Shown piece by piece: positions 1 through 64,000 of a DNA stretch of 64,000 bases (positions are counted from its first letter, which is position 1; every line of letters starts with the position of its first letter). Source of the stretch: Haliotis cracherodii. Lineage: Eukaryota. Under the pieces are notes generated by a model. The model was not told the origin of the DNA. It did no database searches and saw nothing but the letters and a program-made list of their open reading frames with translations. Location of the stretch: the NCBI RefSeq assembly GCF_022045235.1, contig NW_027266265.1, forward strand, positions 15,376,001 to 15,440,000, in the 5' to 3' direction. The translations under genes and the position numbers were made by a program.

Positions 1-12742: not shown

Positions 12743-13260
12743 ATGTGAAGACTCCCCAACACTGCAGCCTTCTGCTTTACACAGATTGTCAGAAGGGCTG
12801 TATTCCTGGTAGCAAACTCGGTACTCTCCAAATGTCAGTCAACATATTGGGAGGTACCAAACAATGGGGAGTCTGACTGCATATTTGCCATGTATTTCCT
12901 GAATCTTGTCAATCAAATTAGTGTCAAAACGGACACAAAATTCAATTACATAAAAGATTTCAGTGGATTTATCAAAAAGGACAAGATCAGGTTTGTTGGC
13001 CTGGATACGTCTGAGGGTGTATACGGGCCTGTTCCAAAGAAATTTTGTATTTCTCATTTTCCATGTACATATTCTGGGTCGTACCATGGATGGACCTCTG
13101 TGTCAAAACCACAAGCATGGCGAAGACGGTAATAAAATGATCTGTCCAATCCATCTTGTCGCTTAAGATACTGTGTCTCTGCTAACGCCGGGCATCCACT
13201 CACAATGTGTTGGACAGTATCATTAAATTCATTACATAATCTACATTTCATATTTACGTT
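12743..13260 (-). mobile_element. R4/Dong-like RLE non-LTR retrotransposon fragment
   Basis: [19 protein letters not shown] (CCHC) and [16 protein letters not shown] (PD-(D/E)xK endonuclease), frameshifted; closely similar to 17834-18523. Confidence 0.85.
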
Positions 13261-14640
13261 TTGTTTTCGTGGAACTCACGGGTACGCATGAATGAGAGTG
13301 TATTTAATAATTCCTCTTGTGATTTGGTGACAGAGAAGTGGGGGAGGGAACACTGTAAGGATAAAGTGGATCATAGTAAGGTATCAGGACGACATACGAT
13401 TGCTGCTGGGTCGAATTTTGAATCACATCTGAGTAAATGTAGCGACAGTTAGTAGATAGATAAAATAAATGTTAGAACCGGCCACGTTTAAATATGTGCA
13501 ACGATAATATATAAATTATTTGAAAATGAAAAAAAAAAAAAAAATTTAAATAAAAATGTTTTCATAAACTGGCACTTGGTATAAACTGCACCTTAACAGG
13601 ATGTACGTAGTAAACAAATACTTGTATTAAGAACTCTCAACAATGCTGGGCTTATTCAATGGCATTGTGGTTGGAGTTGATAGATCACTGAGAGGACCTT
13701 GCAGCAAAATTTCACAAATTACGTCATAGGGTATTGTGACGTTTTTAAAAGTATGTGGTACTGAATCATAAACGAACATGTTGGCCCAAATATATTTATT
13801 TCAAAATAATCCAAGATCCCTCAAACTATCAAATGTACTGTCCCTTACGTTGACGTTGTTGTTGCGTTTGGTGTTACGTCTTGGAAGTCACTCCATGTAA
13901 TCAGTCAGCTAAAGTCATAGCACCATTTCTAAGCCAAATCATTTTCGAAAAACATATGGGAATTTATTCTCACCACCTAAGAACGGGTCCCTCTCTCTGC
14001 AAGTACCTTCTCCACTGGATCAAAAGCATCATGAAACCCCTTAATTGCGTCCTTTAGGGCAAAAGATATCTTGTAAAAATGGGCCTCTGTCTGAAAAAAA
14101 CCCAGTAGAATGATTGTAGAGGACACTCATTAAAATACATTCACTTCGATACGAAACCTATCTTCAGGAAGACCTGATGGAACCTCAACAGAACGTCGAG
14201 TCAGCTGACATTCTCAATCAGCCAATCAACGTCGAGGCTTCTAAATTCACGTTACGGGTGAGCGAAGGATTCAGACCAGCAGTTTTGTTTTTGTATGTTG
14301 AGTGCAGTGCTTGTTTTATTAAACTGTTAAACCAGATTGTTACCTTTGAAAACAGTTCCACAATGATCCTGTCTAGTGCTCTCCTGTACGGGTCCGAGGG
14401 GGTCAGTTTGTTGTTGGGGTACACTTCATCCAGGTAGTCAGCGCAGATCAAAGACTCATAGTTCACCTTGTCGTCTTGTTCTAAGATGGGAACATTGCCT
14501 GTGGGGTTCCTGTCCAGGAAACAAGATGGCTTCTGCCTCAAGTCAATATTCACTGTCTCGTATCTGGTGGAAAAAATAACTTTTCAAACAACATTCATCA
14601 TAAATACAATATCATTTTTTTTCTAGAAAATAGAATACAG

Positions 14641-14820
14641 CATGTTCTAATGCGCTGGAACTAATTTCGAAAGTTCAGCATAGGGGCAGAACCTCTGATG
14701 TATACCCTCTCGATGTTATATAATGCTCTAGATTTAGTCTCGCTCTCTCAGCTTAGGGGCAGATGTGTATACTGACACACTGGTTTCTTAATATTCCAGA
14801 ACGAGTCTCGGTCTCTCTCA
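14641..14820 (-). repeat. GSTO exon-2-junction repeat array of pseudogene D (about 3 degenerate units)
   Basis: catgttctaatgcgctggaactaa...cagcataggggcagaacctctgatgtatac and two further units. Confidence 0.85.
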
Positions 14821-17119
14821 CTTCACTTCACCTGTAAGTGTGGCGCCGGGGTAGCTTCGTGGTTAAAGCATTGTTTCATCAAGAAAGAGACCCGGGTTCG
14901 ATTCCCTACATGGTTACAATGTGTGAAGCCAATTTCCGATATCCATCGCCATGCTAGAATACAGATAACCGAATACCATCCGCAGGAAATTGCACAATCT
15001 ATGTTCTTTGCACGAAGTTTACTCTCACCAGTTTACTGTTGATTCCACTGATTTCTTTCACCCCATCATTAGCACTTCAATAAATCAACCAGGTAAGTAC
15101 ATAACATTCATCTTTTGGTTTAGGATTCTAATACATATGTGCACGTACTTAGCTGCATTGCAATGCAAAGGCGTCAAAACAGTCATTTGCAGTAGGCCTG
15201 TTATCAATAGGAACTTGGGGACGACGTGGAGCAGCATCAATCTCCACTTCTTTGGCATGAAGCCAATAAACTCGAACAATCAGTTCCATGAAAGCCTCGA
15301 ATTTATCAAGTATTTTTGACGAATAACGAATTCTTAAAAATGTAAAGAATACAACCCTTTGCCTATAGACTGTGTTGAGCTTAGTATGACATGATCAAAT
15401 AACTAAACAATCAGTGAGCACTTATCAGTGATAAGTTTCCCAAGCCATTCTGTTCCACATCCCAGGGGACCTAGCAGATGTCTTCCTCAGTTAACATACT
15501 GGCCTTGTATATGGTATAAAAAATTGTACACGAAGCAAACGCTTCAATGCACCAAACTATGACTATAGTGTTTGTATGAGCCCCTGTTTCGCTAGCTTTG
15601 CAACTGAGTGATGTACCATAAGATACGTAAAATCCTCCAACCAACAGGTTGATTGCAGTATGATGAGTCTTTCTCTTTCTAATTTGTAGACCCATCATCA
15701 AAGGTGTCTGAAGACATTTGATTTCTTTCATTGACACTGGGCCTAGTCTTGTCCTTACTTTGTGCAGTTCCAATGGTTCCCGAAGGAAGGGCAACACACC
15801 TTCCAAATTGATGTTACCTGGCCTTCGTCCATTCTTGTGATCATGGATGTGTCGGCATCTTTGGAATGCCGGAAACTCAGTAAATACATTCATGCTGCAT
15901 TGGTTATGGCTCAATAGTTGGAAAGACTGTGAACGTCACTTACTTTGTCATTGCATCCATTTGTCATTGCTGTACACGACAGTATTGAATCCAATGTTGT
16001 CTCTGTAATTCTGGTGAGGCTGTTAAATGGAGCAATATTTTCTCTGATACCCTTACCTTCATACAAAGGATGGAGTGATTCTCTATAAATATTAGCTTTG
16101 GCGGTAATGCGGCCGTCAAATCGGCTGTTCCAAGTCAGAGGCGATAATTGTCACCCTAACTGACCAATCAGAATCGAATAACTTCAACTTGTATTTATGT
16201 AGTGTTAATATTTTCTAGTTTCATCTACTCATATGGACAAGAAAGGTTCCCTTGTATTCCTTGTAGAGAGCCTACTGAAGAGGATTGGGAAGTCGGGATC
16301 CGAGGCAAAGTTGACTGAATGTTATCGTAGACATGCTGTCAGGCACTGGTTTTTCTGGTCCACCCTTGGACATTTGCAAGCCGCCATGACATAGCGTTTG
16401 AAGGCAATCAATCTCCAATTCACTTTAGTGTCGCAATACCTAGCAGCATCTTTACCCATAACGTAACCCTTCCTCATATGTCTGGTAACAAATGAATTAG
16501 ATGACCAATTCTTGTTTTTGATGACCAAGCTTTATTATTGGATAGAATTGAAGCACTACAAGAGTATGATTTCATATCTGATCACAAAATCCAACGATCT
16601 TACACTGGCAAATGAATGTTGCCTTCTGTAAAACCCCACATATGTACATTAGCTCGGAGCACCAGGATCGTATGCCTTTGAGATCAAATTGCAGATGTGA
16701 CTGACATCTTGGCTCCAAGATCCTCGGTGATATCATGAAAAGAATTATTGCCAAATGGACATGTAAATGTAATTAAAATAACAATCTTCAAACGTAGATC
16801 TGTCTGTTACAATGTCCTTGACCTAAGATGAATTTTCTTCTAGACCAAAAATCTCCACAAATATCAGCTTGGATCAAAGACTTCCGCAAGTCCAAAGTTT
16901 TGAAATAAACAAATTCTTGTTTTCATTCACAAAAACACATCCGATAACTTTCATTCCAAAGGTTAGCTCATTTCTAAAGTGACAATGTTTGTAGCTCATA
17001 TCTTTGTAACACATTATCCTGAACATCTTTTAGCTAAACACTCTATAAAGGCATGTGAATATGCAGGTACAATAGCTATGTTGTCATCTGCACAGTTCTG
17101 TGAAGATATATATGCAGAT

Positions 17120-18871
17120 TCAAAGGCCAACGTCATAGTCTGGTTTTCCAGCTTTGACTGTTTCTATGAAATGAATGTGTGCCGGTGTGTCCCAGCGACA
17201 TTTCTGTACAGCTGGTACCTTGCCCATATTTTCAATCCACTTGGTAAGCTTGGGGTACCGATCAGCTGTCACCCTCGCTTCCTTCACTAACTGAGCCATA
17301 GCGTCAAACCTTTCAACGTGAGGCCAAATCGTGAAGTCAATCATCTGAACAGAGCTGCCTGAAATGTAAATAGATGAGATTGAGAAGGAATAACGTTTGA
17401 AATATTTGCAGCAGATATTTAAGCGCAACCGTGAACGGCGGGTGCGGATCCCGGGGGAAAGTCAAGGGGTTAGGACTACACCTATTCAAAATTATATATG
17501 GACCCAAATGACCACCAATATCAAACTACCGTTTTATTGAAATACCTCAGTGTGTATATCTTTGTCTGATACCAAAATTTAATAAATTCAGAACATCCAG
17601 CATAATAAGTGAACATTGTATGTTTTTGTAATACCTAGGGCCATATTCTTATTCTTATTCTTATTCTTCTTCTTATTATTATTTACAGATTAAAATAAAA
17701 AAATGCAGCAAAGAGGGCTTGGGTCATCCTGGTACGGTCAGGCTGGTTAGGCTCATCATCAGCTCATGGCCCTTTCCCCCTCTACACGCAGCCCAGATAG
17801 CGAATGGGACTTCTCCCAGGAAGTGCTGCCCAGTCAAACCCACCCAGAACATTTCCGAGAACGCGAAGACTCCCCAACACTGCAGCCTTCTGCATTACCC
17901 AGATAGTCAGAAGGTTTGTATCCTCTCCCAATGCCAGTCAACAGATTGGGAGGTACCAAACCTAAGGCACCGAGAACAATTTGAAGTCGGACAACCTGGT
18001 ACTTGAGATGCAAGCGTGACTTTTCGAAAGCGAGGCCTGCATATTTGCCATATTTTTCCTGAATCTTGCCAATCAAATTAGTGCCAACAGGGACAGAAAA
18101 TTCAATGATGTAAATGACTTCATTGGATTTATCAAACAGGACAAGATCAGGTTTGTTGGCCTGGATAAGTGTGAGGCTGAAAACGGGCCTATTCCAAAGA
18201 ATCTTGTATTTATTATTTTCCATGAGGCCCTCTAAATAGTCTGTGTCGTACCATGGATGGACCTCTGTGTCAAAACTACAATCATTGCAGTGATACAATG
18301 ATCGAGCCACCCCATCATGTCGCTTAAGATACTGTGTTTGTGCCAAAGCTGGGCATCCACTGACAATGTGTTGGGCAGTCTCATTAAATTCATTGCATAA
18401 TCTACATTTTATATATACATTTTGATGCAAAATCACACATTGACGGTTTCGAGTTGGAAGTGACTGGTCCTGAGCAGCAAACATAAAGCCTTCTGTTTCA
18501 CTCTTCAGGCCAGCCGACTTCATTCAAGCGAAGGGCTCTGCAGGGTTGCTGACACTGCACATTAACTCGATGTAGTGGTCGTTCAGAAAACAGAGTCTAG
18601 GCCGATTTGATATGGCACTTCGGTTGGTTAACACTCATTTCTGTGCCGTCCAGCAGTACAAAACCATTAAAAAAATTGAGATTATGGCCCACATCTTTGG
18701 CTCGTTTTAGAAAACTGTGGAATGCCTTGTTTTCATCATGAGTCTTGACATACTTCACAAGAGGACCATCAGACAAATAAATGTGTGCAAAAGTGCACAA
18801 AACAATTCTATCACAAAGAGCCTCCACATTAATAATTCCACGCACTCCCATCATATTATTGTTGTTGTTTC

Positions 18872-18906
<35 letters not shown>

Positions 18907-21900
18907 ATATTTAGTGTAACGCTTAATAAGGTTACGGAAAGGGACGAAGTGCTGACGGCCTTAACATATGATACGAGCAGCCATGATATCACCTGACTTC
19001 AGTCTGCGGACACTTACGAGTGGTCACGATATCATTTGGCACTTTCGTCTTGTTCGGTAATCAATAATTCAACGTGATAAAAAAAAATAGCCGAAATGGC
19101 GCTAACTGAAATCGACACCACACGTCAATTCTCGAGTTTACGATTACGCATGTATGGCAAGGTGTTCAATCATTCCTTGAGTGATTTTGTGACATAAAAG
19201 TGTAGGAGGCAACCCTGAAAGTGAATGAGTGAGTGAGTTGGGTTTCACGCCGCTTTTAACAATAAAACAGTTATATCGCGGCGTGTCAGCTTAATATGGA
19301 AGGAAAGCCCGAAGTGATTCAGGTATCAGACGTTTACCACTTCGGTGAAACCCACGAGCACGGGTATGGTGCTGACAAACCTAGAAACATAATCGGGACG
19401 AACCGGGATTCGAACCCACAATCAGAGGTTTCTGGTGTGCCCAAGGGACGCAACTCTGCACAGCGAATCGCGGCGCCTGAGACGACTGGGCCACCCGTGC
19501 CCCCGAACCCTGAATGGATGACGTGGGCCATGGTAAGGAATCAGGAAGACCCAGGTATTGCTAATGGGTCGAACTTGAATCATATCATAGCATTTGTAGC
19601 TTTTAGTAATAGACAGATAGTGTTTATTTGAAATATGAATGCTTCCATAAACCGTAGCTGGCAGTATGTAGAGAATTGTATGCAGATCCGATGACCCTAG
19701 CAACTCTGCTGCTAGGCTAACGTCAGAGGGCGTTGTTTCGCCGGTGTATCTTGCAGCAAAATTTCACAAATTACATGAAGTTTTCTTAAAGTTTGAGTTA
19801 ATTAAGGAATGAACATTAACAACGTACATAAATTATTTTTTTTCAACATAATCCCAGGCATCTCAGAATATCAAATTTACTGTCCCTTACGATGAAGTTG
19901 TTGCGTTTCGTATTATTTCATCCGTTAGTTAAAGTCATAATCACCATGTTTACGCCAAATGTTTTTCTTTAAAAATAAGTAAAAATTCTTACCACCAAAG
20001 AACGGAGTCCCCCTCTCTGCGAGAGCCTTTTCCACTGGACCAAGAGCATCATGGAATCCCTTTATAGCATCCTTTGGAACATCTTTGCCATAAGCTATCT
20101 TGTAAAAAAGGGTCACTGCCTGAAATATGTAACATTTGTATGAGAGTAGGGGAGACGTGTCTTCTGACAGTAGTATAACACAGTCGTCTAAAGGGTCGCA
20201 AATGGTTGCGTCCCTTAGTCGTGCATGATCCGCTGGTAGCTGGGTCAAATCCCTACTGCATACTTATTCATGATCCTTGGTTTGTCAACGCCATACTTGT
20301 CTTCGTCGGTTTCTCCAAATTGGTAAATGTCAAGGGTCGGCATCAATTTAGGATCTAATCTCAACCTTGATATACCTGACATACTACCGGAAAACCCGCT
20401 CACTCACTGCTCTCTTTTAAGGAAAATACTATTATGTGGCCATGTGAATCCTATTTCGAACGTTAAAGAGTTTAAATAATGCATATTTCGTTTTATAGTC
20501 ACCACCACTAGTACTTATCGTTGCTTTGTACAAGAACACCACACTCGGGTCAACTAGGCTTATTCCGCTCCTTTACATTATCCCTCGAGCAGCAACAATT
20601 TTATTTAAATCTCCAAGAAGAAATTACGGTACTTACTTAGGAGGTCCAGTCAGGTGAATTGTTTAATTAGTTTTATTAATTTCGGTACCAATGAACGAAG
20701 CATTCAAACAAGCATATTTGATATCTGTATCTCGAAACGAACTAAAACGACCAGTTCCGAATGTTGATAATTAAGGTGGCACCATTATATTGTGGGTGAT
20801 ACACCCTGTCGTTTCCCTGCCAGGGCATCTACACCAAAAGAGAATGATAATATTGAAGGATCATTTGGGTTCAGTGTCAGTGTCTTTGTTGTTGTACAAT
20901 TCGAAAGATAACCGACTCGTTTTCAAAAGTGAAACTTCTGCTTTGCTCAAGTTCTCATGTTACATATATCTAGATTCGGACGTCATATTTCGTTCAGGGT
21001 TCACTTGATATTGCAGGAAATTACTGTAAACCGTCCAATGTGGAATCCTGCCAAGTACTGACTTAAGGTCAATCAAACTGAATAGATCACAGTGAAAACA
21101 CAACGTGGTATTTGACGAAGTTTGACGAATCAATTTAGTAACGCAACACAGATTGGCAACCCACGACACGGGTACGGTGATGACAAACGTAGAAACATAA
21201 CCAAGCGAATCCAGGATTCAAACCACAGATGATCGGGTTCTAAGGGACGGAACTCTGAGCAAGATTAGGCGACTGGGTCACGTGTGTTCACCATGATATA
21301 CATTGTACTTGAAATTCGTATCGTATCAAATAAAACACCATCACTTAAAACATGTAACGTACCTTTTTCAAAATTAGATTCAGAACTGACTGAAAATTCA
21401 CTATGGTTATCACTTGCATGTGCAGTGTACTACACGTACTTGTGTTATGTATTTAATAAACCAGATTAAACTCCTATCCTGTACATATGCTTGTCAACCA
21501 TACTCCGACATCACTTGCTTGATAACGGCGTTAGAACCTACATAGAAACGTCGCTCCTAATTGTAACAAAGAAGTTGTTCATCCATATATCTTATCCTTA
21601 CTTAGTACTTCTAAATGCCTCTCAAAGAAATAAACCAGATTGTTACCTTTGAAAACAGTTCCACAATGAGCCTGTCCCGTGCTCTCCTGTAAGGGTCCGA
21701 GGGAGTCAGTTTGTTGTTTGGGTACACTTCATCTATGTAGTCAGAGCAGACCAGAGACTCATAGAGCACCTTGTCGTCTTTTTCTAAGATAGGAACAGTC
21801 CCGTTAGGGTTCTTGTCCCAGAACCAAGATGGCTTCTGTTTCAAGTCAATATTCACTGTTTCGTGTCTGGTGGAAAAACAAATGACGTTTTTTGAACAAT

Positions 21901-24900
21901 ATTCATCATAAATGCAATGTCAAAATGTTTTAGAAAATGGAATTATACAACATGTTCCAATGCGATAGAACTAGCTATATACTAATGACCTATAATATCA
22001 GCATCGGGGCAGAACGGAGGGTGGATTCTTACCGTTCTTTTGAGCCAAATCTAGTCTCGTTCCCTCGGTATTGGGGCCGAACGGCTAGTGTACGCTCACT
22101 CTGTGCTCTTTGGAACAAAACTTAGCCACACTCTCTCAGCATACGGGTAGAACCTCGAGTGATTTCTCAATCTATGTTCTTATGCGCTAGAACGGATCTC
22201 GCTTTCTCATACATATGACAGGGACAGAACCTCTCGTGTACACTTTCTCTATGTTTCCTGTGCGTTAGAACAAATCCCGTCTCTAAGCATAAGATCAGAT
22301 CTTCTGGTGTATACTCACTATATTTTCTTACGCGCTAGAACTTATCTTGCTCTCTCAGCATGGGGACAGAAACTCCAGTGCACACTCACTGTCACCGTGT
22401 CGTAAAACCCAGGTCGTCACGGTCCTGTGATGTTAGTACCTTCCTACTCATCCCTGTCCAGCGGTCGGACGTATGGCAAGCCGTTTTCAAAATATTTCGG
22501 AATTACTTATATCATCACTTGTTTTTAAGACATCGGTATTCTATTAAAGATGTCCATTATGTTTTTTTAAAATATCAATAAATAATCAAAGATGAATTAA
22601 TTTCTAATGTCCAAAATACAATTACTGATGTCTTAAAATGTGACTGTGATATAAAAAAAATCATTTCGTGATATGTCTAAATTTATTTAAGATACAGTTA
22701 AAACAATTGCCATCCAACTGAACATAATCATATTCGAAATATATTCAAGATGTCTTGAAAAAGGTTATACACATTCACAACTGCATGGCACGTTGAAAGT
22801 GTTTTGTAACGTTGATGTTCACACAGTAGCGGGACTGTGTCGTACTATTGTAGATATTTCCCATGTATTTATGGTCATTTTTGCCACCTTACATTGTACA
22901 TATCTGGCTGTATATGTTTAATGGCACAACTGGGTACATAAAGTTTGGTGCTTTATTTTTATACCTATATCTCTAATACTGGTTTAGTAGTAAGTTTCCT
23001 ATTCATGTTTTCCATACTTTAGAAAACACAAGTCTGTTCATTCACGAGGTTAGATGGTGTATGCTCACTCTTTGTTCCTATGCGGTAGAACTAATCTTCT
23101 TCTCTAAGCTGAGGGATAGAACCTCAAGTGTATACTCACTCTATGTTCTTATGTCCAAGAACTAGTCTCGTTCTCTCAGCATAGGGGCAGAACCTCAAGT
23201 ATATACTCACTCTATGTTCTTATGTTCAAGAACTAGTCTCGTTCTCTCAGCATAGGGGCAGAACCTCAAGTGTATACTCACTCTATGTATTTAGTGTTCA
23301 AGAACTAGTCTCGCTCTCTCAGCATAGGGGCAGAACCTCAAGTGTATATACTCACTCTATGTTCTTAGTGGTCAAGAACTAGTCTCGTTCTCTCAGCATA
23401 GGGGCAGAACCTCAAGTGTATACTCACTCTATGTTTTTATGTTCAAGAACTAGCCTCGTTCTCTCAGCATAGGGGCAGAACCTCATGCTGTAGATCCTTA
23501 GTTTGCCCGGTGTGAGCGCCGGGAAGGCAGATGCTGAAACCAAAGTAACTTGATTTATTGATAACCATGGAAATGACATCTAGTCGTGAATCATACAAAT
23601 CAAAACGTCACCGGGGTACGATGAAACACTAGGGCAGCAAGGTGACAGCATAGAGTTGGTATTTTCGAAGGAGGCCATCCTCATGCGTGTCTATTCTCAG
23701 CGGACATCAGATTCCAACTTCCTCTTTGACCTTGACGCCTATATGGATATCTCCCAGGATCTCAAGGATAGTGAGTGAGTGAGTGAGTGAGTTTGGTTTT
23801 ACGCCGCTTTTAGCAATATTCCAGCAATATCACGGCTTCACACATTGTACCCATGTCGGGAATCGAACCCGGATCTTCGGCGTGACGAGCGAACGCTTTA
23901 ACCACTAGGCTACCCGACCGCCCCCTCAAGGATAGAGTGTGCCTACTTGAATATAGAGAGTTTGCAATTTTTTTCATACTTCCGGGGCGGTCGGGTAGCC
24001 TAGTGGTTCGCTCGTCACACCGAAGACCCGGGTTCGATTCCCGACATGGGTACAATGTGTGAAACCCATTTCTGGTGTCCCCTGCCGTGATATTGCTGGA
24101 ATATTGCTAAAAGCGGCGTAAAACCATACTCACTCACTCACTAATACTTCCGACCCTTTATTGCCAGAAAAACAAAAATATAATTGGAGAGTGCAATTAT
24201 ATCTTATTTTTTGTATCACTGACAAATGGTTTGAAAAACATATACCGTAAGTTAACCAATAAATAATAAAAGTCCTTCGTATGACAAAAAGACGATATGT
24301 GTTATTTATAGAATTCAGTGATCAGTACCCACACATATATACAGAGTAATATAGTTCAAGCCCGAACGTTGTCTTGATACCAAACACAAATATTACTCAA
24401 TGAATGAATGTCATGTTTTATGGATTTAAGGCGGCTTGAAGTGTACATTTACGTCAAGGTTTAAATGTCGATAGAACACTGAGAGAGGCATTCAACTCAC
24501 GTCACACCCAACTGGAAACAAATGGACGCAACCCTGCACGACAAACCGACCCAAGCCCATTCAAATAATTGTGAAACTATCATCCTGCAACTGATACCAG
24601 ATAACGTGAATAATGAGATGGTGAGCCGTGTCTCTAAACCCTAATTGTCCAAATAGTCCAACGATAATAACTGAGATAGTTGTTAAACTGTCTCGTGAGT
24701 CCAGGCGTGGGTGTGGCGGTTGGTTAGCCTCGTGGCTAAATCGTGCGTATGATGTCCCGGGTTTGATTCTTTGTAATAGAGCTCATTCTTGGTGTGCCCC
24801 ACTCACTCACTCACTCGCACAATCCTTCCCTTCCCCATCCTCTCCCTCCCGAGCTCACTCACTCTAAAACAGAAAAGCTCCTTCCAGTAGTCTCACTCGA

Positions 24901-25435
24901 CTGCTTACTCAATCTTTCACCTCATTAACCATTCAACCATTCAACCATTAAATAACTCAACTATACCGCGCACTCAGGGCAGCGTGTTAGTCTAGCGGCT
25001 ATAGCGTTCGCTCGATTCCCCACATGGGTACAATGTGTGAGGCCCATTTCTGGACTATTTTACTGAAAGAGGCGTAAAACGGCGGGGCGTCTTTAAGGTT
25101 TTGTCGTGGACATAATGTTATATCACTGTATCGATTCCATACCAAATCATGCTTAATCATGTCATGCTAATATCACAAAACCTTAACGGGACACCACTTG
25201 GATTGAAAGACAGAGTAGATCCCAGGCACCCAACGGATGGCGTGGCTCGTTGCTCACTCTTCCACCCACTGGCCTGTCTGTTCCAAATACGATTACTGAC
25301 GAAGTGATAATTACTGAACGTGACGTGAAACAAATGCAACAGTTAACAGATGACAGTGTCACGACGGTCACGTGATCTAAGACGTGACAGACTTAACATG
25401 GGGTACTCACCCGTTGTGTAGGACTTCTCAGTCAT
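17120..25435 (-). CDS. GSTO: Glutathione S-transferase omega A, intact, 238 aa; exons 25411-25435, 23428-23533, 21647-21866, 19993-20119, 17120-17358
   Basis: All introns GT-AG with consistent phases (25+106+220+127+239=717 nt). Protein [38 protein letters not shown]...[24 protein letters not shown]...[19 protein letters not shown]...KPDYDVGL carries the omega-class MRFCPYA catalytic motif, VP cis-proline, YES motif and a C-terminal D.GL. Confidence 0.95.
17685..18852 (-). mobile_element. 5'-truncated R4/Dong-like RLE non-LTR retrotransposon in GSTO A intron 4
   Basis: GVRGIINVE..., [34 protein letters not shown]....[27 protein letters not shown]; flanked by simple repeats on both sides. Confidence 0.9.
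18857..18906. repeat. (TTG)n microsatellite
   Basis: Directly visible. Confidence 0.95.
19222..19505 (-). mobile_element. SINE family 4 (tRNA-like head with long A-to-B box spacing, family-1-like tail)
   Basis: Minus strand ggtggcccagtcg...gggttcgaatccc, core gattatgtttctaggtttgtcagcaccatacccgtgctc, tail aaaagcggcgtgaaacccaactcactc. Partial copies at ~2490-2650, 21160-21285, 31965-32085 and 40225-40330. Confidence 0.7.
21952..22390 (-). repeat. GSTO A intron 2, distal degenerate exon-2-junction repeat array (about 6 units)
   Basis: Recurrent tatg.tcttatgcgctagaac...ctctcagcat.ggg.cagaac..gtgta.actcact at ~70-bp spacing. Confidence 0.85.
23057..23485 (-). repeat. GSTO A proximal exon-2-junction array: 5 intronic units plus the exon's own copy, period 71-74 bp
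   Basis: Anchor acta(g/a) recurs at 23090, 23161, 23232, 23304, 23378 and 23449. Unit (minus) TGAGGTTCTGCCCCTATGCTGAGAGAACGAGACTAGTTCTTGAACATAAGAACATAGA|GTGAGTATACACT. Confidence 0.95.
23772..23924 (-). mobile_element. SINE family 1 copy with TSD ctcaaggatag
   Basis: TSD at 23761-23771 and 23925-23935. Confidence 0.9.
23985..24143 (+). mobile_element. SINE family 1 copy with TSD atacttccg
   Basis: TSD at 23976-23984 and 24144-24152. Confidence 0.9.
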
Positions 25436-25450
25436 GGCGATGTTGTGTGT

Positions 25451-25518
25451 GAATGAATTCAACTCAGTCCCTTGAGCATATACTGAGAAATCAGAATGCC
25501 TGTCACCGTGACTAAGCA
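25451..25518 (-). promoter_or_regulatory. Putative GSTO A core promoter: Inr-like TCATTC, TATA-like element at -28, ARE GTGACTAAGCA (25508-25518)
   Basis: Same motifs at near-identical spacing in the B promoter; the ARE fits RTGACnnnGCA. Confidence 0.55.
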
Positions 25519-26004
25519 CAATTAATCGTCGTTGTACGCTCCCGGAATGTTCTATATCTGCGCTTTATAACGCAGTGGCCGACTGAATGTGCACAACACC
25601 TCTCTCAAGGCCGCTCATGCTGATATCGTGTCTTTGTTTACAAAGTTTAAACGGACGCTGACTATGAAACTATGCGACCCCGTTACCGGACAATTGGGTT
25701 ACTACTGATAAAGCTTAAGTGTGTCTGCTTCAGTGAGCTTGTGAAGATTGTGAAATTCACGAATGCCTAGCGTTTACATGAACTCACTGACCAAAACGGG
25801 TTTTTTAAATGAAATTACTGTTTCATGAAATCATCAGTTCCAAAATCTTACACTCTTCAAAATAAAGAAACGCACAGGTAGATTTTTAGTAAATTTATTG
25901 TACCTAATAAAGTCAATATATTTAATTCAATATCACAGATACAAATATGAAATTTTGGAGCTCGATCACATGTTGTCTCTGTACAAAGGCATTGAAACTG
26001 TTCA

Positions 26005-26785
26005 TTGTCATGTCACATGTATGGGTCAGAAATATGGGCATTCCATAAAATGAGAGAAGTTGAGAAAGTTAATTTATATGCGTGTAAATGGTTATTGAAT
26101 GTTAATAAATGTACATCAAGTAGCGCTGTAATGGGTGAATGTGGCAGATTCCCTTTACATATCAATGCAATGATGAGAGCTTTTAGATATTGGCTACGTT
26201 TAATGTGTATGCCGGGTACCCGCTTACCTAAAAAGTGTTATGAAATGATGTATTTGTACGATAGTCAAGGAAGGAAGAATTGGGTTACTAATATTAGAAC
26301 AACGTTATTTTCACTCGGATTCGGTCATGTTTGGTTATCACAATCACCCGGTAACGTACAGGTATTTACTTCGATGTTATTTCAACGTTTGAAAGATAAT
26401 TTTCAACAAATATAGCATAGAAGTTTATGTTATAGTTCCAAAATGTCCTTCTATTCTCATTTTAAATTAACGTTGAAGTGTGAAGAATATTTGTATTGTG
26501 TAACCGTGAGTAAATTCCGGTCATGTATGTCAAGGTTTAGATGCAGTGCTGGAAAAAGAAACTGGTAGAAAACTTGATATCCCTTGTGAAGAAAGATTTT
26601 GCAAACTATGTCAAGTTGGCCTAATAGAAGACAAGTTTCATTACCTGCTAGTGTGCCTTGCATATAATCACCTACGTCATCTCTATATTCCTTCAAAATA
26701 TTGTCTACTCCCAAATGTCCATAAGTTTAATATTCTTTTATCTACAACCAACACAAAGCTGATTATTAATATCGCTAAATATATG
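26005..26785 (+). mobile_element. Non-LTR retrotransposon 3' fragment (post-RT region and CCHC)
   Basis: YGSEIWAF...VMGECGRFPL...YWLRL...NWVTNIR..L.SLGFGHVW and ETGR....EERFCKLC...IEDKFHYLLVC; interrupted by a stop and a frameshift. Confidence 0.85.
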
Positions 26786-28532
26786 TGAATGAATTCAACT
26801 CAGACTCTTTTGAATGTACTCAGAAATCACAATGCATGTTACGATGACTAAGTACAATTAATCGTTGCTGTACGCCACTGGAATATTCTTTGTCCACTGA
26901 ATGTTCACTGAATGTCCACTGAAGGTCTCTCGGGGCCGCTCCAGCAGTCATCGCTATCACTTCATTGTTTAAACAACCTTGATATGTAAAGTCCATTTTG
27001 CATTGGACATACGTTGACTATATAACGATGTTAAATACTCCTTACCGGACGATTACTACCAGTAACCAGTACCATATAAGTGTACATATGTCACAGTAAG
27101 AAATCATTGTAAAAATAGGCATTTCATGAAATCCCTAAGCATTTCAGTAATCTCATGACATCTATGAATATCTTACATACTTAAATGAAATTACTGAAAT
27201 GTTGCACGAAATACCTAGTTTCACAATCGTACTGTAACATATACAACGTAACGTTACACTGTGGACGTGGTTCGTTATTCCGCACATTTGCTAATCGGGA
27301 CGATTTCAGTGGCGCCACTACCGTCCGGATTACCGGGGTTTCCTTGTATGTATATGTTTCCCTTATGGTATAATAGCAGAGCGGAAAAACATTAACTTCC
27401 GCTATGAATTGCCACCTCAATCCCGACTATACTATTCAAAGTGAAAGTGTGCAAACTTTATTGCCATGGAATAAAAAATCCATGTCGAATAAAAAGATAT
27501 TAATGTTTTATAGGTGAGTCGTTTGATTTCTTTCAATGACACAGGGTTTAGTCTTGAAGGAAGAGCAGCCCACCTTTCAAATGAATGGTATCATTTGACC
27601 TTCGTTTTTGTTGTGACCAGGCTGCGGTGGCGTTTTTGGGAAGCCGGATATACACTAAATAATACACCAGTAATGAACAATATGCAAAGTTTGGTGCTTT
27701 ATATGCTCAAGCATATTTTTATAAAATCATTGTAATTTAAAACTTAACATAAAACAGGCATTGGAAGTGTGATCGCCGGCAACTTCGTAAGACAATGTGA
27801 AGTGGGCACCCCTAAAGAAAATTAAGCAAGCATCCCAAGGTTTTGTCCTACATTGCACGTCACCGCTCATTGTGACGTAGCAATTATGACGTCACATTCG
27901 GTAATAGCAAAGCTATATTTTCAGCTGTATGTGGACCCCAAACTTTGTAATAACCCCCTTAGCCGATTTCTATCTTTTTATCTGCCCAAAATGTATTGCC
28001 ACACATAGTTGGAATATTGCAGTAATCATTGATAAGCGCCACATTTTCAGCTCCACCTGGACCCTAAACTTTGAAATACCCCCCTCAGACGATTTTTAGC
28101 TTATTGTCTGCCCATATGTTTTAAATGTATTGCCACACATAGTTGGAATATTGCAGTAACAACAGCTTAGCATTTTGTAACTTACTGACAGTGACGCGAC
28201 ATGGGCACAATGTGTGAAGCCCATTTCTGGTGTCCCCCGCCGTGATATTGCTGGAATATTGCTAAAAGCGGCGTAAAACCATTCTCACTCGCTCACTCAC
28301 TGACAATGACGAAGAAAGAAGTAATTGTCTATAAAACAATCACCAATTCACTCTAGTATGGCAATACCTAGCAGTATCGTTACCCACAACGTAATCCTTC
28401 CTCATTGTTTCTGGTAACAAATGAATAAGATAAACCAATACCAAGGGTTTTTTTATGATCAAGGTTTATTATTTGATAATATTGAAACAGTACAAGTGCA
28501 TAATTTCATATTTTGATTACGCAAACAACAAG

Positions 28533-28875
28533 GTGAGGGGAGATGAAATTGGGTTTAACGTCGCGTCGAAGATTATTGTACTCCTATAGCGACGTGCATG
28601 CACATCGAGCTGCTTGTACCAGTCTGGACTGATGCCGATTTATAGAGCTAGTTCACTGAGATACCATGCCGCAGTTTAACACAAATACCCCACTCAGACA
28701 CAGAAAACTGACTCCGAGCCGACCAGTCCTTGTTTTAGCCCTTTGATGCCAAGCGCCAGACAGGGGAACAACAAGCACCATCTCTTAAAGTCTTTGGTTT
28801 GACGCGGCCAGGGATCGAGCCCCAGACCTTCCTCTCTCCAGGCGGACGCTCTTCAACTAGACCACGGAGGCTGTC
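28533..28875 (-). mobile_element. SINE family 2 copy
   Basis: Reverse complement of the family 2 consensus. Confidence 0.85.
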
Positions 28876-28980
28876 TGCAAACAACGCTCCTATTTTGGCG
28901 GATGAATGTCATCTCATATGCAAACCTACATACACATGTACAAGAGCTCGCAGTATCAGGAGTACATGTCCTTGAGATTA

Positions 28981-29160
28981 GTGAGTGAGCGAGCGAGTGA
29001 GTATGGTTCTACGCCGCCTTTAGCAATATTCCAGGAATATCACGGCGGTGGACACCAGAAATGGGCTTCCACATTGTACCCCATGTGCCCATGTGGGCAA
29101 TCGAACCCGGGCCTCTGGTGACGAGCGAACGCTTCAACCACCAGGCTACCCCACCGCCCA
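28981..29160 (-). mobile_element. SINE family 1 copy
   Basis: Reverse complement of the family 1 consensus. Confidence 0.85.
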
Positions 29161-29549
29161 CCTTGAGAGTAAGTTGAAGATGTCACTGAATGGACCCAAG
29201 ATCCTCGTACGAGTTTCGAATCCGACAGAGACAGTTTTAATAAACGCATGACCCTGAAAGTATTCGTTTTACAACTAGCACTAGTTCCAACGTCTGTTAA
29301 TGTCTTTGTTTAAGGATATCATCAGCGTGTTATTGTTTTACAACGCTTTCAGTTGAGAATGTGAGACAACTTTGATAGTGAAGTTTAAAGTAAGCAAAAC
29401 AAAACAATGAAACCCTGCAAGTCCGAACATCTGCTAGCTATAAGTTCACATTCTTTTAAGGCACATACGCATTTATGTTTGAACTACACAGATACAATAG
29501 CTATATTGTGTGGTCATCGCAGAATTCTGCGAATATGCAGATGCAAAAT

Positions 29550-32500
29550 TCAAAGTCCGAAGTCATAGTCTGGTTTTCCAGCTTTAGATGTTTCTATGAA
29601 ATGGACGTGAGCCGGTGTGTCCCAGCGACATTTCTGCACGGCAGGCACCTTGCCCATGTTTTCAATCCACTTCGTAAACTTGGGGTACCGATCAGCTGTC
29701 ACCCTTGCTTCCTTCACTAACTGGGCCATAGCGTCAAACCTTTCAGTGAGAGGCCAGATCATGAGGTCAACCATCTGAACTGAGCTGCCTGAAATGTAAA
29801 CATATAGATGATACTGAGAGGGACAATTCGGACTGTTTGCAACAGATGTTTACGCATATTCATGCACCACGGGTGCATCTTCGGGGGGATTGTGGGTGTG
29901 GGAGGGAAAGCTGTCATGGAGTTTGATGTTGACATAGATATTGCTACTAGATCGACTTTTGAGTTATATCTGAGCAAATGAAGCGATAGGTAGCATTGGA
30001 GAGATAGTGTTCGAATTTGGACTGGCGACGTTTTGAATGTGTGCAGCGTAAATGAATAGATAAAGTTGAAACTGATACAAATCCTTTAAATAACAAACAT
30101 TAACCCTCCACGAGCTGGAGCTTGCGATAAAATGCGCCGTGGCTTGGAGTATTTAGTAAATATCTAATGACACCGCTGGGCTTTTTCACTGATATTGAAT
30201 CACATATCAACAAATGAAGCAAAAGGTTGAGGATCGATATCGTGTTCGGAACGCCGATGTTTGTATTTGGCGGCGTCAATAACTAAATAAAGCTGAAACT
30301 GACCCGTCATGTGGCTGGAATATTGCCGAGTGCGGCGTTAAACAACAAATAAACAACATAAACTGGCGGTTACTAAATAATGTGCCGTAGCAGGCTGTAA
30401 ATAGATATTGAATACTCAACATCACCGGGCTTATTCAATGATCTCAAGTGTAGAGATGATAGATCACTGAGAGAATCTTATGTACACCAGGTAACCCCCT
30501 CTACTTTGTTGCTAGGCTACCGTCACAGGGCCAAAAATTAATTTCTTTCAAAATTATCTCATGCCATTTAGAATATCAAATGTACTGTCCTCTACGTCGA
30601 AGTTGATGTTGCATTTCGAATTAACGTGGTGGATGACAGTCCATGTGATCCTTTTATAGCTAAAGTCATATCACCATTTCTAAGCCAAATAGTATTTCTT
30701 GAACAATATGGGAAAAAATATTCTTACCACCAAAGAACGGGGTCCCTCTCTCTGCAAGAGCCTTCTCCACTGGATCAAGAGCATCATGGAATTCCTTGAT
30801 AGCATCCTTTGGGACATCTTTGCCATAAGTTGTCTTGAAAAAAGGGCCCATTACCTGAAATTATTAACAGTAGTATGCTAGTTGGTGACACAGGATGCCG
30901 AGTCGTCAAAGATTCGTAAATGGCTGCCAATCTTAGTCGTTCTTGGATACGCTGATAGCTGATTCAAATCCCTAATGCATACTTTTCTATGATCCCTGAT
31001 TTGCAACGCCCATGGCCTTGCTCGTCAATTTCAACAAATTGGTACTTATCTGGGACTGGCATCACTATAGGATTTCCTCCCATATTAATCTGGCACACCG
31101 TGAAAAAATTGAAACACTGTTCAAAGCTCCAGGAAAACCCAACTCACTCACTCACTACTTTCTTTTAAGGAAAATACTATTATGTGACAATACGAATATT
31201 ATTTTGGTAAGTGAAAGAGTTTAGATAATATACATTTATTTTATAGTCACCAATATATATCATTGCTTAGTACAAGAAGACCACACTCGGATCAACTCGG
31301 CTTATTCCGCAACCTAAATTATACCTCGGGCAGCAACAATATAATGAACATACTTTACTTCGGTATACCAGTGAGGTCTTGGGGCACCTCAACAGAAGGT
31401 CAAGTCAGGTGAACTTTTTAATCAACCAATCAACGTCGATGCTTCTAAATTCTCGATACGAATGAACAAAGCATTCAAGACAACATGTTTGATTTTTTTT
31501 GTTTCTCGAAATCGAACTAAACGACCACTTCCGAATGTTGATCATTCACATTCATTGTTGATCATTAAGTATTTTATACATCCTGTTTCCCTGCCGTGGT
31601 ATCTGTATATCGATGGATTATCTGTGTTCTGTGTTCCGTGTACAATTCGAAATTACCAAATCGAGGAAGTAATTAAATGTAACCGAATGGTTTTGGAAAA
31701 CGAAACTTCTGACTGGCTCAAGAGCTCACGCATTATTCATTTAGACTGGTCCGTCAAAGTTCGCTCAGGGTTCGCCGACAGCAATGGAGTGATGATATTG
31801 CATGAAATTACCGTAAACCTCCCAATATGGATTCCTGCCAAGTACTGACCCAAGGCCAATTAGACTGAGTCGAGCAGAGTGAAAACACCATACAGTATTT
31901 GAGGAGTTTATAAAATATCATCACGGACCTGATAACGCAGCATAGATTTGGAACCACCAACAAGGTTACGGTGATGACCAACGAAGATTCATAGCCATGG
32001 GAACCTAGGATTCGAACCAAAGATCGTCGGATTCTAAGGCACGGAGCTCTACACAGCTAAGGTACCTTAGACGACAAGGTCATGCGTGTTCTCGGTGATA
32101 TACTTAAAAGACGTGCCACATGAACTTAAAAACTATAACTTAAAGCATTTAATGTTTCTTATTTCAATGTGATTCCGAACTGACTTGTAGTCTTTAGGGG
32201 ATTCTTTCATTAATTCGAATGGTAGTACTTCAGCGTACAGTGCACTGCTTGTGTTTTTCATTAGTAGACGACAGTGTTACCTTTGAAAACAGTTCCACAA
32301 GGATCCTGTCCCGTGCTCTCCTGTACGGGTCCGAGGGGGTCAGTTTGTTGTTTGGGTACACTTCATCCAGGTAGTCAGCGCAGACTAGAGACTCATAGAG
32401 CACCTTGTCGTCTTGTTCTAAGATGGGAACAGCGCCGTTGGGATTCCTGTCCAGGAACCAAGATGGCTTCTGCTTCAAATCAATATTCACGGTCTCGTGT

Positions 32501-35500
32501 CTGTTGAAAAAACAAATATATTTTTTTAACAATATTCATCATAAATACAATGTCAAAATGTTTTTTTTAGAAAATAGAATACAACATGTTCTTATGCGCT
32601 GGAACTAGTCTCGCTCCGAACAGCTTGTGTATACTCAACGTTCTTTTGAGCTAAAGCTGAAGTCGTTCCCACCGCACCGGGGAAGACCGTCTGGTGTAAA
32701 CTCACTCTATGTTCTTTGGAGCTAACATTAGTCGGTTGTCTCTCATTCTGCCTACAGTTTATAATACACAATATACGTTTTATTAGGGTATTAGTTTCAC
32801 ATGACTGAATGCTTTCTGAATACCTGTCTTCCATTTCTCATCATAGATTAATCCTTTCAACACAAAGACCACTAAATAAAGAAATGTGAATACATGTCAA
32901 CCTGTCTTGCCTCATAACATGCAATGAGAACTGACTTCTAGTGCAAAACATTTCACCAAACCATAGTCAGAACGGCCAAGGGCATTCTATCTCTAAAAAT
33001 AGAAAAATCTAATCATATCAATACGATAATAGAAATGTTATCAATACATATTTGAATTTTGACTTGGCTTATTTATGCTAAGATTAAATGAATGGATATA
33101 AGTGTACTTGTGATGTGATATTATGTATATGATAATGATGTTATGTTGTCATAAATGCAATATGATGAATTGTAGATGTTGACATAAATGAATATCAATG
33201 TATGATTGCTTAAAAAAATGATGTTATATCAGAAACGATAAAGATATGAATACTTAAGGATTTAAGTTGTATTTGTTGACGTTCATCAGCTGATGAGGAT
33301 AGTTCCTCGCGTGAGCAAATTCCATGATGAACGTCAACAAATACAACTTCAATACTTATATTGACAAATACATATATCATAACAAAACTATCCATTAAAC
33401 ATCAAACTTTCATTATTTGAAGCGAACTATATCAACGCGGAGAGTCGTGACGTCATCCGTCCGAAACATTCCATGTGGAGCGGCTACGGCAATGTCATCC
33501 ACTTGAAAAGAGCACCCAGAAAAAGTTAGCGTTGGAAAGAAATCCAGACCCGGCTGATGCTGAAAATGGATTGATATTAACGTTCTGTGAACTTTGAGTG
33601 TGTTTGAGTCATACTACGGCTGCTGATGACGGGAATTACCGCTTGAGGCGATGCGGTTGGATTTCCCGAAGCAATACACGACAGTGTGAAGCTCAGTGAT
33701 TTCTTTTGGTAACAGACACCCTTTTGTGTACTTACTTAATGTTCTTATGCACTGGAACTCATCTCGCTCTCTCAGCATAGGAGCAGAACATGTAGTGTAT
33801 TCTTACTTAATGTTCTAATGCGCTGGAACTCATCTCGCTCTCTGAGCATAGGGGCAGAACATACAGTGTATACTTACTTTATGTTCTTAAGCGCTGGAAC
33901 TCGCTCTCTCAGAGTAGGAACAGAACCTCTAGTGTATACTAGTATTTACTCCATGTTCTTATGCGCTAGAACTAATCTTGCTCACACAACATAGGTACAG
34001 AAAATCTAGTTTACACTCACTCTATGTTCTTATGCGCTAGAACTTATCCTGCTCACTCAACATAGGTACAGAAAATCTAGTTTATACTCACTCTATGTTC
34101 TTATGCGCTAGAACTAGTCTTGCTCTCTCAGCAAATGGGCAGAACCTCATGCTGTAGATCCTCATTTTGCCCGGGGTGAGCGCCGGGAAGGCAGACGCTA
34201 AAACCAAAACAAATTGATCGATTTATCGCCATGGAAATGTCATCTAGTCGTGAATCATACCAATCAAAAAGTCATCGGGTACGATGAAACACAAGGGCAG
34301 CCAGGTGACAGGATAGAGTTGGTCTTTTCAGAAGAAGGCCACCCTCATGCTTGTCTATGCTCAGCGGACATCAGACCCCAGTTTGCCCTTTGACCTTGAC
34401 GCATATACAGATATCCGTTCAAGAATCTCAATGATGCATGTAGACATTAGTCACACATGATATTTAGTCACACATGATATTTAGTCAAAACAATGACATT
34501 TTTTACTTTTTATTGCATGGTTAATGTACCCGCTGACCCTACATGTCAGGAATGGGTTTAAGTTATTTTGGAAACGCCGAACCTGATAAATACATTCATG
34601 AATAAAACATAAGTAATTATTTCCCTGCCTCACGCAGACAAGTGGTATGTGTTTCATTACCCGACATTTTCCGCTCAAATATTTCTCACAGCGTCACTAG
34701 TACTACACAGATTGTTTCCTTTGTTCACATGTAAACGCGAAACATTTTTGACATTCCTGTCACGTTTCACAAAACAATGCTGAACAGAAAATATAGAATT
34801 TGAAATTATTCTCATACTAATTACCCTTTATTGCAACAAGAGCTGAAAAATAATGGGAGAGTGAAATGTTATTTTCCTTGTTATAGTGATGAGAAAATGT
34901 TTTGAGAAAAATATACCGTAAATGAACCTTATATGTACCTTACGATGACACAAAGACGACCCACAATACACAGAACATGCACAAAGTCTCATAAAAACTT
35001 TGTGATTCACAGAATTTAGTGATCTGTACCCCAGCATAAAGTAATATAGTTCACGTTTGAGTTTACGCCGTATTTACCAATCTTTCAACAATATCGCGGC
35101 GGGGGGACAACAGAAATGGGCTTCACACATTATACCCATGTTTGGAATCGAACACGGACTTTTGTTTGACAAGTAAACGCTTTAACCCCACCGCTTCAGT
35201 TTCTGTTTGAACGTTTCTTTGACACAACACAATAATATTACTCAATACATGAATTTTATATGGTTTTAAGCCCGGTTAAACGAGTACGTCACGATCTGTG
35301 AGCTAAATGTGGATGGAATGCCGAGATTTGGACTCAACTCACGTCAAGCAAATCCTAGAAACAAAGGGACGCAACCCTGCACAACATTCGGATCCAAGAT
35401 CCCTCACTTAAATAATCATCTGGCCCATCTATGAGCGTGTATATATTTCACTTGAGAAATTGTTTAGTTAATGTTGTTTATTTTTGCTGATACGTCTTGT

Positions 35501-35782
35501 TGCATTACGGCTGTACCCCTGAATTAAGACGTGCATACGAATATCATGTAACGCTAATGCGTCGTACACAGGACACGCTTGATCGTGTTTGCACCAGCGA
35601 CATGCTACAACATGGCGACGTGAACAAGTATTCATCGAATTAGACGTGATAAACAAGGACATATATGTGTGTCCTACACCAACAGTATACAAATGGTGGC
35701 AGTGTCATGACGGTCACGTGAACTAAGACGTGACATATTGAAAAAAAGGGTACTCACTCGTTGTGTAGGCCTTCTCAGTCAT
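29550..35782 (-). CDS. GSTO: Glutathione S-transferase omega B, intact, 238 aa; exons 35758-35782, 34092-34197, 32281-32500, 30728-30854, 29550-29788
   Basis: Exon sizes and phases identical to A, all GT-AG. Protein [43 protein letters not shown]...[18 protein letters not shown]...[12 protein letters not shown]...[14 protein letters not shown]...KPDYDFGL. Confidence 0.95.
32585..32750 (-). repeat. GSTO B intron 2, distal exon-2-junction repeats (2-3 degenerate units)
   Basis: catgttcttatgcgctggaactagtctcgctc...gtgtatactca...gtgtaaactcactctatgttct. Confidence 0.8.
33725..34150 (-). repeat. GSTO B proximal exon-2-junction array: 5 intronic units plus the exon copy
   Basis: Recurrent atgttcttatgcgct(a/g)gaact...cagcatagg..cagaa...gtgtatact(t/c)ac at ~65-77-bp spacing. 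Confidence 0.9.
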
Positions 35783-35797
35783 GGCGATGCTGTGGCT

Positions 35798-35865
35798 GAA
35801 TGAATACAACCCACTTCCTGTTGTATATACAGAGAAATCGGAATGCCTGTCACGATGACGAAGCA
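35798..35865 (-). promoter_or_regulatory. Putative GSTO B core promoter: Inr-like TCATTC, TATATA at -28, ARE ATGACGAAGCA (35855-35865)
   Basis: Positionally conserved with the A promoter. Confidence 0.55.
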
Positions 35866-36044
35866 CAATTTATCGATGCTGTACGCCACTGGAATATTCC
35901 TTGTCTGCGCTTTGCATCGCGGAACAGTAGCTATTACTGAATGTCCACTACATCTCTCCTAAGGCCGACAGCTGTGGGATATATAAACACAACGGGCTAC
36001 TGTTTACACATCCAGGTCAGCTTGATCTTTCCTCAGCTATATTT

Positions 36045-36400
36045 GACCGCCTCCGTGGTCTAGTGGTAGAGCGTCCGCCCGGAGAGCGGAAGGTCCGGGG
36101 TTCGATCTCCGGTTGCGTCATACCAAAAGACGTTAAAAGATGGTACTTGTTGTTACCCTGTCTGGCGCTCGGCATTAAGGGGCTAACACAAGAGTTGGTC
36201 GGCTCGGAGTCAGTATACTGTGCCTGAGTGGGGTATTCATGTTAAACTTCAGCATGGTATCTCAGAGAGCAAGCACTATAATTTGGCATCAGTCCGGTCC
36301 AGTACAAGCAGCCACACACACACACACACGCACACGCACACGCACACGCACACGCACACACACACACACGTGCATGCACGTCGCTATATAAGTGCAATAT
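36045..36400 (+). mobile_element. SINE family 2 copy with expanded internal (CA)n
   Basis: Head gaccgcctccgtggtctagtggtagagcgtccgcccggagagcggaaggtccggggttcgat contains A and B boxes. Confidence 0.9.
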
Positions 36401-37173
36401 ACTTATACAATTAGTAAAAAACATGTTTCCTTTGGTTTTTTATTCTCTTCTTTTCAATTTCGCCCGCCCGCTTCTCTTGCTGAGTAAGGTTGGAGATGAG
36501 AAACACATACAAAAATGGATGGCCTACACTGCAACTGAGGCTTTCCCTTTATGTGCTTCACTTGTGGTATGGCAAGCCCGGAAAATAACAGGCGTTATAT
36601 AGTGAAACTTGTTTAATCCGGACAGTACAGTTCATAGTGCAAAAGTGCAGTTTAATTAAGGGAGCAGTATATACATTCCAGGTAAATATTAACTCGAAAC
36701 TGTTTCAGACATACCTCCCACACGACTCGTGAAACCGTATTTGTGAACACGTTGATATGCTCAAGCAAAAAAGAGGAGATTTCAACCCAAAAAACTCAAA
36801 TTATAATATTTTGTGAGGTATATGAGACAAAAATAGTTCGGAACATGACGAGCATGGGAGTTTTTGATCTTGCACAATCCTTTTTTTTTGTATTTCATCT
36901 CGTTTACAACTAAACTGACGGACAAATGAAAGTATACACCCATATTTGATGATGGCAAAAATGAAATAAACAAGAAATGGTTATTTGACGGTGTTGATTT
37001 GATACCGGTATCATAGTTGTGTTTTGGACATAGTTTTTGTTGTTTCGGCGACTGGTTTCAGCCCAGTGAAAGTTTCATAACGTTTGTAATTCTTTCGTCA
37101 AATCTAATATTAAGGTGTGTACTTTCTTTTCCACAGCATTTCTTTGATAGGCATTTAAAAGTTGGAGTACTAA

Positions 37174-37301
37174 GTAAGGATAAGAATTTATGGATGAACA
37201 ACTTCTTTATTACAATTAAGATAACGGTGTTAGAACCTACACGGAAACGTCGCTCTTAATTGTAATAAAGAAGTTGTTCATCCATAAATTCTTATCCTTA
37301 C
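37174..37301. repeat. Perfect 48-bp-arm palindrome, Penelope-like terminal remnant
   Basis: gtaaggataagaatttatggatgaacaacttctttattacaattaaga...tcttaattgtaataaagaagttgttcatccataaattcttatccttac; a half-copy lies at ~21515-21610. Confidence 0.7.
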
Positions 37302-38339
37302 CTTTCCTCAGCAGTTAATTAAAACGCCTCCAAATAAATTAAACTTCAAGTATCCTGAACAGTTTATTTTGTCGGATGGAAAATTTGCAAACCTGCTAAC
37401 ACCCACACCCACCACCAAATGTCACACCTATCCCCAATGAAAAGAAATGAAAGACGTTTTTTACTGTCCACTTACATGCTAAGATGATAGCTAACTTTGT
37501 ACTTAAACTGCACTCTGTCATTCTTGTTATTGTACCACCACTTTGCATACAATACATGTATCCATCTTGTACTTGGGCCTGTGGCTTTTATACGGAAATA
37601 CACTTAATTAAAATAATGCCTTAACATACCTTACAACAGTCTACCGGGAACAGATGATTTCGGAATAACGGTGACCAGACAATCAGACCCTCACTGTAAT
37701 GAGTTTCAAGGTTTAATGAAACAAATAGATCGTCTCGTCTCCTTGATGAACACAAACCACATGCATGTTGTCTCTGGTATTGAGATAATCAACAGGATCA
37801 GATATGTTTCAGGGATAACCTCAGTTCACTTCAACTGTATGTGGGGTGGGTAGCCAAGTGGTTTAAGGGTTGGCTAGTCACGAGAGAGACTCGGGTTCGA
37901 ATCCTCACAAGAGTATATGTGTGAAGCCAATTGCCTGTATCCCCTATCAGGCTAGCTTACAGAATAGCGGATACAATCTGCAGGAAATTGCGAAATATAC
38001 TTCATTAGCAACGAAACTTGCTTGTCGCCATTTCACCGTTGATTCGCCTGATATATTTCACCCTATGTTTTTCGCAGTCCTTTTATATCAAACGGGTGTG
38101 TACTTAACATTAAATTTTGGTTTGGAATTTGAATACTTTATGCACATATTCATCTTCCTCACCGCGTCCAGACAGTACACCCTATTCTCAACAGGGGACG
38201 ACAGCCACAACTTCATTTGGCATGGTTTTATAAACCAGAACAATCGGTTCCGCGAAGGTGTCGAATTTATCAAGGATTTTCAACGAGTAAAGAATTCTTT
38301 GAAATATGAAAAATATAACACTTAAGATGTACCCGACCT

Positions 38340-38900
38340 GGGAAATGAATGTTTCAACGCACCCCACGATGACTCTGTAGTGTTTGTGTTGGCCCCTGTG
38401 CCGGGACCTTTCTCAACACAACCAAAGGAATATTCCCTTGTGTCCCGATCAGTTACCCCCAAAACTTACTGACCTTCAACCCTCTTCCCTCTGATGAAAT
38501 ATCCTTTCCCAGATTCAGGCTCATCCATGTCCACAAATGCTTCCATCACCCCTTTTAATTCACTATCGTCATCCACCACACAACGCAGACCTCCCTGTAG
38601 AAGTGATACCATTTTTGCTACATGAAGAAATATCAAGGTCCCCACGAATGAAATATTGCAGTTTCTAAAGCCAACAGTAAGTCAAAAGTAATTTGTTTCC
38701 ACATGCTTTCTTGGTACATTTCCTACACCTGCCTTCTTTCCGTTCACATAAAAAAGACTCCTGTTCCGCCACGTCTTCCCTTCCCTTCCAAGTGTCCACT
38801 GATGTCTTTCTCTATTAAAAAAACCGAAATACTCTCCCTCATCGTCTTTCAACCGGCAACATTCCAACTTGGTGTTTCTGATAATTATAACGCTAAGCAA
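38340..38900 (-). mobile_element. Merlin (IS1595/ISXO2-like) transposase remnant
   Basis: Manual translation EAFVDMDEPESGKGYFIRGKRVEGQ*VLGVTDRDTRE...VEK resembles the ISXO2 motif VEIDESKFGKRKY.RG.RV.GQWVFG..ER. Confidence 0.6.
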
Positions 38901-39484
38901 GCTGTCAAAACGGAAATGTTCTTAGCATACACAGATACTGTGGTATGTAAGGCATCAGCTGCTATCTAAACAATTGGAGAGCACTTATTTCTGAGATGTT
39001 CCCAAAGTCATTCAGTTCTACATCCCAGAGTTCCTGGTACATGTATATTTCTTGTTTGACTGATTTTTCCATATTGGAACGATTCGAGCCTCTACACAGA
39101 GCTGAATATTGTCGTGAGCTTTAAATAGGTTTTAACATAGTTCCTTCACACTTGTTTCATGACTTCTCCAGAGTTATCACTGTTTTGTGGAAGATCAAAT
39201 CCTGGTCTCTCAACCATCCCTCCACAGCAGCACCCAATTGTTTTACCCTGTTGGTAGACACAAGGACCAGACCTGGTGAATGGGGTGGGTAGAAACACGT
39301 ATCCACATTCACGTACAGCTGTCACTGCATCAAGGTTGGTGTGGATACTATTCGATGCCAATTATGCTTTTGCTGTCCCAAAAGATTGCTAAATAAATCT
39401 TTAAAACTTTCTAAATGGATCTTGTTGCTTTATACATATGCATTTTAGTTGTTGGAGACCACAAATGTTTCAACAAATGCGACA

Positions 39485-39885
39485 CTGCTTGTTAACATAG
39501 CTTTAGAGATGGTTACCAGCTTATCCTTCATTTCACCCGACAGCATTCTCGGAACTCATTGGATGCAAACCTGTGACGCATGAATATGTAGACCTTCATG
39601 AAGAATAATTTCTTGTGACTCATACGAGAATCATGTGGTCTCCTCTAACTCACGGGGTATACTCCGCCTATTATATAGTACCAGGATGTGGACGGCATCA
39701 GTGTGTTGTTGTGGTGCTGGTGATGGGCCTTCCAAACGCTCTCATCCACGCTGAAATTCTTTCACCCAAAGTTTACTTGTGGTATATGATCGGACAGCCT
39801 CCCCATAAACAGCTCGAAACCGTTCGTCAATACACTGTGGTGACTGATCCTCTAAGGTAAACATATTGATTACTGCTGCATACTG
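39485..39885 (-). mobile_element. Mariner transposase N-terminal (HTH) remnant
   Basis: YAAVINMFTLEDQSPQCIDERFRAVYGEAVRSYTTSKLWVKEFQRG*ERLE / GRPITSTT..DAVHILVLYNRR...ILHEGL...VCIQ*VPRML, i.e. the mariner GRP and WVPR(E/M)L motifs with stops. Confidence 0.8.
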
Positions 39886-42800
39886 AGGGGTGTCTATTCC
39901 ATGCTTAGGAGTTGGGAACCTCCGAATCGAAGTCAGCCATTGTGAAAGACTACAAACACAGGTCTATACCAATATATGCAACATGTAAGCATAAAAACAA
40001 CCTTGATATGCAAGTCTCAAAACCTTTTGACAACCCCTCGTATTAGGTTTGTGGATATTATCATAGACAATCTTAATTAAACATGACTTGTCATAATTGA
40101 ACACCGTCAGTCACCGTGTGATTTAATGTGGAGCCAGTGACTATATTAGTGAGTATGGAGTGCGTGATCTGCTTCATATCACTTTGAACACTATTTGGCT
40201 TTGGAAGTAAACCCGAAATGACGCAGGTCTTACACGTTTACCATTTGGTAAAGCACACGAGCACTGGTATGGTGCCGACAAACATTGAAACATAATCAGG
40301 GCTAATCTGAACCCATACATAATCTCTAGTTCGCGTATCGGACGTGAATTCCGTGGAGACGACTTGCCGTCGGCTACCAATGCCTCTCATAAATGCATAT
40401 AATACGAGCCAATATAATATTATATCAAACATCAGCCATGAATGAAGGGTTACATGTAACAGCCGCCCACATGTAGCTGACAAACAACACACTTCCACAA
40501 TCCAGCAATCTCGGTATATATAATCATATTACTTCATGTTAGTCATACTTAATGAAAGTCGTTAAACATGATACATTGCCCATGCATGACAAGCTTGAAG
40601 AAGCGGGTAAAATAAAGCAATTCAAATGCATGTTGGTTCCAAACACTACAACGTGATCCTAATCTTCGGTGTGTTAGCAACTTGTATTGAGGTACTGTCA
40701 ATGAAAATACAACATTTTAACTACTTCTAATCTATCGTTACAATGCTTCAAATTTTGAATACCACATAGCATCATATTACAGTTATTTGTTTGTTTGTAT
40801 TTTATTTAACGCCGCATCAGAAATATTTGAATTGTATGACATTCAGACAAGCCAGTGATTTACATCATGAGCATCGATCAACGCAACTGGCACAGATGGC
40901 ATAGTATCAGCTAAGTCACCGAGTCTGACCACCCGATCCATTTACTCGCGTCTTACGCATAATTTACCGGGGACCCATATTCTAAAACAAAAATGGCCTT
41001 GCGTACAATGAAGAAGTTTAACTCGCTACAATACATCAGTAACTGTTATATCACGACGTGTCAGCTTTAATGTGAAAGGAAAGCTCGAAGCCATGTAGGT
41101 CCAATGAGCAGAATCTGGCCTTGCCTCATGTCATGAAATATGTTCCAAATATCGTGCATGGGGGACATTTGAACAGAAATCGATAACAAATACATAGACA
41201 AGATCACGTTTCCTTCAGCTCTGCAATGACCTTATCCGAAACAAGTCCACTTATTCAATCCAACTTACGGCGACCTGAGACACCACCAGCGTGTCAGTGA
41301 GTATTGCGTGATGGAAAACCATCATAACAACTGCCCGCCCCCCAGTGCCACGTGTACCACAAGGGCATGTTCTGAGTCGCTTCGTATTGACCTTGAGTAG
41401 GTTTCCCCGTGCCAGTGGTGCATGTTGTCCAACTCCAGCTATTTTGGTGTCTGAATATAATCTGTTTATGTGACCACTTTACCTATTTTTATCTTTCCCA
41501 ACATCGATCTCAATGTCAGGTTTATCCAATGTCCACAGGCACGTGTTCTCCGCTTCGTCTGTGATGGAACACTTTAGATGTGGGCGTCCAGAAAATAGAC
41601 ATATATATATCATTATTATAGTGGCGTTTTATTATAAAAGGCACCTGCCTGAACTTAATGTATAGTTGGTTGTTAGTGGACGTGAATCTGAATCACTCAT
41701 GGATGGCGGCGTTGCAGAGTTGGATTTTCACTACAATCACTGGGTGAATCGTGTTTTTCGTTGTAGGCAAAGAGGTGCGGTGAGATGAAATGTGGTTTAA
41801 TGTCTCGTTCAAGCTTATTTCAAGCATATACCATTTTGCAACGTTATGGCAATGTAATATGCAGGCAGACGTGACGTCATACGACCTAGAGTAGCAGTCC
41901 CTTTGATAAAAGAATATTACTGCAGCCGACGAACCAAAGTATTGCGCGAAAGGCGATCATTGACAAAGTTCTTCTTGTGCTTAAAAACATTATATTTAAA
42001 AATTATGCGTATGCAATTACATTTAGCCCATATGGTAGTTATATGCCTCAATTGTAAGTCAAGACTACAATGTCTATTCCGAATACAGGGCATTTACCTT
42101 TTACCTATTTGGGGAATCGACTCGTTCGTTGTGATGGGCAAACCACATCTTGAATCAGACAGATCTACCCTTTTAGTGACGTAAACGTAAAGTAAATTGA
42201 CTGATTCCTTTATTAATTATACCAATACATTTTCTTCATATACCAAGTATCAAATGGAGCTATGTAATAGAAACAAATAATTCATAAATGCTGATCAAGG
42301 GATACAAAACAGACACTCTGATTGAGACAACAGAAACCCACGAATATTCCAACCCTGGCAAATGTAATTGGGGTTGTTGCATCCTATACCATTGCTACCC
42401 CGGATAATTCCAGTCCCATCAGTAGAAACACCATCCCAGCCCGAAACGAGTTTTAACAACAGCACGCGTAACACGCCAACAGCAGGGACCATATACAAGT
42501 TGATTCAAAATCCGTAATTTTAGACCATTTGGACAGTGAGTGGAAATCGGTATAATATTGTGATTGTCCTGGAGTAGGTAATGTCCTGGGTTAATTAAAA
42601 TATGTATCTCATTGACTAAAGCAAATGGCCCAGATACGAGTGACTCATTGACGAGCCCTCCTCCTTTAATATTCATAACAGACAAACGGCACATGTTCAC
42701 AATACTGTTCATTATTCAAACAAAACATGCAAAACATGTACTGGTGCGAGCAGCGTGCATATATGTTCCACGAACCATTGGCATCCATTTAGTGGGATGT

Positions 42801-43539
42801 ACAATACTAACAATGCATAAGAATACAGATATGAATTTGGTCAAATGCAATAGTGCCGAGTACGTTATCATAGACACGAAATGACGACACATGCTTGAAA
42901 AGACCTTTTTGTTCTGGGTGGAGAATCTCTGTGTAATAACTGGTCATGGTGGAGGTGTCATGTTGCTCCGCGGGTAACAACTGGCGGTGGTTACTCTCAA
43001 TGTAACAAATTGGCAATGGAAGCTCTCCTGGGAACAACTGTCCGGCACTGCTTATTGTTCGGCTTCACAATAGGCTTTGATAATTCTCCGGGTAACCACT
43101 GACGCTGGTAATTCTCCGGGTAACGGCGGGTAACAATAGTCGATGGTAATTCTCCGGGTAACATCTGGCAGGGTTGACAATACCCAGGCCCACACCAAAG
43201 CTACACATTGCATATTCGTTTACATTAAAGTCCATAGTCATAGTCTGGCTCTCCAGCTTTGGTTGTTTCAATGAATTGGACGTGAGCCGGAGTGTCCCAG
43301 CGACATTTCTGTACAGCTGGTACCTTGCCCATGTTTTCAATCCACTTGATAAGCTTGGGGTACCGATCAGCTGTCACCCTCGCTTCCTTCACTAACTGGG
43401 CCACAGCTTCAAATCTTACAACGTAAGGACAGATCATGAAGTCAACCATCTGAACAGAGCTGCCTGAAATTACAAGAGATGATTCCTAGAAGGTTACAAA
43501 GTCAGAGACAGAATATGAATATGATCTCTGGATTGGGAG

Positions 43540-43540
<1 letters not shown>

Positions 43541-43608
<68 letters not shown>

Positions 43609-43790
43609 ACTTGGACATAGTATACTGACTTTGAGCCGACCAGTACTTGTTTTAGCCCCTAAATGAACGAGCACCAGGTAGGGTAACAATAAGTACCATC
43701 TTTTAACGTCTTTTTGGTACGACGTGGGCAGGGGATTGAACCACCGATCCCCGCTCTCCAGGCTAACGCTCTATCCACTAGGACCACGGG
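43541..43790 (-). mobile_element. SINE family 2 partial copy with (GT)n
   Basis: Reverse-complement core aagtaccatcttttaacgtctttttggta. Confidence 0.75.
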
Positions 43791-44030
43791 ACCCGTGAAG
43801 ATCCGTGTTAGAATAGGTCTTCAGCAACTATGCAAGTAGTAAGAGGCGACTAACAGGATTGGGGGTCAGGCTCGCTGTTTTGTTTGATACATGTCACCCT
43901 ATCCCTATTATGTAGATTGATGCTCATGATATCAATCACTCGATTGTCTAGTCAAGACTCGATTATTTACAGACCGCCGTCATATAATTGGACCATTGCT
44001 GAGAGCGGCGTTAAACAAAAAGCAAACAAA
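43790..44030 (+). mobile_element. SINE-like family 3 copy
   Basis: Matches 11485-11738. Confidence 0.8.
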
Positions 44031-45344
44031 CACTAGACAACAAAGGTGGCATCGTAGAAAATCAGAGAACTGTTTAGGAACATCACTGAACTAGAGTGTG
44101 ACCCTCACAAACATAATCATTGTCGTTCTATAACATATTCTTCCTGTTCTATAACGTTATTGACCTTTGGCTAAGTTGGGCTGTTGGGATCGTTTTATGC
44201 CCAGTCTTTTTTTTATAAATAGTTGGGTCTTACCACCAAGGAACGGGGTCCCTCTCTCCGCAATGCCCTTTTCTATCCGATCAAAAGCATCCAAGAATCC
44301 TTTCACGTTCTCTGTTCTTTCATCATCTCGACCTTTCATTGTTTTGTAATAATAGGTCACTACCTGAAAATCAGTATATATACAAGGGTAATTATGTCCA
44401 TAAAGTTTACATCTATGCCCAGTCAATGACATTATGATTATCCCACATTTGTATTAAACGGTTCAAATATACTCAAATATCTAAAAATCAAACATTGTTT
44501 TTAGTCTTTAGATGGTTTTGACAATTCTAACGACCGATGCAGAAGCTTAAGGTAACTTCAGTTGGCTTATTCCGGGATTAGGTGAGGTTGAGTGTACTAA
44601 TAATTGTCACCTGTTTACCTTAGTGGAACAGCCCCACACAAATATGAGGTATTTACTCTGCTCACCGTTGGAAGATGTATTAATCAAGCAGGCAGAACTA
44701 GGCAGTGATACCTGTCACATTTCACTGATCTGTCAGATGACTGGCACATCTGACAATTGAGAGAGAACCATGGTCCCTTGATGAAGCCCAAGCCTTCCTT
44801 CCTCAAAGCGTATATTCATACACATTTGTTAAAAGCGGCGTATAATCCTTAGTTTATCGAACAACGAATTTATAGAATTGATTTACAGAGCCTGTAATAT
44901 TCACCCCCGGTGATTTATTTATGTGTTCCCTTATCTCATCCGATGTCGCAATATTCCGATTCTTGTGCTAATATGTTTCTTTGTCTGATCTTCTAAATTT
45001 GGACTGAGTTTGCTCTGCTAAATACTCCACATACACTTGACCCAGATGCGGCAGTGAGTCACAGCGATCACAACACGTGCCACATTCAGATCTGCCAGAC
45101 ACTCACTCAGCTGAAGTGTATCTCTACAGCAACACACAACTCACTGTCGAGAACTTCCTGAATGCGGCGAACTCAAGAATGGTGTCGTGTTAATTAATTG
45201 TTATCACACCGACGATCACGCGGCTACCCGCACACCCATTTAAAAAGATTATTTTTTGTTCCCGAAACTCTGGGCAAAAGAAGGGCTGATAAATTTGACT
45301 CAGACTGCTATGTGTGTGTGACTTCCGGCCGTATTCAGGTTTTA

Positions 45345-46813
45345 TAGTGCTAGCCCATTAATATAAGATACCAGTTTAACATGGATGCCCCACTTGGCCG
45401 ACCAGTTCTTGTTTCAACCCTTATTGACGAGCGCCAGGTAGAGTAACAAGTACCAGTTTTAACGTCTTTTGGTATGACGCGGCCGAGGATCGAACCCCGT
45501 ACCTGCTGCTCACCGGGTGGACACTCTGTCACTAGACCACGGAGACGGTCAGTAAAATGTAGGATCTGACAACAAAGTAACGTTCCACACACAAACTATA
45601 GTGCTTGAAAGAATAAATCAATAACAAATCACTGCTTCACTGGTAACAGTCACATGGATATCATTATCACTACTTTGTTTCTTGGACACATGCTATATTA
45701 CACATGAAGCTCATACAAAGTCCCTATTGTGGCCCGGGTTCGATTCCTGACATGGCTACAACGTGTGAAGCCCATTTCGGGTGTCCGCCGGCGTGATGTT
45801 GCTGGAATATTGCTAAAAGAGGCGTAAAACCATACTCATTCACTCACTCACTATGACGCTGTGTGTGCCGTCTAGTGGTTGGTTGGTTGGTTGTTTTACG
45901 CCGCACTCAGCAATGTTCCGGCAATATGATGGCGGTCTCTACATAATCGAGTCTGGACCAGACAATCCAGTGATTGACATCATGAGCATCGATCCATGCA
46001 AATGGGATCGATGACATGCTTCAACCAAGTCAGCGAATCTGACCACCCAATCCCGTTAGTCGCCTCTTACGACAAGCACAGTTGCCTTTTACGGCAAGCA
46101 TGGGTTGCTGAAGACCTATTCTACCCCGGATCTTCGTGCCTTCCAGTGAGAAAATGTAAATGTTGTCAGTGTCGCGCGTACGGAACCAGAATAGAATTAA
46201 GACTCTCTTCCCTATGTGTTCACGTTGTTATAAACTATTGGTGTGTGTATCCTTCATACATCTAATGCATTTAACGGAACCTTCCATGGAGATGGGTGGT
46301 TATATCATCGAAGGGGGCTAAAGTAAGCTTGAGTTGCTGAAGACCTATTCTACTCCGGATCTTCACAGGTCGACGACACAATTGTGATACACAGAACTCA
46401 TGTGTTTAAGACATACATTCAATGATGTTGTTGGTTACAATCTACTTACTGCATGTGACCGCCTCCGTGGTGTAGTGGTAGAGCGTCAGCCCGGAGAGCG
46501 GAAGGTCCGGGGTTCGATCCTCGACCGCGTCATACCAAAAGACGTTAAATGATGGTAATTGTTGTTACCCTGTCTGGCGCTCGGTATTAAGGGGCTAAAA
46601 CAAGGACTGGTCGGCTCGGAGTCAGTATACTGTGTCTGAGTGGGGTATTCATGTTAAACTGCGGCATGGTATCGGCATCAGTCCGGACTAGTACAAGCAG
46701 CCACACACACACACACGTGCATGCACGTCGCTTTATAAGTGCAATAATCTTGGACGCGACGTTAAACCCAATCTCACCTCACCTCACCTCACCTCACCTC
46801 ACCTCACCTCACC
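45345..46813. mobile_element. SINE cluster: family 2 (45345-45550 -), family 1 (45730-45852 +), family 3 (45880-46135 -), family 2 (46457-46813 +)
   Basis: Each segment matches other in-window copies of its family. Confidence 0.8.
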
Positions 46814-49800
46814 TATTGCATGTGAAATGTCGTAATGGTAGATGTTGTTTGTTGTTTACCGCCGCACTCGCAATATTCTAGCTATATGACGGCGGTCTGT
46901 AAACGTGCGGGTACGAACCAGACAATCCAGTGATTTACATCATGAACATCGATCTAAGCAATTTGTATACGATAACATGCATCAACTAAATCATCGAGCG
47001 GGTTCGAGTGGTCAGGCACGCTGACTTGGTTGATGCACGTCATGTGTTTACGAATCACAATCAAATGTTTGCGAAAACCACCATATTTCATTTAACTATA
47101 CAAACAAAATGATCAAATGTCATGATTACTAGAATAAGAAATCTTTAACTAAAGTCGCTTCCGACTGTATCGTTATAAGCATGTGTTTACGAAGCTCAAT
47201 AGTGATGATACATTTAACAATCAAAACAAAAACACATTATATTCCAAAGTGATCAAACATTGATCAAGTGTCAGAAGAGAGACATAACTGTTGCGATTTC
47301 CTCTATTATACAAGTTCGCAATTGAGGGATTACTGCTAAAGGGGCGTAACTCATGCCCCCTTATCTCGGGGAGAAATGGCTTTCCGCAATGTCATTTAAG
47401 AAGAGGTCTCCCCTGTATTTACTCACTTCGATGAATATACTCACCAGACATTATCTAATTAAACGCCCCGACCATAATCATATCAGAGTAATACTTCAGA
47501 AAGACAGCCCATTTTCTCTAATTGCACTTTTGAATCCAACTTACTTTATGGTTGAGTGGACAATATTAGACTTTGGGACTGCATCGGAAAAAATGAAATA
47601 TTATCCTAATATATGTACATACACAGTGTATTGAGTTTAAAACATAATATCGGTTTTTCTGTTTCGTCTGATCTGCTTTTTATGGAATTGGTTCTTACTT
47701 TTCAGAAATATTTTAGAAATGTTATTTTTTTATACTAGAGCATAAAAACAGATTGGTTAATAATCTTATTTCATTACTCAACTTGTTCCTTTGAGGTTTT
47801 GGGCGCAAATAGACCTTTAATATTTCAAGTCGCCCTTAAACCCATACACCATACCATACCATTGTGAAACGGAACACGCGAAAGAGTGGAATTTCTATTC
47901 TCTTTATATGCAAACAGTGCCCGACACCCGAAGCGCGAAACAGTGAAACTATAGCTACATGGACAGAGCATGAGCATGAGGGTATATAAAGGTATAAAGG
48001 TATATATATCAACTATCGTCAAAGGTCAGTACAGGATCCAGCAATATTTCACAGATTATACATTTAAAACTAGTTTTAGAACAATAAAATTATTTTAAAA
48101 CATACTATTGATCGCCAGCAAATAAAGTTAGGCCATCATACCAGGGACCACGGGCACTTACAGTACCTTTGCTACCTACATGGTTCCCCAGCAAGATTTA
48201 CATCATCCCTTTAGTCATTGGCGATTGTTGACAAGATTAGTCATAAATTAAAATATACAAATATTCTGCGGTTAAAACAGTGGAAGATAACATACTTTAA
48301 ATGGCGAGGTCTATAATACCCTGTCAATCACTGGATTGTCTGGTCCAGACTCGATTATTTTCAGACCGCCGTCATATAGCTGGAATATTGCTGAGTGCGG
48401 CGTTAAACAACAAACAAACAATGAGGTCGTCCTTGTGACGTTGTGAATGGATATGAATATGCTTTAGTGTGATGTATCCTTGCATATATATGAAGGTGTA
48501 TTTCCATTTTGCAGTATATGTCTCAGGGCGTTTGCTCTGACTTCCGTTTATATAAATCCCAGTTACACTACGATCTATGTACTATCATGGTTACATACAC
48601 AACTAAATGTTTCCCATAGACATGTATTGTTTCGTTATATTTTATATTTCTTAATAATTAGGAATTCAAAAGCGAATCCATGGACATTTACGCAGAGCCA
48701 TCCTTAAGGCTGCAATAAAGTGACATATTTTGCCTGGTTTAATTTACCTGCCCCATGTCCAAGAACAGGAAGCTAAACGAACCAACCCCTGTTCCGCACC
48801 AAATATCACGTACTTGAATATATCTGGGATCACATTCAGCATCAGTCAATCGTGTAAAAAAGGCAGGATTCAATATTGGAAAACATGGTCTTATTCATTT
48901 TTAATTATTGGATGGATGTAATTTTTTTAAAAACACACGTATAAAAAGTCAATACACAATATCATCCAATCACAGCTGCCAGATATCTCACTGCACATTT
49001 CGAAAGCGGCTGGCTGAACAACTGATTCTGATTTGGTGTGGTGGAAACTGTTTTTAGCTCACATTAAGATTCTCGGCGATGACTTTAAAAAATTGTACGG
49101 AGAGGCTGTCATATATTTTAGGATGGATGCTTCCTGGTGATTATGTTTACTTGTTTATTAAGAGTCTTTGAATGTTTACATGCTGGCGGGCACAGAGAGA
49201 ACACAGAATAAATTATAGCATAATTGTTTTGCTAGTGTAAGAGGAGACACATGTCAGCCAGCTATTCATTTCACAGCTGGCCCTCGTTCAGCAAAGCGAT
49301 GAACAATGTATGTGAGCGAGATAAACTCCCGACGGGCTAATTAGTAGAAAAACAAAATAACTTCAGAAACCGAACGGGCTTTAACCGAATATTTTTAGCA
49401 GTGGGCCTACTCGTCATCCTGCAGTATAAACGCAGGTAAATGATTCACCGGTATATGTGGTATATTTAGATACATGTGTAGTCTAGATGCAATATTTGTT
49501 AAGTACTAGGGGAGCGGAGGCAGCGATGCCTTCCGAAGTAATGAGATGAGCAGATGCGCCACCTTCAACTACAATCTGTGGAATCTTGACGTGACGAGTT
49601 GCGGCCCTTAACTGAGTTTGTTGGTTTTTTTAAAAACATTTTTTGTCAATTGAGTATATGATATTACAGAGTTATACATTGAGTAGCACATGTTGTGGTA
49701 TACTTATTAAGTATATGTTACATACCTATACAGCAGACAACAAGTCAGCAAGTTTAAGTTGGCTACAGGTGTACAACAATGTTTACAAATGGTGAAACTG

Positions 49801-51399
49801 GCAGGCTACATTTGCATTGTTTGTTAACTAAGAGTGAAGCTAAATCCTTACAGCACATGAGTGGAAATCGTTTATGATAAAAAATAAAAAAATAAAAAAA
49901 TAAATTAAAAAATTAAAAAACCTTAACTGAGTTTCCTCTCGTTGGTTTGAATCTCACCTCACTCAAGATGGCCGACATTGACTATACGATAAATAAATAC
50001 AATTATTTTGTATCTAATCCAAGTAGGATTCCTAAGAAATGACAATACAGACCAGAATGAAGACCACAAACAATATTTTTATATGGTCTATGATGACAAA
50101 TGAATTCCTGCTGTTATTTGTATGAAAAAAAGCCAGACCCCACCCCCAGAACCATCCAAATAAAACATATTTCCCCAACCTTGATTTTCTCTGGGTTTTT
50201 TTATGGTGACCAATAACACCCTTCTGGTGAGTTTACACACAAATTTGGCCTGTTATCAGAAATGTCCGGGTCCAATGCAATTTGGACTAATCAGCTGATG
50301 AAACTGTCTATATCGTCTGTAGACCAGAAACCATTACCTGTATACAATACATATCTTAGTATCGGTGTTTCATGAACGATAATGCAAAGCCTAAATGCTT
50401 ATCAAGTATAGTGTCTCGCTTCAAGGTCAAAGGGTGGTAATTCAGCACAGGTGAAGGCGACATAAATATTACAGTTTTAGTTTATCCACGTGTGTTTAAT
50501 TAGTTAGATTTTTATCGGAAATGACACTCAGTTTCTTATATAATGTTATGTTTTATTCTGCTCTGTTCTGTTCTGTCTTGTTTTAAGATATGATATGGCA
50601 TGATATGATATGATATGATATGATATGATATGTATTATTATTTAACATATTCTGTTTCTTACATGTTCTAATTAGTACATGTACAGTAGGAGGGGTTTAG
50701 GAGGGTAAAGATGGGGTTTATTGATCAAGGTCACGAAAACATATTTCATTCTCAAGGGTAAGGAGCGTGTGATTAACCTGTGTGTTTTCTTATGTAGTGG
50801 GAGAGTGAGTAGACCTCACACATTGCCCCTCCGCATGTGGACTCGAACCCGAATCTCGGCAAGGCCAGTGGGGTGCCCCATCGCCCATTACTGATGTAAT
50901 ACTTTGATGATTGACACATTAAAGATCACATCAACATTTAGCTACATTGAAATTTGTGCTTTTTACTTTTGTCTAGGAAGTTGGGTTGTCATTGACGCAT
51001 TCGACGTTATCCATTCTTTGATGATACGATACCTTTGCATTCCAGAGTGACGTCTAGAAAAAAAAAGTAGTGCGCCGTCGGTTCCAAATGCAATTTCCGG
51101 GTATCAAATACTCAATGACACCCTCAAATCTGAAAACATAAAATGTTTATCTCCTCAATATATAACGTGAACTAGCGTTATTCATACAAACAGGGTCACT
51201 GGTGCAGTTTAACATAAAAGAACTTTTTTTCTTTTTTTAAAATCACACATCAGGATATCACAAACGGTCACTGGACAATGTTTAATCAATGTTTAGTCAG
51301 TCTAGTTTGGGCGGCTTGAAAATCATCTCAAACTGATATACCACCGAAGTGATCCCACTCACGAACACGACACGTTTTATGATTTGAAAATATTATTGA

Positions 51400-51560
51400 G
51401 TCTGTGGGTATGGTTTTACACCGCTTTTAGCAATATTCCAGCAATATCGCGGCGGGGGACACCAGAAATGGGCTTCACACATTGTGCCCAGGTGGGGAAT
51501 TGAACCCGGGTCTTCGGCGTGACGAACGAACTCTTTCACCACTAGGCTACTCGACCGTCC
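51400..51560 (-). mobile_element. SINE family 1 copy
   Basis: Reverse complement of the family 1 consensus. Confidence 0.85.
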
Positions 51561-52199
51561 TAAAACATGTTAATGTGTACCATACCTGTTACATGTAAAC
51601 ACATAAATATCATGCAGAGACCATTTCACGTGTAACAAGAGAATACAATTTTGTTTCTACTGCTGTGTAACATTACCTTTGATGACTTATGACGTCATAT
51701 AAATATGACACGCGATGACGTAACGCGCTAACAATGATGACGTCATATTTACGTTTCGCTCTGAACAATTATGCCCTAAATGAATTTTACTTTGTTGTTT
51801 ATAGTTCAAAACACATCATTCGACAATGATAGCTTAGAATAAAATTATATGACACGTGAATTTTAACAAACCCTTAATTATCATTATCATTCTCCTTGGA
51901 CAACAAAGTATGTCCATCTTTCCAAAACAGTGACGAAATTTGAACGTAAGCCTATTTGCATCCACATTTTACAATAAATTTATACTGTCTCTTTGAGTTC
52001 TTTTTCTTTAAATATCATGTTCTACTGACTATCGGCTGAATAATTACGTTTTATGTATATATGTGACATATATATTTGTAACTTACAAACTTCCATACAT
52101 TCCCATTCATGTAATATGCTGGAATAAGTATTTTGCACTCAGAAGCAGAATCAACTTATCTAGCATATCCAATGCAGTTGACTGTACGCACTTTGGAAA

Positions 52200-52815
52200 A
52201 ATAGGGAAAAGGGAAAGTATGACTGCATGTACGTCATGAATATTGGGTATTTCATCGTTATTATAAGGAATGTATGATTTCTTGAACATTGGGTATTTCA
52301 TCATTATTATAGGGAAAGGGGAAAGTATGACTGCATGTACATTTGGGTATTTCATCATTATTATAGGGAAAGGAGGAAGTATGACTGCTTGTACATTTGG
52401 GTATTTCATCATTATTATAGGGAAAGGGGAAAGTATGACTGCATGTACATTTGGGTATTTCATCATTATTATAAGGAAAGGGGAAAGTATGACTGCACGT
52501 ACATTTGGGTATTTCATCATTATTATAGGGAAAGGGGAAAGTATGACTGCATGTACATTTGGGTATTTCATCATTATTATAGGGAAAGGGGAAAGTATGA
52601 CTGCACGTACATTTGGGTATTTCATCATTATTATAGGGAAAGGGGAAAGTATGACTGCGCGTACATTTGGGTATTTCATCATTATCATAGGGAAAGGAGG
52701 AAGTATGACTGCACGTACATTTGGGTATTTCCTCATTATTATAGGGAAAGGGGAAAGTATGACTGCAAGTACATTTGGGTATTTCATCATTATTATAGGT
52801 AAAGGGGAAAGTATA
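52200..52815. repeat. 54-bp minisatellite, about 10 units
   Basis: Unit gaaagtatgactgcatgtacatttgggtatttcatcattattatagggaaaggg. Confidence 0.95.
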
Positions 52816-53746
52816 AGTATAATAACATCAATATTTTAAGGGAATACTAGGACAGGTAAAAAGAGGTGTTTATTCGTTCGTCGTGCTTGTCACCATTGGA
52901 TTCTGAAACAGCATGCAAAATGCGCTGTATGATCTCACTCGCGTCTCTCACGCCACGTATTCAAACAATATATCTGGGCGTGCCGCGGAGCATCAATGGC
53001 AGTGGGTTGTTAGACGTTCTAGCAGTAAGTCACAGTTGATATTCAATATCTCACAATCCTTCTAATTGTACCTTACGGTGTAGAAGATCTCTCCCACTGA
53101 TATGTCTGATATGCAGGAGCGCCCAGCATGCAGCATCACACGTGTTGTCAACATGTGCACACGCCCCCGCCGACTTAATCATGGACTAAAATATCCAGCA
53201 AACACACTCCAGATACACTTTGATTAAAAAAAAAAAGAAGCAACGTTACTATCACAACAGATTCAGCAAATTGCGTCTAGGCGAACAATTTTAAGTGGCG
53301 ACGGGGCTTTTTTCGCACTATACTCAAAACTAAACAGATTGTGTGAACAAAAGATCGGGCTGCTAAAGGTCTCAAGTGTTCCAACATATCTGCCATAGCC
53401 ACTCCGACTGGGGAGGCCTTCCTATTAATTTGAAAAATTGATCCTCCGGCATAACACTGTCGACCGTTCATTTCACTTGGATTGCCCTTAAGTTTATAAC
53501 ATACACTTATCTATAAACCTGAAATCAAAGGTGGGTTATCACTGCCAAGAACATACTCTGTGTCCCAGACCCTAGAAAAGAGATTAAAAAAAGAAACCTA
53601 CTTAAGTCCAGAATGGTTTTGCAAATTTAGATTGTTCATGGCCCCATTTGAATTTTGTAATTTATTTTGTAAATATATTTTAAATATGATAACTTTATTA
53701 TCGCAAATCTTAAATTACTCCGTTACAGCTATTTAACGATTGGGGT

Positions 53747-53908
53747 CACTCACTCACTCACTCACTCACTCACCCATCCACCCACCCACCCACTCACCCG
53801 CCCACCCACCCACTCACTCAAACACCCACCCACCCACACACCCACTCACTCACTCACTCATCCACCCACCCAAAACTCACTCACTCACTCACTCACTCAC
53901 TCACTCAC
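53747..53908. repeat. (CACT/CACC)n microsatellite
   Basis: Directly visible. Confidence 0.9.
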
Positions 53909-54658
53909 TGTACGTTAGATGAGAAGTATCCCTGAGTCTTGGTCTTATTAAATAGCAATTATATTGGGAGGTGTGTCTCACTCTTTGGTTTGATTTATGT
54001 AACTGCAACGATCAAATCAGATGTTCAGTGTTTCGCATCATTTCCTCTGTGGTAATTACAATACTTGCATAAAGTTGCGCAAGAACTTGGCATGTAACGA
54101 TGGTATGTAATTCTAATTACATCATTACCATGGAGAATGTTTTGCTTCTCTCTGACATAACATGTGTGTGCCTACAATGTTCCAGTACCTCATTTCCACG
54201 TGCTAAATAAACCTGGCAGAGGTTTAATTTCGTTTGTTACTAATATCATATACTCTATTTATTCGTTATAGAGAATATGCGCCACAAGTCCTATCCTACA
54301 CATGTACAACAGTACATTTGCATATTTCCACCGGTCTGTATGTGCGTATTACGTACGTATACGTGTTTTTGTGTGTGCGCGTAACATTTCGTTATAGTGA
54401 TCATATACACACAACACATATTACACCATCACCTAAGTAACACCTACTCACTACAACGAAATGATTATATATATCACAATGTGACCTGACAAAAAGTAAC
54501 ATTCTCCTGAGTGGCGCAGCGTTTACAGTGTCATTTTACAAGAAACGCTGATGTTATTTCCTTACTGTTCTACGTAAAATACAATGTACCGCCCTATCTA
54601 CCAGCACGCTTTCTCCATGTAAATCTCCTCTGATTTTCATTACCATACATCATCTATA

Positions 54659-54965
54659 TAAACAAGTGAAAACTGTGTTGAATAACATCTATTTTGTATT
54701 ACCACGTGTATATTACGCGACATTTACCTTACGTTGTATATAATGTAAACAAGTGAAAACTGTGTTGAATAACATCTATTTTGTATTACCACGTGTATAT
54801 TACGCGACATTTACCTTACGTTGTATATAATGTAAACAAGTGAAAACTGTGTTGAATAACCCCTAATTTATATTACCACGTGTATATTGCGTGACATCTT
54901 CCTTACGTTGTATATACATGTAAACAAGTGAAAAATGTGTTGAATAACCCCTATTTTGAATTATT
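54659..54965. repeat. 87-bp tandem repeat, about 3.5 units
   Basis: aacaagtgaaaa(c/a)tgtgttgaataac recurs at 54661, 54748, 54835 and 54923. Confidence 0.9.
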
Positions 54966-55284
54966 ACATGTCTATGGTTTACACCTGTGTCATATTAACA
55001 AGTAATAATGTGCTACATATTCAATTTCATAAAAAGAAAGAAATGATCACTGTGTAAAATATTCTATGAATGAAATTAACACAAATAACATGTGTAAATG
55101 TATTCAATGTAAATTATACAAATATTCTGCAAAGTAAGCATACAACTATATTTCATCTCGCGATCTGAAAATGTTGACATTTGATACTCGATGTTATTTC
55201 ACAAGAAACAAATGGCTTCTTTACACATTGTACATGTGTCAACGGACTTTATTATATTCGACGTTCCGAATATTACATAAAGCG

Positions 55285-55536
55285 TGAAGATTCCGGGTCA
55301 GACCTGGTCCCTAGCAACCTATGCTGGTCGAAAGAGGCGACTCAATGGATCGGGTAGTAATGATCGGTGCCTTGGCTGATGGTGTAACAACGTGCCCTGA
55401 GGGCGTGGATCTCGCTGCTCATGGTATCAACCCCTGGATTGTCTGGTCTAGACTGGACTTTTACAGGTCGCCAATATATTGCTGGGCGCGGTGTAAGACA
55501 ACACACACACACACACACACACGCACACACACACAC

Positions 55537-55575
<39 letters not shown>
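55285..55575 (+). mobile_element. Diverged family 3 element followed by (CA)n
   Basis: gtcgaaagaggcgact..ggatcggg...ctggattgtctggtctagact. Confidence 0.7.
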
Positions 55576-55576
<1 letters not shown>

Positions 55577-56975
55577 ATGTGTATACGTATATCTCTTTGT
55601 ATATACTAAATATGTATAAATATACTCTGTGTAGAATATGCCTTGTATTTTATCGTCTAAATGTCGTAACATAATAGTAGAATATTTACAAAGGTACTGA
55701 AAGCACTGCATATTCTATGTACATAGTTTTATAACATTGATAAATCAATAGTACGTTAGATAGCCCATGAACTCCACGTTAACTGCGAACATCTCCCGAT
55801 GTTACAGTATCAAACACGTATACTAGGTGACAGATCCCATATACTGCATAACAATACACTGTATACATATATAGCATTTAAAAATGAGCACTGTTGTATG
55901 TGAAATATCCCACATGCTATACATCAACGCCCAACCGTTTATTCTTTACATAGTTAGCAATACCCCCTAGAACATTGTGTAAGCGACATGTGGAAAAGAG
56001 TAAACAGGGCACAATACACGCAGTAGTAAAGTAGTAAACAGGTTGCCTAAAAATATGTAACAGTATATATGTATACAAATATGCTCCCATAAACACTCGG
56101 ACAAATATAAGTATTTTATATGTGCACATGTTGTAGGTCATCTGGAGAGAGAATCAATATATCGATTGTCGTCAGTACATTATTTATGACCCGTGAGAGA
56201 ACCCTTTGTGTTATGGTATTAGCCCGTTAACGAGTCTTCACTGGAGGATGCATGCACGTCGTACTAATTCCTGACGCCAGGCCTATTCTACCAAAGGTTA
56301 CACACAGAGATCAGCTGATGTTCTAATGAATCTCCCGCATAAAACAGGTGGAGATTATGACACATTACTATGAAACCATACGGAAGAACGAAAGGTTTAC
56401 AAATCTTCTTAATTGGGTTCTCAGAAACTGATCAGACATCAACCGTGTGTTCTGAAGTCCCTCTTGTAAGTGGACCCGTCCCAGCGTTAAGAAAAGCTCC
56501 TCTTGCAAGGAATTATCTCCATGCGCTTGTGTTAGGCGCCATAGCGTGGAAGTTGGGTTACACCTGTGTATCACTGGCTTATTGCTCCGTGTGTTTGCTC
56601 GGAAGAGGGTGCTGCCTTGCCAAAGATAGCCGAGTGCTACAGGATCGAATTTCTATGGCTGATGCAAAGAATTTGGCTATGTCGTTCTCGGAGATCCGGC
56701 CATGACGCAGAATCTGCAGTGAAGGAAATACTGGCTTCTTATTGGATGAATTGTTGTAGGTCATGTGATTTGTCCGATTCAATGTTGGTACACGGTCGTG
56801 GAAGTATGTTGACGACTCACAGCAACAGTTTGTGTAGTTCGTGTTGTTAATTGCGAATGTTCGTGACCGAGTTCAATAGAGGATGGTAACAGATCGAAGT
56901 GTTTTCGCTCAGTGAAACTTGCAAGGGCTTGTGTTTGTAACTGTTACTTATATCTCATATAGTGAACACTGGGAT

Positions 56976-57498
56976 ATGAGTGACCAGTATCTGAGCGTGG
57001 TACCCCAGAGTGGTACCACGACTAACACCCATTCCCGGTCGTCTTCTTTCAGAAATCGCCCCAGACCCAAACTGAGCCTTAAGATCGACTCCAGGCCTAG
57101 ATCGGACAGCGTGCCACAAATATATCTATCTGTTGCGGATTCTGACAACGACATCAGGACCGAAAATGCCTACGACGACAGCAACAGTGCACATCAAGGG
57201 GGAGGACTCTGCAGAGTCCGATCGTTCAAGAAGACATCCAAAGGGGTCTTAAACGTTGGAGACAAATTCAAAAGTAAAAGCACAAACAGTTTAAAGTCTG
57301 GTGGCAGTTTCATAAATCTACATGAAACTGACAAAAAACCGTCACGAACAACCAGTATGACATCGATGGACAGTGGGGCGTCATCAGCTCCATCTTTCTT
57401 CCGGGTCATGGTTCTGGGATCTGACGGGGTCGGAAAATCTACGCTTATTAGACAGTTTATGACGTCAGAGAACTTAGGACCATACGAGCCAAGAACAC
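56976..57498 (+). CDS. RGK-family small GTPase paralogue 2, first coding exon (downstream exons not seen in the window)
   Basis: MSDQYLSVVPQ...LCRVRSFKKTSKGVLNVGDKFKSKSTNSL...FRVMVLGSDGVGKSTLIRQFMTSE; donor AC|GTAAG at the same position and phase as in paralogue 1. Confidence 0.85.
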
Positions 57499-59390
57499 GT
57501 AAGTTGTTATGCATTGACAGGTTTTGGTTGTTTTTCTTCAGTCGAATTTAGAGTTTTACTTGCATTCAAATGTCAAAGCACCACCGACATCAGCCGTCAA
57601 AGGTTCATTACGTGCTGGTTGTAAACTATGACGTGCAGGTCAGTGGCATTTTGTCAAGCAAGGGAGATTGATAATCGTAGAAACCAAAGTGCATTTGCAA
57701 CATTTTTGAACGAACATAATATTATATATTTATGGTTCCAAATTAAAAAAGCTGACGTTATGTCACAGGACTAACATACACACACTTGATATAGCTTAAT
57801 AATTATCATGGAATCATGGTTATGAAAATTATTGTACAACCAAAAGGAGTCAATATTAGTGGACATGTATATCTACCAAGATACCCAACACTGCTGTCGT
57901 TCAGAGGATGTTTTATAGGGTAGTCATTTAGGTTCCCGAATGCAATAACGCATGTTGAATATTTCCAATTGCGATCGATTTGATGCAACAGTTGTGGAAA
58001 GAGATTTTATATTCCCACACACGTACAACAGGTGCATTAAACTGTATGTGATAGCCCCACACTTTACAGCAATATCGAACAAGCTAAAGCATGAATTATT
58101 GTAGCCAATGTAATAGACACAATTCAGCCAGACACCGGGGCAATATTGCTGTGACATGTATAATGCATTATTTATCTTCCCAATGTGCCTACAATCCTTG
58201 CGGAATATTCTGTGGTACTATATTGACATTGATAGCCAGATTTACACATTTATTTGACAGCGCCAGATTCTGAAAAAGGGTCGCTTTCCCCGATGGACGT
58301 CATATTTCCCAGTGGATATTTTATTTGACAAAGAGTTTAAAGGTTGAGGATGATATACTTTTCCTAAAACTCGTTATTCATTTCGATTTATTTTAAATGT
58401 TTCAAATAGTTCCTCATGCCTCTTCAAACATGAGGATGTGATTGGTATGTGTTCGAAAAAGCCTTGTCATGACCTTCGAAGGCAATTGCAATAATTATTT
58501 ATCGAGTTTTATTGTTATAGTATGTAGCCTAAATCCTATTGCATGCAGACATACCATTATCACATACGGTAGACCTGGTTGCAATTAGCCTCCCCCAGTA
58601 TGGAACTGGATAACCGTGTATTCATGAATATGAGCATTGCTCAATCTCTATTAGCCGTTCTACTAAATGGTAATGGCTTTATGTTCGTCGTCAGCAAAGA
58701 ATACCTTCTCAGTGGAATATTTTCATTCCATATACAGGCTGCCGGCATATAGCTGGAATACTGCTGAGAACGGCACAAACACTCACACACACAAAAACAC
58801 AAACACTCACACACACAAACACTCACACACACAAACACACACACACAAACACAAACACTCACACACTCACACACACACCATTAGTGTTTAAGAACTGCAA
58901 ACACGCGTCGTATTTAAATAGACACAAGTATAGTCAACCTACAAACGATATATATGCGTTTGTGTTGAATGTTGAAGCTACAGCTGATAATGTAAAGATT
59001 GTTTACAGAGTAAATACATACATCTAAATCTACTCGTGTGTCAGTTTAGAATCAGCACACATGGAAACATTGTGTTCTGTGAGTATTTGTTATACATACG
59101 TGTTTCGAGGGTTATTACTTGCGTCAATTCTGTCCATTATATAATACATGTTCAGTTAGGCCATGTTACGTCCAACTAGCCCTAATCGAGAAAACTATCA
59201 ACACATTCCATACATTGCTTCTGTTCAGCTGTCATTCCAATCAGGTTCAGGTATAGTGCTGTAACTCTTATGTATGCTTCTTTCTGACGAGCGAAAGCAT
59301 AAAAAAGTAGTAAGGAACAACTTCTTGGGCTGTACCAAAAGTGCAGAATAATATAATTGCTAATAGAATAAACGTATGCAGTGTACATTA

Positions 59391-59598
59391 AACCTAGATG
59401 CTATATTTTAAGAATTCTTCTAAAAGAAACTTCTAAAATCGCATTGTTTTAACATTTCCACAAACAGGCGTTTAATAACCCGTAATTCATACTATGACAA
59501 TGAACCTAGATGCTATATTTTAAGAATTCTCAACTTCTAAAATCGCACCGTTTTAACATTTCCACAAACAGGCGTTTAATAACCCGTAATTCATACTA
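59391..59598. repeat. ~110-bp tandem duplication
   Basis: aacctagatgctatatttt...cacaaacaggcgtttaataacccgtaattcatactat occurs twice. Confidence 0.85.
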
Positions 59599-60992
59599 TT
59601 GCAACATTGGTACAGGTCTATGCGTGCGGATCGGACTTTGACACTGATAGATACATTTTTACTTCTTTCGAAATATATGTTTGTCTATTCAATATAAGTT
59701 TGTTATTTTCATCAAGAGAACATCCTCTGGTGTGCTTGAAGCTTTAGGTCTTGGTTCAAATTACAGATTCGTCTTGGAGGACTGAGACATTGAGTGTACA
59801 TTTGTACCTTGAGTATCTTTCAACTTAAAACCCTTGAGACTGTGGATAATGTAAAAGAGTTCCATTGTGTTGAACATGCTCACTCACTCACTCACTCACT
59901 CACTCACTCACTCACTCACTGTTGATATTCTTGATATTCCCTATGATGACACTTTAGGCTTTGCTCACACATTCTGATGGTAAATAAGTTTTCAAAGCAG
60001 AGTTAACCCGACTCACTCACTCACTCACTCACTCACTCAGAGAATAAGCAACTGCTTATTTAATGGTGTAAAAAACCCAGAACATCCAACTATAAACACA
60101 CAAGAGACATCGTGTATATATCTGTTACAGCAGTACTTGTTACATATATTCGATTGAATAACATACTACTTGTATTTATTGCTTGCCCTGTTCAATAATG
60201 TATCAATATTCAATGTGTACATCCATGGTTAACCAAATGAAACAACATTAGTTCGTAATATGCTTTGTTAAACAGAAGAAACACTGTGTTTCACTAGAGA
60301 AGAATAATGGTTACCATGGCTTGTGAAGCCATTCTAAGAGCAAGTAATGTATATCTCGTAAAACAAATAACAGGAATGTTTGAAAGTCCTCTTTCGCGCT
60401 CCATGACGGCATTGTCTGAAGTACCTATTCCTATCCCACAGAGGGTACGCGAACAAATCTTGGGATAAGTTATATTTAAACTGTCAATGAATCAGAAACA
60501 CAACATAGAAACAATGTCGTCTGCCAAGTTGGACTTCCAGAGACGCCAACAGCATCATTTACTCTCTGACATGACATTTCCAAAGCTTAATATAGAATCG
60601 GGAGCGTGCACATCTTTTTGTGGGACAGGTGATTCAGAGGTGATGTTGTTTCCTTGTCTGATGTAACTTCTTTCTTTTGTCCTGTACATTCCATTGTGCC
60701 TACGCTGACACAGTGATGTAACTGTTCCTCTTGTTACATGAGCATATGTTTTTGATAAGTTGACTTGTGTTTTTATACTACCAAGAACTAAATATGTTTT
60801 GTCGTTTATTGTAAATGTTCATTGTCAAACGGCGTCTTATCTTTCTTTAGATTTGAACAAAGTGTGACGTAATTACAATTTCATTATTCGATTGGATCAG
60901 AAATATTTCACTTACAATTCTTTCATGACGTGTTTAGCAATATTCTAAAGACACCGAACCTACTGGGTTCCCCGAAACCTACAAGATATTAT

Positions 60993-61024
<32 letters not shown>

Positions 61025-61113
61025 TATTATTATTATGGTCCACTTTCATATTATCCACAGATCACCAGTCTCAAGGGTTGTAAGTTAAAAGATACATGTA
61101 CACCCCCCCCCCC

Positions 61114-61144
<31 letters not shown>

Positions 61145-61409
61145 CCCACCCCACACCCGGCCGCCCCCACTTATATAATGGATAGCATACATCATTTGGT
61201 TTGAACAACTATGCATGTGATTGTTGCTCTCAGAAGTAACAGCGAATGCGGTCGAAGAAAACAGGAATAACCTGTTCCACAGTCATGGCACTGAGTCAAA
61301 ACCTTACAAAAACTCCCGTATAGATCCGCTTTCAAGTCTGGCATCGCTAATGCGTCGTAGTCACGGAAATATTGAGGTTTTAGAGTAGCATATCTTGTTG
61401 CAGTTACTG

Positions 61410-61990
61410 AAATATCTAGTTGCGGTTAGTGAGTTGCAGTTAGTTATAGGTCCAATTGATGTTAGTGATACACACAGTTGATGTAAATGATATATCCAGT
61501 TGCTGTAAGCGATATATATGCAGTTGCTGTGATATATCCAGTTGATGTTTGTGATACACACAGTTGATGTAAATGATATATCCAGTTGCTGTAAGCGATA
61601 TATATGCAGTTGCTGTGATATATCCAGTTGATGTTAGTGATACACAGTTGATGTAAATGATATATCCAGTTGCTGTAAGCGATATAACCAGTTGCTGTAA
61701 GGGATATATATCCATTTTCTGTAAGTGATATATCTAGTTGCTGTAAGTGATATATCCAGTTGCTGAAATCGATATATCCAGTTGACGTAAGCAATATATC
61801 CAGTTGCTTCAAGTGATATATATATCCAGATGCTGTAAGTGATATATCCAGTTGCTTAAATCGATATATCCAGTTGATGTGATATATCCAGTTACTGTAA
61901 GTTCTGCATCAAATTGTTGTTTATATTATGTGCAGCTGCAATTCATACAGTATCCAGCTGTAGTTAGCGATATATGCAATTGTGTTTATG
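61410..61990. repeat. Degenerate ~21-bp minisatellite (gatatatccagttgctgtaag) with higher-order units
   Basis: Directly visible. Confidence 0.85.
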
Positions 61991-62049
61991 ATATATGCAT
62001 CTGCTATTAACGATAAATACAATGACGAGCAAGTCGTTAAACAACGACA

Positions 62050-62420
62050 CTGTCTCCATAGTGGATAGGGAGCTTCTACCCCGAGAGCGGAAGGGTCAGG
62101 GTTCGATCACCGGCTCCATCATAACCAGAGACGTTAAAATATGGTACTTGTTGTTACTCTGCCTGTGAGTCGGCATTAAGGCGACAAAACAAGGACTGGT
62201 AGGCTCGTAGTCAGTATACTGTGTCTGAGTGGAGACCTCATGTTAAAATGCGGCAGTTATCTCAGTGGGTTCGTGCTATATAACCGTTATAAGTCCGGAC
62301 TAGTACACGCAGACACACACAAACATGTGCGGACTAGTACACGCAGAAACACACACAAACACGTGCGGACACGTCGCTATGTTTGTGCAATAATATTGAA
62401 CACCCCAATTCACCTGACCT
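62050..62420 (+). mobile_element. SINE family 2 copy (diverged)
   Basis: gagagcggaagggtcagggttcgat...gacgttaaaatatggtacttgttgttac... Confidence 0.8.
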
Positions 62421-64000
62421 TGCTTGACAAACTATTGAGGCCTTTAATATGAAACGTCTCTTGATAAACCAATCAGTTTAAAACATTTATATATATCCGT
62501 AGATAGTATTGATTATTGGAATAGAAAGGCTCAATTGTAAAACCAAGCCATCCTGAAACGACTTGTCGTTAACACGTAGTTTTTGTGACAAACAACCAGT
62601 TACATGTTTGGAACACATTTTTTACTTTGAGTTCATGTCTTCCTATTCACACATGTTCAAATGTAAATCGCTCTTGACAAAATACGAGGTCTCGTATGGA
62701 GGTCTTTCAAGCCGAATGTATCCATACAGTCAAGTGCTTTACCATTTTAAATCGTAGATATTCGTATCTGTTACACTTTAGATACAAAATATACAGATTT
62801 ACTTAAGACTTGTTTACAATTCATCCGCATTGAAGAAGTGAAGTGTAACTTGTATGTGGGTTGAATCCTTAGAATACTATCCTCAAATGCTTTGGCCTTG
62901 GAAATGTGAACTTTACACAACACGACATGACAAAGTTGTACAAATTAAGATTCCCTAGTGGATGTAGGCGGCAGAGGCTTTACATCTGCTGATGAAGCAA
63001 TACATCATTTACAGACAAACCCCCCAGGCTCGGCCTAACGATCCATATTGTCCTGGTCACATTCAGGCCAATTGTAACCACTTAGGCCCAAGCTACAATC
63101 TGACTATTCACTCGGACAATGCCTAAGACTGACTAGAAAGCTGAAGACATGTTCTCCCTTCCAAGTAAGTCGACTGAAATCTCTTCTAATGAGGACTTAA
63201 TCTCGTTATGAACAGTCTTGGATCGATCTTAGGCACATGGTTTGAACACCGCTGCAGATTGATTACTTTGTCCGACACATGACCTTTGGAATGTATCCGA
63301 GAGGTGTTGTTTGGCACATCATCGTTTTAGTAAACTAAGCCTATGGGGTTGTTCTATAATTGTCGTATTTAGAATTATCGTTAATTGCGTATGTAGTGTC
63401 AATTGATGACACAATGCCAGGCAAAAGACGTATACACTTGAAAATTGGATTTGACCAAAATATAAACGTTATCAGAACGTTACTAGGCTGAACACAATCG
63501 CCGAAACACTGCAAACTTAAGGTCCAAAACATAACTATCACAACCCTATGAAATACCTTGGATAACCATTCATGTTCTTCTTTGTTTCATATTAAGCCAC
63601 CATCAAACATGGGTGTATACTTTCTTTATCCCGGCAGTTCATACTGATGTCGGGTGTAACTTTGGAGAAAACGAATCATATTTTGATCCCCTTATACTGG
63701 AACATTGTGCTTTACCTGATCCATCTGACACGAGGCTAGGCTGGTTATAATGTGTGACCTTCCGCTTGGCTTTCACTGAATACCAACTTCGTGGATCGTT
63801 GTCCATGATTTAAGTGTTATCTGAAAACAAGGGTATGGCCAAGTGGTCAGAGAAGATTGTGTCCTTTTGCTGTACGAGGAACCAATAATCATTGGTTTTA
63901 ATTTCGCCATGATGGTGCACTTTCGTACGTTAGCACTAGACCAATGCAAATGAGTGTTGTTTAACGATTTTTGTTAGTTATGTCACAGCGTGTAAACTTG

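What the first reader, a model, noticed from the sequence alone, without database searches (positions are those of the whole stretch)
23057..23533. GSTO intron carrying tandem copies of the gene's own active-site codons plus splice donor
Seen: the last 58 nt of exon 2 (…[18 protein letters not shown], including the catalytic Cys) plus the first 13 nt of intron 2 (GTGAGTATACACT) are repeated head-to-tail. There are five intronic copies at 71-74-bp period, and all five keep a GTGAG donor. Skipping the true donor reads ATA GAG TGA, an immediate in-frame stop, so any downstream donor gives a truncated, probably NMD-targeted transcript rather than a longer protein. Inference: the array could be (i) a bank of decoy 5' splice sites/U1 sites tuning GSTO output by copy number, (ii) a gene-conversion reservoir for the active-site segment, or (iii) recurrent neutral slippage. 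I do not know a precedent in GST genes, but cannot search.
Basis: partly seen in the sequence, partly recalled or inferred. Interest (0 to 1): 0.85.

Follow-up and report, generated by a model that had tools for sequence, protein, structure and literature searches.

The report
Splice-donor "mirage" minisatellite in abalone GSTO
The intron after the active-site exon of an abalone omega-class glutathione transferase gene is largely built from head-to-tail copies of that exon's end plus its splice donor; this is real and old, but it is a known kind of repeat ("mirage" minisatellite) and shows no sign of being kept for a function.

Summary
On the minus strand, 23055-23484 is a 71-74 bp tandem array of six units. 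Unit 0 is the last 58 nt of GSTO exon 2, including the catalytic Cys codon, plus the first 13 nt of intron 2. Five intronic copies follow, each keeping GTGAG, and reading past the true donor meets TGA at once.

The array is not unique to this gene. Older, decayed copies of the same unit fill the rest of intron 2 (21950-22375). They also lie in the same intron of tandem paralogs B, C and D, and the last three units are colinear in A, B and C. So the array predates the gene duplications.

Old units diverge at about the synonymous rate, and their donor positions are no better conserved than other columns. The four young units carry an A-specific exon substitution, so they were re-copied from the exon later.

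Tandem repeats spanning exon/intron boundaries are published as "mirages" in lancelets, and the human ABCA7 intron-18 VNTR also includes a splice donor. This scan had already noted the same kind of array elsewhere in this genome (KIAA2013, a lectin gene).

Verdict: an effectively neutral donor-spanning minisatellite.

The parts
23428..23535 (-). GSTO gene A, exon 2. It carries the catalytic Cys in SMRFCPYAE and ends ...AACATAGA.
   Evidence: Matches human GSTO1 residues 12-47 and Pfam GST_N families. Acceptor TTTCAG and donor were read.
23422..23427 (-). Authentic 5' splice site GTGAGT of intron 2 (phase 2).
   Evidence: Joining to exon 3 at 21866 gives ...[13 protein letters not shown]..., as in the Haliotis rubra protein P0001.
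23414..23484 (-). Unit 0 of the array: the last 58 nt of exon 2 plus the first 13 nt of the intron. This is the template copy.
23126..23413 (-). Young intronic units A1_1 to A1_4 (74, 72, 71 and 71 nt). They are 90-97% identical to unit 0 and all keep GTGAGT.
   Evidence: They share the A-exon-specific CTTGAACAT state and cluster with the exon on very short branches.
23055..23125 (-). Edge unit A1_5, 71-76% identical to the others. Its donor reads GTGAGC and it keeps the ancestral CTACCGCAT state.
22376..23054 (-). Spacer that splits the array. About 22463-22790 is a dispersed repeat present in many copies genome-wide.
   Evidence: 64 scored matches of about 80% identity on many contigs, from 385 candidates.
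21950..22375 (-). Old array A2: six decayed units of the same exon-end-plus-donor sequence. At the donor position they read GTGAGT, lost, lost, GTGAGC and GGTAAGA; the last unit is truncated before the donor.
   Evidence: nhmmer E 1e-16 to 3e-3. Sequence. Colinear with B2 and C.
21867..21949 (-). Non-repeat 3' tail of intron 2 with the polypyrimidine tract and CAG acceptor. It is conserved in genes A, B and C.
   Evidence: 91% identity A vs B and 84% A vs C.
21647..21866 (-). GSTO gene A, exon 3.
   Evidence: Human GSTO1 residues 52-124, E 1.7e-21. Pfam GST_N_3. Coordinates.
33721..34077 (-). Paralog B: five intronic units (B1) directly after B exon 2 (34092-34199). Their donors read GTGAGT, GTAAAT, GTAAGT, GTAAGA and GTAAGT.
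   Evidence: TRF 33725-34133, period 71, score 407. Also.
32575..32750 (-). Paralog B: three old distal units (B2) ending about 85 nt before B exon 3 (32281-32500).
14635..14822 (-). Paralog C (probable pseudogene; its exon 2 is broken): three old units just upstream of exon 3 (14344-14563).
8120..8232 (-). Relic D: two old units, cut off on the upstream side by a tRNA-like SINE.
   Evidence: The decayed last exon lies at 4857-5040.

Best explanation
This is a 'mirage'-type minisatellite: a tandem array whose unit spans an exon/intron boundary. Here the unit is the last 58 nt of GSTO exon 2 plus the 5' splice site and 13 nt of intron. The array arose by slippage or unequal exchange in an ancestral GSTO gene and came to fill almost all of a formerly short intron 2. 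It was then inherited by the tandem paralogs A, B, C and D, and was split in A and B by independent transposon insertions. Only the first copy is under selection, because it is the exon. Unequal exchange keeps re-seeding exon-like copies next to the exon: the four young A units, and B1_1/B1_2 in gene B. Distal and edge copies decay at the neutral rate. Inferred, not shown: in the transcript the first donor is joined to exon 3 and the whole array is removed as intron. Any transcript that used a downstream copy would carry TGA 3 nt after the exon end, at least 71 nt before the next junction, and would be a nonsense-mediated-decay substrate. The array is therefore a tolerated by-product of mutation, not a device.
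For: The structure is confirmed. The same unit occurs only in this GSTO cluster genome-wide, in intron 2 of A, B, C and D. The last three units are colinear in A, B and C and are followed by the same 85-nt intron tail, so the array predates the gene duplications. Positional homologues differ by JC 0.42-0.50, which is at or above dS 0.31-0.40 for the same gene pair, so old units evolve neutrally. In 20 old units the donor hexamer has mean conservation 0.82 against 0.83 overall, ranking 26 of 65 windows, and GT ranks 21 of 69. By eye, GT survives at the aligned position in about 10 of 16 units that cover it, close to what the average per-site conservation predicts. The young units carry the A-exon-specific CTTGAACAT, whereas the B exon and most old units have CTAGCGCAT. 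They also keep AGA/AAG where the A exon now has the synonymous AGG/AAA. So they are later copies of the A exon. The edge unit is excluded from homogenisation, as described for mirages (PMC3087553). Genes A and B are under purifying selection (dN/dS 0.16-0.18), so the array has not disabled them. Minisatellites are common here: about six distinct arrays with TRF score above 150 in 64 kb, and an unrelated 30-bp x 30 array in the same intron of a distant paralog. There is no RNA structure signal (z = -1.57) and no Rfam family in the array. Precedents: lancelet mirages that duplicate splice sites without aberrant mRNAs (PMC3087553, PMC3902484), and the ABCA7 VNTR that includes the exon-18 donor and has a one-unit-retention PTC isoform (PMC5954066).
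Against: No transcript data were obtained, so use of the first donor is inferred from the open reading frame, from selection on the gene and from the annotated H. rubra protein junction. The four young decoys are identical to the real site at positions -3 to +6 and share 58 nt of upstream context. On general knowledge of 5' splice-site competition, some use of them is expected, so a real effect on output, adaptive or not, is not excluded. The conservation test has low power: units are short and related by descent, and the alignment was fitted to a profile.
Confidence: 0.75

Rival explanations
1. The array is a bank of decoy 5' splice sites. The intronic copies bind U1 and/or are used as donors. 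This diverts part of the pre-mRNA into PTC-containing, NMD-degraded transcripts, so GSTO-A output depends on copy number (regulated or at least consequential unproductive splicing).
For: Four decoys have the same 9-nt splice-site core and the same 58 nt of upstream exon context as the true donor. Every decoy product carries an early TGA. In gene B the decoys changed GTGAGT to GTAAGT/GTAAGA, which are still strong donors. In human ABCA7 a donor-containing VNTR does yield a one-unit-retention PTC isoform, and VNTR length correlates with expression and splicing (PMC5954066).
Against: Old units lose the donor at the same rate as other positions and evolve at the neutral rate overall. Lancelet mirages are reported not to disturb splicing (PMC3087553, PMC3902484). 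In ABCA7 the unit-retention isoform did not depend on VNTR length. The retention of donors in the young units is explained by their youth.
Confidence: 0.15
2. The array is a gene-conversion reservoir: the intronic copies serve as donors that repair or diversify the active-site segment of exon 2.
For: High identity between the exon and the young units makes conversion mechanically possible.
Against: The copies already carry stops, frame-shifting indels and non-synonymous changes (TAA-interrupted units A1_1 and A1_2; E to G in A1_4), so conversion into the exon would mostly be harmful. In gene B the exon moved to CPF while all copies keep CPY, so no back-conversion is seen. The A exon acquired two synonymous changes that the copies do not share.
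Confidence: 0.03
3. The array is an assembly artefact: the extra units come from mis-assembly of reads over a short repeat.
For: Tandem repeats are error-prone in assemblies, and raw reads were not available.
Against: Each unit has private substitutions or indels that give a unique path. Homologous arrays exist in three other gene copies, with colinear units. The array is interrupted by a transposon copy, as expected for real old DNA.
Confidence: 0.03
4. The array records intron gain by tandem duplication (Rogers model): the duplication itself created intron 2.
For: The array once filled nearly the whole intron, and tandem duplication is a demonstrated route to new introns (PMC3443670).
Against: A distant paralog 1.37 Mb away has an intron at the same codon position and phase with no trace of this unit. 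The unit already contains a complete donor plus 13 nt of intron, and a separate conserved 85-nt 3' tail exists. So the intron existed first and was expanded.
Confidence: 0.03

Closest known systems
'Mirage' minisatellites of lancelets (Adh3, globins BflGb6/9, troponin C, PGBD5); PMC3087553, PMC3902484
   Same: These are tandem, minisatellite-like duplications whose unit spans an exon/intron boundary and repeats the splice signal. Units are 10-160 bp. The authentic copy sits at the edge of the array. Inner units evolve in concert and the edge unit is excluded from homogenisation. The array lies in the intron, and the genes stay functional.
   Different: This case is in a mollusc, not a cephalochordate. 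The array is shown to predate a series of gene duplications, to have been split by transposons, and to have been re-seeded from the exon later. Splicing and length polymorphism, which were shown for lancelet loci, were not tested here.
Human ABCA7 intron-18 VNTR (PMC5954066)
   Same: It is an intronic VNTR that starts at, and includes, the canonical splice donor of the upstream exon. Use of the next unit's donor retains one unit and gives a PTC/NMD transcript.
   Different: The ABCA7 unit is 25 bp and purely intronic from the GT onward, with 12-427 copies. The unit here is 71 bp and carries 58 nt of coding sequence including the catalytic Cys codon, with only 5 young and about 6 old copies.
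Intron gain by tandem genomic duplication (Rogers model; Hellsten 2011 and Gao & Lynch 2009 as summarised in PMC3443670)
   Same: An internal tandem duplication places duplicated splice signals in a gene, and the spliceosome removes the extra copy.
   Different: No new intron was made here. A pre-existing intron was lengthened, and only donors, not AGGT pairs acting as donor and acceptor, were duplicated.
Polyubiquitin UBC tandem dual-specific splice sites (PMC10809524)
   Same: It is a tandem array in which every unit carries a splice signal at the same place.
   Different: UBC units are whole coding repeats whose sites work as both 5' and 3' sites and give in-frame isoforms. The units here lack an acceptor and are out of frame (71 nt, with an immediate stop).
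Omega-class glutathione transferases (human GSTO1/GSTO2, PDB 1eem, 3q18)
   Same: The host gene matches GSTO1 best. It has the N-terminal thioredoxin-like domain with the catalytic Cys in the C-P-Y/F-A motif and a GST C-terminal domain.
   Different: It sits in a lineage-specific tandem cluster of five copies. Two (A, B) look intact and three are decayed or truncated.

Membership tests
Mirage (exon/intron-boundary) minisatellite | Head-to-tail repeat with a minisatellite-size unit (about 10-160 bp) | tested here: met
   TRF period 71, 6.0 copies, 90% matches, score 661. Units are 71-74 nt.
Mirage (exon/intron-boundary) minisatellite | The unit spans an authentic exon/intron boundary and repeats its splice signal | tested here: met
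   The unit is 58 nt of exon 2 plus GTGAGT and 7 more intron nt. GTGAG is present in all five intronic copies.
Mirage (exon/intron-boundary) minisatellite | Concerted evolution of inner units, with edge units excluded | tested here: met
   u0-u4 are 90-97% alike and edge unit u5 is 71-76% alike. The tree groups the exon with A1_1-4 on short branches, and neighbouring pairs B1_1/2 and B1_4/5 group together.
Mirage (exon/intron-boundary) minisatellite | Normal mRNA is still made from the authentic copy | not testable with these tools
Indirect evidence only: dN/dS 0.16-0.18 for A vs B, and the H. rubra protein P0001 reads ...HKNIE-HE... across this junction.
Mirage (exon/intron-boundary) minisatellite | Length instability or polymorphism between alleles | not testable with these tools
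   There is one haploid assembly and no second copy of the locus in it. Copy number does differ between paralogs (A 5+6, B 5+3, C 3).
Regulated unproductive splicing / decoy 5' splice sites | The alternative sites are conserved above the neutral rate | tested here: not met
   The donor hexamer ranks 26 of 65 and GT ranks 21 of 69 in old units. Old units have JC 0.42-0.50 against dS 0.31-0.40. Power is low.
Regulated unproductive splicing / decoy 5' splice sites | PTC isoforms from the alternative sites are observed and respond to NMD block or conditions | not testable with these tools
   There was no access to RNA runs.
Intron gain by tandem duplication (Rogers) | The intron is absent from relatives that lack the duplication | tested here: not met
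   Distant paralog F has an intron at the same codon and phase, with no copy of this unit.
Omega-class GST (host gene) | GST N- and C-terminal domains, with best similarity to GSTO | tested here: met
   Pfam GST_N_3 E 7e-10 and GST_C_2 E 1.8e-5. The top PDB hits are all GSTO1/GSTO2, E 1.7e-21.
Omega-class GST (host gene) | Catalytic cysteine in the N-terminal C-P-F/Y-A motif | tested here: met
   Exon 2 reads [11 protein letters not shown], aligned to GSTO1 residues 12-47 and to an omega-class pyrimidodiazepine synthase.

The most novel reading that the evidence does not exclude
The exon/donor junction is itself a hot spot that keeps spawning copies. The same boundary was re-amplified independently in paralogs A and B long after the first array formed. 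The resulting identical decoy donors may divert a copy-number-dependent share of GSTO-A transcripts into NMD, which would make array length a heritable, fast-mutating control of detoxification-enzyme output in abalone.
Probability: 0.1. Interest if true: 0.6.

Novelty: new member of a known kind. Interest (0 to 1): 0.3.

Why it matters
In itself this is one more example of a published repeat type, and this scan had already found the same type elsewhere in this genome.

Its use is as a dated case. Because the array sits in a family of tandem paralogs, three things can be separated. First, the array is older than the gene duplications. Second, old units decay neutrally, donors included. Third, new units are re-seeded from the selected exon copy, so the array preserves earlier states of the exon (AGA/AAG in gene A, CPY in gene B).

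If RNA data showed that the identical decoy donors are ignored, the locus would be a clean natural test of how a spliceosome picks the first of six equivalent 5' splice sites.

Tried and rejected

No cross-species comparison was possible.

Exons were searched one by one by reference. Exon 1, which must supply ATG+G, was not located.

Structured or small RNA in the array: folding three units gave z = -1.57. Rfam found nothing in the array, only a tRNA-like SINE at 23848-23919. Rejected.

Dispersed repeat or transposon origin of the unit: rejected. The unit occurs only in this GSTO cluster.

Same array in more distant GSTO paralogs: absent.

Recursive splicing or mini-introns between units: considered by eye and rejected. 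Units have no polypyrimidine tract or acceptor in a usable register, and the only AG-GT juxtaposition would shift the frame.

The unit tree is mostly unresolved (72 columns). Eight truncated units were left out: A2_5, A2_6, B2_1, B2_2, B2_3, C_1, C_3 and D_2. I rely on diagnostic substitutions and colinearity instead.

Papers not held: PMC2791625 (Gao & Lynch) and PMC117041 (Cañestro 2002). They are cited only through PMC3443670 and PMC3087553. One literature query on 5' splice-site competition returned nothing relevant, so that point rests on my own knowledge.

Full report
**Observation**

The finding is real. Tandem Repeats Finder reports 23057-23485 with period 71, 6.0 copies, 90% matches and score 661.

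Read on the minus strand, unit 0 (23484-23414) is the last 58 nt of an exon plus GTGAGT and 7 further intron bases. Five more units follow head to tail: 23413-23340, 23339-23268, 23267-23197, 23196-23126 and 23125-23055. GTGAG begins at 23427 (the true donor) and at 23355, 23281, 23210, 23139 and 23068.

Units 0-4 are 90.5-97.2% identical. The last unit is only 71-76% identical to the others, and its donor reads GTGAGC. In the exon frame, unit 0 reads [19 protein letters not shown] and then TGA. Exon 3 begins at 21866 after CCACCAG.

**Host gene**

The exons were searched one by one by reference.

- Exon 2 matches human GSTO1 residues 12-47, including the catalytic Cys motif.
- Exon 3 matches GSTO1 residues 52-124 at E 1.7e-21, and all top structures are omega-class.
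- Pfam finds the GST N- and C-terminal domains.
- The nearest database protein is annotated as GSTO1-like from Haliotis rubra, at 81% identity. The genome is therefore an abalone; the scan's earlier notes call it black abalone.

The window holds five tandem minus-strand copies. I list them by descending coordinate.

- E: only exon 4 and the last exon were found (44366-43228).
- B: 34201-29553.
- A: 23534-17123. This is the gene of the finding.
- C: exon 2 is broken, so it is a probable pseudogene.
- D: a relic.

A and B look intact. Between them dN/dS is 0.18 (exon 3) and 0.16 (last exon), with dS 0.31-0.40.

**The array is much larger and older than reported**

A profile of the six units finds about 25 significant copies in the window, all on the minus strand.

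- Gene A: a second, decayed array of six units (22375-21950) runs up to about 85 nt before the exon 3 acceptor.
- Gene B: five units follow exon 2 (34077-33721), and three more lie just before exon 3 (32750-32575).
- Gene C: three units lie just before exon 3 (14822-14635).
- Relic D: two units (8232-8120).

A DNA search of the whole 1.18-Gb genome finds this unit nowhere outside the cluster, so it is not a transposon.

The last three units of A, B and C are colinear, and the same intron tail follows them. The array therefore existed, and already filled nearly all of intron 2, before these genes duplicated.

The gaps inside the A and B arrays contain two different dispersed repeats, each with dozens of scored copies across the genome at about 80% identity. 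These are independent transposon insertions that split an originally continuous array.

**Tests of constraint**

Positional homologues of the old units differ by Jukes-Cantor 0.42 (A-B), 0.50 (A-C) and 0.42 (B-C). That is at or above the synonymous divergence of the same genes, so the old units drift neutrally.

Across 20 old units, mean column conservation is 0.83. The donor hexamer scores 0.82 and ranks 26th of 65 windows. GT ranks 21st of 69. Read by eye, GT survives at the aligned position in about 10 of the 16 old units that cover it. That is roughly what per-site conservation predicts.

The power is low, because the units are short and related by descent, and the alignment was fitted to a profile.

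**History of the young units**

The A exon and units A1_1-4 share CTTGAACAT. The B exon, the edge unit A1_5 and most old units have CTAGCGCAT or close variants.

The young units also keep AGA and AAG, as the B exon does, where the A exon now has the synonymous AGG and AAA. The young units are therefore copies of the A exon made after A and B separated, and they preserve an earlier state of that exon.

In gene B, B1_1 and B1_2 share the B-specific TAAAC intron variant with the B exon. All B units keep CPY (or a decayed form of it) while the B exon now reads CPF.

The unit tree is poorly resolved. It does group the A exon with A1_1-4 on very short branches, and it pairs neighbouring units B1_1/2 and B1_4/5.

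This is ordinary minisatellite turnover by unequal exchange. The one selected copy, the exon, acts as a constant source of new units, and edge units escape homogenisation.

**What it most likely does**

Nothing points to a function. Folding gives no structure signal (z = -1.57), and Rfam finds no family in the array.

Minisatellites are frequent here. About six distinct arrays score above 150 in this 64-kb window. A distant GSTO paralog 1.37 Mb away has, at the same intron position and phase, an unrelated 30-bp x 30 array. That paralog also shows that the intron predates the array, so this is intron expansion, not intron gain.

Inferred, not shown: the first donor is spliced to exon 3 and the array leaves with the intron. 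Transcripts using a later donor would carry TGA at least 71 nt upstream of the next junction and should be degraded.

The four young decoys match the true site at -3 to +6 and in 58 nt of upstream context. From general knowledge of 5' splice-site competition, some leakage is plausible. I therefore keep a 15% rival in which the array measurably lowers output.

**Comparison with what is known**

- Tandem repeats spanning exon/intron boundaries were named "mirages" in lancelet Adh3. They are also described in lancelet globin, troponin C and PGBD5 genes.
- Published mirage units are 10-160 bp. Many carry splice signals, normal splicing is retained, and evolution is concerted with the edge units excluded (PMC3087553; PMC3902484).
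- The human ABCA7 intron-18 VNTR starts at the exon-18 donor. Use of the next unit's donor gives a one-unit-retention PTC isoform (PMC5954066).
- Related ideas are intron gain by tandem duplication (PMC3443670) and tandem dual-specific splice sites in UBC (PMC10809524).
- The scan's own notes record the same kind of array elsewhere in this genome: KIAA2013 introns, a lectin gene and a general note. I verified the literature they pointed to, but not those loci.

**Limits**

**Verdict**

The reading is a neutral, donor-spanning "mirage" minisatellite (confidence 0.75). It is a new member of a known kind, of modest interest.

Noticed in passing
L009 3433-4330 (G000:C2:16763432-16764329), minus strand: A distant GSTO paralog 1.37 Mb away has an intron at the same codon and phase. 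About 40 nt after its donor, that intron is filled by an unrelated 30-bp unit repeated 29.9 times at 96% identity. The unit contains no GT on the gene's strand.
   Followed up: partly
window 4857-44366, minus strand: The window holds five tandem GSTO copies. A and B look intact. C has a broken exon 2 and a deletion in exon 4. D is a relic with a frame-broken last exon (4857-5040). For E only exon 4 (44226-44366) and the last exon (43228-43476) were found.
   Followed up: partly
window 22463-22790 and 33251-33712: Two different dispersed repeats, each with dozens of scored copies genome-wide at about 80% identity, are inserted in the middle of the A and B arrays. The B element shows inverted self-matches and looks MITE-like.
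   Followed up: partly
window 23848-23919 (-); similar sequence at 24037-24148, 28192-28303 and 8233-8260: Copies of a tRNA-derived SINE-like element (Rfam tRNA 30.1 bits, E 0.0011) are scattered in GSTO introns. One of them truncates relic D's array.
   Followed up: no
window 17834-18523 (-): A 229-aa ORF that looks, by my own recall, like the C-terminal part of a non-LTR retrotransposon protein lies in the intron between exon 4 and the last exon of gene A.
   Followed up: no
window 52267-52814; 54659-54963; 61451-61901; 2781-3174: Other strong minisatellites are present: 54 bp x 10, 87 bp x 3.5, 22/44/86 bp, and 27/95 bp. I did not check whether any of them touch exon boundaries.
   Followed up: no

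What the first reader, a model, noticed from the sequence alone, without database searches (positions are those of the whole stretch)
33725..34197. The arrays record exon history: B repeats keep CPY while the B exon reads CPF
Seen: B exon 2 encodes TGC CCA TTT GCT (CPFA), but its intronic copies read TGC CCC TAT GCT (e.g. cataggggcagaac at ~33847), the CPYA state of paralogue A. Conversely, A's exon-proximal units carry A's own CTTGA.CA variant (LEH), whereas A's distal units (~23080, 22180, 22330) carry CTAGCGCAT-like sequence (LAH) as in B's exon. Inference: new units are added at the exon end at different times, so the intron is a time-ordered archive of ancestral active-site alleles, and Y->F in B is derived. 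Established: human GSTO1 has CPFA and GSTO2 has CPYS, so this residue varies between functionally distinct omega enzymes.
Basis: partly seen in the sequence, partly recalled or inferred. Interest (0 to 1): 0.7.

Follow-up and report, generated by a model that had tools for sequence, protein, structure and literature searches.

The report
Exon-edge repeats in abalone glutathione transferases
In a cluster of duplicated abalone detox genes, decayed 71-base copies of an exon end sit in the next intron and still spell tyrosine where one gene now has phenylalanine, so they likely preserve that gene's older active-site codon; this is a small case of a known repeat type, with two or three age layers and not a time-ordered record.

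Summary
The observation mostly holds. Two intact omega-class GST genes (A, B) and two broken copies carry 24 intronic copies of the last 58 bases of exon 2 plus 13 intron bases. All 5 units next to B's exon keep a Tyr codon while the exon has Phe, but only 1 of 5 reads exactly CPYA. Y-to-F in B is likely derived: the array predates the A/B duplication, with orthologous units across genes, and 0 of 16 old units show B's T. Protein outgroups alone leave the direction open. The 'time-ordered archive' is not supported. B's units were copied from each other, not from B's exon. 'Proximal' and 'distal' blocks were made by unrelated repeat insertions. The distance gradient depends on the alignment. 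Only A has a young, exon-like burst of 4 units. One active-site state is archived, and F/Y changes at least 13 times among 52 omega GSTs. This is a new member of a known class (lancelet 'mirages', human F7 intron 7 VNTR); this scan noted the same class in shark MHC. Side lead: a related species' gene model appears to splice at one decayed unit.

The parts
29550..35782 (-). Gene B, intact omega-class GST, 238 aa, five coding exons (35758-35782, 34092-34197, 32281-32500, 30728-30854, 29550-29788), motif CPFA
   Evidence: Joined exons translate to P0003 exactly, with GT-AG ends; RNA-type contigs splice exon 2 to exon 3 at the first donor
34092..34197 (-). B exon 2; its last 58 bases plus the first 13 intron bases (34079-34149) are the repeat unit; CCA TTT at 34133-34138
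33931..34078 (-). Units B1, B2: old units copied from each other, both TAT; B1 pairs with A's distal unit Ad1
   Evidence: 7 shared changes (null mean 0.9, p 0.0002); Ad1-B1 5 shared (p 0.0004); tree 97/93
33723..33930 (-). Units B3, B4, B5: old units, TAC/TAT/TAT; B4 is the only exact CPYA copy; B4 and B5 are sisters
   Evidence: 5 shared changes, p 0.0002
33245..33714 (.). High-copy dispersed repeat that splits B's array
   Evidence: 511 first-look candidates, 40 scored, hits on many contigs
32576..32753 (-). Units Bd1-Bd3, orthologous to Ad4-Ad6; Bd1 keeps a donor and encodes the 8 residues that start protein P0012
17120..25435 (-). Gene A, intact omega-class GST, 238 aa (exons 25411-25435, 23428-23533, 21647-21866, 19993-20119, 17120-17358), motif CPYA, LEH
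   Evidence: Joined exons translate to P0002 exactly
23128..23414 (-). Units A1-A4: young burst, 4-7% from exon A, carry A's derived CTT GA-; keep older synonymous AGA (4 of 4) and AAG (3 of 4)
23057..23127 (-). Unit A5, old (24-25% from exon A)
22463..22790 (.). A different high-copy dispersed repeat that splits A's array
   Evidence: 384 first-look candidates, 40 scored
21940..22377 (-). Units Ad1-Ad6, old, collinear with B's units
14632..14822 (-). Three units of broken copy D (no exon 2 found; exon 3 at 14344-14563; exon 4 frameshifted); D3 is orthologous to Ad6 and Bd3 and reads TGC CCC TAT GCT
8112..8226 (-). Two units of remnant copy E, cut by a dispersed repeat; last-exon remnant at 4856-5007

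Best explanation
These are decayed tandem copies of the exon 2/intron 2 boundary of an abalone omega-class GST, likely founded once in an ancestral gene that read CPY...LAH, inherited by the gene duplicates and then left to decay, with B's exon probably changing Tyr to Phe later. Steps: (1, inferred) slippage or unequal crossover duplicated a 71-bp boundary segment; selection kept the upstream copy as exon and the downstream copies became intron. (2, shown by shared changes and collinearity) an array of about 6 or more units existed before A, B and D split. (3, shown) units also duplicated from each other (B1/B2, B4/B5), and unrelated dispersed repeats split the A and B arrays at different points. 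(4, inferred) B's exon changed CCC TAT to CCA TTT; A's changed CTA GCG to CTT GAA. (5, shown by sequence, timing inferred) A later gained 4 new units from its own exon. (6, seen in two RNA-type runs) B splices at the first donor; reading through it meets TGA at once, so the spare donors would give only truncated products. The record is two or three age layers, not a ladder.
For: Tyr codon in 5 of 5 B-proximal units; middle base A in 14 of 16 old units that cover it and T in 0 of 16; Pro third base C in 14 of 16 and A in 0. Majority of 20 old units translates [18 protein letters not shown]. Cross-gene unit pairs Ad4-Bd1, Ad5-Bd2, Ad6-D3-Bd3 and Ad1-B1 share 7, 5, 3-4 and 5 changes (p 0.0002-0.011) and group in the tree. 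AU tests reject A-only and B-only clades (p 0.003, 0.011). Orthologous units differ by 0.16-0.28, like other A-B non-coding blocks (most 0.15-0.26), so intron 2 was not imported late. Intron 1 just upstream of exon 2 differs by only 0.145. 11 of 14 cluster proteins from six Haliotis species are CPY, and all 3 CPF are B-type. GT donors kept in 11 of 16 old units, as neutral decay at about 0.18 per site predicts (about 11; my arithmetic). dN/dS A vs B is 0.21.
Against: The best protein tree puts B with the CPF outgroups (support 69/74) and needs only one change, F to Y; without exon 2 the root stays open and one change still suffices. The unit tree roots B's exon next to the distant paralogue F (83/90), because both have CCA TT-. 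Quartet counts for A, B, D against F are 6/5/5, so the order of the splits is unresolved. Alignments are 71 bases and most branches are weak (2 of 24 starred). In the MAFFT alignment one E unit shows T at the site, at the edge of an inserted repeat; the local alignment drops it. A coarse polarity does exist: the three far units are more decayed than the near ones in both genes.
Confidence: 0.78

Rival explanations
1. One reading: units are born one after another at the exon end, so position in the intron gives the time order of ancestral exon alleles.
For: A's 4 nearest units carry A's derived state and the 7 further ones do not (rho 0.81, p 0.0013). With the global alignment, old A units (rho 0.82, p 0.018) and all B units (rho 0.76, p 0.017) show a gradient. 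B1-B5 against exon B give rho 0.9, p 0.04 in the local alignment. A DNA run of another organism has a contig at about 3-4 times single-copy depth carrying exon A's newest letters, which hints at fresh copying from the exon.
Against: The gradient falls to 0.5 (p 0.13) for old A units and 0.0 for all B units when non-homologous tails are left out; B1-B5 gave 0.4 (p 0.25). Within A1-A4 the nearest unit is the most different (rho -0.77) and characters conflict (A1+A2 share an insertion, A1+A3 a substitution, A2+exon another). B1/B2 and B4/B5 are unit-to-unit copies. No B unit carries CCA or TTT, so B has added nothing from its exon since that change. Old A and B units are one inherited array, not two tests.
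Confidence: 0.1
2. CPF in B is ancestral. Tyr arose in the A/D lineage, the array was founded there, and B received its intron 2 by conversion or unequal crossover.
For: CPF is the commonest state outside the cluster (25 of 41 with a readable motif) and in paralogue F. One-change protein trees. B and F share CCA TT-.
Against: B's exon is as close to the old-unit majority as A's or closer (0.09 vs 0.11). Sequence upstream of exon 2 is not more diverged (0.145) and the array is not younger than other introns. F is far off (52% identity to A over 540 aligned bases) and has different neighbouring codons. The residue changes often (13 changes), so reversal is ordinary.
Confidence: 0.1
3. The array is kept because its spare donors tune splicing or yield a short GST lacking the catalytic cysteine.
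For: The first 8 residues of P0012, a RefSeq isoform of the B-type gene in H. rufescens, match only unit Bd1 on the window's minus strand and join exon 3 in frame. All 4 young A units keep the full donor.
Against: Donor retention in old units matches neutral decay (11 of 16). Two RNA-type runs show only the first donor of B in 33715-34260. P0012 is a computed model whose RNA support I could not see. Bd1 lay outside the second read-laying run, and the joint table of the first was cut.
Confidence: 0.07

Closest known systems
Lancelet 'mirages' (Adh3; globins BflGb6, BflGb9), PMC3087553, passages read
   Same: Minisatellite-like tandem copies of an exon-intron boundary in an invertebrate; many units keep splice signals; normal splicing is unaffected; units 81-100% alike; the tree shows homogenisation inside and excluded edge units; exonisation of a unit is proposed there.
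   Different: Here the array is shared by several gene duplicates, is older (old units about 18% from their majority), covers the catalytic motif codons and is split by inserted repeats.
Human donor-spanning minisatellites: F7 intron 7 (37 bp), IFI6/6-16, CBS intron 13, LMNB2, PDGF intron 4; PMC1557585, passages read
   Same: First unit spans the exon end and repeats the donor; the most upstream donor is used; downstream ones are silent or minor.
   Different: F7's unit has only 4 exon bases and identical pseudo-donors; here 58 of 71 bases are coding, most units are decayed, and length polymorphism within the species was not shown.
Polar variability of minisatellites (MS205, MSY1), PMC2897807, passages read
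   Same: Turnover biased to one end of an array is well known and explains the young block next to exon A.
   Different: Here one end is pinned by a selected exon; polarity is coarse and not robust in B.
Omega-class GSTs (human GSTO1 CPFA, GSTO2 CPYS; insect pyrimidodiazepine synthase)
   Same: Best PDB hits at E 2e-58 to 3e-43; CP(F/Y) motif; Pfam GST_N and GST_C domains.
   Different: A and B are an abalone-specific duplication (one clade, support 100), not orthologues of GSTO1 and GSTO2; no activity is measured.

Membership tests
Exon-intron boundary minisatellite ('mirage') | Head-to-tail units whose first copy spans the exon-intron boundary | tested here: met
   71-bp period; unit = last 58 exon bases + 13 intron bases
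Exon-intron boundary minisatellite ('mirage') | Reiterated splice signal in downstream units | tested here: met
   GT kept in 4 of 4 young and 11 of 16 old units
Exon-intron boundary minisatellite ('mirage') | Normal splicing at the authentic, most upstream donor | tested here: met
Exon-intron boundary minisatellite ('mirage') | Copy-number instability | tested here: inconclusive
   Unit numbers differ between paralogues; run X6 of another organism has contigs of depth 362-397 on B5 against about 5-17 elsewhere; the raw-read run X19 laid 0 reads, so no within-species test
Time-ordered (leader-polarised) archive | Each new unit is copied from the exon | tested here: not met
   B1/B2 and B4/B5 share changes absent from the exon; exon B + B1-B5 clade rejected, p 0.042
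Time-ordered (leader-polarised) archive | Divergence rises steadily with distance from the exon | tested here: inconclusive
   Step between young and old A units is clear; within layers rho ranges from -0.77 to 0.9 by alignment and subset
Time-ordered (leader-polarised) archive | Several successive active-site alleles preserved | tested here: not met
   Only the CPY state; 0 of 16 old and 0 of 4 young units have TTT
Omega-class GST | GST N- and C-terminal domains with a CP(F/Y) motif | tested here: met
   Pfam, PDB hits
Omega-class GST | Thioltransferase and dehydroascorbate reductase activity (recalled as the class's activities) | not testable with these tools
   Needs enzyme assay

The most novel reading that the evidence does not exclude
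The boundary array is a renewable source of new exon ends: each abalone lineage re-copies its current exon 2 end or expands an old unit, so arrays across species would date exon substitutions, and one decayed unit (Bd1) has become a real alternative exon end that yields an omega GST without its catalytic cysteine, or a regulated dead-end transcript.
Probability: 0.15. Interest if true: 0.5.

Novelty: new member of a known kind. Interest (0 to 1): 0.24.

Why it matters
It is a tidy example of intron fossils fixing the direction of a coding change where the protein tree cannot: parsimony on proteins prefers CPF ancestral, while the units point to a reversal in B. That is useful for abalone GST evolution and as a method note. 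It reveals no new mechanism: boundary minisatellites, their spare donors and their edge effects are published, and the F/Y residue is labile across molluscs. It would matter more if the Bd1 isoform is real, as a caught case of exonisation from such a repeat.

Tried and rejected
Strict time order was tested with two alignments and not upheld. A dispersed-element origin of the unit was rejected: two genome searches hit only this locus, and paralogue F has no array in the 30 kb fetched around it. In-frame exon extension through the units was rejected: TGA follows the first donor in both genes. Late import of B's intron 2 found no support. Rooting the cluster with F was unresolved. The per-exon synonymous counts for exons 4 and 5 used boundaries off by one base and were discarded; one search has the corrected ones. 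The first read-laying run (21) was swamped by common repeats and its tables were cut. The raw-read run X19 laid nothing, which is no test. No listed holder was on record as RNA. A 22-base unit pattern had 0 matches in metagenome contigs. GENECONV was not available and repeat-to-exon conversion was not tested. A recalled paper on human omega GST dehydroascorbate reductase structure was not held, and two searches for a functional effect of residue 34 gave none, so that effect is unverified here. Searches for a report of this abalone array (listings only) showed none; most subscription journals are not covered. No supplements were read.

Full report
Setting. The window is G000:C2:15376001-15440000 of a 1.18-Gb animal genome. 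It holds a minus-strand tandem cluster of omega-class glutathione transferases. Genes A (17120-25435) and B (29550-35782) are intact: their five joined exons translate exactly to P0002 and P0003, records named Haliotis cracherodii. dN/dS between them is 0.21. D and E are broken copies and C is a lone last exon. A distant paralogue F lies 1.35 Mb away, reads CPFA and LEH, and has no array.

The repeat. The unit is the last 58 bases of exon 2, which include the CP(Y/F) codons, plus the donor and 11 more intron bases. nhmmer finds 24 intronic units: 5 + 6 in A, 5 + 3 in B, 3 in D and 2 in E (one hit at E 0.28 dropped). Two genome searches place the unit only here.

Observation. B's exon reads TGC CCA TTT GCT. 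All 5 neighbouring units have a Tyr codon, but only B4 (33794-33864) has the exact CPYA codons. A1-A4 carry A's CTT GA- state, and A's older units carry CTA -CG. So the sequence claims hold, apart from the implied uniform CPYA.

One inherited array. The majority of the 20 old units translates to CPY...ERAR...LAH. Units pair across genes in order: Ad1-B1 (5 shared changes), Ad4-Bd1 (7), Ad5-Bd2 (5), Ad6-D3 (4) and Ad6-Bd3 (3), against null means of 0.6-1.6. The unit tree shows the same pairs, though only 2 of 24 branches are starred, and AU tests reject an A-only clade (p 0.003) and a B-only clade (p 0.011). The gaps that make 'proximal' and 'distal' blocks hold two unrelated high-copy repeats inserted at different points. 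B's exon-proximal units are therefore old units, partners of A's distal ones.

Direction of the change. At the Tyr/Phe middle base, 14 of 16 old units that cover it have A and none has T; at the Pro third base 14 of 16 have C and none has A (4 old units do not cover the site). Since B inherited this array, the ancestor read CCC TAT. Against this, protein trees need only one change if B is basal (support 69/74; root open without exon 2), the unit tree roots B's exon beside F, and A/B/D quartets are 6/5/5. A late import of B's intron would rescue ancestral CPF, but orthologous units differ by 0.16-0.28, like most other non-coding blocks (0.15-0.26), and the intron 1 end just upstream differs by only 0.145. 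I put reversal in B at about 85%. CPF is shared by the H. rufescens B proteins and by a contig of a third organism label with no difference over 104 bases. Among cluster proteins 11 of 14 are CPY. LAH is also the commonest state outside the cluster (25 of 41, counted by hand).

Time order. With a global alignment, distance from the exon rises with rank in A (rho 0.89), old A units (0.82) and B (0.76). With non-homologous tails left out, the values are 0.81, 0.50 (p 0.13) and 0.0. B1-B5 alone give 0.4 or 0.9 against the exon and -0.3 against the majority. Within A1-A4 the nearest unit is the most different, and shared characters conflict, as in ordinary repeat shuffling. B1/B2 (7 shared changes) and B4/B5 (5) are copies of each other. 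What remains is a layered record: a most decayed far block, a middle block about as old as the A/B split, and a young block in A only. It archives one active-site state, plus LAH and two synonymous letters for A.

Splicing. GT survives in 11 of 16 old units, about what neutral decay gives. Reading past the first donor meets TGA at once in both genes. Contigs of two runs guessed to be RNA join B's exon 2 to exon 3 at the first donor. One lead points the other way: P0012, a RefSeq isoform in H. rufescens, starts with 8 residues that match only unit Bd1, in frame with exon 3. Its RNA support was not visible to me.

Other species. Run X6 (another organism label) has contigs at depth 362-397 on unit B5, reading CCC TAT, against about 5-17 for other contigs, and a depth-37 contig with exon A's newest letters. 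This hints at both internal and exon-seeded expansions, but contig depth is not a copy number.

Function of the residue. Human GSTO1 and GSTO2 do differ as stated (PMC10452860, passages). But F, Y and W occur in 25, 14 and 2 of 41 outside proteins with a readable motif (5 more had none), and the state changes at least 13 times on a 52-protein tree. I found no held paper testing the residue.

Comparison and verdict. The structure is a donor-spanning minisatellite like human F7 intron 7, IFI6, CBS, LMNB2 and PDGF (PMC1557585, passages) and the lancelet 'mirages', where edge units escape homogenisation (PMC3087553, passages). Polar turnover is known (PMC2897807, passages). Two earlier notes of this scan describe the class in shark MHC genes (unchecked, not used as support). 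No listing showed this abalone array. Real, correctly spotted, direction probably right, 'time-ordered archive' overstated. New member of a known kind; interest 0.24.

Noticed in passing
window 32706-32751 (minus), unit Bd1: Decayed unit with an intact donor and nearby upstream AG; its frame gives the 8 residues that begin RefSeq isoform P0012 of a related species, which lacks the catalytic motif. Possible exonisation.
   Followed up: partly
window 33734-33809, run X6: Contigs at roughly 30-40 times the depth of other contigs match unit B5 with CCC TAT, suggesting a large expansion of an old unit in another organism.
   Followed up: no
window 34056-34218, run X6 contig 5: A further exon 2 whose differences fit CPYS, like protein P0006, followed by units; in the window copy D has lost exon 2.
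   Followed up: partly
window 43227-43462 (minus): Lone last exon of a fifth GST copy (C), open frame, conserved Trp replaced by Cys; no exon 2 or 3 found upstream.
   Followed up: partly
window 12877-13263 and 18037-18424: Related retroelement-like fragments with a C-x2-C...H-x4-C motif (class recalled, not searched), one in A's last intron and one at the matching place in D.
   Followed up: no
window 26770-26900: Partial second copy of the sequence upstream of exon 1; P0010 has an N-terminal extension resembling this upstream region.
   Followed up: no
window 52267-52814, 54659-54963, 61451-61901, 2781-3174: Other tandem arrays with periods 54, 87, 22 and 9/27, unrelated to the GST unit.
   Followed up: no
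exon 2 of A and B: Each gene's amino-acid change comes as clustered substitutions (2 in 3 bases in B, 3 in 4 bases in A) relative to the old-unit majority.
   Followed up: no
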